A stretch of 62,589 bases of DNA from assembly GCA_010015585.1 (NCBI GenBank), contig ML975154.1; one strand, given 5' to 3'. How positions within the stretch are numbered: the first letter of the stretch is position 1; the number at the start of each line of letters is the position of its first letter. Origin of the DNA: Eremomyces bilateralis CBS 781.70 (taxonomy: Eukaryota). Positions 1 to 62,589 of this stretch are shown here, piece by piece. The translations under genes and the position numbers were made by a program. The notes below the pieces were generated by a model. That model saw only the letters and a program-made list of their open reading frames with translations, ran no database searches and was not told the DNA's origin.

Positions 1-1441
1 AGTAGTGGATGGCAAGGATGCAGACGAGGAGGCTGAAGAAGAGAGAGATGAGGGTGACGCGGGTGGAGATAAGGGCGGAGGGAGGGGCGTCAGCTTCGGG
101 GGGCGAGTAGTGGGAGGCGAGTTTCGTGGTGATGTCGGTGGTGGAGGGGAGAGCGGTGTAGCCTTTTGCGGAGGAGAAGCGGAGGAGAAGGATGTCGGAC
201 CAGGTGATCTCGGGGTTGCGGGCCCGAAGGTCGGAGAGATAGGCCTGGAAGAAGTGCACGACTGGTTGGAGGATCAGCCAAGCGAGGCTGACCAGTGAGT
301 CAGCCAGCATTATTGCAAGACTGATCCACACGATCCAGCCTTTACTTCCGCGTTCCCAATCTCTGACCGGACCAGGTGCCCAGTTCTTGGCTTTAGCTAA
401 AGGGGACAAGATCCCCCAGCCGAGGATTGCCCCTAGCAGCATATGTATGGTTGTTTCCGGACCCATGATGATGCCCTGTCCAATATATGCAGGAGAGGGA
501 TTAAGCGTCCAAAGCCATTGAGACTCCAGATACGTCCCGAAGATAGGGATATCGCGGAGTCGAGGGATGAAGTAGGAGATGACTGTATAGAGAGCAGATA
601 TACCGAATGACACGACGAGAAGATTGATCTTGGCTTTCCAGTCGTCTCGTCGGCTATCATCCGCCTCAAGATCGCTCTCTTCTTCTGCTTCTTCCAGCGA
701 ATCTCTCCCATGCGACTCCGATAGGACCAGCTGCTCCGTCTCTTCCTCATCTGCATCTGTTTTCCGCCCCTCCTGCTCGATAATTGCCTTCTCCTCACTC
801 TTCCCATGGAGCAGCGCAATCATATGCGCCGTCGCCGTCCCACTCGGAAACTTCAACTTCTCCCGAATAATCACCTGCCGCCTCAACGGCACCGCGAACA
901 CCACCCCAAAAAAACAAATCCCCACCGCCCACACGATCAGCTTCCACAGCCCCAACCGCAACGGTCCGCCCTCCTCGTCTTTCAGCAAGAAATTCAATGC
1001 AGGCATCACCCCCACGAACCCGCACCCCAGTGGCATCGTCCCCACGCTCCCCGCGACCGTCTGCACCAGCACGTTCTCCACCGGCGTAAACGGTAGCTCC
1101 ACCGGCAGCGCCTTCTGGATGCTACGGAAGAACGCGAAGCCGATCAGCGCCGACGGCATCGCCATGCTGGACACCCAGCCGGTCTGTAGGCCGAAGTAGG
1201 TGTTGCTGAAGCAGATGATCACGCCGATTCCGAGACCGACGAGGAGGGCGCGTAATGTGAAGTTCTGCGGCGCGGTGCTGCGGGCGGCGAGGGAGGCGGC
1301 GGCGGAAGAGCGGGTGCGGCGGAGGTGGGGGGTTGAGCCATATTGGGAGGAGCGTAACCGGGAGCGGGAGAGGTGAGAGTCAGAGCGCGCGATATGACTA
1401 GTCGAGGGAGAAGGGGAGGAGGATCCCCTGTCGGGCGCCAT
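1..1441 (-). CDS. OPT-superfamily oligopeptide/metal-chelate transporter (YSL/YGL114W-like); 3' end lies outside the window
   Basis: Uninterrupted minus-strand frame from ATG 1441 off the left edge, so absent from the ORF track. It reads QNFTLRALLVGLGIGVIICFSNTYFGLQTGWVSSMAMPSALIGF...FTPVENVLVQTVAGSVGTMPLGCGFVGVMPAL...FAVPLRRQVIIREKLKFPSGTATA...SPAYIGQGIIMG, typical OPT-family motifs with many TM segments. Confidence 0.9.
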   Translation of the reverse strand, partial: MAPDRGSSSPSPSTSHIARSDSHLSRSRLRSSQYGSTPHLRRTRSSAAASLAARSTAPQNFTLRALLVGLGIGVIICFSNTYFGLQTGWVSSMAMPSALIGFAFFRSIQKALPVELPFTPVENVLVQTVAGSVGTMPLGCGFVGVMPALNFLLKDEEGGPLRLGLWKLIVWAVGICFFGVVFAVPLRRQVIIREKLKFPSGTATAHMIALLHGKSEEKAIIEQEGRKTDADEEETEQLVLSESHGRDSLEEAEEESDLEADDSRRDDWKAKINLLVVSFGISALYTVISYFIPRLRDIPIFGTYLESQWLWTLNPSPAYIGQGIIMGPETTIHMLLGAILGWGILSPLAKAKNWAPGPVRDWERGSKGWIVWISLAIMLADSLVSLAWLILQPVVHFFQAYLSDLRARNPEITWSDILLLRFSSAKGYTALPSTTDITTKLASHYSPPEADAPPSALISTRVTLISLFFSLLVCILAIHY

Positions 1442-3299
1442 GGTGGCTGTGGTGTCGGGATAGAGTTGTTGAATGAACGTGAAGCGAAGATGACGCGAAA
1501 GGTTCACTATGAAGTAGAAGTTGAAGATTAGGCCCATCGTCAACTCGTGATGGCTAGGGTCGATTACGACATCGGAGATAAGCGGTGTTAGAGCCTGGAG
1601 ACGGCAGGGTCACAAATCAAACCCGAACAAAAACACCAACCTCTAGAATAGTGACGAGGAACGCGATGGTGATAAATATATAGTCACAGAGGCTGCTCGT
1701 CACAGTTTTTGAATCATATCCGTCCCTAATATGACCTGAGATCCCAATACTCTCGGATTCGTCACTCCATCTCTGCTGTGGTGCCATTCCCCTGTCTTTC
1801 CAGCAATATCTAAAACCCATATGACCCATCAAGCCTCTAACATGGATGCTAAAAAAACAGTCAGCCATGAGCCGAATAAACATCCGAGTTAACGATCCTC
1901 CAGCGGTTATACCGCTGAAGGCCACACCTCTGCAAGCCGCAAATTTCCAACGATACCCGACCCACCTCCCACACTAGCATTTCCCGCCTCTCGCCCAATT
2001 TCATTGCCGATGTCCTCCCGACAAATCGAAATCCGTCTCCGCCCTCTTCGAAATGCACTCTAAATCCTCGGACAGCTATACGTAGCTCTTCAATATCGCC
2101 TTGGTCGGCGCTAGTGCTGTCTCTGCTATCGATGCCGCCGGCGCCGATGAACCGGGTTTCCATCCTGGTGCTCTTCTGTCTCGAACACCGACAGCAGCGC
2201 AAATATCGGGGATGTGAGGGCGTAGTAGTAATATATGACAAGCCCTTTTTGAAACACGTGGTTTTTACAATGTGTAGCACCTCGGGATGGGGACTATGGC
2301 CTAGGATGTGAATCCTCATTTCTTTCGTGCCATGGACTCGACTCTTGTTCAGAAACCTGCTCATGTGCTGAAAATTGGGCGTATAATCTCGACGATACGG
2401 GCTTAACTCGCCCTGTAGTGCAAAGGACAGCCTCCGCGACGACCTTTTCGGTTACCGAGTCTGCACGGGAACACCTGGGCCAGGTAACGCAGCGTAGGTT
2501 TCTCTGTTTGTGCCAATTTGCGACGGCGCTCGCGGTGAAATGGTCTACTGTGTATAGACTCATAGCCAGGAGTGCCACACGCGACTTTTCAACTCACGGC
2601 AGGACCGCCCGCATCAGCTCCTCAGGCATCTATTGATCAGTTATGGCAGACACGGTAGAACCGGTCCGTTCCCTCCTTCGCTAGCGGCCCGGCTAGCTCG
2701 GGTGCGTATTTGACTGCGCCCAGCTTGCAGGCCGTAGTGATGAGAAAGTCTGGTGTTGTTGGCACGTCATGTTTTAGGCGATCTGGGCCGGTAAGTTGTC
2801 GTCAGCCCCATGGCCCATTCGTAGCATTGGTAAGCGATGGTTGTCCGCCAATTTGGCCAAGGTTGTGGGATGGATGCTCTGCAATACAATGAATGGAATA
2901 CCATCTGTGGTACATTTAATATTCCTCTCTTGCAGTAAATCGTCGCTCAATGCATCGCATTTGACTCCAATCCCCTTGTAAGGCATCTGAAATTGAGGAT
3001 GTAGAAGAGCGCTGGCTGTTGCTAGAGAAAGCTGGCTTGTAATGGTCATGGCCACAGTTACTGCCATCACCAGGATGCTATTTCGACCCATATAAAGCTC
3101 CTTTGTGTGACCAAATGGGTCGTGTCATGCCAAATGGACTGAAAGCAAACTAATGGAGGAGAATAGAAAACTCTTTCAAGACTTGAATAGGAGCTGAGGC
3201 TACAGAAGCAATTGAGTAATCCAATTCTCCTCCACTTCATAGGAGACATAAAGTTGGGTCAAAGGCGGCGGACAGGAGACTTATTGCAGTGTCGGTGAT

Positions 3300-4400
3300 G
3301 CTTCATAATAGAGATGGGCAGTTTCTTGCAGTTACCAATTCCATTCACCTTCAAGCCAAATACTTTCGACCCACAGCCTAGAACAAGTACCAAGGTCGGC
3401 TTAAATCAATCGTAGTTAACATTTATTCAGCCTGCGAATATACACGAATTTTGGTAGCGTAGTATCAGCGTCTGTTGTGGAGTGTAGTACTTGAGATGCA
3501 TCTCTATCAGTCCTTCGCCGCTGGTAATGAATATTCACAGACAAAACTTGCTGTAACCTGGGATGAGTCTTATCCGTAGAGTCCATGAGATTAGCTAAAT
3601 GCACAGGTATGAGGTAACTGGAGCGACTTGACCAGGATTAAGAAGCCGTGCATCCCTATCAGTTGTTGTCTTTTGACTTGTTGTCTTGGCGAACTAGAGG
3701 ATTAGATTATTCCCGGTGACGCATAGGCTGCATATTGTATGACTTTGTGATTCTTCGGCAACTATACCGTCTGTTCCGAATTTTGTGCATGTCGTCGGAT
3801 CCCGAATTCCACGTATTCCACCCTACTCCATACAGGTGCTGTGTCTGTAATACCGGCAACTTCGATGTCCCACAATGATCATCGCTGGGACCAGTCGGTC
3901 CCTCCCGCCGCTAACAGCGCCAGCTCTTGGGCTATCCACAGCCTTCTGGATCCACCCCATCAGCCCCTGCTCCGTAATCTAACCTTAAAATGATCGTGGT
4001 AGCTCAACTTCCCCTGTTGTTCGTCCATTGCTTACGGTATTCTTTGAAGTTCCCCATACTGTAGCAGTCCGGATTGACAGTGAACCCATTGAAAGGACGC
4101 GAGGAAGGTGCCATATCTCAGATGCGGCCTCCCATATGTCCTCGGCATATTCCACGCTGTCGTGACTCTCTTCGGACCCCTTTTAAGATGAGGTCGACGA
4201 CTAAACAACGACTAAACGACGAGGATCATCTGCACGTTTCCAGATACCATCATCGTTGTCTTCAATACGTCTCTCCGCCCTTCAATCCCCTCTGCCTGGC
4301 CCTTCTCATCAGGGACCATCGTCCTCCTAGCCAGAGTCCCCGGCTGAGGGTCGATCTCCCAAGCGTAGAGACGAGATGGAGAGCGTGGAATGCCACAGCA
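3300..4400 (-). pseudogene. Possible heavily decayed HET-domain (heterokaryon incompatibility) gene relic
   Basis: Minus-strand fragments in different frames fall in the order expected for HET-domain proteins: RGLWL, PDEKGQ, RRLWIAQELAL (3915-3947; HET C-terminal R-x-W-x-x-QE motif), RLIPGYSK, IDLSRPW, LKVNG. Many stops and frameshifts. Boundaries approximate. Confidence 0.3.
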
Positions 4401-5880
4401 ACTATTGACGCTGCGTCCGCCGTGGACCAAGCCAAGGAAAATCCATGCAGAAGCTGCGACATTTCGCACCTGCTGCGGTTCGGTTGGGTACTGCAGCCAC
4501 CCCCGTCCGTTTCTGCAACCTTAAGTCGACGACGCCTCATCCCCTCGCTTTCGACATAAACAACAACGCTCAAACTCCCAACAGCGCCTCGCTTTTCTCT
4601 TGAACTAAATGATGCGGCCATAGAAATTGTAGCGGATATCCCTATATTATATGTCCTCGTGTTATCTGCCGTGTCTGAGTTTGTTCGGGAAGTATACTGG
4701 AGTCTCCTTTGCTTTTCATAGTACTGTGCGTTTTTGAGAGGCGCGATGAACTGCAGTGCGTTGGCTTTGCGTTGTCTTTGCGTTTCTACATGTCGATGTT
4801 CTAGCGATCTTGTGGATGAATTGAATCCTGGCTATGGCATTGGACCACAGCGAACATATCCTAGATATAGAGTCAGGAATATATATGCCCCTTCAGTCCT
4901 TGCTCTTGCCATTGCGTTCAAGATGGAGCGCTGTCCTATATGGGCGAAGTCACTCACCTCATATATATCTTATTTCATGCAGAAGAAGAACAAGATCCAA
5001 AAATATATCAGTCCATGTTAATATGCCTGAAAGAACATCAAGAAGAACGAAGTATAACAATCGCTACATTGTTTAAGAAGCGGACTCTGACGAAAATTTA
5101 AGCTCGAAATTGGTTTCTAACACCAGAATACTATATCAGAGCATATGATAACAGTGTTAGTCATCCTTGCCTCGAGCACGGGACAAGGCGTGACGGCATT
5201 TGCCGCCAAAATCCTCCGCCCTTAATGATTTTATTCAGTCACGAGTCTGGTCAATATTGCTATTCGGCTCAATATGGTATACATGGGATCAAAGTGAGTA
5301 ACAACATCGTGGATTGAAGAGTAGAGCATCCCCATGGTCTCAATACCTAGTGAAGAAAGTTGCTTCGAAGGGAAGTTATGTGTCTCATAGCAGAATGGCG
5401 CCTGGTAGTAGAGAAGCTATCCCTCATCAGTTGCCTCCCACTATCCATGGCTCAATTACGGGCTATTGGCGAGCATCACAAGGACATTGGCCCCATTCAC
5501 CTAAACAAGTCATCAGGAATGCTGGAGATCGAGATGGTGAAGGTCACGCTAACACCCGATAGCCCGGTGATATCAGTGAAGGGAGTTGGCTCGAATATGT
5601 GAAGTCGCCCAGCAGGTAGCATGCAAGCTCGTAGACTCACTGGCATGTGAACTCGAACAGCTCACACATGTTTAAATTCTTTAAAAGCTGTCATCTCTCA
5701 CTCATTCCTTTTTCTTCTTTTTTACATCTCACACACAACCCAATTCTGCACTTGGATAGTATCCTCAAACCCCCAGTCCTCCCGAAGATCAATATCAAGA
5801 TTCATCCATTCCAAGCAGGGCATCGGGTTTAGATATTCGACTATCACCGGATATCCTCTTGACTGGTCGCTTCAGGTGAG

Positions 5881-8180
5881 ATGGATAACGGTCATCGTCG
5901 GATGGCAATCGAAGGAATACTCAACGACCCCGAGGCCAGCTCGTAAGTCAACCGTTCTTTATTACTCAACCTGTATCATGAGCTGATCTTGACATCTCTA
6001 GTGTCCCGGAGCCAAGAGACCCGCCATCATCGCCGCCGCCACTTCGATGTGATTCTGATATGGCGCCCCCACTGGCCAGAGAGTAAGCCGTTCTCGCTGA
6101 TGATTATCGCCTACATATACTAATGAATTCTAGGGGGCAAGATAATGACCAGAGCGGCCGCTCCGGTGTACCTCACCGCCAACAGTCCGATGATGTCAAC
6201 GAAGTCGGTTGTGGTCGTCTCAGTCACGGTGTTGCCTGGCCTGTCTCGACCAGCGCTCATCACTCGTCCCTAGGTGATAATCGTCGAGATACTTTGCGAT
6301 CGACGAGCACTGACAGTGCCGGCGAGCGAGGAGCCTTAGCTCTCATGTCAATGAGTGATGTGTCCACCATCACCATCTCACTGCGACAGACCGGGTTGAC
6401 TCTCCGCCTACTGAATGGGGACCAATTCATTCCTCAACCAGAGACTCAAGCATCCCTGCTCAGGGTCCTAGTGCTGGCATTGCCGCTCTATGCCGATGAG
6501 CTTCTAGCATTGAATCGTGTGAACCTCGCCACCAGGACTCAGATGAGCGGCCCTATTGGAGCGTTCTCGCCATCGCTTAATGGAGCAAGGAACTCCGCCG
6601 GTCGGGCCAGTGGTCGTTCGGATGTCACTGAGTGCGATGCTGACCTTCCACAACTTCATGACCTCACATCAGGTGGCTACTTTGGTTCCGTCGACCAGAC
6701 CGGATCGTCAACAAACGCCGTCGACCAGATGTCAGCCACGTCTCATCGAAATGCCTCCTATCGACCAGGTCACCACCTCACCAGTGGCTTGGCATTCACT
6801 CCTATCAACCCCACCGGCACTAGTGGATCAACTTTCACTCCTATCAACCGGAGCCGAGACGATACTGAAGATGAGGATAATCAGCCGAGCCCTGTCTTGC
6901 CCGTTGTCCGCCGCAATATTACGGCGATCCGCAACCCGCGGACTAATCTTCATCCCGCCGACCTTGATGAACTCTTGCCATCGTGCATCAGCTTGCACAC
7001 TGGTTATGATCCTTCTCCACGGGGCGCGGACACCTTCCCTCCTGGCTCGCGCGAGGCAATCAGGTACCACAATTACCGGTTCTTTTGCGATCATCCGGAC
7101 AACGACGAGAATACGCCGTGCGACATCCAGCTTCGCGACCACAACTACGACATTGAGAGGACTTGTGTTGCCGATTGCTTTGGGCGCAACAAGGTGGAGA
7201 CAAAGGCCATTCCCCGAAAGCTTCGGTACTGCCGCAAGCACTACCAGAAAGTGTCTTACCGGAAGGGACGTTGGTTAAAACACCGTGTCGAGATGGTCAA
7301 GCGACAGATTGAGATGCTCCATTATGACCGTCCGACCATTCGCTTCCGCGTGCAGCTTCGTTCCACCAAGCTTCGTGAGTTGGAACGTGTTTATGCCAAC
7401 CTTCAGGCGATTCATGCCCGCCTTGGTGACATTCGTCAAGCGATCATGGACGAAACCTTCGTCCCGCTCATTGATGATTTCCTCATCAATGACCAGAAGT
7501 GCACCCTCCTTCTGAACTCCGAGGCCCGCGAAGAAGCATTCACAACTATGAAAGACCACTACGCGAACTTTCTGATAAACGAATATCACACGACCGAACA
7601 TGTGCACCCTGACACGTGCCTCATGATCTGCAATCTCATCGCCCGGATGATCAAGTGCCGAATCCTTAAGGCATTTGATGGAGTTGAATTTCTTCCAGAA
7701 CTCGATGCACAACTCAACCGCATCCATCGTCCTCGCACCACCCACAGAACTCGAAGCCAATGGGACCCATCGAGCCAAGCCGGACCCTCAAGTGATAGCA
7801 CCGCTGATCCTGCATCAAGCAATGGCAATGACTCCCCCCAAGCCTCTGGGTCATTTAGTGTCCTCCCGTCTTCTCACGCTGGCCAATCCTCCCCCCTCGG
7901 TCGCCTCAATCTCAGTTCCTCTCCGTCCGCCCTTCGTGAGCAGTCCTCTGCATCTGACGCGACTCCAAATCACCCTCGCAAGCGCCGACAGTACGGCATG
8001 GTTGCTGTTGCGCCTAAGGACTCGAAGTACCCGGGCTATGATACGGAAAATGACCCATATGAAACGGATTCGGCGGTCGACCCTGATGAGACTGAGTGGG
8101 AGCAGAAACCCGAGATTGAGAAGCCGGTGCAGCAGATCAAGCGCGTGAAGCTCACGCACAAGGCTGCTGGCAAGTTCTAG
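5881..8180 (+). CDS. Ascomycete-specific hypothetical protein with FGRNK...YCRKHYQ domain (ORP1-like)
   Basis: Exons 5881-5942, 6002-6082, 6134-8180; introns GTAAGT..CTAG (59 nt) and GTAAGC..CTAG (51 nt, TACTAAT branch) join in frame with the 685-aa ORF. Central motif CFGRNKVETKAIPRKLRYCRKHYQKVSYR resembles fungal proteins annotated 'ORP1-like' (from memory). Basic C-terminal NLS-like patches (PRKRR, KRVKL). Confidence 0.75.
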
Positions 8181-9083
8181 CGGTGCCATGCCTGGCATTC
8201 ACAACACACGCTCTTCGATGCACACACAAGTTATTCACGTGCTTTCCTTCGGTCGCTAGCAGTTCGTGCATTTTCGATTCCGTTATCATCTCCGAATTGC
8301 ATGAGATGAGCCACCCGATCCTATCCTCATAGGTTGGAACCAAACCAGTGATACATGGAGTGTGAGAATGGGTCATATGCAACACCAACGGAGACCACCA
8401 TGGGGCGTTCAGGTTGCTCTTGGGGAGTGGATCCGCCACGTTATTTTCAGTGGAAACAAACGACACGAAAGACCAAAAAAAGGAAAACCCACAAGGTGGG
8501 TGAGAGAGACGGGCGCACAACGTTGCTTTTACATTTTTGGATCAATTCTCATTGTGTATTTCTTCTTTTCTACTTTCGGGGACTGGAGTCACTCAACACT
8601 CCACACTTCTACACCTTGCTTTTCGACTACCTTCACACCTTGTATTATCAGGAACCCTTTTTCACGGCACATCACCATTCAACCACCCTTCCCAGTACAT
8701 CAGATTTCGACATTTCGTGTGACGGGCTCGAGACACAGGCTCAATAACTTTGAAAAGTTTGATTTAGATCATGGGGCGGAGGTGGACGTTTCTCGATCAG
8801 GGAGGCAAGGGGGGCTATAGAGAAGGACAACCAAACATCCACAACTGTGGAGTGTTTTCATGGCGATACGACAGAGAAGGGCGATGAGCATCAAGCATCA
8901 GAGCAGCGGACATTATCATAGGCAGAATTGGATAACCATTAGCAGAATTGACAAAACCCTCCCAGTTGAGCACACGTGATAAAACTTCTACACATTCATT
9001 CCGTATTGTACAGCTCGGATGGTAAAACCGCCTATTTGCCAGTCTATAGATACATGACCCGCGATCAGGTTCGCAATCCCTTC

Positions 9084-10679
9084 CTATTCCTCATACGAAT
9101 CAAATATTTCCCTCCGCCTCCCCTCCAAGATCCCATCCACGGCAGATCTAACCAGTCCCGCAATCTTCTCCGACATGAACAAGATCCCCAACTCCTGACT
9201 TGTATACCAGCTCGCCCGATCCATATTCCCCGACCCAAGCACCGTGTACACCCCGTCGAAAATGACCAGCTTCAGATGCGACTGAACCGGTTCTTCAGGC
9301 ACGTTGCTCGTCATATTTGCTTGATTCGGGTGGAAGTAGGAGATTCGAAGGCGGCCGAGGAGAGGGGGTTGGGATTCGAGGGCGTCGGATGTCTGGGACG
9401 GGGAGGCGGAGCTTGAGGAGGCCGAGGAGAGAGAGATGTACTGCTTGATTAGCTTCCTGATGCAACGCGAAGTGGTTGTACCGGCGGTAAGTAGCTGCTC
9501 GAGCGTCATCATGCCTTTGCTTGTGGTGATGGTGACATCGACACCGCGCTGGAGGGCCTGAATTATCAGCTCCAGGACTGGTGGTGATGTGAGGTTGGGA
9601 GTCTGGATATAGATAGAGCGGGTGGTGAGGTGGAAGAGTTTCGTGATGGCTTCGTTGAGTGGAGTGGGCGGCGGAGCATGGTAACGTTGGAATGGAAGAC
9701 GGAAATGTGGATTGCGATGGTGAGAGGATGGGAGGAGAATCGTCGGTATCTTCTGCAACGGAGATTCCGGCTTCAGGACAGTACTCGTAGGACTGGTGAT
9801 ATCTTTTATCCACCCTGCATTCCTCAACCCCTCTGCGTCCTTCATCCTCTCGAATGGTTCGAACTTCTGAGGGTTTTCCCTCCAGCGCAAGTAAGTCGCC
9901 GGAAACGTGCAGGGCGGCACCACTCCGTCCTTCCCTACTTCCCAAACTTCCCAATAAAACTGTAGCAGTTTGGAAATCACCTCTCCTTTCACCTCAACGC
10001 ATCCTTCTAACCACGCTTCCCAACTGACGTTGCAGCTAGGCAACCAGGCTCTTTCTCGATCGATGATTAGGAACTTCGGGTGCATGACGCTGAAGGGTAG
10101 TAGAAACAGGCTCTTGACTTGCAAGTCGATGAACCCATCTTCCAGCACCTGTTGCGAGGGCAACCCGAGTTTCGAATTCCATTGTGAGGGAGGGAATATA
10201 TACCCCGCCCTTGATTGCGGATGGAGGAGTTTCTGCAGCGCAGAGAGAGAGGAGAGGTGGATGCGGACACGGAGAACAGGGGGAGATTCCCCGTCCTCTG
10301 AAGTTCTAGGTGTCTTACTCAAGTGCTCCTTCCGGAATTCAGCAAGCCGCGAAAGCGTTTCAGAGAGCGATGTGAGCGTACTGGACTTTGCCCAGAAGCA
10401 GGTGACGAGGATGATCTCGGACTTGGCAGATAGGAAGGCTTGAAGGAGGCTGTTGGCGTATATTGAGGCGCCTGTACCTAGTTCCAAGGAGTGGAATTCG
10501 GAGTATGCGAAGAGGGAGTGTGAGTTAGCGATATGGTAGTTCGGGAAGTCGGATTCTGAGGCTCGGTCCCCTATGTCGTGGAAGTCCTTGGGGAAGCCTT
10601 TGTCTGGAAGGTTGCTCGCTTCATCGGGACCGTCAGAACACGCTCCGATAGGTAAGGAGGTGCTAAGATCGGGGTTCAT
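9084..10679 (-). CDS. Phospholipase D / nuclease superfamily protein with two HKD motifs
   Basis: Single 531-aa ORF with HPKFLIID and HLKLVIFD...GSGNMDRASW (HxKxxxxD twice), plus SIYIQTPN. Confidence 0.9.
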   Translation of the reverse strand: MNPDLSTSLPIGACSDGPDEASNLPDKGFPKDFHDIGDRASESDFPNYHIANSHSLFAYSEFHSLELGTGASIYANSLLQAFLSAKSEIILVTCFWAKSSTLTSLSETLSRLAEFRKEHLSKTPRTSEDGESPPVLRVRIHLSSLSALQKLLHPQSRAGYIFPPSQWNSKLGLPSQQVLEDGFIDLQVKSLFLLPFSVMHPKFLIIDRERAWLPSCNVSWEAWLEGCVEVKGEVISKLLQFYWEVWEVGKDGVVPPCTFPATYLRWRENPQKFEPFERMKDAEGLRNAGWIKDITSPTSTVLKPESPLQKIPTILLPSSHHRNPHFRLPFQRYHAPPPTPLNEAITKLFHLTTRSIYIQTPNLTSPPVLELIIQALQRGVDVTITTSKGMMTLEQLLTAGTTTSRCIRKLIKQYISLSSASSSSASPSQTSDALESQPPLLGRLRISYFHPNQANMTSNVPEEPVQSHLKLVIFDGVYTVLGSGNMDRASWYTSQELGILFMSEKIAGLVRSAVDGILEGRRREIFDSYEE

Positions 10680-11462
10680 GATCGTTTCACCGGAATGCCG
10701 AGTAGTAATTATATGGTTGATGAGTATCGAGCGCGTTCTACCTGATTAAGCGCGGGTGGGGTCAAGACTCTACAACTGAATTCTGGCATCGGTTATCGCT
10801 CCATAATGGTCATATCATCATCTTTTCCCGACCATGTCCAGGCTCTTGTAAACTTTAGTAATATTCTAGATCTCTAGGTGTGTTTGTTGAAATACGATAA
10901 AACGACGTTGTGATCACTAAACCCCCCAGCCTTAAACCCGGCATCTCTACCCCTGCAAGGCTTGACGCCATCTTCAACTCGGAGAATTCAATCTCAACTT
11001 CACCTCACCTTATCTTCCTTCTACCAACTTGTTTCTGAATGATCTTCCGGAAACAATGCTACGCTAGAGAATGCGAAGGCCTTCGAGTAGCAAACAGTGC
11101 TTCCGAGACGTTGGAATGTGCCAGTCATCCACCAAAGTGAAACATCAGAACGATTAGGGATGAGGCCTAAACCCGCTCAACGGAATGCGGGAAGAATCCG
11201 CTGAGCAAGGTTTAGTATCATTTTCACATGCGAGAGTCTTGGGGAGTCGAGACTGAGGTCCATAAATATATTCTTGGTGGGATTGGGTCCTTATCTATTC
11301 CGTGATCTGTCGGGTCGTTTCTTTTATTCTTAGAGTCTTCTTTATACGACTGTCAAGCCATGGTTTAAGAGTCAGTTCCTACTTCATGATCTTAAGCAAG
11401 TCTCAATTGCCCTGCAGAGGCCTCAACTCCTTTACGATCCAACTCTAGATATCCAACTCACG

Positions 11463-12652
11463 ATGCCCCACCTACAGCGACATCCCCTCGCGACCACGCC
11501 ATCTCCCTACCCATCGGCTCATCCCGCCAAACCCAGCGACATCTCCAATCAAACTTCCATCCTCTCCCTCGTCCTCCCTACGATCCTCTCCTCTCGCCTC
11601 AGGAAGCTCCCCTACCTTAATTCCAGACCTTCCAGTCCCATGGCCGGCCACAGCGCGAGCCTTTCCACGGAAGACCTGTCCAGATTCGCTACCCCGCCAC
11701 CGATATATACAAGCAGGCCAGGCAGTCAGGACTTCTTCAGCTCTATATCCGGAGATGAAAGTGACGGCGAGACAGATGCCGCATTTCGTATTCCACCGAG
11801 GCGGTCATTGCTCTTAGTAGCCACCCCCACCGCAGAGGCGTCGACGGCCGTGAGGTACGAAGAGAGTAGCGGGATCAATTGGAAGTACGCCAGCCAAGGT
11901 AAATCACTATATCAATCCCCACCCTTACTATCGTACAACAATAATTTACCTCTACCTTCTTAGGTCTGCTCTTCCTCAAATCAGCGTCCACAACCGCGAG
12001 CGCACCCGCTTCAACTCCCTCCGATCGCCCGCTCATCCGCCAACTATACCTCCACTCCCTCAGCTACTTACTGCGTGGGTTACCCGCGGACATGTCCCCC
12101 GCCGAGATGTCGGCCGTACGGAATAGCCTGCCGCCGTCCATGGCCCTCGTTCCTGGTCCGTCTCAGGATATCGTGGAATGCGGGCACTCATGTACTACGA
12201 TAACAACTTGTTCAACTGCGAGGTGCTCTGGACCAAACACAACGCTACAACCCCGCCACGAGCCTTCCATGCTCCACCGATCCATCGCATCCGCCACCAC
12301 CCAGCTCCTCCTCCTAGTCTCTTTCCTATTACCCTATGTGAAATTCCTCCTTGCGTGGCTATACCGGGTTGAGAGAGCCCATCGGATCTCGGAGCGGGTG
12401 GTTACGGGGGGTCTTGGTGCGGTGGAGGGAGGGATGTTGATAGGGAAGCGGGTGGCGGGGATCAATGAGGGGAGAGTGGGGGAGGCGGTGAGGGGTTTGG
12501 TGGTTTGGTGGGCGGTGGGAGTTACTGGGGGGGTGGAGGAGGGGGTGAGGGAGGGGATAAGGCGGTGGGAGAATGTTGATGGGGGTGTCGAAACCGCTGA
12601 AGGACGGTCGTCTAGTGTGAAGAATGGATTGGATGGGAAGCGGATAGGGTGA
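11463..12652 (+). CDS. Conserved fungal hypothetical protein, probable C-terminal membrane segments
   Basis: Intron 11899-11963 (GTAAAT..TTAG) joins the two ORF-track ORFs in frame: SGINWKYASQ-GLLFL...RQLYLHSLSYLLRGLPADMSPAE...LLLLVSFLLPYVKFLL...YRVERAHRISE. Confidence 0.8.
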
Positions 12653-12829
12653 CGCGCGTTAATAGATTTTACGACATTTAGATGATATATGAACGCTTGA
12701 TAGATCGAATATCACGCTGGCTTTTGGATTTGATATCAATTCCTATCGTACTCGTACAGATCCGCCATTCAAGCTTGCCCTCCTAGAGCGCCAATCCCTT
12801 ATTCCCTTTCATAGGCATCTTTCAAGAAC

Positions 12830-15800
12830 CTAATACCGCCCATAATTCCGTCCCCCACCACGTTCGCCTCCACCTCCACCACCACTATACCCACCACGCC
12901 CACCACGCCCACCACCATCCTGACGCGGCCGATATTGGTCGTCCCTCCGCTCATCTCTCCTATCATTCCGTCCTCCATAACCACCGCCGCCACCGCCACC
13001 TCCACGTCCGCCTCCACCGCCTTGATACCCATTCTGACCATGCCCTCCGTACCCTCCTCCATACCCGCCCCCACCAGACGGCGGCTGCTGCATCGGAGGC
13101 GGTACCCACCCCTGCTGCGCCGCAACATGCGGCGGCGGAACACCGCCGACGAACCTCGGATCCATATGTGCCGCGAACGGATTATTCGGATTGAACGGTG
13201 GCGGCGGTGCGCCTCGTCCACCTCCACTATAGCCACCCTGCTGGCCGTAGCCGGCTTGTTGGCCATATCCGCCCTGCTGCCCATAGCCTTGCGGCGGCGG
13301 CGCGGCGTATCGATCCCTGTCGCGCTCGCGCTCATACCGGTTGTAGTTGTTATTCCCGTCCATGCCGTACTGCCGATCGCGGCCGTAGCTGGGAATGTAG
13401 GTGTCGTCCTGGGGACCGCGGTTGCGGTCGGGGCCGGCGTAGCTCATGCGGCCGCCACGGTTGTTGTCGCGGAAGGGGGCACCGCCAAAGCCGCGGCCGG
13501 TCTTACCAGCGCGGGAGCGTGTCTGAGCGATGTCGGCGTGATCGAGGGCGGGTGGGGGGAAGACGACACCGCGGAGGAGCATGGATTTGTGGAGGTGATC
13601 GGAGTGGGGCATTTCATAGTGGACGCTATGAGGTGTGTTAGCAGGGTGTAAAAGGTGCGAATGGGGTAGGGGCGAATTCTTACCTCATTGAGTGGTCACT
13701 CTCGAGATCAGGCATGCCACCAGTTGGAAGCGGGAACTTTAACTCGCTATCTGGGAGATAGTCATCGCTCCTTTCTACCTTGCCGAGAAGCCCTTCGCTA
13801 ATCTTCGGATCGAGTTGATGTTCTTCGGTTCCTTTCTTGCCATACAAATGCGTTGTCGTCTCTTCATATAGGGGATGCTTGCCCGAGAACATTAGAACCT
13901 CTTTCCCGAACGCATTTCGCCGATGCTCGTCATCAGTGAGTAATGGGTACTTTGTATTCATCGCGGCAAGTAGCCGTTCTGCGTCAATGAATGGGAGGAG
14001 CGCAACGCCTTGCCATGCCCACTTCTTCCCGTTCAGGTCGATGGGGAAGTCCACCGGGTAGAAGTCGAGGATGTCGCTGTCTTCGTTCGTCATCAGCTCG
14101 CGGAAGACTTCCGGGATGGCGTGGTTAGAGGCCGCCGGAAGCACGCCCATGAGCTGCTCGTAGGGTCGGAATGGCGTGCCCTTTTCGAACTTGATTTCCA
14201 ACTTGCCGAGATCGACGAAGTCGGCTGCAAATGGGGCGTAATGATAGGGGTAATACCAAGTCCATGAAGCACATCCTTGGAAATAGTATCGGAGGACCCA
14301 GCATAAGCCTTCAACGTAAGCGTTGGCAACTTTGTGACGGAATTCGATGTCTTTCGGGTCGACTTTGAATTTCTGTTCGTAGTAGCGGTCTGCGTAGCCA
14401 GTTTCCCATAATCGGACATTGTCTGCGTTCGGGTCTACCTCTTCTGCTTCAGTCTGATCTTGGGACTCGGATGGCGTGCTTCCGTTTCCTTCAACCAGTT
14501 CTGCCTTTCGCTTCCCTAAGGCAGATCCAGGAGCGGTGGAGTCTGGTGTTGGGGGAGCAGACTCCTCCTTGGCTTGGTCGTCTGCACCGTTGGATAATGG
14601 GAGCTCGGGAGTAGAGACGGACTTGCGAAGTAACTTCTCCCTCAGCACGGCAGCAGCACTTTTGTTGGCGACATTTGCTTGCTGAATTGTCGGACCCCTG
14701 CTAACAAAGTCGTCGTGGGTCATCGTCAAGGCGGCTCGACGTTCACCGTAATCAGCTGGACTGAAAGTGTTGAGTTGGTCGATGGTCGGAACACCTGGCT
14801 TGCCACGTCCACGGCCACGACCGGCAGGTGAACCGTTGCCCTCATTGTCCATTCGAGGTCGCTTACGAGCTTCTCGTTCTTCATTCCGTCGCTTTTCCCC
14901 AGCAGCACGGCGGTCTTCGTTCTCTTTCCTTCGTCGGAAGATTGCGTCTTCTTGTTTCGCGAGACCTTGGAGGATGAGCTGAGCTCGCTCCATATCCACG
15001 ATGCCGTCCTTGGTGACATAACCTCCCATGGCCGGGATGTTGTCGCGCCAAATGGCAATCAGCGTGTCGATGCCTTGCTCACGAATATCCAAACTCGGTA
15101 AATGGGGCAGGAAATCGTTGCCAACGAAGAAGCACATGAAGACCCAATCGTCAAGTGCTCGTTCCAAATCAAATTTGAAACTCTGATGAGGTACTTCGAG
15201 TTCCACCTTCAAGTATTCCCGCAGTATAGAAACGTGAAGCCAAATAAACGGTTTTCTAACCACCCCGCTTTGCTTCTCGTCGAACTCGCCGTCCTTTTTC
15301 TTGACCTCTCCTCGGCATTCTGCAGCCATGTGACCGGTCTGGCCACAGATTTTGCATGTCCTCGCCTTCTTTTCCTGGAAGAAGACATCCTCACGCAACA
15401 CGCGGAAATGCGGCTCATGGGTGGCTAGCCCAAGCATGATGAGATCAGCATCCAATCCGTAGATGACATGGCGGGTATTCGGATCGTGGTCTTGCTGCCG
15501 TCGTTGGGATCGGATGAACTCCATGATTTTGTGCTCTCCTTCCCCAGGAACAGTCGCGTCAGAAATAATAATTTTCAGCTTCGCCCATGCCGGGTCGGTG
15601 TTCAGTTTGTAAGCAATCCAATATCGCAGGCTGGCTGCGAGGATATCCATGAAAGGAGTGCCGGGGGTGATGGCATTACTATCCCAAGTCTTCTTGTGGA
15701 TTGACGCCAGAACATCCGGCGGTACCTCGCCTCCATGTTGTTGTTTGAGCAAACTAAGGAATTCCAATTTCTCCTCATCTTTCTCCTGGGCTTCCTGGGC

Positions 15801-16328
15801 AGAGCGGAAACGCCTTGATCGTTGCTGGTTCATCTTCGCACGGGGGGCGACGCCATCTAGACTATGTTAGCAGAAGTTCGTGAATCGCGTAGAACCTAGA
15901 AGAGAAAAGAAAAAGCCGTACCTCCCTTAAAGACGCATCGATGTAGTAATCTAATACTGCACTCGTCCTAAAGGGAGAGGCTTCACTCCATAGCAGCATT
16001 CCCACGCCGAATCTAACATACCGACTGCGATCATCAACAACTTCCTCGGGCGCACCATGTTCACCACGCGCTCGGTATACTTGAAAATCTCCATCATCAT
16101 CTCTTCCTCATCTGCTGGCGCCGGCTTGTCCTCGGGATGTGAACATGGATGGACAATGCCATTCATGTCCAGGTACAGATTGTCGAATTCCTCGCCATTC
16201 GGGTTGACACCTCGAGTGTCGGGGGGGATTTCGACTCCATCGACTTCTCGCGGATGTTCTTCGATGACCGGAGATATGATCTTGGGGTACTTTTGCGAGA
16301 GCCAGCGAAAAAGGGCTGGAACACCCAT
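12830..16328 (-). CDS. RAT1: Nuclear 5'-3' exoribonuclease 2 (Rat1/Xrn2/Dhp1)
   Basis: Exons 16328-16022, 15856-13684, 13625-12830. Motifs [73 protein letters not shown], a CCHC knuckle [14 protein letters not shown], and a Gly/Tyr/Arg-rich tail. Confidence 0.97.
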
Positions 16329-16998
16329 GGTCGCGGTTGAATGCGCTGCTCAGAGGTTGCGCTTCGAGTGAAGTCAGGGAAGGCTACTTCGATGGTACCA
16401 TGCGTCGCAAACGGTATCGTCGTATGGTATACGTGAACTGGCTGGCGCGATATCAAAATGCGTAACACGCGTCTGAAACAGGGTGTGATAGTGTTCCAAG
16501 CGGTGGTTCGTTGTGAATGGTTCGAGATGGATGGAAACCTGCGCGAAAGTTGAGGCTTGACGTCTTGAAGGCGACGAGCGGAAATCTCTTAGGCATCAGT
16601 CGCCTTGTTGCCTAACAGTTGATACGATTCTGATTCGGGTAGGCGGTAAACGCCATATGTGCAGAATAATGCCTTGCTGCCTTACCGATATTTCAGGTCG
16701 ACTGGAACCACCACATGTGCAAAATCAAGGGTTCCTTAAGAAAGTCCACAAGACATCGTGAGATATTGGAGCATTGGACCATTCGAAATTTGGCCGCATT
16801 GGACTTTCAATCCTTCATCTTACTCAGAATTGGCCTTCTGTGAATGACTGCCAAGGAGCATACGAGTTTGTTCCCAACTTTGACAACGCAACAGCGAACC
16901 AGCCACATCTCCCTGAACTGCAACGTAGCTTCGACCTCCATGCCTCGATCACGAACACTGCCTTTCTTATAGTAGAGAGCTTGTGAGAAGGCGACGCG

Positions 16999-19900
16999 AT
17001 GTTACGGGTGCTAGAATCCCAGGCTCCGCCGAAACAAACGGCAACTGATACCATCAACACGCTTAGCGGTCGCTTACTCTCCGCCACTTTGTTAGAGGAC
17101 CGCCGAGCAGCTATCCTGGGCCTCCGAAGCTTTGCCAAAGAGTATCCTGCGTCTGTAGCATCTGGAGCATTACGGGGCTTGATTAGCAGCCTGACGAAAG
17201 ATGCCGAAGATGTTGATACCCTAAAGATTGTTCTGGAGACATTGCTCATGCTCTTCAGACCCAATCATGACTCTGTACGCATTTCCCCTGGAACATTTCC
17301 ATGAAGATACTTACAAGTACCTTCAATAGCCAGAAGCCTCGGATGACATAACCCTCTGGCTCGCTGATGAGTTTACTCAAGTATGATCAAACCTCCGTGC
17401 CCGTCTCGCTGGTACTGAGCTTATATTAGCGGCAAGATAACATCACCCTCCTCCTCGACTTCCTTGAAACCAGCGACTTCTATTCACGACTATACTCGAT
17501 ACAATTAATATCGGCAATACAAGAAGCAAGACTGGAAAGAACGCAAGAATGCATTTTGTCGGCTCCATTAGGGACCACCCGGCTGGCATCCATGTTGAAA
17601 GACCCCCGAGATGCTGTCAGAAACGGTAAGTCCTGGACGGTATTGTAGCAGTTTCTTGCATCACCGACTAATCAACCCACAACTACAGCCAGCATTCTAT
17701 TACTCACCGACCTTACCACATCCTCAAACGAGCTCCAGAAGCTTGTCGCTTTTGAAGGGGCGTTTGAGCAACTATTCGCCCTCATTGACGAGGAAGGCGC
17801 TCTCAATCACGGCGGGATTGTTGTCCAAGACTGCCTGTCCTTGCTCGCGAACCTTCTACGACACAATTCGTCCAACCAATCACTCTTCCGCGAAACCGGC
17901 TGCATATCGAAGCTCGGTCATCTATTGCCTGAAGGCCCATTGAGAACACAGAAACGTGCTCCGCAGCCGGACGAGGAGGAGGAGGAGGATGATGATGCGT
18001 TTCCGAATCCACAGCGGGATAAGAATATCTGGGGAATTCTCGCGGTTCTGCGTATGTTCCTTGTCAAGGGAAGCTTAGGCACGCAGCAAAATCAGAACGC
18101 TTTCTTCAAGAACGGATTGCTGCAGCAAGTTCTGAATCTTGCCTTCAAAGAATCAACTCTTCCTCGAATTAGAGCGGAGGTAAGGTTTGAAGATTGTTAT
18201 ACATAGCGCCGGGACTGACACTGAATAGGCCCTCAGTACGTGCGCCGACATGATCTGGGGTAATGCCCCCCTGCAGGAACATTTCGCGCAATTGCTTGTC
18301 ACCCCGTTCATCTCGTTCGACTCATCGCCTGATACTCGAATTGCATCACCGGCCGACAGTCTCAGAGCCCCTAATGGTACGTCCAGGACGCAGACTCCGA
18401 ACGGCCAGCCAAGAAAGACAAGTCCGCAACCGATCCAGCAAGTCTACGTCATTGAAGCACTCCTTGATCTCACTCTCCGTGTCTCCACGACGACTCTATT
18501 CGACGTCCGATTTGCCGCGGCGGAATGCATCAAAGCATACTTCTCTCAGCATACGCAAATCAAAATGCACTTTCTCAACCGTGCAATCGATGGCTACAGT
18601 AGCGGCGAGGACGAGACCGCAAACGTGGTCTCAATCCTCATGCAGAGAGAAAGCCTGGGCTCTTCGGGGACCGTACGGACGCACATAGATCCTTATCGGC
18701 AGTGGTTTGCCGCGGTGCTTCTCTTTCACCTCATCCAAGACGACCCAGACGCAAAAGCGCTGTTACAGAGTGTGAAGTATGGCAATAGCGAAGAGGGCGA
18801 GGAAGAAGTCACGTTCATCCAAGAAATTTCGGGACAGCTGATATACGACGTGCAGCAAAATGCTGGTGCGGGAGCTTCACGGGAAATCATGGGCTACCTC
18901 ATGCTGCTTTGCGGCTTGCTTTTCGAGGATGGTGTCGGCGTGAACGACTTCTTGAGCGAGGGCAGCACTCTCCAGATACTCATGGCCTACACTTCACGGG
19001 CGCTGGGCGGTACCGCGACTGGCGGTTTTGATGAGCACACACTCTTACGTGGAATGTGTGCTGTATTACTAGGCATCGTGTATGAGTTCTCCACCAAAGA
19101 CTCTCCGTTGCCTAGAAGAAAGCTTCAGTCGGTGTTACTGTCAGGCCTTGGGCGGGAGAAATTTCTGGATGCTCTCAACCAGCTGCGCCAGCATCCGCTG
19201 CTCAGAGATTTCGAAGTGTTGCCTCAAAGTTTGGGTTCGGTCCCTCCAAATTCAGGTACCCAACCTGAAGTATTTTTCGACAGCGCTTTCGTCGAGTTTT
19301 TGAAGGATACTTTTATCCGAATCACCAAGGCGATTGACCGTGATCCTGGCATGGAAGTCCAAGTCACGCATATCGAAGGCGTTGATCGCGATATCCTCGA
19401 CTCTCTCAGGTCCCAACTCGAAGACAAAGCAGACGCTCTCCAGAAGTCGGAAGATCGCGTGCTGGATCTCGAACGAAAGCTCGACCAAGAAATTGCCGGG
19501 CGAAGAAAAGAAAGCGAGACCGCATCCACCGAAGTCACCCGAGTCAAGAACATCAACGAAGCCCTCCAAACAAACCATGAATCCGAACTCGACCACCTCA
19601 CCACCGACTACGAACAGCGTATCTCCACTCTGGAATCCCAACTCGCCGCCCAAAAGCACGATCTCGAAAACCAGATGCTCCACCTCCAGAAGAACGCCTC
19701 CGATGAGGCCGCTCGCGCCAAAGCCACCACCGACCGCGAACTCGACGCGCTCCGCCGCACGAACGCCGAGCTGGAGCAACGCGCCAAGGAAGCGGAGTGG
19801 AACAGCCAGCAGATCAGCAAAGCCGTGTCCGAGCTCTCCGCTGCCGCGAACAAGACGCGCGATAACCTCACTGCAGCGAGACATAGCCTGGAGCGGACTG

Positions 19901-20319
19901 AGCGGACACTGAAAACCCGCGAGACGGAGTTGGCGGAGGTGAAACGGGAGTTCGACGAGCTGAAGGAGACGAGCGCAAAGGATGTAGATGCGATGCAGAC
20001 GGTACAGGCGGAGTTGGACGATCAGCGGGCCGCGAAGGAGGACGTGGAAGGGAAAGTGAAGACGTTGGAAGCGGAGGTGGAGGAGACGGAGCAGAAGCGG
20101 AAGGAGGCGCAAACGGAGTTGGATGATTTGTTGATGATCTTGGCGGATCTGGAGGAGAAGAGGGCAAGTGACAAGGTATGTGTGAAGACCGCCTGCGTGG
20201 AGTGCCGTTTTATGGACATGGTCGCTAACCTTGAGTAGAAGCGATTAAAGGAACTTGGTGAGGAGGTCTCAGATGCGGAGGATAATGAGGACGATGAGGA
20301 TGAGAACGAAGTCGACTGA
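16999..20319 (+). CDS. USO1: Vesicle tethering protein Uso1/p115
   Basis: Exons 16999-17274, 17330-17380, 17430-17625, 17689-18179, 18229-20175, 20239-20319 are all frame-consistent. Armadillo-like head (ATLLEDRRAAILGLRSFAK, LQKLVAFEG, IVVQDCLSLLANLL), long coiled coil, QTELDDLLMILADLEEK and an acidic tail. Confidence 0.95.
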
Positions 20320-20644
20320 GGAGTCATTGACGCTCTTCTCTCCAAGACGTCTAGCGTTTGCGATCACTGCACAGCAGCATGTCCCATGTACGGCTCGGTG
20401 GAGGATCTCCTGGAATTAAAACGGATTGCGCCAGCCAGAGTCTCCTCATCATGCACTGAAGGATGGTCCTCAAGGGGTACTAGCAGCTGAGGGACCTATT
20501 TCATCACTTGTAGACGGCCTCAGCGAGGGTATTTAATTGAACCAGTTATACAAGCATCCATTCTGGTTAGATGGCTCATTAGACTGCAATATCAAACCGT
20601 CCCGTGTTATTTCCTCTCTTCTGAATGAAGGAGTAGGTAATGTG

Positions 20645-20684
20645 TGAGTCACCAACCAGGGTCGCCCCTCGTCTGAATGACTCA
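20645..20684. promoter_or_regulatory. Two Gcn4/CpcA (cross-pathway control) consensus sites upstream of ILS1
   Basis: TGAGTCA at 20645-20651 and TGACTCA at 20678-20684, about 130-170 nt before the IleRS ATG. Aminoacyl-tRNA synthetase genes are typical Gcn4/CPC-1 targets. Confidence 0.65.
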
Positions 20685-20814
20685 ATGCGGAGCTGCCAAA
20701 ATTTCCGCACCACCACCCTGCGTACTTCCAACCCACTCATTAGACACTTACAACCTTCATCTCTACCTTGATCCGTTGTCGTGCTATTCAGGACCGCTTT
20801 AGTGTCCATCGAAA

Positions 20815-23800
20815 ATGTCCATCAACTTTCCTAAGGAAGAGGAGCGCATCCTCGCCTTCTGGCGAGAGATCTCCGCCTTCCAACGACAAGTCGAGCTCTC
20901 CAAAGGCCAGACGCCATACACCTTCTACGATGGCCCACCGTTCGCGACGGGATTGCCGCATTACGGCCATTTGTTGGCGTCGACCATAAAAGACATCATC
21001 CCGCGATACTGGACGATGAAGGGCCACTATGTGGAGCGGAGGTTCGGATGGGACACGCATGGCGTGCCGATCGAGCATGAGATTGATAAGAAGCTAGGGA
21101 TCTCGGGACGGGATGCGGTGATGAAGTTTGGGATTGAGAATTACAATGCGGAGTGTAAGGCGATCGTCATGAGGTTGTCGACGGAGTGGAGGCAGACCAT
21201 TGATCGTTTGGGTCGTTGGGTCGACTTTGATAATGATTACAAGGTGAGTGACTCGATGGAGGTTGCATCCGAACCGCAAACTAATTACGCTCTTTAGACG
21301 ATGGACAATACTTACATGGAGTCGGAGTGGTGGTGTTTCAAACAATTATGGGACAAGGATGCGGTTTATCGAGGACACCAGGTCATGCCATACTCGACCG
21401 CTCTCACCACACCCTTGAGCAATTTCGAAGCCTCCCAAAATTACAAAGACACTCAAGATCCCGCGGTCGTGGTTTCTTTCCCGCTACTAGACGACCCCAA
21501 CACCAACCTCTTGGCCTGGACGACCACGCCATGGACCCTACCTTCACACACCGGGCTTTGCGCTCACCCGGCCTTTGAATATATCAAGCTATTAGACGAG
21601 GCGTCAGGGAAGCACTACGTTTTACTAGAAGGGTTGCTCAAGACTCTGTACAAGGATCCTAAGAAGGCGAAATTCAAGATTGTGGAGCGGTTCACGGGGA
21701 AAGACATGCTTGGTTGGAAATACGAGCCCCTGTTCGACTACTTCTACGAGGAGTTCAAGGATGTCGGTTTCCAGGTGCTCAACGCCACGTATGTGACGGC
21801 AGACAGCGGTGTTGGCATAGTCCATCAAGCACCAGCATTCGGTGAAGAGGATTACAAGATTGCCATGGATCACGGCGTCATAAACGAGAAGCGACAAGCG
21901 CCAAACCCTGTCAACGACGAGGGTTGTTTTACCGCCGTAGTCAGCGATTTTGCCGGACAGCACGTCAAAGCAGCGGACAAAGCCATCATCAAACACCTCA
22001 AAGGCAAGGGGCGTATAGTTGTCGAGAGCCAGATCATGCATAGCTATCCGTTCTGCTGGCGGTCAGATACGCCATTGATCTACCGAGCGGTGCCATCATG
22101 GTTCATCAAGGTCAAACCGATCATCCCACAACTAATGAAGAACATTGAGGGGTCGCATTGGGTACCCAGCTTTGTGAAAGAGAGGCGATTTGCGAACTGG
22201 ATCGAGAACGCCAGAGATTGGAACGTCTCGAGAAATCGGTACTGGGGTACTCCTATCCCTCTTTGGGCGAGCAGCGACTTGAAGGAGGTGATCTGTGTGG
22301 GAAGCATCCAGGAGTTGAGGGATCTGAGCGGTTATAAAGGCGACCTCAGCAACCTCCATCGTGAGGTTGTGGACAAAATCACCATACCCAGCAAGCAGGG
22401 CAAAGGCGAGCTACGGAGAGTGGAGGAAATCTTCGACTGTTGGTTCGAGTCAGGAAGCATGCCTTACTCATCAAAACATTATCCCTTCGAGAACGCGGAG
22501 GATTTCAAGGACGGCTTCCCGGGCGATTTCATCGCAGAGGGCCTTGACCAGACCAGAGGATGGTTTTATACTCTTGCAGTGCTGGGAACCCACCTTTTCG
22601 GGACATTGCCCTTCAAGAACTGCGTCGTCAACGGTATCGTTCTTGCAGAGGATGGCAAGAAGATGTCGAAGCGACTGAAGAACTACCCCGACCCAACTCT
22701 CATGATGGACAAATACGGATCCGACGCACTTCGACTCTATATGATCAACTCTCCAGTTGTCAGAGCGGAGCCACTCCGTTTCAAAGAGTCAGGAGTCAAG
22801 CAGATTGTCGGCACCGTTCTCTTGCCTCTATGGAACAGTTACAATTTCTTCGACCAGCAAGTCTCTCTCCTCAAAAAGATCGAAAACGTTGACTTCCTCT
22901 TCAACCCCGATGCTGAGAAAACCAACACCAACGTCATGGACCGGTGGATCTTGGCCTCTTGTCAGAGTCTCCTCAAGTTCGTCAACGAAGAAATGGCAGC
23001 CTACAGACTGTATACCGTCGTTCCCCGGCTACTCCAGCTCATCGATAACACCACGAACTGGTACATCCGATTCAACCGACGTAGACTAAAGGGCGAATTT
23101 GGCGTCGACGACACCCAGCATGCGCTCAACACCCTCTTCGAAGTCCTCTACACTCTCTGCCGTGGCCTCGCGCCTTTCACGCCTTTCATCACCGACAACA
23201 TCTACGAACGCCTTCTCCCATTCATCCCCGAGAAAATCCGTGCCATCGATCCACGAAGCGTCCATTTCCTCCCGTACCCTCAAGTCCGCGAAGAGCTTTT
23301 CAACCCCGACATCGAGCGACAGGTTTCGCGCATGCAAACCGTCATCGACCTCTGCCGCGTCTGCCGAGAGCGACGGACCATTGGGCTGAAGATGCCGCTG
23401 AAGACGCTCGTGGTGATCCATCGCGACCAGCAATATCTGGATGATCTCAAGAGCTTAGAACAGTACATCTCCACGGAGCTGAACGTCCAAAACTTGGTGC
23501 TAAGCAGCGATGAGGAGAAATATCACGTGCAGTATTCCTGCAACGCTGATTGGCCGACGTTAGGCAAGAAGTTGAAGAAACAGGTCCAGCTAGTGAAGAA
23601 GGCTCTACCGAAGTTGACCAATGCCGATATCCGAGATTACCTGGCAACAGGGAAGATCACAGTCGACGGCATCGAGCTCACCTCCGAAGACCTCGTCGTC
23701 CGTCGCGGCATCGCCGCCGCCGAAGGCGACACTACCCAAGAATTCCACACCGACAACGATGTCCTGATCATTCTCGACACGCAAGTATACCCCGAGCTCT

Positions 23801-24108
23801 ACGACGAAGCCCTCGCACGGGAGATCATCAACCGGGTCCAAAAGCTGCGGAAGAAGGCCGGGCTAGTTCCCACGGACGACGTCGGCATGGAATACCGCAT
23901 GCTCGGTGACCCGGAGAGCACGGGCATCGAGAAGGTGTTCGAGAGCCAGTCAGCGGTGATTGAGAAGGCGTTGCGGCGGCCGATGGATCGGCATGTGGTG
24001 ACGGAGGTGGAGGGGGTGATTCCGGAGGGAGTGGCGGAGAAGGTGATTGCGGAGGAGGAGCAGGAGGTGCAGAAGGCGACGTTTTTGTTGCGGTTGGTGA
24101 AGTTGTAG
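20815..24108 (+). CDS. ILS1: Cytoplasmic isoleucyl-tRNA synthetase
   Basis: Exons 20815-21243 and 21298-24108. Motifs YDGPPFATGLPHYGH (HIGH), WTTTPWTLP editing motif, AEGLDQTRGWF, KMSKR. Confidence 0.98.
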
Positions 24109-25505
24109 GGAGCTGAATGGACGGGAGGTCATGCTGAGAAGTGGATGTTGTGTTCATTAAAAGTTCCTGGTAAAAGGGAGAACTGGATAGAGAAATGCAA
24201 TGACATTGAAGATTAGTCTATCCTTTTGCCCACCAACTCCATTATCCATACGCCGTACTCTCCATAGATCCTCATCCCCACGGCTTTTTCTGATGTACCA
24301 CGGCCAGATCCTTCCATTCATTCTGTCCAACTTCCAGGCATCGGAATCTTCAGGGGCTTGTCACCAGCGACTTTCTTTTGCTTCGCCAACTTCTTTTTTT
24401 TGCTTTCTAGCGAATTGCTCGTGGTTGAACTCGCACTGGTGAACTGAACACGGCCAGTTGGGCGGATCCCAGCGAAAACGATGGCAACCATCTGAAATTC
24501 CCTCGACATACTAGTCGGAATGTGGACAGATTGTGTGTGCGCATGGATAGAACGGCCAAAGGTCGATAAAGTTGCCGTATGCATCATAATGACAGAAACT
24601 ATCGTGCGCCCTTCAGGGCGTCCGACGAGAGTGTGTACCGCAGATGACAAGAGATCAAATAGGAAGTAGAAGATTAGAAGTATCACGCGAGAGAACTTTG
24701 AGAAGAATAACTCAACAACATCGAACATAAATCTTGCTGTCGCTTGAGAAGAAACATGGACTTGGACCAAACGCCTCGAAGAACGCCTACCTGATAACAT
24801 CGCAAATACGGCGGGGATGTCTCAGACCAGATTATTCCGATCGAACTGAGCACAAGGCTGCGCTTCACCGCCCAGCTGCTGTATTGGTGGAAATCCATCT
24901 TGGGCATTGATGTTGATAAGGCTGTGGGAGGAATATGGAGGGCTGTGAGATGCGGAAACGATGTGGTGGATGAACTGGATGGACGGGAGGTGTGAGATGT
25001 TGAGGTTTGGCTTTTGTACAGCGGCTTGAGGTCACCTTGAAAGGTTGCTGGGGTCGTCTACATGGTACAGATATCTACGACACAATCGTCCACAAGGCCC
25101 GGCATTGTTATAAGCATTGGTCACTAGTAACGGATCGAAGTCTCAGCTTGCTGTCCAATTAAAAAAGATGCTTCTCAGCATCTTGAATTACTTGCTATAT
25201 ACTATGCAGTCTGTTCACCATCCTTCAAACCATCTTTCTCACGGGGCGTCATACCACATCACTGATGTGAGCCACACAACCTGCTATATACAGCCTGCGA
25301 CTGCATTCCCGTCGCCAGAACAAGGTAGGCCCGAATCCAGAACCATACTCCGCCCATGAAACAGATGATATCAACCCACGCAACGCCATCGCCATCCCAT
25401 CCTCATGAGTCATGAGATATCCCGTATCAGATCAACCGATTACGCCGTCCGTCTCCCAACCGTCGTCACGACCCTCCTCGCCCAAGGCCCGTAAATTCTC
25501 ATCCA

Positions 25506-27378
25506 TCACGCAAACCCCGGAAACACCTTCCCCACCACCTTCCGCCACCCGGGCCTCCTCTCATCCTCCTCCTCCACAGTCCGCCCGTCTTCTCCCCCAG
25601 CACCCCGCCCTCCCCCCCGCTCCAACAGCGCCTCCGCCCGCCGTCCCAGCCACTCCGCCCGCCTTTGCGGCTGATCCGGTGGTGGCGCGTGCGCGAGCGA
25701 GCTGGCGCGAAGGTCCGCGAGGGGAGTGATCCGATCGGGGGACGGGTGTCCGGCGGCGGTGGTGGTGGGAGTGGAGTATGCGAGGGGTGGCGTGGCGATG
25801 GGCGGGGTCATAGAGGTGTTTCGCATTTCGACGGGCGAAGGGGTGGAGGTGTCTGGGGTAGGGCGCTGGAAGGGGTTGATGCGCCGGAGGGAGGAGGGGT
25901 AGTCGGTGCGAGGGGGTTCGCCGGCGGAGGAGTGCAGGCGGGCGTGCGCTTGGGATGGGGTGGGGCGATTGCGCAGGGCGTGGTAGGCGCGGATGAGAGG
26001 GTGGGCAGTCCCGTGGGCGGAATCGGGGCGCCAGTCGAGTTGATCGTTTTCGCGGCGGTTGGTGGCGATGCGCTCGCGGCGGACCATAGCGTTGGTGATG
26101 CGGGCTGGGCAGTAGCCATTGGGGAGTGCGGTCTTTTTGCACATGGGGCAGAGAGAGGAATTTTGGAGGAGGAAGGGGTCGATGCAGGAGGGGTGGTAGA
26201 TGTGGCGGCAGGGGAGTTCGCGGACGGTGGATTGGTTAGTGTAGTCGTCGAGGCAGATGGGGCAGGTGGGTTGGGGGAAGGAGGGGGCGTGCGCCGGCAT
26301 TTTGGGGTCGAATTCGGGGGTTAAGGGTCGGGAGGTGGTTTCGGTGGCGGTTTTTGAGGGGTCGTTCGGAGGTCCGTTGTTGGAAGGGTTGGGGGTTGGG
26401 TCGGAATCGACGGAATAGAGGTATAACGGGAAAGTGTCGATGATGGTTTTTGGCACGGTCATACGCCTGATACCAAGTGTCTCGATATCGACTTCGCCAT
26501 TGACGACACGCCTGCGTAATTCGTTTCTCCTTCGTCGTTGGATCCAGTGCATGGCGCACGACGTCGAACTGATGATAAACAGGAGAATCGCAAGGACGAT
26601 GAGCAGGAAGACCCATAGGTTCGGTAGCGAGTTCGTCTTTCCCATGTCGATCTGGGCCACCAGCCGAATGTAGTCGGATCCTGGATACATCCTGGAGAGG
26701 ATCTGACCATTTGGGACCGACGATATGTTCCCGTTATACAGGCCTAACTGGTCCATCACCATTTGGCCAGCCTGGCCGGGGATAGCGTAAATCGGAAATA
26801 GGTAATGCGACCTCCATTGCCCGCCATCCCCAATATACCAATCCATCATGTTCGGTGCTGGTGGCATTCCCGTTCCATTATTCGGAAGGTAGAACATGAA
26901 TGCGCCCCACCCATCCTTATTTGGGACAGCATCTAGAAAAGCAAGTGTGCAAGTAGAGGAAATCCAGGGCGCAAAAGCGATCGACTGGTAATTCGAGCCA
27001 GGACTGCGAGGTAGATCTCCGTTTCGGACAACATTCGCGGAAATATATCCGGTTGAGTTGCATCGGCCGTCCGCAACCTCAGGAACATAAAGCAGGCCCG
27101 TAATGTCAGTCCCGGGGTTCGATCCGGTCGTGGATAGCGTCCGAATGTTATTATAGCTCATGTGTTGGAAGGAAATATCACTCTACACGGCACGTCAGCG
27201 AGGAGAAAGCATCAACGGGTCAGATATCGTACGTCGAGAGTCGTGAACTCCTCGCGATTTCCTACTGGATGATTTGGATCGATAATATCGAGGGTGAGGA
27301 CAGCAAAGTTGACCGCAGCTGTCGAAGGCGGATTAGTCTATGAACTTCAATCTGGGACTCGATTGGGAACATACACAT
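25506..27378 (-). CDS. Single-pass membrane RING-H2 E3 ubiquitin ligase (PA-like luminal domain, TM, RING-H2)
   Basis: Exons 27378-27375 (ATGT), 27318-27233, 27182-25506 join in frame. TM segment LWVFLLIVLAILLFIISSTSCAM followed by RRRR; RING-H2 CPICLDDY...LPCRHIYHPSCIDPFLLQNSSLCPMC. Confidence 0.9.
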
Positions 27379-28022
27379 GATGGCGGCTCAATGGAGGATC
27401 CAGTCCTCTCGCGATACTTAATTACTAGACAAGACGTGACAGACCCAACAGCGAACCATCCATTTTTACACGAAGCAAGATGGCAGCAGCGAGAGATCGG
27501 CGCAATGGCAGAGAAAAGGACAGCAACCGAGCAGAGCGGTGAGATGGGAGGTGCTGCGGTTCAAACGCAAGGAGATTCAAAGGTGACGGAGATGATACGG
27601 CGATGTTGCGGAGAATCTGAGGAGTCGAGGGCTCATGGGGAAGGAGACGCTGATTGGCTGTAGGGAGGGAAGGCGACCAGGCGGCAAGGCGGAAAGGCGG
27701 AAGGCCCGCCAGGCTTATTCATGTTCGAAGCTAAATCGGGGGGCTAGCGCTTCCTTCAGTGCTGCGACTCTCCACGGAGCCAAGCTTGTGGGAAAGCTTA
27801 ACTAGTGCAGTAGTGCTAAAATGAACTGTACCAGGGCCACTTGCTCCGTTCCCGAGGCGATTGTGGATGAGGATTAATCACGACAAACCTGGGGTTACAA
27901 GGACATATATCGCGTGTCTAGACCAAATCCAGGAGGGTCACCGAATGTACAATAACAAAGAAATCAATTAATAATGAGTCGAAGCTTGGAACAATTGGAC
28001 ATGGAGCTGGGAGGCTGCATCG

Positions 28023-28101
28023 CACGTGACTCAGTTAGCTGAACGCCTGAACCTAAGCTGCCAAGACCGGCACGTGCATCGAAAGACCTCTAGTTCACGT
28101 G
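28023..28101. promoter_or_regulatory. Cluster of three CACGTG E-boxes with an overlapping TGACTCA site in the RING/ADA3 divergent promoter
   Basis: CACGTG at 28023-28028 (CACGTGAC), 28071-28076 and 28096-28101 (TCACGTGA); TGACTCA at 28027-28033. Confidence 0.55.
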
Positions 28102-28272
28102 ATATCGAATTCATCGCGATGGAACATCAATTCATCATTTCCACCTTCTCCAGATTCACCCATCCATACCACACAACCCGCCCATGTTACAATTTCTACG
28201 ATCCTGACCGCTAGTCTCGGCGAGCTAACCGTCAGCCCTCTTTTCCCTCGATCTTTTCTCCCCATCCTCGCC

Positions 28273-30444
28273 ATGGCGCCCACCAGCAGTAAGACCCGGG
28301 GTAAACCCCACCCCCGGAGCAGTGCCAGTCGCAACACCACTCCCGCCAGCGCCAGCGCTGTTTCCGTCTCCATCGACCTCCCGCCTTCCTCCTCCTATTT
28401 CCAAACAAACCTCGCCCCTTCCTCCGCCCCGGCAACAGTCGAAGACATCCTCGACGATGGCGGCGCGGGCCAAGCCCCTCCCTCCGCCGCCGCCATCCAT
28501 AGCATGCAGGACGAAGTCAAGTCGAAGGTGGTCTCAATTCTGAATGCGCGCGGAGAGACGTGTGAGCGGCTGATACGGGAGCTGTCGAAAAAGCGGAAGG
28601 AGCGCATTGAACGGAATCGAGAGAAGGAACGATTGGAGAGAGAGGCGGAGGAAAGGAAGAGGAAGCAGAAGCAGACAAAGAAGAGGGAGAAAGATGATGA
28701 GAGGCCACCTGCTGTGGGAGCCCATGGGGTCACTCGGCAGGATGGTGCCGAAATGAAGGGTAAGTCCATATGGTTTCAAACGTTGTCTACATTTCTATTG
28801 TTCTTCGGCCGTGTAAATTACCATGTGTTGTCTGTCAGTGTATTGCTGCCGCAAGAATCTCTATCCGTTCCTATTTTGTTCAAAGTCATGGATACTCGCA
28901 CGAAACGAAGGCGGTCTCTTCAAGAGGTCGCGCGACTGGTGGTCGACGAATGGATGCGCAAAGTTACCAGAATCAGAATCAAGTCTAACTCTTCGCCCAT
29001 TAAAGCAATGGACACATCGTCCTCAATATCATCTCCAGCTTCTGCAGCTCCCCCTTCCGTTGCCGCCACCGCCCCCCGAGCCGAATCTATCGCATCAGTA
29101 ATCTCTTCGGAAGACTCCCATCAGCCGTCTCCTGCTCCCGCCGTCCGCCAGTACCAGACATTTGGACCCGACCCCTCGACTTTTCCGGACCCCACGGTCT
29201 ACCATATAAGAGATGTCAGCCCTGGCATGACCGAAGAAGAACAGAAGGAGATTTACTGCGTTGCCTCATATCCCCATGACGACCTGCATGACCTCACCCC
29301 TGGGACACCGCCCGATCGAGATTTCAGCAATGCCAAGCCGGCCACTCAGGTCAGCGCAATAGCGTTCGCCAACTACGTGGAACCCTACATCAGACCCTTG
29401 ACAGAGGAGGATCTTGTATTTCTCAGAGAGAAGCAAGATCGGGTGACACCCTTCGTCATGCCTCCACGAGGACCGCGGCACTTTCGAGATATCTGGGCAG
29501 ACGAAGACGGCGCCATGGACGTGGACAGCGATGACGAGAAGCTCCCTCAAAACGAAGCCCGTGGAAGCGTCAACAACATAAACGACGAGGTCGCCCAAAC
29601 AGACCAAGTCTCCGCTGGCCCGGTCCTCGCTCGCCTCCTCCAATCCATGCGCGCCGAAGGCCGTCCCTCTGAAACCGACAAAGAAACCAACGGCGATACC
29701 AACATCGACGACATCGACTTCGACATCAGCGCCCAACTTGCCGCCGCCGATTCCGGCGAATCCCTCACCAATGGCGCAGCTAACGGCACCTCCTCAACCC
29801 CCGCCAACCCCACCCTCCCCTCCTCCACCGCCTTCGCCGAAATATCCACTAACCCCTCCCTCAAATCCCTCCCCCCCACCAAGCAAACCTACACCCAACT
29901 CGACGACCGCGCCCTCCAAGAACTCCGCCACATCGGCTTCATCGGCCCCGACGACACCCCCTCCTACGACTCCCACTTCGACGACGAAGTCGCCGCGCGC
30001 CTCCGCCTCCTCCAGTCCGAGCTCAAAACCCAAATCATCATGAACGCCGCCCGCAAGGCCCGCCTATACGAGCTCGCCGAGGAATCCATGGCCATGCAAG
30101 AGTTCGGCAGCATCTCCGACGACCTCGACGGCCAGCTCAACCAGGCGTACCTCAAGCGCAACCGCACCATGGGCAAGGGGAAGAAGAACGTCAAGCGGCC
30201 GGTCGGCGCGCAGGGGGCAGCGGCGGCAGCCGCAGCCGCAGGGGTGACGCGGCCAACAGTAGGGGAGCCGATTCGCGCGCTGATGGAACGGAGGGCGAAG
30301 TGGAATAGCATCATTGGGCCGGTGGTGAATTTTGGGAGGACGGGGGTGCCGAGGGAGAGTGTGTTTGATGAGGAGACAATTCGGCGGTTGGTAGAGAGGG
30401 AGAAGGAGACGTGGGGGGAGGGAGGGGAGGAGGGGGAGGCGTGA
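28273..30444 (+). CDS. ADA3: SAGA/ADA histone acetyltransferase subunit Ada3/Ngg1
   Basis: ATG 28273; probable intron 28760-29005. Motifs IYCVASYPHDDLHDLTPGTPPDRDFSNAKP, FANYVEPYIRPLTEEDL, LDDRALQELRHIG, DDEVAARLRLLQSELK, LDGQLNQAYLKR. Confidence 0.92.
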   Translation: MAPTSSKTRGKPHPRSSASRNTTPASASAVSVSIDLPPSSSYFQTNLAPSSAPATVEDILDDGGAGQAPPSAAAIHSMQDEVKSKVVSILNARGETCERLIRELSKKRKERIERNREKERLEREAEERKRKQKQTKKREKDDERPPAVGAHGVTRQDGAEMKGKSIWFQTLSTFLLFFGRVNYHVLSVSVLLPQESLSVPILFKVMDTRTKRRRSLQEVARLVVDEWMRKVTRIRIKSNSSPIKAMDTSSSISSPASAAPPSVAATAPRAESIASVISSEDSHQPSPAPAVRQYQTFGPDPSTFPDPTVYHIRDVSPGMTEEEQKEIYCVASYPHDDLHDLTPGTPPDRDFSNAKPATQVSAIAFANYVEPYIRPLTEEDLVFLREKQDRVTPFVMPPRGPRHFRDIWADEDGAMDVDSDDEKLPQNEARGSVNNINDEVAQTDQVSAGPVLARLLQSMRAEGRPSETDKETNGDTNIDDIDFDISAQLAAADSGESLTNGAANGTSSTPANPTLPSSTAFAEISTNPSLKSLPPTKQTYTQLDDRALQELRHIGFIGPDDTPSYDSHFDDEVAARLRLLQSELKTQIIMNAARKARLYELAEESMAMQEFGSISDDLDGQLNQAYLKRNRTMGKGKKNVKRPVGAQGAAAAAAAAGVTRPTVGEPIRALMERRAKWNSIIGPVVNFGRTGVPRESVFDEETIRRLVEREKETWGEGGEEGEA

Positions 30445-31364
30445 GTGGTAGGGTTTATTTGCTGAGTTCATGTTCATATTGTCTGGGTACTGATATGACA
30501 TGGATGTATTTGATGGGGACTGGTTGTGGAGTTTCTCTGGGCTATTTGGGTTGGGTGCGGGACGGAAATGTTAGACACGATGAGTCCGCTGGGATATTAG
30601 CATTGCGAGGTGTTCGGTGGTTGGGTTTGATACCTACATCTAGGAGGTTGTTTCTCTCAATGGAAGACTGATTTGTCCAATTTGAGCTTAATGTTCATCT
30701 ACAGCATTGTCTACCTAAGGGAGTCCGGCATCCAGATCAAGGTAGAGATTTTAGAAATGGAGCCAGCGCTTCCCAATGTTGGCTGAATCCACTCATGAAA
30801 CCCAAACGAGGTGTTTTATCCCGCTGAAAGGGCTGCCAAACCGCCTATGTCGTATAACGCGAAGCATATCCACCGCCAGATGATGTGAATCCGAAAGGGG
30901 CCTCAAAAGATCTATACTATATACTGAGTTACTTTAAAATCTGCCAGCGGAAGACAGTCCAGGTCGTTGGTACTGCTGTAAAACTGCCCTGGTTCCTGTT
31001 CGTCAAATTGGAGAAGGTTTATATAGTAGAGAGAACAAAGCCATCCAGGTAATAGGTCCACCCTCCAAGTTTTGGCAGGTCGGCAGCTCAATTTCTGCTT
31101 AGGTTGGCTTTTTTTTTCTTTTGCTTTGGACTTCTTGCGTTCCTCTGGACGTTCTTCATTTTATATCACCGGGTGTAATTCATACTCGCATGCAACGAGG
31201 GCGGATTGGACGGTAGTGAGTGAGTTCCATGATGATGATGCACGAGATAACAGTTAGATTCAGGGGTAGAATATCCAGTGTTGAACAATAATGCGCTGAT
31301 TTAATATCCGTCCTCGTCCATGGGTGAGAAAAATGTCACGTAATCCAGAGGTCCTGGCTCGCCA

Positions 31365-32035
31365 GTTAAGTCCCTCCATACGTGTCGTCCGCCTTCTCCT
31401 ACAACCAATATCTTATCTTCTTCTCTTCCGCTCGCTCCGTTTCCTGCGAACTATCCAACCTTTCTGGTTCTAGCTGTCTCGTCGAACTCTCTTATACCAA
31501 ACGATAGCATTCCCACATTTCTCTTGTTCGTCAATACGAGGAGGTTGGACATATCCACCCCCCTTTCACCATGCTTCGACGAAGCTGCGTGGTCAAAAGC
31601 CATGCTAGGGTTGACCGTTGGAGTGATTGTCTGTATGAAATCGGCCGTTTTATATTCTTCATCCGATGGGTCTGAAGTGTCAGAATCCACCCAGACATAC
31701 GGGATTTCGAACGCCCGCACACGATGAATCCCGTCTCTTTCCATCCATCGAACAATCCCGTGGTAGTCGGAATATACCACCCTCGTTCCATGTATCGCGA
31801 CACTCAATAACACGGTAAGCGGCGCAATCCCTCCATTAATTAGCCCATCATCATCGAGCCCTTCTAACCTAGATTCCGTTGCTGGCGTGGCCACCGCCGC
31901 TGGGCTCATGGATGATTGAGAACGGTTCGACCGTACCGTGTATCTGGTCCAGGGTGTCCGGTGTCGAGATCGCTGCTGGTATGCTGTGTTGTCCAATCGC
32001 CATCCATAGAGAGAGGGTACCGTAGACGTCTGCCA
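31365..32035 (-). pseudogene. 5'-truncated, frameshifted C-terminal fragment of a Pezizomycotina F-box-type protein
   Basis: LLSVAIHGTRVVYSDYHGIVRWMERDG resembles the conserved C-terminus of a fungal F-box protein family (from memory). No room or start for the N-terminal half. Near 31470 the expected acidic/basic tail (ERAEEKKIRYWL*EKADD) continues in another frame and contains a TAG. Confidence 0.5.
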
Positions 32036-32889
32036 AGATAAACTAATTATCCCTTTTAGGAATATACCCTTAGTTATCAATTATTCCCAATTCCCAATTC
32101 TACGGAGTCGTCCGTTTCCCACGCTCCCCAGCCTGTCCAAGTATCACCTATAGGTCCTGCATGTATCTCACCGCCGGTGCGTACCAAGCGGAAGCGTTCT
32201 CAAGAAGTCTCTGAAGCTGAAGCCGAGGAGCCAAAGGACGAGCACGATGCGAAGCAGCCCCAAAGCCTTCTGCCCCAATTTGAGCTCCCGGAGAAGAACC
32301 TGCAAATATTCAATGGGGAAGAGATGGATTCTATAGATAATGCTCCGACCCTGAAACGGTCTTCGTCACAGCGTTCCATAGCCGTGTCATCAGAAACGGG
32401 CACGCGCTCTTCTGACTTGACCGCCTACTACATTGTATCCTAGAAACCGTCTTACCAAGGCCAGTAGACGCATCCTGACAAGACACATCACAAGCTGAGT
32501 ACTCCCATCATTATAATCACGAGCTGCTATGGCGAGATTATGAAAGCATAGCTACCGCGCTGCGAAAGAAAGGAGCTGGCAAGACCCAAGTCACGCTACA
32601 GGATCTGCCTAAGCACAGGCACCAGAATCTCAGCAAGGAACGAAACGCAAAGGTGCCATTATACGTAAGATCTCAATAGCCATGCGTCTGACGAAAGTTC
32701 GTGATCATTATCCAACTGCTCGTTCTATATTCCCAGACCCACCGATATTGCGGTTCAATCAAACTCCAATCCAATGATTAAAGGTACCACGATCGTCGCT
32801 TTAGAATTCCTCCTTAGAAACAGCCTCGAGATAAGCGAAGGATAGCAGATACCAGGCCATACACGATACCAGCAGTCCGTACCCGACAC

Positions 32890-35776
32890 TCACACATCCC
32901 TCACCGTCATCGGCGAACCATTCCCCCCGCTCCCACCCCCACTCCCCGTCCGCCCACCCTGCCCCAACTGTGGCGCTCCGCCCCGCAAGTTCAAATTCCC
33001 CACCATACTCACCAAGTTACTCCCCACCGCATCCACTGCGCCCCTCGGCGCCAGTAACGACGGCGTCTGCGCGGCCGTCTCCTGCACGCGGAAAAGTCGG
33101 ATGCCGGTGCCGTTCCAGACGCCGGCGGGCCCCTTCGAGACGGTGAGCTCGGAGGTGAAGACGAAGCCCCAGAGGAGGGACTGATACCAGCCAAGGGAGA
33201 GGGAGGACCATTCGAAGGAGTGGACGCGGGGGGGGGAGGGGTCGATGCCGTGGATTTCGGCGCGGCGGATGGCGATAAGGGTGGTGGGGATGTCACGGGA
33301 GGGGTCGGAGGGGAGGTGGGGGGAGAGTTGGGAGATAAGGGTGAGGATGGTGTGGAGGGGTAGTTGGGGGAGCCATTGTTCGATCTGGAAATTTGGATGG
33401 GTTAGCTGGGTTGCCTCGGTGTGGATTGGTTGTCGGCTGAGCGCTTCAGTACTTACCCATTCGACCGTTGGCTGAAACGTTCCAGAACCGGAGAAGGAAC
33501 CTGTATTCACCGCGCTTAGAAGACTGGTCGTGCTGCTCTGCCGCGAAAAAGCAGGTTGTCCAGCCGGACGCTTGCCGCGAGCTTTCTCGGACATCCCGCG
33601 CAGCTGCAGTGGAAAGGTTGTGTCGGCGGGCGAGCTGACCGAGCCGGCACGAGAGCTGGTGGCGGACTGGATATTGGAAGGATTGACGAGTGTCGGAGAA
33701 TAACTTCCCTCTTCATCCTCGTCATCGCCGATCGCGAACGCGGAGTGCGCTTCGGCCGGGTCGCTGGTGGTGGGGCTAGTAGGAATGGCCGAGTTGGGGG
33801 CGCTATCGACGGGACTTCGTGGATCTTGTGCGGAGGCGGCCCGTTCTTTCTTCAACCTATTCTGCTTCTCGATCTCCTCTCTTCCGCTCTCGAGAGTGAA
33901 AGCTCGCAAGGCTTCAAATTTGCGTTTCGAGCGGTAGACGGCGTAAACGAAGTTGGGATTTGCTGTCCACAATCGTTAGCGAAGATCTCTCGGATGGAAA
34001 TCTGATATACCTTCGTATTTGTGTTCGATGATGGCGTTCATCGCCTCTAGTAGAGAATGAAGCAGAACATGATTCGTTTCATTTGCAAGTAGGAAGCTGG
34101 GTGCAGACATGGATGCATACAGCTGCAACAACTTGGAGGATGGCGCTCGCCCTAGGTTTTCTAGATATGGCGCAATATTGTTGATGACCGCGAGTAACGG
34201 GGAATATAGCGTGTCTAGTTTTCCCTTGCTCGTCGTGATGAGAGCATGGACCATCTAAACCAGTGAGCGACGTCAGATATTGTTTGATCAGCTACAATAC
34301 TTACTGTAATGAGGTAATCCGCATAAGAACCGTGAAAGTTAGGAATCCGAATCGTTTGAGGAAGTGTATCTTGCCCCTCGAAAACCTTATTCAATCCCTT
34401 CCCGAAATTTGGTTCGGTGCTCAGGGTTTGCAGGATGAAGACGCACATCTTCAAGACTCCTTGAGCGGAGGGGTCGTTCCGGTTATTCATGATGTAAAAG
34501 AGCATCAAGATCACGAAGTCATGAGCGCGATCGGTATCGATGAGGAAGGACCGGAAGCGTTTGTTGCACTGTAGTGTTTCCCAGAACAACATGACCATCT
34601 CCGGCGCCCACGTTATCGATTTCTGACTTCCGGGCAAATAGGATGAAGTTGCCTGTAGCGGCTGGTTCAATATCCTCATCATCCCATCGACCAGGAATTG
34701 GAAGTCCTGGGGTCGATGGAGGCGACCGAGAAAGTGACGGTAGAAGTTCTTCGGCGGCGGGCCATTGCCTGTCTCTGGGACTGGGTATACAGCGAGAACC
34801 AGAAGTAGCTGGAGACAATAGGCAACGAGAAGTTGCTTACTGTCCTTGAATACAACATGATCGTATGGCACGCGCCATGTGGCCGGGTTGTATTTCAACG
34901 TCGTGTTCAGCATAGAACAGAGCACCGAAAGCACGATCTGCTTGTCCGGGCATGTTGTGATGTAGCTGATGGCCTTGACCCCTTGCTGGGACAGCACGGT
35001 CGAATTCATGTACATTGACTTGCCTGTCAGGACGAGCAGGAGACGCATGATCTCGGTACGATTGCTTTCGAATTCCTTCGTCGAGATGACCGGGGTGTTG
35101 CAGCCCACTCCGCTTTGCCAGATGGCGTACGAAACCCGTTGTTTCCCCGGCGGAGACTTGCCGATCGTGAATTCGGAGTAGAACAGCAGGTCGATGAGCG
35201 TGTCAATCAGCTCTTCCGCAAGCGGTTTTGCATCTTCAAACTCAGGTTCTGGCTCGGGTGGCTCGTCCGCGGAGGCATCGGTCCCGTCGAACAGTACCTC
35301 AGACCGTGATGATAGCTGGCTTTTCCGCGTGCGCTTCCTTCGCGCCCCCCAAAAGAACTTCGCCTCCCAATCGTCAAGATGGGGTGCCTCGTAAATATAT
35401 GGGAGGATCCGCGTCAGGACCCGGATGCAATTCAGCGCATCGCGCTCCGGTGCCAGGTCGTCGTTCGGAAAAGACGGGTGATTGCGTAACACGACGAGTC
35501 TGGAGGTTACGGCGAGGAGGAGGGTTTCCAGGTTCTCCAGGAACGTGTCTCTTGTCCTCCGGACATCGATGGGAGAAAATAAGGAGAACACATCCTCAGC
35601 AGACTCGGGGAGCTCCCAAAACTATGGATCGACGGTCAGCATCCCGTAACGGTTCAAAGAGCGGACGAGAAGATACATACTCCACGCCAGTAGGGATCGT
35701 CAGCGGGGATATTCCGTTGCTCGGAAAGCTTGAATATGCCTTGCTTGAATGTCAACTTGGAGTCGGAAGCACCCAT
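32890..35776 (-). CDS. HID1: HID1/Ecm30-family Golgi protein
   Basis: Exons 35776-35681, 35621-34305, 34254-34011, 33962-33457, 33384-32890. Starts MGASDSKLTFKQGIFKL (myristoylation-like MG); motifs ALNCIRVLTRILPYIYE, IWQSGVG, FLGRLHRPQDF, LGWYQSLLWG, GVWNGTGIRLF. Confidence 0.9.
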
Positions 35777-36374
35777 CGTGACATTGCTTGGAGTGCAGTT
35801 GCGGAATGGATCTTATAGAGCCGTCAATGTCATGGTTCAATTGGCGGCTTTGCTTCCGATACGACAAGGAGTTGGAGGGTAACGGTGCAAATAAGTATCC
35901 TTATGATAGGTAGAAGAGGGAAGATATTGTCCCGCGCACTTGGATCATGGAGTCCTAGATGCTTTTATTGGAATGACGTTGGTGGTGTTGCTGATATAGA
36001 GTATGGAGTGTTAATAGCAGACAACGATGTGCGGCCAGATTGCGGTGACATATTGCGCCCCACAGTTTGTATACGACAGAGGAGACATGGGGCGGCATTT
36101 AATATGATCTATCGACTATGATCTAGGCTTTACTTACGTAGGACAAAGGTCTCAACATCAGAGTCACTTCTGGCTGTCAACCTCTACAATATCGCACCGT
36201 TCCGTCCAGAGTATCCTTTTGACTGGAGGACGGCAGTACTAATCCTTTCTTCTATTAATTACCTCTGAACCCGTTACGTTTAACGAAGATCGAGGCTAAA
36301 GAGACTCCCGCCTGCCGCATTCCGTCCTCTGTCTCCAAGCGGGCTTCCGACGATCTTCAACCGCGTCTTCGAAA

Positions 36375-38918
36375 ATGCCTCCCAAACGGAAGAATCCAGG
36401 TATGGTCTAAACTCCAAGGTACCCGATGCATTAACTCTGATGTTGTATGGTAGCTCAGGCAGGCGGTCCGGCCAAACGGCTTGCCTCCGGCACTAACACC
36501 CCCCGCAGCCGTGACAGCGACGAGGAATACGCCGAAGATGCCTCCGCTCCCGTCAGCGACGAAGACGATGAGGGGATGGACCATCTTGTCAAGAAGTTCA
36601 CCGTGAACTCCTACAGTCGACCGGCGAAAGCCAAGGAAACTGCCATCCACGATGCCGCAGCGCGCCTCTTTGGCAACCGAGACCATTCGCACTTAGCGCT
36701 GAAGCCGGATCATGAAGACCGACCGTTATGGATAGACCCGGATCAAGGGAAGATTATTATGGAAACGTTTTCGCCATCGTTCAAGCATGCGGAGAATTTC
36801 CTCATCAACGTGGCAGAGCCGCAGTCGAGGGTTTCGCGGATCCACGAGTATACATTAACGAGCAATAGTCTCTTTGCAGCGGTCTCGGTTGGGTTGACGA
36901 CGGAGGATATCATCAAAGAGTTGGACCTTCTGTCCAAAACCCCGATTCCGGAATCAATACGGCAGTTTATCGTCGCCTCTACACGATCATTTGGCAAAGT
37001 GAGGTTGGTTTTGAAGAACACGAAATATTTTGTGGAAAGCTCCGATCCCTCGGTCCTACAAACACTTCTGCAAGACGAAATCATCGGTCCGTTGCGGGTT
37101 GACACTGCAGAGGGATTCACGAAGTCGGCAGCGCCGAAGATGGGCAATCTGGCGATTCCAGGCACTAAAATGGCAGCTGGCGCCAAGCAAGCCGTGCAGC
37201 AAGCACCAAAGGATGATGAGGAAGAAGACGATGCCCAGAAACAAGCGGAAGCGATGACTGCAACGCTGCTGGATGAAGACGACGAAGAAGAGGAGCGCGA
37301 GCAAGTCCACTCCTTCGAGATCGCCGCGGAGTCGGTCCAGGAGGTGTCGAGGCGGTGTCGCGCCATTGATTTGCCGTTGACGGAGGAGTACGATTTCCGG
37401 AACGACGACGCAAATGCGGATCTCGACATCGATTTAAAACCCGCGTCGCAGATTCGACCATATCAAGAGCAGGCCCTCAGCAAAATGTTTGGCAACGGTC
37501 GTGCGAGGAGTGGCATTATTGTTCTGCCGTGTGGAGCGGGCAAGACCTTGGTTGGCATCACGGCCGCATGCACGATCAAGAAAGGAGTGATCGTCCTCTG
37601 CACGAGTGCCATGTCCGTGGTCCAATGGCGGGCGGAATTTATCAAATGGTCGAACGTCAATCCGAAAGACATTGCCGTCTTCACCGCCGACCACAAAGAC
37701 AGCTTTTCCGGGACGACTGGCATCATCGTGTCCACCTACTCCATGGTCACACAATCGAAAGGCCGCTCCTACGAGTCCCAAAAAGTCATGGACTTCATCG
37801 AAAACCGCGAATGGGGCCTCATGATCCTTGATGAGGTGCACGTCGTCCCCGCCGAGATGTTCAAGCGCGTCACATATAAAGTCAAGGCGCACTCCAAGCT
37901 CGGGCTGACCGCGACGCTGCTCCGCGAAGACGACAAGATCGAACACCTCAACTTCCTCATCGGCCCGAAGCTCTACGAAGCCAACTGGCAGGAACTCTCG
38001 GAGCAGGGCCATATCGCGCGCGTGCAGTGCGCCGAGGTGTGGTGTCCGATGACCCCCGAATTCTACACCGAGTACCTCAACTCCAAGGGTCGCAAGGCCC
38101 TGCTCTTCACCATGAACCCGCGCAAGTTCCAGGCCTGCCAGTTCCTCATCGACTACCACGAGCGCCGCGGCGACAAGGTCATCGTCTTCTCCGACAACGT
38201 CTACGCCCTTGAAGCCTACGCCAAGAAGCTCAACAAGGCCTATATCTACGGCGGCACTCCGCAGGCCGAGCGCCTGCGCATCCTCGAGAACTTTCAGCAC
38301 AACGAGCTCGTCAACACCGTCTTCCTCTCGAAGATCGGGGACACCAGCTTGGATCTCCCCGAGGCGACCTGCCTCATTCAGATCTCCTCGCATTACGGGT
38401 CCCGCCGCCAGGAAGCGCAGCGGCTCGGCCGCATCCTCCGAGCGAAGCGCCGCAACGACGAGGGATTCAACGCGTTCTTCTACTCGCTGGTCTCGAAAGA
38501 CACCGCGGAGATGTACTACTCCTCTAAACGGCAAGCCTTCCTCGTCGACCAAGGCTACGCCTTCAAAGTGATCACCCACCTCCACGGCATCGACGCGATG
38601 CCGAACCTCGCGTTCAAAACCCCGCAAGAGCGCCGCGACCTGCTGATGTCGGTGATGTTGCAGATCGAGTCGGACGCGAGCCTCGGCGACGTGGAGCGGA
38701 TCGAGGGGGATCTGTTCAGCGAGGCGCGAGGCCGGTACGGGAAGAAGAAGGCAAAGCGGACGGCGGGGATGTTGAGCGATTTGAGCGGGGGGCAGGATAT
38801 GGCGTATGTGGAGTATGGGAAGAGTCGGAATAAAGAGTTGGCGGGGGGGAAGGGGAAGCATAAATCGTTTATGACGAAGTTGCGGAGGGATGCGGAGAGG
38901 CGAAAGGGGGGGATTTAG
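36375..38918 (+). CDS. SSL2: TFIIH DNA translocase XPB (Ssl2/Rad25)
   Basis: Exons 36375-36399 and 36454-38918. Motifs [68 protein letters not shown]. Confidence 0.98.
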
Positions 38919-39206
38919 ATGTAATGGTCACGAATTGCTGGGGTCGAGGGCTTTGGGTAGATCTCGCTGCAGATATAGCGACCTAGGATCTCACGGTCGA
39001 GAAATTGAAAGGTCTGAAACAAACTCATTGATCATGCTTTGCTGTCTGTAGTCTTCAGGGAAGAGACCAGTTCCCCACTTCCAAATGACTAGCGCTTTTC
39101 AATATATTCCTGAGATACCATTCATGATTTTGCGTTTTCCCCATGAGAATATGAAGGGTATACCCAAAGAAATACAATACCATCATTACTTACCCTCATC
39201 AACCCA

Positions 39207-40791
39207 CTAATACCCTCTCTCCCCAACCCTCACTGGCCCCCCCATCCATCCCAACCGCTCATAATACCGAAACACCAAATCATACCCATCCAAATAATGC
39301 ACGATCCGCTCCACCCGCTTATACCCCGGAATCTCCTCCATCCGCGCATTCCCACTCGCCCGTCCCCCCTCGGCCCCGCCCCCCCGCTCCTCGCTCCGCA
39401 CCCGCGCCTCGAACAGCGTCACGCTAAACCGCCCCGGCTTGAAGATCTTTACGACTTGCGCCACTAGGTCCGCGGTCTGTCGACCTCCCTGGCGCGCGGG
39501 CACGTTCGTCTCGAACGAGGCGTAGGAGAATCCGGGTTCGGGGGTGACGTGGACGGTGAAGTAGTGGGTTTCGGAGGGGGAGGACGGGGTGGTGGATTTT
39601 GGGTTGGGGGCAGTGACGGGGATGACGCCGTTGGCGGAGAAGCCGCACGGGGGGAAGAGGTAGGCGTCGACGCGGGCGTTGGGGAAGTCGGCAGTCGGGT
39701 AGATGTCGGCGAGGCCGCAGGTGTCGGAGACGACGGTGCCGAGGGCGTGGCCTTTGTCGTCGTCGAGGTCGGATTTCTCGGACGGGGAAGCGGAGGTGGT
39801 GGTGGAGACGTCGGAGCTGGCGTCGAAAGTGCAGTCGGCGGGTGTGTAGGGGCTTTTAACGTTGGCGGGGAAGGGGGAGACGCGGGAGGGGGAGACCTTG
39901 TGGCGGAGGCGCTGGGCGGTTAGCTCGGCTTCCGCGACGTAGAATTGCTTGGCGTTTTCTTCGTCAAGGTCGGTCATGAGGATTTCGAGGGTTTCGTCTT
40001 CTTGTTCGTCCGACGGTATATGCGGGAAGAGCACTTCGGGGGCCATGCTCTGCGCAAGGGGATCGCTCGCGTCCGCCGCTCCGGACGCCGTGGGAAGGGG
40101 AAGTCCCAAGGGCGGATTCGTCACATAGAGGAACCAGTGCTCGCCATTCATCTTGCCGATCATATACGCGCTGCCACCGTTGAACGTCTTGTCGAGGTAG
40201 CGCACCTCGTCTCCCCAGCTACGGTGCGGTCCATGTTGGCGATCCGGGAAGAGGAAGTTCTTCCGGCTGTAGAAAACTCGGTACGGCACCGCCGCCGCCA
40301 GCAGTCCTTTATGCGGATCGGCCGGCACCCCGGCAAATCCGACGTCTTGGAATGCGATTTCCAACATGCGAGGGATTCCGTAGAGAAGGGTCGTCGTTCC
40401 ACAGGTCTTCAGCACCAGCTTGTGCGGCCAAACGAACATGCTAGATTCGGACAGGAGGTATGCATCGACATGTTCGGACTTGACGATAGAGAGGACCTTG
40501 CAGCTGACCAGATCCAGCATCTCCTTCCATGTGTCCTCCGAAACGGCCTTCAACCCATTTGGCGCGACGCCGGCGGGCAGGTCGTGGGCGGTGGCGGAAA
40601 ACCAAACCTCAAGGAGCTTCTCCGGTCCTGAGACATGTCAGTTAAAACCCCATCCTGATCCCATCGAAACCCTCACCTTCAAACGCGTTCGAGGAATCTA
40701 AATCCTTGATCGCCTCATGGTTGATGCTGACGCTTGGAGTTCCGACGAATGATGCCGGAGTCCCAATGTGGTTGATATCCAGCGCGACCAT
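39207..40791 (-). CDS. SPE2: S-adenosylmethionine decarboxylase proenzyme
   Basis: Exons 40791-40677 and 40627-39207. Motifs FEGPEKLLEVWF, YLLSE-SSMF (pyruvoyl self-cleavage site), LKTCGTT, FPPCGFSANG, TVHVTPEPGFSYASFETN. Confidence 0.97.
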
Positions 40792-40811
40792 CTCCGTTGT
40801 ATCTCGACGGA

Positions 40812-41287
40812 TCAACCCCCTTCAACTCCTTCTCGTGCCTCGATGCTGGCGGCGTCAAACCGGAGAGAGCGGAGTGGTGAGCTCACGCTGCCACCCAGAC
40901 GAACAGGAGTCTGTCCGTCTGAGGAGAGGAGGCCCACGAACGATGGGGAGGAGAACGGCTGGTTCAACCCAGCGGAGTCGTCGTAGGAGGACGGAGAAGG
41001 CGGTTAAGGAGGGCGAGCAGAGAGGGGTAGAAAAAAGGCCTTTGGCGGCGTAATCGTGGCGATACCGGGGTGGCCTCGATCTGGTAGATTCCGATACCTG
41101 GAAGTATCGGGTCCGCAGATGAGGAGATCTGCTATTCAGCTGGTTTATAGGAAATCGTTGTAAGCCGTGTTATCTAGGTCTTTGAATCGTATGGTCAGCC
41201 ACTGTTTGCCGTCGACTCATTGATGTGAACAAATTATACGTACTTCCCGGGCTTGGACAGGATCCGTACGAGATCTTCCCGACGCAT
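40812..41287 (-). promoter_or_regulatory. Long spliced 5' leader of SPE2 with upstream ORFs
   Basis: AUG uORF from 41287 across a putative intron 41243-41174 (GTACGT..GCTGAC..CTAG) ends at TAA 41172-41170. An AUG-less 104-codon frame runs 41169-40855. An ACG-initiated frame 41057-41004 ends RPP-stop. Confidence 0.55.
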
Positions 41288-41915
41288 GAAGAAGTGGCGG
41301 TAGTGGCGTTACAACAGCCAAGTGTTGTTTAACTGGAGGAGACTATCTCGCAGCTCCGCCAGTTTGAAGGATGCCGTCTGCCGATGATGAAAAAGAAGTG
41401 TTCGGATCGTTGGTTCGGAGGAGAGTGTCAATTCTTGACGCGGTCCGTTCCGAGGGTAGCCCTGAAATTTAGAGGAACACGCAGTGGGTGGGTGAATCTC
41501 TCCAGAATCGGCTTTAATAGTCGATTCGAAGAGACGCTGGGGAATATGGTCTGCACATATGCAGTGATTAAATTGGCGTGGAGGCAGAAAGTATGAGGAG
41601 TATAAGAATTTTTAGTCGAGTGTGTTGAAATATTGCGGGAATTGTGTGAGAAGATGAAGCCACAGAAAGCGGGGCAAGGTGCGTTTTTTCGTTGCACATT
41701 GCGATCAGCAATTTGATCAGCACGCGACACTCCGCTTGATCTGCTGCTGGATGACGGTTGGCATGGGAATATTATATTAGATCCATCAATTGGACTTGGA
41801 GCCGATGGATGCTTTGTTCAGAATCCCAAGGCACTCTATTCGTATATTCATGACAATAGCTGGTGGGTATCAAGATCATGCATGCTCCGAACATGACTGT
41901 ATACTGTACATATCA

Positions 41916-42908
41916 TCAAGTCCCCCCATTCCTATCCCGCTCCTCTATATCCTTCAATATACTGTTCACCATTCCCTCAAACAGAGGATATATTGAACAA
42001 CTCGTGTACTTTTCAACCAGCAACCCATCATCCCTCGTCCCTGCATCCTCCCCATTCCCCTCCGCTTCTTGTGCTTCCGTGCCACCCACAACCGTTCCCT
42101 TCGGATACACCGGCCTCTTCCCCTCCTCAATCAAAGCCACAAATGCCGGATCGATAGGAACGCTCCCCAAGAATGGCACCACCGCCTCCCTCGCCATGAT
42201 TTCGCCCCCCCCTTTGCTAAACACATTCGTACACTCACTGCAATGCGGACACACGAACCCCGCCATGTTTTCTACCACTCCCAACACCCGCAGCCCCGTC
42301 TTCCGGCAAAAATCCAGCTCCTTCTTGACGTCCGAGATCGCGACCGCCTGCGGGGTAGTGACCACCACCGCTCCGGATAGCTGAGCGGGGGTCGCAGCAG
42401 TTTCCTTCAGCAGCGTTTCAAGAAGCGAGATGTGCTCATCGGACGTTCCGGGGGGGGTGTCGATCAGAAGGTACTCGGTGTCGGACGGCCAAACGGTCGA
42501 GGTGAGGAATTGGCGGACCATGGCCGTCTTTTTCGGACCGCGCCAGATGACGGCGGTGGAGCGACTGGAGAGGACGAGGCCGAGGGAGATGGCGGAGAGA
42601 CGGGCATAGCTGATGTTTGAAGATGGGGTGGTGGAGGGGTTATCGGAAGAGGTAGGTACAGTAGGTTGCGCCGGTTTTGCTTCGTGGACGGTAACTGGTA
42701 ATAGCCCGCCGGCCGACTGTGTGATCTTTGCGGACTCGACACCTAGAAAGCGTGGGATGGAGGGACCGGTGAGATCGACGTCGAGGATCCCAACCGAATG
42801 GCCTTGTAAAGACAGTGTCAGAGCAAGCTGCGTCGTGACACTGGATTTCCCCACGCCGCCTTTGCCGGAGAGGACGAGGATGATATGGGGGATTTGTTGG
42901 AGAGACAT
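41916..42908 (-). CDS. CFD1: Cytosolic Fe-S cluster assembly P-loop NTPase Cfd1
   Basis: Motifs [45 protein letters not shown]. It lacks the N-terminal Cys cluster of Nbp35. Confidence 0.93.
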
Positions 42909-43537
42909 GGTTGCGTTCGGTCAATCCGGGCGAAGATGGTGGGATGAAGCTCTCGGAATAGTCAAGGCGGTTGAAGGGACAGTGGGAAAACTCATGTTGA
43001 TGTCGCCATCGTCATATTTGGCTTTTGAGAGATCGAGGATTAATAATTGCGGACGCGAGCTAGTAGGAGGTCCGATGAAGGTGGCGGAAGATCAGTCGAA
43101 AAAAGAGCAGGTAGGGGTGGAGCGGGGCGGAACGGAGGTCAGCGGGATTCAGGGAGTCGGGGCATATGCGGCGGTGCATGGTTCTCGGCGGACGACAAAC
43201 ACCATCATCCCCACTCTTCCATGTGTGGCTCAGCCCATAGCAACGTCGACGCACCAATTGTTTTCGGTTGCACGACATCCTCATATATTGAAACCGTGAA
43301 ACCGTCATCACTTCCGATGAACCTCCAGGAATAAAGACTCGCTCATTGTCCGACTGCTATTTGCGCATACACTTACGTTTGTCATTCATCTCTGCGATAT
43401 TCGTTTGGACTACATCGTTTGGAAACATCGAACTGGCGTCCTCATCTGTCTGTTTACACTTAACGCTGGAATCGTGCGCCATGCAATGAGTCCAGCATTA
43501 CCGATCATTCAAACAAGAATTAGAGCAAAAGCCTGTT

Positions 43538-46500
43538 ATGATGGCTCTCACCGCTCCGCCTCTCCCTATGCGGTTCCCATGTTGGTGTAGAGCCGTCTAT
43601 TCATATGGAGGAGAGGTGCGTTTTACCTGGCGAACGAAAGTCCATTATCCTAACCCACTACGCAGACCAAACGTGACCTTGGCTTCATCGAAGGCGACTT
43701 AATAGAATGCCTCAATGCTGGCGACGGGTCCTGGTGGATGGGACGCTTACGTCGCGACAAACGAATGGTCGGCCTCTTCCCCTCGAACTTCGTCGAGGTC
43801 CTCGACGAGTCCTTCGCACCAAGTCCAATACCATCGCGAGATAGCGGAGGAAGCATCTCGCGAGCAAACAGTCCGAATCCGAGCAACCCCCAATCTACGC
43901 CACAGAAGTCGAAGAGTATGTTTCGGAAACCGTTCCAGGCGTATGCGGCGGCGGGGTCACCGAATCCAGAGGCCGCGGCACGGCAGACAATGACACCGCC
44001 AGGGAGCTTGAGATCGTCGCATAAACCGTTTTCGTCGATGAAGCGAGCGCAACCGCCTGGTGGGAGTCGAGCAACGTCACCGGCGCCGCCTACACCGTCG
44101 CTTAATGGCCCATCGCGGCTGGGCGCAGTATCTCCTGCTCCAAGCAGGTTTCAGTCACGGGCTGCGTCGCCTAACCCTGCTTATCAACCACATTTTCGAG
44201 CGGCCTCTCCTGCGCCTCCCTCATTTGCGCCAACATATTCTCGTGTGGCCTCTCCCAATCCTCACTCATTCGCTCAGACACATTCCCGTGCAGCCTCTCC
44301 CAACCCTCACTCATATGCCCGAACTCATTCTCGTGCAGCCTCTCCTAACCCACACGCATTTGCTCGACCGCATTCTCGTGGACCTTCTCCTCAACATTAC
44401 TCATTTGCTCGACCGCATTCTCGCGCAGCTTCTCCTCAACCTTACCACATTGATGAACCTCCACCTCCTCCGCCACCTCATCGAGTCGCTTACAATCCGA
44501 GCCGTGCTCCTTCTCCAAGACCATTGTACACCAATGGATCACATACTCCTGAGATGTCAGGCTCACCGAGCAGAGACGGCTTCACACCTTCACCTCTCAC
44601 AAGCGCCATGAATGATGTCATGTCCTCCCTCCACAATCTTGGTCGTCGGCAAAGCGACGTTGATACACCAAACGAGCCTCCCACACCACCAAATATCTGG
44701 TCTCCAGAGTCGTTCAATGTCATCTCACAGCAACAGACAAATAAGATACGTGCTCAGACATCCTTAGGAGTGTCCCTGCACGACACCAGCGCCTATGACG
44801 ACGAAGGCTATGACGTGGACGATGAAAAGAACTACAATGCCGCTCCCAACGTCGGCAACTATGTTCAGCGTATGGAAGCGCGCCTCCGGAAACTCCACGA
44901 AGAAGAAGACCGCAAGCGTGAAGCGGCATCGCTCAACCCATCCTTCGCTCCCGAAGTCCCTCCCAAATCTCCGCGACCTGGCACTTCACACGGTTCACAC
45001 GACGACTCACTCTCACGAAAGAGCTCCCGACGCTCCTTGCGCACCCGCAAATCGGCTTACGAACTCGGACACAAGATTGGTCGCACATTGACGCTGAAAT
45101 CCACTGCCACCAACTCCACATCGAACAGCGCCAACACGAACGCAAGCAACAGCACCCATGCCACCAGCCAGAGTCTCATGAGTGGCTACTCCGCCACGGG
45201 AATGAGCGCCACCAGTGCCGGTAGCCTCGCACGACGACGCTGGCCCCTCGGAATCAGCCGCAGCAGACCAGGAAGCAGCGCGAGCCACCGCGACGCGCAC
45301 ACAAGCTTAGGGTTCAGCCAGTCGAGGCCACAGACACCAGTAACGGGAGTAACTTACCACTCCAGCCACAATTCCAGTCAACAAGAATGGAATGGGACAG
45401 AAGGGAGCAGCGTCCTCGGCGGATTAACTGCGCCGAAGGCCAAGAAGTCCGGGTTCCTGAAGAAGATGCTCGAGTCTAGCAAGACGGTCGCTGCGTCGGC
45501 CAGGAGCACGATCTCGTCCGCGCAGAGCATGAGCCGGCCTGGCTCGCGGCAGCAGAAGGTGTCAGCGATCCCGAATGGGATCACGGCAATTGCGGGAGGG
45601 ACGGCGGCGACGCCGTCGAGGCCGACATCGAGCGCCGCGAGGGATATGGGGCTGGGGAATATGGTGGATTGGATGCAAGTGCGGCGAGATGTGAACCGGT
45701 CGAATTCACTAAGCAATAACGAGAGGGTGGAGAGGGCGGAACGATGCCAAATGTTAGATCTCGCGGTCATCTCGCCAGTGGAAACGCTGCTCCACTCGGT
45801 GGAAGGAGATGAAGGACTCGATGGGCTACCAATCCAAGAGCCAACCGACTTCGCGAGCTGCAACCTCAGCCTCGTTGACAAGACCGCACGGTTTGTCGCC
45901 AACCTACCCCCCATGACCAACGCCGCAAGCTTGGTCCAAGGCTACATCTGCCGCCCCTACCGCTCCGACGTGCAGCGCCTCCGCGCCATCTTCACCTGGG
46001 TGGCCGAGCGCATCGCCTGGGAAGAGGACTTCGACGGCGAGATCGACACGCGCCGCGTCATCCAAAGCAAGCGCGGTTGCACCGAGGAAATTGCGGTCCT
46101 CGTCATGGAAATGTGCGGTGCCGTCGGCATCCACGCGGAGGTGGTCCGCGGGTTCCTCAAGGCGCCGGGCGGGGAGCTCGATATCGATATGGTGGCGCGG
46201 CCGAATCATTGGTGGAACGCGGTGATTGTCGATGGGGAGTGGCGGCTGTTGGATTGCGCGCTGGCGAGCCCAACGAATCCGCGGAGAAGTCAGTACTCGA
46301 GCGCCGGATCGCAGGTGGCAGAGACGTGGTGGTTTTTGACGCGGCCTTCGGAGCTGTGCTACACGCATGTGCCGCTGCTCCCTGAGCAACAGCATATCTG
46401 CCCGCCGATGCCGCATGGTGTGCTCATGGCACTGCCGTGCGCGTCGCCGACGTACTTCAAGCACAAGCTGCATATCACCGAGTTCGACACTAGCCAGCTG

Positions 46501-47369
46501 CACCTAGAGAATCTGGAGATGGCACATATTCATCTCGAGGTGCCCGAGGATGTGGAGTGCGTAGCAGAGATTGAGGTGCGCGCATTCGCGCAAGATGTGG
46601 ATGGCGACTTTTTCGAGAGCGGAGAAGTACATCGGAAGCCGGCTTTGGCGCAGGCGGACTGGGTGAATGGGCAGAAGCGGTATACAATTAAGGCACTTTT
46701 ACCAGGGGATGAGGGACAAGGCGTACTGAAAGTCCATGCCGGCAAGCGCGGGCTCAAGGTAAGTTATCCAACCCTCCAAACACGCTCAATTCCTCTCACT
46801 AACTCCCCCAGCACTCCATAAAATCCAACCCCCACTCCCTTGCCCTCGCCCTCCCCCTCCGCCATACCGGCCAAAACCCCCCCTACGCCTTCCTCACCCG
46901 GCATCCCACTCCCCACGCCCAACGCCACGACCTCTACGTTGTCCAACCTCAATGCCACCGCCTCGCCTGCAACAACACCTTCGTCTTCTCCGTCCGCCAA
47001 CACCCCTCCACCCTCCTCGCCTCCCCCAACCCGAACGTTGCCCCCTCCCGCGCCCCCTCGCCCAACCCCTTCGCCCGCCCCGCCTCCGCTATGAGCATGG
47101 CCAGCGTCTCCGCCGCCGGCAGCCAGTTCAGCCATCCGAGCACGTCGAGCGGCGGCGGTGGGGAGCGGAAGCCGGCGAAGTTGGCGGTGCAGAGTCCCGC
47201 GGGGAAAATCATTCGATTGACGAGACGGAGCGAGATGGGGGATGGGCAGTCGGCGGGGGGGACGTGGGAGACGGTGGTGAAGATTGGGGAGTTGGGGACG
47301 TGGAGGGGGTTGGTGTTGGCGGATCGGAGTGCGAGGTGGTGCGTGTTTGCGGAGTGGGAGTGTGTTTGA
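43538..47369 (+). CDS. CYK3: Cytokinesis protein Cyk3 (SH3 plus transglutaminase-like domain)
   Basis: Exons 43538-43615, 43666-46758, 46812-47369. SH3 CRAVYSYGGE-TKRDLGFIEGD...WWMGRL...GLFPSNFV; TGase-like RLRAIFTWV...HWWNAVIVDGEWRLLD; C-terminus WCVFAEWECV. Confidence 0.93.
44221..44445 (+). repeat. Coding tandem repeat, 5 x 45 bp (15 aa), inside CYK3
   Basis: SFAPTYSRVASPNPH / SFAQTHSRAASPNPH / SYARTHSRAASPNPH / AFARPHSRGPSPQHY / SFARPHSRAASPQPY. Confidence 0.9.
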
Positions 47370-48532
47370 GGGTAAGGGGAGAAACTCATTGGACGTCTTG
47401 CGATTTTCAGCCGGGGGAGTTCTTGGTAATGGATGGGGGAGTTATGCGCTTTGAGAATGTTGGTTTGGTCTATGGTCTGTCTGGAGCATTTGGTGCGGTC
47501 ATGGCATTCAGGGGCTGATGGCATCCAGAAAGTTATCCATCTTTTTCGGTTACGGAATGGCCGGTAGAGGCTGGATTAAATTTCAGATAGCAATCGTATG
47601 TGCCAATTCATAATGGCGTTCGACAAATCTAACCTGCTATCCTCAAACGTAATTACTCTCACTATGATACAATCCTAGCTCCATTTGTGGGCTCTAATTC
47701 CCTCTAGAATCGATCCTTTTCAATCCGCATGCAGGAATCTAAATACATAGACGAGCTTGATTCTTGTAAGAAGAACGGAAAGTTCGTCCTCTATGTGCTA
47801 AGTCTAGTTAGGTGTATCCTATCATAGCTCATAAGAGACCCCCGGCGCTATAATAATAAAGGTAATTTGATTTCCCCTAAAATGAGTTTAGTTTCCATAA
47901 CCTTGTCAAGTTACATATTGTGTGCTCTAACAATAAGTTATTTGCTACTATGAGGATGTACATAGGACTTTTTGGAGTCATTGAAGGGGAACCAATCAGG
48001 CAACACTGATATGACTGAAATCCTTCGTGGGATAGTCAAATCACTTAGCTAGATATAGTCTGAAAAACAGTCTTCTCTAAATAAACCATGTTTGGAAACC
48101 CAATACTAGGTGTCAAATTCCTTGACGGGCAAGATTCAATGCAAATGAAGTTGTTGAATACAGCATCAATGGTGATTTCAACATTCTCCTGCTTCCCTAT
48201 AGAAACAGCTTACGCCGAATCGTACAACATGCTCCAGTCCAACATCGCGCAAACGTGGCGTTACTTGATTCAGATGCATACGGAACCCTTTTGAACTATA
48301 GAGCCCGTGCTCAATTCACAAGCCAACAGACCCCGCGGATTCGCTTGCTGCTCACGGATGAGCTGCTGATGCACCGTCCTAGGGGGGTTGTCCTCATTGT
48401 ATATTGCATGGTATTTGTGGGATTTTTCTTTCGTCGTCAGAACGGTCAGTCCGAGATGCGGATATGGCAACTGTACTATTCCTAGTCGTTTGAGGGTGGA
48501 GGAACCGATCGAACTGATCACTTTGTGGTTGC

Positions 48533-49064
48533 TTAATATGGGAATTTAGCGGTTGGTTTCCGGTTCTTCCGGAGGTTGTAGTTATGGTCAGCCGGATTGC
48601 CTGATCGCATATCTGGATCCGGCTCCTATATGTTCGGGTTCCTATTAGTAGCCACATCAGGATGAGATGTCTGCAAATGGGGTTTGATGTTCGATTACAC
48701 GTACCTTGTCGATCAGCATTCTTCCCATCATCGACCGTACTTCCGTACCCATGATTGGTATTTGCAACCCCATTGATGCGTTATTTCGTTCGAGTTCACG
48801 AACTCTTTGCCGTTGTTCTTGCATCTTTTCTTCGAGCTCGCCCATTCTTTGCTGTTCTATTTGAAATTCCAGCAAACCAGCTCTCCACAGGGCTTCCTAA
48901 TCCTATAGTTTCTGGACCTTCGCTTCAAGCAGGTCCGTTTCTCCTCGGCGGCGCTCTATTTTGCCATGCATCCTCTCGGCCAAGCCTGTAAGGTTTTCAG
49001 TGCCACGCTTATGCGCCCGAAGATGCTCTTCGGCAGCCTCAGCTAAAGCGGATGAAGATGACAT
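48533..49064 (-). pseudogene. Small two-exon coiled-coil gene interrupted by two in-frame TAG codons
   Basis: ATG 49064. Exon 49064-48705 (120 codons) contains TAG 48905-48903 and TAG 48899-48897. Intron 48704-48626 (GTACGT..CTAAT..ATAG). Exon 48625-48533 reads EPDPDMRSGNPADHNYNLRKNRKPTAKFPY*. Confidence 0.55.
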
Positions 49065-49710
49065 TACGAATTTCAGTGGACAGACAAGAGTGAGGAGTTC
49101 TGCAGAAAATATGATACTGGGGTCATTAAAGTAGTTTTTTCTCCTCGTTAGATAAGTAGAGATAAACAACTGAAGATCAAAGGATCAATGTCGATGGCGA
49201 AGAGGGACACGAGTGGCTATGGAAGGAGCTGTAAACGCAAGACTTCATTGTACGACATGACAACCGTCCGAGTCGGTCGATGATCGGGTAAGTCGCACCC
49301 GTCGTCCTACAATGGCAGTTAACATGAAAACAAAACAAAAAGATTCACACGACCCATCGGGTAGACTCATCCCAGCGGATTAATGTTCATATCCGACTCT
49401 TCAGAAGCTCACAACTTGAAACAGATCTGTCATGATAGTAGTGGACACCGCCATCCTAGGAACTCCTGGCGCCATGTACACGTAGTATACCAACCAAGCA
49501 ATATCCCAGTCCCATCAAACCTGCTTCAACCAAACACCGACCAGCGAACTGCATGTATGTCTGGCGCAGTACCAGACTTCGAGCACTCAGTCACCAGCGA
49601 TAAGATAGCCAAAGCAAGCGGAACCAGGCGTCTCAACATCAAACCCCCAGGTATGTTATCTTACCAGACGCTGCGGGGGCATAACACAGAGTCGGAGCGA
49701 GAGCCGGCAG

Positions 49711-49995
49711 AGTTTCCGAAAGCCACGTCCTCAACAGCGATCGCGGATTCGGTGGCCATTATTGAATCTCCTGTGGACGGAATCATCGCCGGGAATTGCA
49801 GAAACATAGAACCAGAGCCCGAGATGCGTTAGGTATCAGAAGCCGCGTGTGTAACCAAGTTCAGCACCGAGATACCTATATGGAAATGTCTAAGTCAAGG
49901 TCCCGAAAGCCATAACCTCAATAGCTACAGTAACGGGGATGCGTCGGCCACGATTGAATTTCTTGTGAGGGTAGCCGTCGCCGGGATTGAAAGAA
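49711..49995 (-). repeat. Diverged ~95-bp direct duplication within a probable decayed gene
   Basis: 49898-49995 and 49711-49803 align (CAAT-CCCGGCGA...CACA.GA.ATTCAAT..TGGCC...GCT.TTGAGG...GGCTTTCGG). Translations PGDGYPHKKFNRGRRI versus PGDDSVHRRFNNGHRI. Confidence 0.6.
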
Positions 49996-52784
49996 TTTCA
50001 ATGTCGCTCACTGCACTGCACAATACCATTCACCGTATAATGATATCGACGAAACACCAACAAGCAAATAGAAGATAGACGGAGTGGGAACCGTAATAGG
50101 TAAGACATCTTCTAGATGACACCAGTAATTCGAGAAGCAGAAGAATATAAAGAAAATCAACTGTAACAAAAGCCGTACGAACTTGCAAAGGGCATTCTTG
50201 TGCTGGTTCGGGAGTCAACTGGGGGGGCTAAATGGTACGCAGTATAAAATCGAGTGTTCTTAATAAAGATAACGTGTAAAACTAGTCCAGAGCACCTCCT
50301 ATTCCTTGACTGATGCATCTACAATAGAAGAAATGGACAATCCTTCACCTTTATCCTCCACCCTTCCTGCATGGAATCGCACAATTTTGGAATCATCTCA
50401 TTAAAGGGGTCCAATGGGATATTTCCATCCCGAAGGGAACGAAAGACGACAAGAGCCGGAAAGCAACGATTGAGAGTTTTCGACACCGGGGAATATGCTT
50501 CAGGACCATCAAGGATCAATGCCTTCCTCTGATTGATGAGACCCAAGAAGATGAAGTTGTTGAATATCAAACAGGATGTCAATATTCTCCTGCATCTGCT
50601 GTGGAGACGATTAATTGACAGCGATTCATAGGGCACCGGAGCTAAGCGTGTGGCAGTGCTCGCAGATCTTGCCCAACACAGCCATCTATGTTCTATAGAA
50701 CAGAAGCACGCGTCGCAAATCTCAAATCGATCTATTATCGATTCAAGCACTTCAAATATTGACGACACAGGCAGTAACCGGCTGTCAATCGCGAAACAGC
50801 GCGCCAACAGCAGCAAGGGCCGAAAAATATGTATCCCCAGCCACATCATAGATCCTGTCATCCTGCAAACATGTTCTGCACGGAGCGCCAACTTCAAGGA
50901 ATTGGACGGTTTGAGAGATCGCAAATCATTTCCTGGTCTGTCTCAGTAGCGCCACGAAACCCACAAAATCTTTATGGCAGGATTAAATGTCAGATATGTC
51001 AAGTTTTAGCAGCTACGTATTATGCATGTTTTCAGCTGCGAACTAAGAACGTCCGGGCAGCGGAATAGACAGTGCCCTTGCATACATCCCTTCCTTTGGG
51101 ATGACGCCCGATGACTGATGAGGGATACTGGATACCACCGAGGATCGAGCAACGTTGATATTTAGCTGCTTGTGGGATCTTCATATTCTTAAATGATCAA
51201 GTAAGACGTACCCCGTACGACGAAGCTTATGGCAGAGCGAAGGAACCCGGCAGGAGGATGCCGTGTTACGGAGCTTGTTGCTTACTACCGGACAGAGCCG
51301 AAACTAGCATCTTCTGACATCCTATTTCCAAGCCCGCGGATCCTTTGTTATTTCGTGGTCAGTCGTTCATTCCAGAATGTCTTTCCACAACTCCGTAAGC
51401 GCCGCAGCTGTGCTCTCGTACCTCAGCACCAGTGCAGCCAGCCGTTCCAAACCCGCCATTCCAAAACAGACGTTGAGTAGTGGAACCTCCTCACAGCTGA
51501 AAAAATCATGTGCCCCTTTGTTAGAATGCTAATCCTGAGCGGTTGAATCCCTACCACCAACCTTTCTGTTGGACGTTGCCATTGCGTAAGCCTATTTTAA
51601 GAAGCGTGGCTAAGCATGTGGATTGGGGCGACCCCCCTGCCCTGCTCCTCTCACTATCGGTGGTTCATTGGATGGACTGGCAGGCGGGTACGAAACAAGT
51701 GTCTCTCCGGGCGTCGCACATAATTGGGAGACGACTTGAAACATTGAAGGGGAGTCAGGGTCATAGATTCGGTCGAAGACAAAGGAATAAACAGGGCGAC
51801 TGATGGTGGTGAGGCAGGTGGGAAGAGATGAGAGTGGGTTATTAAACTTATGGGGGATGAAGGGGAGGAATCAAGAAACGGATGTTTGAGTGGGAGTTGT
51901 TGCCTTGTTGGTCTGGTGGATGAGTTGGTGAAATTTCAGGAGGAAGCGCGCAGAGCGGAAGTGCAGATGGAGATGGAGATGAAACCCTGACACGGTTTAC
52001 ACAGCCCACTGGGCCAATAGAACCGCCAAGTTAGGGGGGCAAATGTGGAATTTACAGTATATTACAGTATATTACCGTATTGCTGCCCTGATTGGTATTA
52101 ATCCCTTCCTGTGGAGGTGCAGGGATCAAAATCTTCACCTCCTCCACCTCCACTTCAACAATTCAAAGGGGGCACTACTGCGTAGTAAACGTTCGAAACA
52201 TCCGCCATGCCGGTAATCCGTATTCTTACCTATCCGCTAATGCAAATGTGCTACAACGTTACACCATTATCCAACCAGAGCAATAGCACCATATCCAACC
52301 CTCCCTACCCATCCCAGCTCACGTTCGTTGCTTTTCGCATTGCTTAGTGCCCATCCCATCACCAGCATCCGAACCCATCGAGCCGGCGGGCAACACTAAC
52401 CTCCAAAGATCGCGTGTAACAAGAAACACCCCCTGTTGGCCCTGTACCGCTTTGTGTCTTTGGTGTCTTGGGCTCTTTCCGCGCATCCACTTGGTTTTAT
52501 CCGTCATCATCCCCTCCAGGAAACTCGGCCATCGATCTTTCCTCATTACCGTAACCTTTCCCAAGCGTTACCTGAACCTCCTCCTGTCCTCCCCTGAATT
52601 TCGGATAGCACGTTCTTATTCTCGCTCCGTCCATCGTTGCGGGTTTGGCCATCATCATCACGTTCGTTTCTTCATCACCGACGGTGTTAACGACCCGTCT
52701 ACCCCCTTCAACACCGCGCGTCTGCTGGCAGAACTCCGGAATCGATACTTCAAACTACAATCCACCCCCCCATCCTCCTCAAAC

Positions 52785-55700
52785 ATGGCATACAGGGGTC
52801 AAGGCCAACCGGGCTACGACGCACATGGTAATAATGTACGTGTATCTCCCTCGCGGATGAAATTGGTGAACCCACAGTTCCCCTATTTTCTATTCAACGA
52901 CCCTTCAATCTTCATACACCATCGATCCTCAGAAACGCCCTCCTCTCGGACCACGTCCGCTGATGTCCTTCCCACAGCAATACCCGCCGCCTCATAATCG
53001 CCACGACTCCTCCGAGGGCGAAGACGAGCAGTCGCTCCTCCACCGCGATCCCACCGGCATGCGTTCCCACAACATCCCTCCTCAAGATCCCACCTACCGC
53101 CTGCAAACCACCACCCCCTCCGAGCGCCCGACCTCCGCTTACTCCCTCACCGAGACTTACGCCGACAGCGCCTACACCCACACCACCACCCCGCCCGTTC
53201 CGTTCAACGAGCAATATGGCGTCGGCAGCCCAGGCACTCCCCCGGTCCCACCGTATGCGGGAGACCCGTACAACCGCAACGAGACCGCAAGCGTGGAGGC
53301 GTTTCGGCAGCGGCAGCAACCGCCGAAAGCGTCCGGAGGGTTGCAGCGGAACGCGACGAGGAAGGTCAAGTTGGTGCAGGGGGCGGTGTTGAGTGCGGAT
53401 TACCCCGTGCCCAGCGCGATTCAGAATGCGATCCAAGCGAAGTATCGGAACGATTTGGAGATTGGGAGCGAGGAGTTTACGCATTTGAGATGTACGTGCA
53501 CCCCGTGAAAACCATGATGAGGAGGCGATGGGATCGTAGAAGGGACAGACAGGTGGCGTGGTGGACGAGAATGCTGGCTAACATCGGGTTGAATAGACAC
53601 TGCAGCGACTTGTGATCCCAGCGAGTTCACGCTGAAGAATGGGTATAATCTTCGAGCGAACATGTATAACCGACACACCGAGTTGCTGATCGCCATCACC
53701 TACTACAACGAAGACAAGACCCTCACCGCGCGAACCCTGCACGGTGCGATGCAGAACATTCGAGATATTGTCAACCTGAAGAAATCCGAATTCTGGAACA
53801 AGGGTGGTCCGGCATGGCAAAAGATCGTAGTGTGCTTGGTTTTCGATGGAATCGACCCGTGTGACCAGGGCACATTAGATATCCTTGCCACCATTGGTAT
53901 TTATCAGGATGGTATCATGAAGAGGGATATTGACGGACGTGAGACGGTTGCGCACATTGTAAGGAACTTATTTGAGGACACGGTTCGGGATGCTGACGCA
54001 AATCCAGTTCGAATACACCACCCAGCTCTCCGTCACCGCCAACCAGCAACTCATTCGACCACACGACGACAGCGCTAGCACGCTTCCTCCGGTCCAGATG
54101 ATGTTCTGCTTGAAACAAAAGAACAGCAAGAAGATCAATTCCCATCGCTGGCTCTTCACCGCATTCGGCCGCATTCTCAATCCGGAAATCTGCATCCTCC
54201 TCGACGCTGGTACCAAACCCGGCACCAAGTCCCTCCTGGCCCTCTGGGAAGCCTTCTACAACGACAAGGACCTCGGCGGCGCATGCGGAGAAATCCACGC
54301 CATGTTGGGTCGCGGCTGGCGCAACCTGGTCAACCCGCTGGTGGCTGCCCAGAACTTCGAGTACAAGATCTCGAACATCCTCGACAAGCCGCTCGAGTCG
54401 TCGTTCGGCTACGTCAGCGTGCTGCCCGGCGCCTTCTCCGCGTACCGGTACCGCGCCATCATGGGCCGTCCGCTGGATCAATACTTCCACGGCGACCACA
54501 CGCTCTCGAAGATCTTAGGGAAGAAGGGGATCGAGGGCATGGGTATCTTCAAGAAGAACATGTTCTTGGCTGAGGATCGGATCCTGTGCTTCGAGCTGGT
54601 GGCCAAGGCGGGGTCGAAGTGGCATCTTTCGTACGTCAAGGCCTCGAAGGGTGAGACGGATGTGCCTGAAGGTGCGGCGGAGTTCATCGGACAGCGACGT
54701 CGTTGGTTGAACGGATCGTTCGCGGCGAGCATTTACTCGCTCATGCACTTTGGCCGGATGTACAAGTCGGGCCATAATCTGATCCGCATGATTTTCTTGC
54801 ACATCCAGCTTCTTTACAATATCGTCTCGGTCATTCTCTCCTGGTTCATGCTTGGTAAGTTTTTCTCCCAGGGGTTGATTTCGACATGTACTGATTGAGT
54901 CGCAGCATCCTACTGGCTCACCACCGCGGTCATCATGGACCTCGTCGGCACTCCCTCGGACAATAACCAACAGCAAGCCTGGCCGTTCGGCAACACCGTC
55001 ACGCCCATCTTCAACACGGTCCTCAAGTACATCTATCTCGCCTTCGTCCTGCAACAGTTCATCCTCGCGCTCGGCAACCGTCCCAAAGGCTCCCGCATCT
55101 CCTACATGATCTCCTTCGTCGTCTTCGCTCTCATCCAGCTCTACATCATCGTCCTCTCCATCTTCCTCGTCGTGCGCGCTCTCACCAAGTCCAAAGCCCC
55201 CGAAATGGACGATCTCGGCTCCTTCTTCTCCCAAGACTCCGCTGGCGTCATCCTAATCGCCCTCGCCGCCACCTTTGGCCTCTGGTTCCTCGCCAGCTTC
55301 CTTTACCTCGACCCCTGGCACATGTTCACCTCCTTCCCGCAGGCCATGCTGCTCATGCCCTCGTACGTCAACATCCTCAACGTCTACGCCTTTTCCAATT
55401 GGCACGACGTTTCCTGGGGTACCAAGGGCGCCGACAAGGCCGACGCCCTCCCCTCCGCGAAAACCGAGAAGGGCGGCGACGGGAAGCATCAAATCATCGA
55501 GGAAATCGACCTGCCGCAGGCCGACATCGACAGTCAGTTCGAGGCGACCGTCAAGCGCGCCCTCGCACCGTATGTGGCGCCCCCAGAGGACACGGAGAAG
55601 ACGCTCGAGGACGGGTACAAGAGCTTCCGCACGAAGTTGGTGACGATATGGATTTTCTCGAACGCGACGTTAGCCGTGGTGATCATGAGCGACAACTTCG

Positions 55701-55931
55701 ACAAGTTCGGGTTTACGGTATGTTTTTTGCTTCCGTCCTATTCCATCCCCACTGGGGTGGTTCGATGGCTCGTATACTAATGACTGCCAATAGTCCGGTG
55801 CCTCCCAACGTACCGCCCGCTTCTTCCAGGCGCTGCTCTGGGCCACCGCTGGCCTGTCGATCATTCGCTTTATCGGATGCATAGTCTTCTTGAGCAAGAC
55901 CGGGTTGATGTGCTGCTTTGCTCGGCGTTAA
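52785..55931 (+). CDS. Chitin synthase, class III (ChsB-like)
   Basis: Exons 52785-52835, 52978-53491, 53597-53958, 54008-54854, 54906-55717, 55794-55931. Motifs [67 protein letters not shown]-terminal CCFARR. Confidence 0.96.
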
Positions 55932-56619
55932 ATCCGCGGAATCTAACGTCGAACGCCCATCTGCGGTCATCTCCATACGTTTTGCCAGTTCGTACCCGTT
56001 GTGGTTTCCGAGTCGCCAGATCATATACCTCTCAGCGAGGGATATACCTCCCGAATGGCGTTGTTTTTACATAGTGTTTTTCGGATCTTCATATTTGTTT
56101 GTGGAATGAGGAGGATAAGGAAAATGTATGGTTAGTAGGGACTTAAAACAGATCAATTACACGTATCTTATAGCTCTGAAGACTCCCCTTCTTGAACTTC
56201 GTCGTCGATCCGTAGAACTATCAGTGAACGGATATTCGGCCTGTGCCTTCAAAGGGAAAATTGGAAATAAAGAGATATTCTGGGCTTACCATCGGGTTCC
56301 ACCATGCCCCTCTGTGCTATCTAGACCCACTCGCTCCTATTCCAAATCACCCCAAATATACAAGATCCATACCGACCTTGGTACAACTCATCAATCGCGC
56401 GTCTCTGAGTTCTATCACAACCCTCATGTGGGCCTCCGTGCTGCTCGATCGCTATGAAATCGTAATCGAAGTCCAGAAGTCCAGCGATACCTACATCCAG
56501 TTATCGGTCAACAAAGGCATAGTTCTTGGTGATGACGTTGCCTCCGTAGTAGGTTCGACGCCGCGCTTTCTTTGACCGGATTAAGCTTTGGCGAGGTAGA
56601 CATTATCAGTGCCTCAACC

Positions 56620-57325
56620 TCATCCCCGAGGTTGTTAGGGGCGGTAAAACAAAGACGGTGGTTATCGTAGTCCGCGTTATTATAGAGCGTCTTGATGATT
56701 CACGACTGGGTTGTTGATGAAGTAAAAGTGAGATACATTGCGAAAGTTGTCGACAATGGGTTGGGAGTTATCGTGGTCAGTGTCCCTAATGGCCATAGTG
56801 GAAGTATGAATTGGCAAGGGCATGTGCGTATACCGCTGGATCCACTGATTTCCAAATAGCCGGATGGATGTAGACATCGCCACCGGCTTCGTTTCCTGGC
56901 GGGTTGCCATCTGATCCAGTGCAGCTGTTGTACACTGCACAGTGACCTGACGATGATCCGCAGTAAGCTAGATGCATTAACAGCCACCAAAGGGACCATT
57001 GTCATTGCATATTGTCCCGTTGAATTGTGTCCCGAATTGACTATGGTCTCGTGGGGAAATATGTCTGGAGTACTTCCACGGTGACGGATGAGCCTTCGCC
57101 GCCCCCCAAGTTGTGCCAGGGAAATCTTAACTTCCAACGCCGGAGTCAAAGCAAATGTTCCATATCTAAAGCCATCGGGTTAAAACAGTTTAGATGTACT
57201 AGTACAATTTCCATGCCATGGTCCGCCCAAGTATCGGCTGGTGGCATAGGATAGCTTGCGAGCTAGAGATTTTTCATCGTCGTATCCAATCCACCAGTCA
57301 TCCTAAGTCATCTACAGCATCATTG
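56620..57325 (-). pseudogene. Decayed GH18 chitinase (subgroup C-like) fragment with CBM18/hevein module
   Basis: Reads MML*MT*DDWWIGYDDEKSLARKLSYATSRYLGG/(frameshift)MAW (end of the GH18 barrel), then GTQFNGTICNDNGPFGGC*.../AYCGSSSGHC (CBM18), then VYIHPAIW.../PCQFILPLWPLGTLTTI and TTITTVFVLPPLTT. Multiple stops and frameshifts. Confidence 0.7.
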
Positions 57326-58140
57326 GGTCTCCATAAGTTAGCACGTCAAGAGATCATACTTCTTGCGTTTGAACACAGCGGCGAGGAAGCAGACGGATGG
57401 TAAGAGAGGTAGCTCGAAGCCCATTCCGGGTGGCATGAGTGCATGATACTCAAGAAAGCGTGCAAGTCCAGAACTAAATGCTGATAGAGAACCCGAAGTG
57501 TTGCATTCGACCGTGTCTTACAAACCGTAAGGCACGGAAGATCCGATGCCATGTCATGAAAATCGCAGCTTTCAGTGAAAATCTAGAGGACATCGTACGG
57601 TAAGACTACCATTTTAATGTTTAAACTACAAGAATTTCAACAAGTCTCAAAAGAACAAAGACAGAATCTTTAGGCGGTATTCAGCTGCATAGTAGATGGG
57701 TGAAGGATGCGGAAAAGGTTGTTGGGATGGAGCTGCAGTCTGGGCAAACATATGCCCCTGTGCGGCGAAGTCATGCCGCGCGACAGTCTCGGACAAAGAT
57801 TAAGATGCTCTTGATCTCTTTGAGATGGTGGTTGCTTGCGAGGATTCATTCAAAAATAACTAGCTGACTTAGTTACTTGTCTGATATTCCTTGCGTCTTG
57901 AACTCTTGATTGTTAAAAATGCATAGAGTTGACAGGGTAGATGATGTCTCCACTACTCCTCCACTAATTACTGCTACAGCTATACCGTACCGCACTGCGA
58001 TACAGGGTAAGGCATCGACTTTCGCTCCCCACCAGACAGCACTTCGTTCCCTTCAAGTCCTCGAGGATATAAGGTACCTGTAAATGCATGCCATCGTCGA
58101 TTAGCATCATGAATTGCCTCCAGTATTTGAATTGATCACC

Positions 58141-59141
58141 ATGGCCCAAAATAGCCCTGCAACGCAACCGCCAACCCACCTCATCATCCTCTGCTGCCAC
58201 GCTATCTTCAACCCCTCCCTCCCACACGCAGACCCGTATAACGCCGACCACTGGCATCTCGCCCCTTTCCAGAAACCCGCCGAACATCTGACGTTCTGCC
58301 AGCACTTGCTTGTCTCTCTCTTCCATCTTGACTTGCTCAACCGCGCTTCCCCAGGCAGTACTGCGCTCGTCATCTCTGGCGGGCGGACGAGGCGGTCAGA
58401 AGGCCTGCGGGGAAGTGAGGCGAGGGGTTATTGGGCGGTTGCGGAGAGGCTGGGGTGGTTGGATGGGAGGGGGGAGCTGGTGGCTTCAACGGAGAGCGGG
58501 GATGGTGGAGATGTGAAGGTGGTGGGCGGTTTGGGGGAGAAACGAGGCGTTAAAGTCATGCCAATGCTAGAAGAACTGGCGACAGATAGTTATCAGAACC
58601 TGTTGTTTTCGATCTTAATATTCATGAGACAGTTTGGGAACCCACCTGAAGCCATCACTGTAATTACTCACGCGTTCAAGGAGCAGCGGTTCTTGGTACG
58701 TCCGAACTCGTTCTTGTGCTTCTGAGATGAATCCATCTAAGGCTGATCTAATCGACCGTCATCGGAAATAGAAATACCACGGTCCAGCCATCCAATGGCC
58801 TCAGGGTCGACTCAACGTCATCGGGGTAAATCCGCCTCAAACTGGTAAGTGTGGCATGTGTCCTTGAATTTTGCAGTCCCTAACAGTCTCCAGCAAGCCA
58901 ACATGACTTTAACCAACGGGGAGAGCTTGAGAATGGCTTAAGTCGATGGGAGCAGGATTTGTATGGCTCGGGAGACGTGCTGGCGTCAAAGAGAGCGCAG
59001 CGAGGGTGGGATGCAGAAGCATTGAAGGAAGTGGAGAGTTTGGTGGATGATCCGAGAGTCGGTGGGCTGCTGCATTGGGATGGGGGACGTGATGGTAAGG
59101 AGATCTACAGCGAAGTGCTGCCTTGGTCGGAGGATAGGTAG
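58141..59141 (+). CDS. DUF218-like conserved fungal protein (YOR238W-like)
   Basis: Exons 58141-58695, 58772-58844, 58894-59141 join in frame. Motifs HLIILCCHAIF, ISGGRT, SEARGY, EELATDSYQNLLFSI, ITVITHAFKEQRFL, DLYG, LPW. Confidence 0.8.
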
Positions 59142-60407
59142 TGCATGGCTCTTTGCGCACTCGAATGCGGTCTCATGGCGATCTTGGGCGCTGAGATGAC
59201 TGCGTTTGCTCCGAAGTACGGAGCGTAGTTAGCTGGTGCCGGGTTAGAATGATATAGGTATCATCACTACGAAGGTGGAAGGGTATGGGTACCTTGTTGA
59301 GATCTGTTTACCTTCACGGACCCGGAAGGAATACAAGATTGGCAGAACTAGGATCGCTAGGCCAAAGAGAGGAAGCATCCAGCGAAAATATAGCTGCCGA
59401 TAACTTTCATCGGGGCAAACAATCACTTGAGAAGTCACGCAAGATTCACAAAGGACACCATGATGGAAGCTCAGAACTTCGTTATTCATTGATTCTATCG
59501 ACATTCCCATCGAAGTCGTTCCTGTGTCGTGACCCATTTTAGTTGATTTCCGCGAGAAGCAAGGCAAGGCATAGCGAATCGCAAGGGGAGAACAAAGCGC
59601 ATTACTCAAGTAAGCTAAGTTGCGAAGTGACCCATTCCACCCGTGTCTGAGAGCCATCGTCCGTTGTCTCGTAGACGTCAATCCTCCTGCCGCTTCTGAA
59701 CCTGGTGTTGTGAACTTCGTATGGTTATGAAAAGAAAGACAAAGGGGAGTGTTGCTCTGAACCGTTGCTGGGAATCCGTGTGTGCGATGAAAGAAAAGGA
59801 AAACGTCGACGGTAGCGTCGTCTCTTACGTCTTGGAGGGGTATTGGTGTAAGTGATGTTATGGTTTACTGCAAAAAGGCAGTTTCGGGATCAGTTCCCCA
59901 AGACGATATAGAGACGTTCATGGTGTGCGATGGTGAATGATTCTCGCAACCTTCAATGTTCGGTAGGCCGGATTCAGGTATTTGATCCATCAGTGTGGGA
60001 AGAATCCGTCAACTCGGAAGAGCAGTTATCCAGCGGCGAGCAAAAAGCGAATGGAAAGCAAACCGGGCCGAGAAGCAAAAAAATCAAATGCGCGGAGTGG
60101 ATGTGAAGCGCGCCGTGTAGTTTCAGAAAACCACTTCCGATTCTGTGAAAAGGAAAAATCTCGCCGAGAGAATTGTGTTGGGGGAAGTGGTGTTGCTCGG
60201 GATTTTGGGTAGGTAGGGTTCGACCTTGGGGATTCCGGGGGCGTAGTGATGTTGTGAATTCTGGAGGGTGATGTGCCGCGCTGACCGAGTCGAGCTGCTG
60301 ATCGCCGCATGAGGATTCTGGTGAAGAAGTTCGAGTCTATTCCATCATGAGGCCACCGCTGTGACATGAGATGACCTAGGGTTATGCGGCGATGAGCTCG
60401 TCACCGC

Positions 60408-61671
60408 TCACCACGCTGTGCCCTGTCGAGAACCGTGCTGACTGAACGAAGGCTCCTTTCCAATGCCGAGGCCGCGGAGGTGCTTCTGGACGTCCTCCAG
60501 GTCGTTGTCCGCGCTCTGGTTCGTATGCTGGGACTGGGGGTACCCGTACGACGCTGAGCTTGGGAAACTCCCGAACGCGATACGTCCCCCCAACCCAGGA
60601 GATTGTTGACCGGCGGGAGCGAACGAGGCGGCGGCGGGAGCGAACGAAGGGACGGCATGGCTGTGTCCGGCAGGCATGTAGGGAGACGACGGCCCGGTAT
60701 TGGCAGGGTGGACCGTGGAACTCTGGCCGTTCGCATACCCAGCGTAGTTCTGGTATTGGCCGAAGGACATGGCCGGCGGCGCATAAGGGCCGTAGAACGG
60801 CCCCGCGCCCGGCGTGTCGAAGGCCTGATGAAAGAACGCTGGATAGTTGTGGAAGCGCACTGCTTCCTCTTCCACCCGGCGCTTTTCATCAGCCAAACCA
60901 CGATGCGCCCTCTCTATAGACGAAAAGTTAGCTGATGATCATAATGGAAAAACAAGTATGATATGTATAGAAGAGATATTTGGCAGAAGCAGTTTACATT
61001 TTTGGGAAAAGGCATTACAGAATGAAAAGTTAATCACCCTGCCGACCATGTTCGGCAAAGGCGTTGCTTGCCAGGAAGTGAAACGTGTTTTGGTGCGCTT
61101 GAGCGCAGATGAAATGTAGGAAGACGGAGCAGACCCGGTGAAGGTTGTGTGAACACAAGTACAAGTTCTGAGCAAGAAACTGAGCGAACTATGGTGAAAC
61201 CAAGCTAGATGAAGTCCATGGGAGGGGATGGGAAGTGAGTCGAGGATAGGTGATGAGGACGTTGAAGAGAAAAAGAAGCAGAGAATGCTTTGATGTTTGC
61301 AAGAGAGAAATACTGTTGCTCCAGGAAAGTGGGAAAGTGGGAAAGTGGAAAGGAATTTAGGTACGGAGCAACACAAAAATTGGCGAACAAGAGTTTGCGA
61401 AAGGCAGCAAGTTAGAAGAAAGACATCGGAAGGAAAGAAGAATACGGACCGCTGGGTCGAGGACCAGCTGAAAGAAATCATTTAGTACCAAGCATGAAAG
61501 GAAACTGATTGGAAGACTTGACACTTACGCTCAGCCATGATGGCAAATGATGCCGGGTTGATCGCCGACATCCAGATGCGAGTCTTGAAGGCTCGGAACA
61601 ATGCGTTCACCAGCGTGTTGAAGTCTATGTACTTCTCCGCGAAGTAATAGAATGTGAGTTTTCTATAATCA
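60408..61671 (-). CDS. PSP1 C-terminal-domain protein, 3' exons only
   Basis: Exon 61671-61529 reads DYRKLTFYYFAEKYIDFNTLVNALFRAFKTRIWMSAINPASF (PSP1 C-terminal signature) and ends at a GTAAGT donor. A possible 18-nt micro-exon lies at 61467-61450. The terminal exon 60913-60408 (GCTAAC branch, TAG acceptor) joins in phase. Upstream exons were not found in the window. Confidence 0.8.
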
Positions 61672-61782
61672 CTATATTGATATAGTCGTTAATATAAAAT
61701 CAATCCAAAAGGTTGAATTCTAATGGACTGTGGATGGTGAGGAGGGGAGGATGCTATATACTAAAAAGGGAGGTGAGGAAGG

Positions 61783-61923
61783 AAAGGATGCGAAATACAT
61801 TATAAAGGAGGAGAGCGTGAGTGTGTTAAAAAGAAAAGGATGCGAAATGCAATATAAAGAAGGAGAGTAAAGGAGAGGAGGAGAGTAAGAAAGGAAGGAA
61901 AAGATGCAAAATGCATTTAAAAC
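61783..61923. repeat. Three degenerate purine-rich direct repeats (AAAGGATGCGAAATRCAWTATAAAG-like)
   Basis: Copies start at about 61783, 61835 and 61899 inside the inferred PSP1 intron. Confidence 0.6.
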
Positions 61924-62287
61924 ATTAAAATGACAAGGAGAGAGGGAGTAAGAAACGAAACTATACTATATTCTAAGGGATGGAAGTGAAGGAGGAGAGG
62001 ATTATATACTGAAACAGAGGGGGATAGACTATATATAATAAAGAAGGGGGGGGATTCTGCATTGCGAAGACGGCCATGACCGCAATGACGGCGATGTCGG
62101 AATGAAGCCAAGGGAAGAAATGGGAGGAAGAACTGGTGGTGAAACTGAATGAAGCAGGAAAGGAAGGAAAAGGACCTCAGGTAGGAGTCACGGGAATGAC
62201 AATGACATCGCCGTCACATGAAAGGGATGGGCCTTATCATGTGAGGTCGAGTCATGTGAGGTTTGGGTCAGGTGACAGTGTGACTGG

Positions 62288-62589
62288 TAGGGCTGGACAC
62301 GAATATTCGATTACGAATATTCGTACGAATATTCGTAGTCGAATACGAATAAAATTTAGAATTTCCGCTTACTAATATTCGTACGAATAATATTCGCATT
62401 ATTCGTAATTATTCGTAATTATTCGTAAATCTCTGAAGCTATTTCCATGTATCTCGCAGCATCATAAGACGCCTCATAGTCTCTGCACTCATTGAGCTCC
62501 TCCGCACTCCTAAGAGATCTCTTCCCCCACTGAACAGTCTTTCGACTGATACCCCAGATGCTGGTATAGCCAAATAATCTCTGGCAGCT
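62288..62589 (-). mobile_element. hAT-superfamily DNA transposon, 3' end (continues beyond the window)
   Basis: Terminus TAGGGCTGGACAC at 62288-62300 is followed by a dense CGAATA/TATTCG subterminal array to about 62430, then the transposase C-terminus on the minus strand. Confidence 0.9.
62439..62588 (-). CDS. hAT transposase, C-terminal dimerisation domain (partial)
   Basis: AARDYLAIPASGVSVERLFSGGRDLLGVRRSSMSAETMRRLMMLRDTWK* matches the hAT dimerisation motif (A.D.LaIPAsS..sERlFS...RR.sls); open to the window edge. Confidence 0.9.
   Translation of the reverse strand, partial: AARDYLAIPASGVSVERLFSGGRDLLGVRRSSMSAETMRRLMMLRDTWK

Follow-up and report, generated by a model that had tools for sequence, protein, structure and literature searches.

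A conserved AUG-less reading frame ending in Pro-Pro-stop, a candidate uCC-like regulatory ORF, in the SPE2 leader of Eremomyces bilateralis and homologous loci

The SPE2 gene and its leader

We describe here the leader of the S-adenosylmethionine decarboxylase gene (SPE2/AdoMetDC), found on the minus strand of a 62,589-nucleotide stretch of DNA from Eremomyces bilateralis CBS 781.70 (contig ML975154.1, assembly GCA_010015585.1), which, taken at its full length, is called the window throughout. The gene is organized in two coding exons, as follows:

40677..40791, minus strand: exon 1 of SPE2/AdoMetDC, with the AUG at 40791 and a G at -3 (sequence, translation and RNA contig)
40676..40628, minus strand: intron of the SPE2 coding sequence, 49 nt, GT..AG, skipped by the RNA contig
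40627 to the stop at 39207, minus strand: exon 2 of SPE2

The next upstream gene, on the same strand, ends at 41916, and the 1.1 kb in between holds its 3' end together with the SPE2 promoter and leader. Transcript evidence was drawn from the contigs of one public run, the sole run containing the stretch. One contig of 3357 letters, placed on 39000-42300, skips two segments, 41180..41243 (64 nt) and 40628..40676 (49 nt), both of which are bounded by GT..AG on the minus strand, all remaining letters being identical to the window; the depth bins equal contig depth times covered fraction, which means that neither intron is covered by any contig of the run. Because the intron of the coding sequence is skipped too, the contig is to be regarded as derived from RNA; it is uninformative on the start of the SPE2 transcript, because it continues without a break into the upstream gene.

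An earlier note on this DNA, made from the letters alone, had read the region upstream of the coding sequence as an AdoMetDC leader with layered reading frames: an AUG uORF split by an intron, a 104-codon AUG-less frame directly after its stop, a short frame ending in Pro-Pro-stop and, after this second stop, 63 further open codons. The identity of the stretch is borne out, AdoMetDC being found downstream both in the window and in the homologous loci, and sequence and translations show that all four frames translate as they had been written. That the stretch belongs to the known family of Pezizomycotina SPE2 leaders is, in our judgement, practically certain.

Homologous leaders were collected from metagenome contigs, scanned with a degenerate pattern for uORF codons 1-15. 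At least 111 stretches matched the pattern, and flanks were fetched for 80; from the matches listed, in silico splicing up to the main AUG was possible for 66 records, resulting in 56 unique leaders (55 loci and the window). The sample was gathered by the pattern of the AUG uORF, here called uORF1, so that it covers leaders carrying this element, those devoid of it lying outside; its members are related, falling into 34 clusters at 75% identity, and raw counts overstate their independence. In every listed locus with enough sequence, except one (L026), an AdoMetDC homologue lies 450-740 nt after the uORF AUG. The best exon-2 identity to the window is about 75% among the matches listed (first 200 exon-2 residues), and close relatives of E. 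bilateralis were not found among these matches. The main SPE2 AUG is preceded by a purine at -3 in all 56 unique leaders.

uORF1, its intron and the SDC hairpin

The 5' part of the leader is occupied by uORF1, which is interrupted by an intron:

41244..41287, minus strand: 5' part of uORF1, from the AUG at 41287 through the second base of codon 15 (translation, match to the published family)
41180..41243, minus strand: leader intron, 64 nt, inside codon 15 of uORF1, GTACGT ... GCTGAC ... first AG (skipped by the RNA contig)
41170..41179, minus strand: 3' part of uORF1, comprising the third base of codon 15, Pro, Arg and UAA (41172-41170), then C

A conserved uORF in the AdoMetDC leaders of Pezizomycotina was described by Ivanov, Atkins and Michael (2010, NAR 38:353, PMC2811004), whose Supplementary Figure 1A features a 17-codon uORF ending in KPR-stop in 25 out of 25 species. 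Once spliced, uORF1 of the window has likewise 17 codons and ends in K-P-R-stop, with a penultimate proline. It shares with the published family, as far as the available part of that paper goes, the peptide M-x-x-x-D-L-[LV]-R-x-L-S-K-P-x-K-P-R-stop, and matches the form reported there for Pyrenophora, Phaeosphaeria and Cochliobolus in 15 residues out of 17: residue 9 is Ile where this Pleosporales form has Phe, and residue 14 is Gly where it has Ala. The distance from uORF1 to the main AUG is 378 nt here and about 400 nt in the family, 405 and 441 b being given beside two Pezizomycotina entries in the supplement of PMC2811004. On the strength of its sequence, uORF1 is a member of the Pezizomycotina AdoMetDC uORF family, and the caveat of the earlier note, that the element may already be described, holds for it. 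In the sections of PMC2811004 at hand, the conservation of the fungal AdoMetDC uORF is given without experiment, one uORF only is reported for these fungi, and an intron splitting codon 15 is not mentioned.

The context of the uORF1 AUG is weak: position -3 is U in the window, and each of the 56 unique leaders carries a pyrimidine there. In 54 of these leaders the uORF1 stop precedes a C.

On unspliced DNA uORF1 ends in Tyr-Val-stop, not in Pro-Arg-stop. If GTACGT (41243) is taken as the 5' splice site, and the AG at 41181-41180, the first one to follow the GCTGAC branch motif, as the 3' splice site, AA is joined to A-CCT-AGA-TAA; removal of 41243..41180 therefore restores the K-P-R-stop ending exactly, and this same segment, 41180..41243, is skipped by the RNA contig. 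An intron had been proposed at 41243-41174, producing a uORF of 15 codons that would end in ...PGK-stop. The intron is real, but the RNA contig sets its 3' end at 41180, 6 nt away, and the peptide accordingly becomes the 17-codon one, terminated by the same stop codon (41172-41170). Alternative 3' splice sites able to fuse uORF1 to the AUG-less frame further downstream were also considered; by hand inspection none fits, and the RNA contig fixes the site.

In the homologous loci, the intron was recognized as a GT directly after the second base of codon 15, followed by a downstream AG and [AG]-CCN-(CGN/AGR)-stop. By this definition, it is deduced from sequence at the same point in 101 of the 111 metagenome loci among the matches listed, that is, in 102 of 112 when the window is included, all of which feature the GT after position 2 of codon 15 as well as the downstream AG and K-P-R-stop; the remaining listed loci comprise 4 with a contiguous uORF, 5 which are too short (no more than 69 nt downstream) and 1 (L026) which is unrelated. 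Deduced lengths range from 48 to 265 nt among the matches listed, and the 3' end coincides with the first AG after a YTRAY motif in 46 out of 53 unique introns. Its recurrence at one and the same point marks the codon-15 intron as an old trait which these genes have in common. A statement on its general conservation was not found in the portions of the literature searched. For the N. crassa SPE2 leader, alternative splicing near the uORFs is reported in the part of PMC5640933 available to us, one form keeping only the 3' half of "uORF 2"; this form fits the same codon-15 intron.

Closer to the main AUG, and within the region that separates it from uORF1, a hairpin and smaller conserved boxes were identified:

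40894..40923, minus strand: SDC-motif hairpin, 13 bp, 11 of which homologous to the family stem (fold, alignment); it ends 102 nt before the main AUG
40880..40892, minus strand: box after the hairpin, family consensus GGCAGAUAGUGCU, GGCAGCGUGAGCU here (alignment)
41115..41132, minus strand: box GCAGAU-N6-AUCUGC, a possible 6-bp hairpin (alignments and palindrome)
41091..41110, minus strand: small hairpin A, CCGAUACU / GGUAUCGG, 8 bp with a 4-nt loop (predicted fold)

The SDC motif, a small hairpin which closely precedes the SAM decarboxylase ORF and has a stem of 11 bp, was reported by Li and Breaker (2017, BMC Genomics 18:785, PMC5640933) with 34 examples in 26 fungal species, including Aspergillus, Ajellomyces and Chaetomium. 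According to the sections of the paper available, the hairpin represses a reporter in N. crassa, repression is restored by compensatory mutations, and binding of spermine or spermidine to the hairpin RNA was not seen. By position and stem, 40923..40894 corresponds to the published SDC hairpin, its role as a repressor being known from N. crassa only; the stem of the window measures 13 bp versus the 11 bp of the motif, and the match was made to the published verbal description, not to a consensus. The loop reads ACUC in the window, ACCGCAUU being the usual one in the alignment of the 56 leaders. Over these leaders, 93.1% of the cells of the stem are paired, as compared to 30-45% when the partner strand is slid, 5 out of 11 pairs change on both sides, and none of 500 shuffles reaches the observed pairing or covariation score. 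An Rfam scan of 40500-42000, with E up to 10, returned no relevant family, so that the SDC motif is apparently not contained in the Rfam copy searched. The hairpin had been overlooked in the earlier note. Hairpin A recurs as CCGAUACUU..GGGUAUCGG in many leaders.

The AUG-less frame ending in Pro-Pro-stop

Between the two small boxes and the SDC hairpin, in a frame other than that of uORF1, lies a short open reading frame, here called ORF2:

41004..41054, minus strand: ORF2, AUU at 41054 (GCCACG-AUU-A), 16 codons, I-TPPKAFFLPLSARPP, UAA at 41006-41004, then C

In the window the predicted peptide is I-T-P-P-K-A-F-F-L-P-L-S-A-R-P-P-stop. An AUG-less ORF2 is found in 56 out of 56 unique leaders, with the approximate end I-P-x-x-K-x-F-F-I-P-L-S-A-R-P-P-stop; Pro-Pro-stop was part of the pattern searched, and no leader failed it (56/56). 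All leaders but one, which has TAG, use TAA as the ORF2 stop (55 of 56), and C occupies +4 in 53 of 56. A frame-blind search for CA[AC]N-AT[TA] selects one site per leader, located 45 nt (5 leaders), 48 nt (48 leaders) or 51 nt (3 leaders) before the stop: the distance between the start and the stop of ORF2 is never out of frame, and all length changes are multiples of three.

At the 5' edge of the conservation stands an isoleucine codon, for which 54 leaders have ATT, 2 have ATA and none has ATC, the internal isoleucine codon of ORF2 being ATC in 25 leaders and ATT in 29. The codon at the edge is preceded by A at -3 in 56 of 56 leaders and by C at -4 in 53; four leaders which also carry an ATA or ATC upstream have the ATT 16 codons before the stop. 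The start of ORF2 is thus, as far as codon usage and context can tell, most likely this almost invariant AUU (41054) in a strong context. The earlier note had placed it at the ACG at 41057; this is the codon directly before the AUU, and it is not conserved. The broader idea of the same note, a Pro-Pro-stop ORF started at a near-cognate codon as in other polyamine-pathway leaders, draws support from the conservation of the AUU, from which we infer the site of initiation.

ORF2 might in principle be just the C-terminal end of a longer coding region extending upstream, entered from near-cognate starts or from uORF1, the AUU being in this case an internal codon. Stops in the ORF2 frame upstream of the AUU are, in fact, about half as frequent as in the other two frames (26 vs 65 and 64; 21 vs 41 and 39 among cluster representatives), 17 of the 34 cluster representatives have no stop in this frame between uORF1 and the AUU, and in 31 of 56 leaders ORF2 lies in the frame of uORF1, the whole interval being open in 25. 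Such an arrangement would also recall the upstream conserved coding region (uCC) of the ornithine decarboxylase (ODC) leaders of Pezizomycotina, which, in the part of PMC2811004 at hand, is about 100 codons long, with the conservation concentrated at its C-terminus. The conservation found here, however, starts sharply at -6 to -3 from the AUU, and the AUU position is never occupied by ATC. Moreover, the 13 codons upstream of the AUU feature no excess of synonymous changes (0.07 vs 0.05-0.06, within a range of 5-7% of pairwise codon differences), one leader (L017) has only 5 open codons upstream, and in the window the frame, which is not that of uORF1, is closed 27 codons upstream. The relative frames of ORF2 and uORF1, distributed as 31, 13 and 12 in the raw sample, become 15, 10 and 9 among the 34 cluster representatives, a distribution not different from an even one; a rule by which uORF1 and ORF2 are kept in one frame was rejected on the same figures. 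We therefore hold a longer coding region to be unlikely, and retain the AUU as the most likely start; the depletion of in-frame stops indicates that some initiation may occur further upstream.

A slightly less probable alternative, and again an unlikely one, is that the region of ORF2 is conserved as an RNA element, either a protein binding site or a structure, which is not translated, the frame being coincidental. Non-coding elements are indeed conserved in the leader (the SDC hairpin and the two boxes), and conservation extends a few bases past the ORF2 stop, as seen in the C at +4. The pattern of variation within ORF2, on the other hand, has the features of a coding sequence. In leaders anchored at the ORF2 stop, columns at codon positions 1 and 2 have a mean entropy of 0.77 and 0.74, and those at position 3 one of 1.30, a three-base period which speaks against an element conserved as RNA. 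In the last 13 codons, 43.9% of the pairwise codon differences are synonymous in frame, versus 7.9% and 8.4% in the shifted frames (0.44 against 0.08, in short); uORF1, analyzed as a positive control, yields 68.4% in frame versus 2.5-7.1% in the shifted ones. The exclusive occurrence of length changes by multiples of three and the maintenance of the stop, be it TAA or TAG, argue in the same direction, and the segment forms no stable fold when the leader is folded.

The comparison of the leader frames for synonymous bias and for conserved start and stop positions, a check suggested in the earlier note, is therefore positive for the frame ending in ...SARPP-stop (41006-41004), which exists far beyond chance, being present in 56 of 56 leaders with an in-frame excess of synonymous changes. 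We consider it probable that ORF2 is translated.

The two long frames following the stops of uORF1 and ORF2 behave differently:

40855..41169, minus strand: frame of 104 open codons following the uORF1 stop, attributed to chance
40812..41003, minus strand: frame of 63 open codons following the ORF2 stop, attributed to chance

Both exist, as had been noted, and both cross the SDC hairpin. Neither is conserved or goes beyond chance. Out of 5000 dinucleotide shuffles made from the 378-nt leader, 6.1% had 104 or more open codons in the frame that follows the uORF1 stop, and 25.7% had them in one frame or another; the leader of the window contains 9 stop triplets, as compared to 9.6 expected from the shuffles. 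With about 0.024 stops per triplet (9 in 376), a run of 63 open codons has a chance of roughly 0.2. Across the leaders, the extension after the uORF1 stop varies from 6 to 130 codons (median 56.5), and the one after the ORF2 stop, in the other leaders, from 6 to 79 (median 39). Stops are evenly distributed over the three frames in the leaders as a whole (160, 178 and 176), and their total, 514, is 20% lower than the 648 +/- 18 found in shuffles. The long frames are by-products of a leader which is poor in stops and rich in pyrimidines.

The earlier note had allowed for stop read-through; taken to the full, this would make both frames functional layers of the switch. UAA followed by C, the context of both stops, is a leaky one, and both frames are open in the window; yet the lengths to be expected by chance, the variable extensions, the even distribution of stops over frames, the absence of any excess of synonymous differences in the 13 codons that follow ORF2 (0.07-0.11, or 7-11%) and the overlap of the 63-codon frame with a conserved hairpin make this reading very improbable, no extension conserved in both length and peptide, as expected for programmed read-through, being found.

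AUG triplets are, in contrast to what shuffles predict, almost absent between uORF1 and the main AUG: only 8 ATG occur in the 56 leaders, versus 181.6 +/- 10.9 in dinucleotide shuffles, and 51 of 56 leaders have none. This avoidance fits a leader scanned by ribosomes after uORF1.

Relation to known systems and proposed working

AdoMetDC commits S-adenosylmethionine to the synthesis of spermidine, and uORFs control it in animals and plants. In filamentous fungi, reports had been confined to the conserved AUG uORF and the hairpin, with no polyamine-sensing mechanism, in the literature found. The two papers on the fungal AdoMetDC leader which could be retrieved, PMC2811004 and PMC5640933, mention no non-AUG ORF in the parts considered, and a passage search of a 2017 mBio paper on non-AUG initiation in Neurospora returned no mention of the AdoMetDC gene. 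A description of ORF2 for AdoMetDC was not found in the searchable literature, a 2008 PNAS paper and most subscription journals being outside its scope, and ORF2 may have been described before.

Polyamine-responsive uORF control of the same enzyme is exerted by the tiny and small uORF pair of plant SAMDC and by the mammalian MAGDIS uORF. The plant small uORF also has a penultimate proline, and stalling linked to termination has been proposed for it (PMC2811004). The overlapping AUG uORFs of plants and the cap-proximal hexapeptide of mammals are, however, unrelated in sequence to the fungal elements and differ from the fungal leader in architecture; these plant and mammalian uORFs are considered to have arisen independently (PMC2811004).

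A closer parallel to ORF2 is offered by the uCC of ODC and antizyme-inhibitor (AZIN1) leaders (Ivanov, Loughran and Atkins 2008). According to PMC2811004, this coding region lacks an AUG, its conserved AUU stands in Kozak context, neighbouring prolines are found close to its C-terminus, and it exerts a repression enhanced by spermidine and dependent on the C-terminal peptide. ORF2 resembles it in the absence of an AUG, in the conserved AUU in a strong context, in the two adjacent terminal prolines, in a peptide conservation that is strongest towards the C-terminus, and in its location within the leader of a polyamine-pathway gene which also carries a conventional uORF. It differs in that its host, AdoMetDC, is not an ODC homologue, in its length, 15-17 codons as compared to 22 to about 100, and in ending directly with Pro-Pro-stop. 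Because of the different host and the shorter length, we call ORF2 uCC-like in its working, not a member of the family: it is a candidate uCC-like regulatory ORF, the likeness being one of features, with no claim of sequence relationship. In later work of the group that described the uCC, the proline motif is reportedly where ribosomes pause; eIF5A relieves this pause, and the ribosomes queuing up favour initiation at the AUU.

The SPE2 leader thus comprises four conserved modules. The first is uORF1, with an AUG in a weak context and a K-P-R-stop ending completed only by splicing of the conserved codon-15 intron; the second, an AUG-free spacer of about 380 nt, with two small conserved boxes or hairpins; the third, ORF2, of 16 codons, most likely started at AUU and ended by R-P-P-stop; the fourth, the SDC hairpin, about 100 nt before the main AUG. 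By analogy with the systems above, most scanning ribosomes would bypass the weak AUG of uORF1 or reinitiate after it, the conserved uORF1 peptide, with its penultimate proline, possibly slowing termination, and the AUG-free spacer would let ribosomes keep scanning. A fraction of them, dependent on polyamines, would initiate at the AUU and pause at the Pro-Pro-stop, a context which would need eIF5A, whose action polyamines would antagonise. The paused ribosome, and the queue behind it, would then block scanning to the SPE2 AUG, so that less AdoMetDC would be made at high spermidine. uORF1 and the hairpin could add constitutive or additional repression, the hairpin lowering the basal flow.

We regard as likely this reading as a whole, including the four modules, their polyamine-dependent working and the interpretation of the long frames as by-products; in it, initiation at the AUU and the response to polyamines are what we infer. 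Sensing of polyamines by the leader is suggested by the comparison with the ODC, AZIN1, plant and mammalian leaders, and the odds that ORF2 itself is the sensor appear to us evenly balanced. Against a simple queuing model, the distance of 45 nt from the AUU to the last Pro codon is no obvious multiple of a ribosome footprint.

If the proposed working is correct, the type of control known from AZIN1 and ODC, in which near-cognate initiation is combined with an eIF5A-sensitive pause, would extend to the other rate-limiting enzyme of the pathway, by means of an ORF which is conserved across many fungal lineages. In its fullest form, which we put forward tentatively and with some reservation, the AdoMetDC mRNAs of Pezizomycotina would contain an undescribed sensor of the uCC type, an AUU-started ORF of 15-17 codons ending in Arg-Pro-Pro-stop, through which spermidine, acting by way of eIF5A and the pause, would set the flow of ribosomes to the SPE2 AUG. 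The sensor would work in series with uORF1 and the SDC hairpin, and splicing, at the conserved intron, would decide whether uORF1 yields the active peptide ending in ...KPR-stop or a shortened or changed one, and would thereby be coupled to translational control. Because the last two codons of uORF1 lie beyond the intron, gene models and uORF catalogues based on genomic DNA will misread it.

Termination of uORF1 and ORF2

Both upstream frames of the SPE2 (AdoMetDC) leader, the spliced, AUG-initiated uORF1 and the AUG-less ORF2 with its candidate AUU start, end in the same way: UAA is followed by C in 54 of the 56 unique spliced leaders for uORF1 (41170-41173 in the window), and in 53 of the 56 for ORF2 (41003-41006). 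This ending, being conserved and common to the two frames, may be relevant to stalling.

Upstream of the conserved AUU, stops in the ORF2 frame occur at about half the frequency of either other frame (41054-41138 in the window, and the 56 leaders): 26 were counted over the 56 leaders, versus 65 and 64, and 21 versus 41 and 39 among cluster representatives. No peptide conservation was found in this stop-poor region, in the window or the 56 leaders; the shortage of stops may reflect occasional initiation further upstream.

uORF1 in unspliced RNA and in intronless loci

Common 5' splice sites among the metagenome loci listed as matches to the pattern of uORF1 codons 1-15 are GTGAGT, GTAAGT and GTAGGT, all of which, because the intron interrupts codon 15 between its second and third bases, produce in unspliced RNA a stop directly after Lys15. 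The window carries GTACGT, translated without splicing as Tyr-Val-stop, and therefore has a 17-codon uORF, differently ended, in unspliced RNA too.

Among the listed matches, four loci (L022, L024, L042 and L068) have uORF1 without its intron, and the CDS intron is likewise absent from the three of them with sufficient sequence; these loci may therefore be transcript-derived contigs. In this group, 221-393 nt are present 5' of uORF1, containing 0, 0 and 1 ATG, which suggests that leaders are long and that their first AUG is usually that of uORF1. The closest ATG 5' of uORF1 in the window is 271 nt distant. One further match, L026, the only one among those listed lacking both a downstream AdoMetDC and an intron signal, is probably a chance match to the pattern.

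Upstream spacer and neighboring genes

An upstream gene and a convergent ORF flank SPE2 in the window:

41916..42908, same strand as SPE2: upstream gene with a P-loop start, presumably a Cfd1/Nbp35-type ATPase
36447-38918, + strand, opposite to SPE2 and converging on its 3' end: large ORF (823 aa) with helicase motifs, which we take to resemble the TFIIH helicase XPB/Ssl2

The RNA contig of run X1 is continuous from SPE2 through the entire 1.1-kb spacer (including 41288-41916 in the window) into the same-strand upstream gene. This points either to an SPE2 leader that adjoins or overlaps the 3' UTR of that gene, or to read-through transcription.

Loop of the SDC hairpin

By-eye inspection of the aligned columns revealed no recognizable SDC hairpin, the published repressor element preceding the SPE2 AUG, in L005, L023, L043 and L064. 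Most leaders other than that of the window share the loop ACCGCAUU, from which the window's (40907-40912) differs, being ACUC on a stem with two additional pairs.
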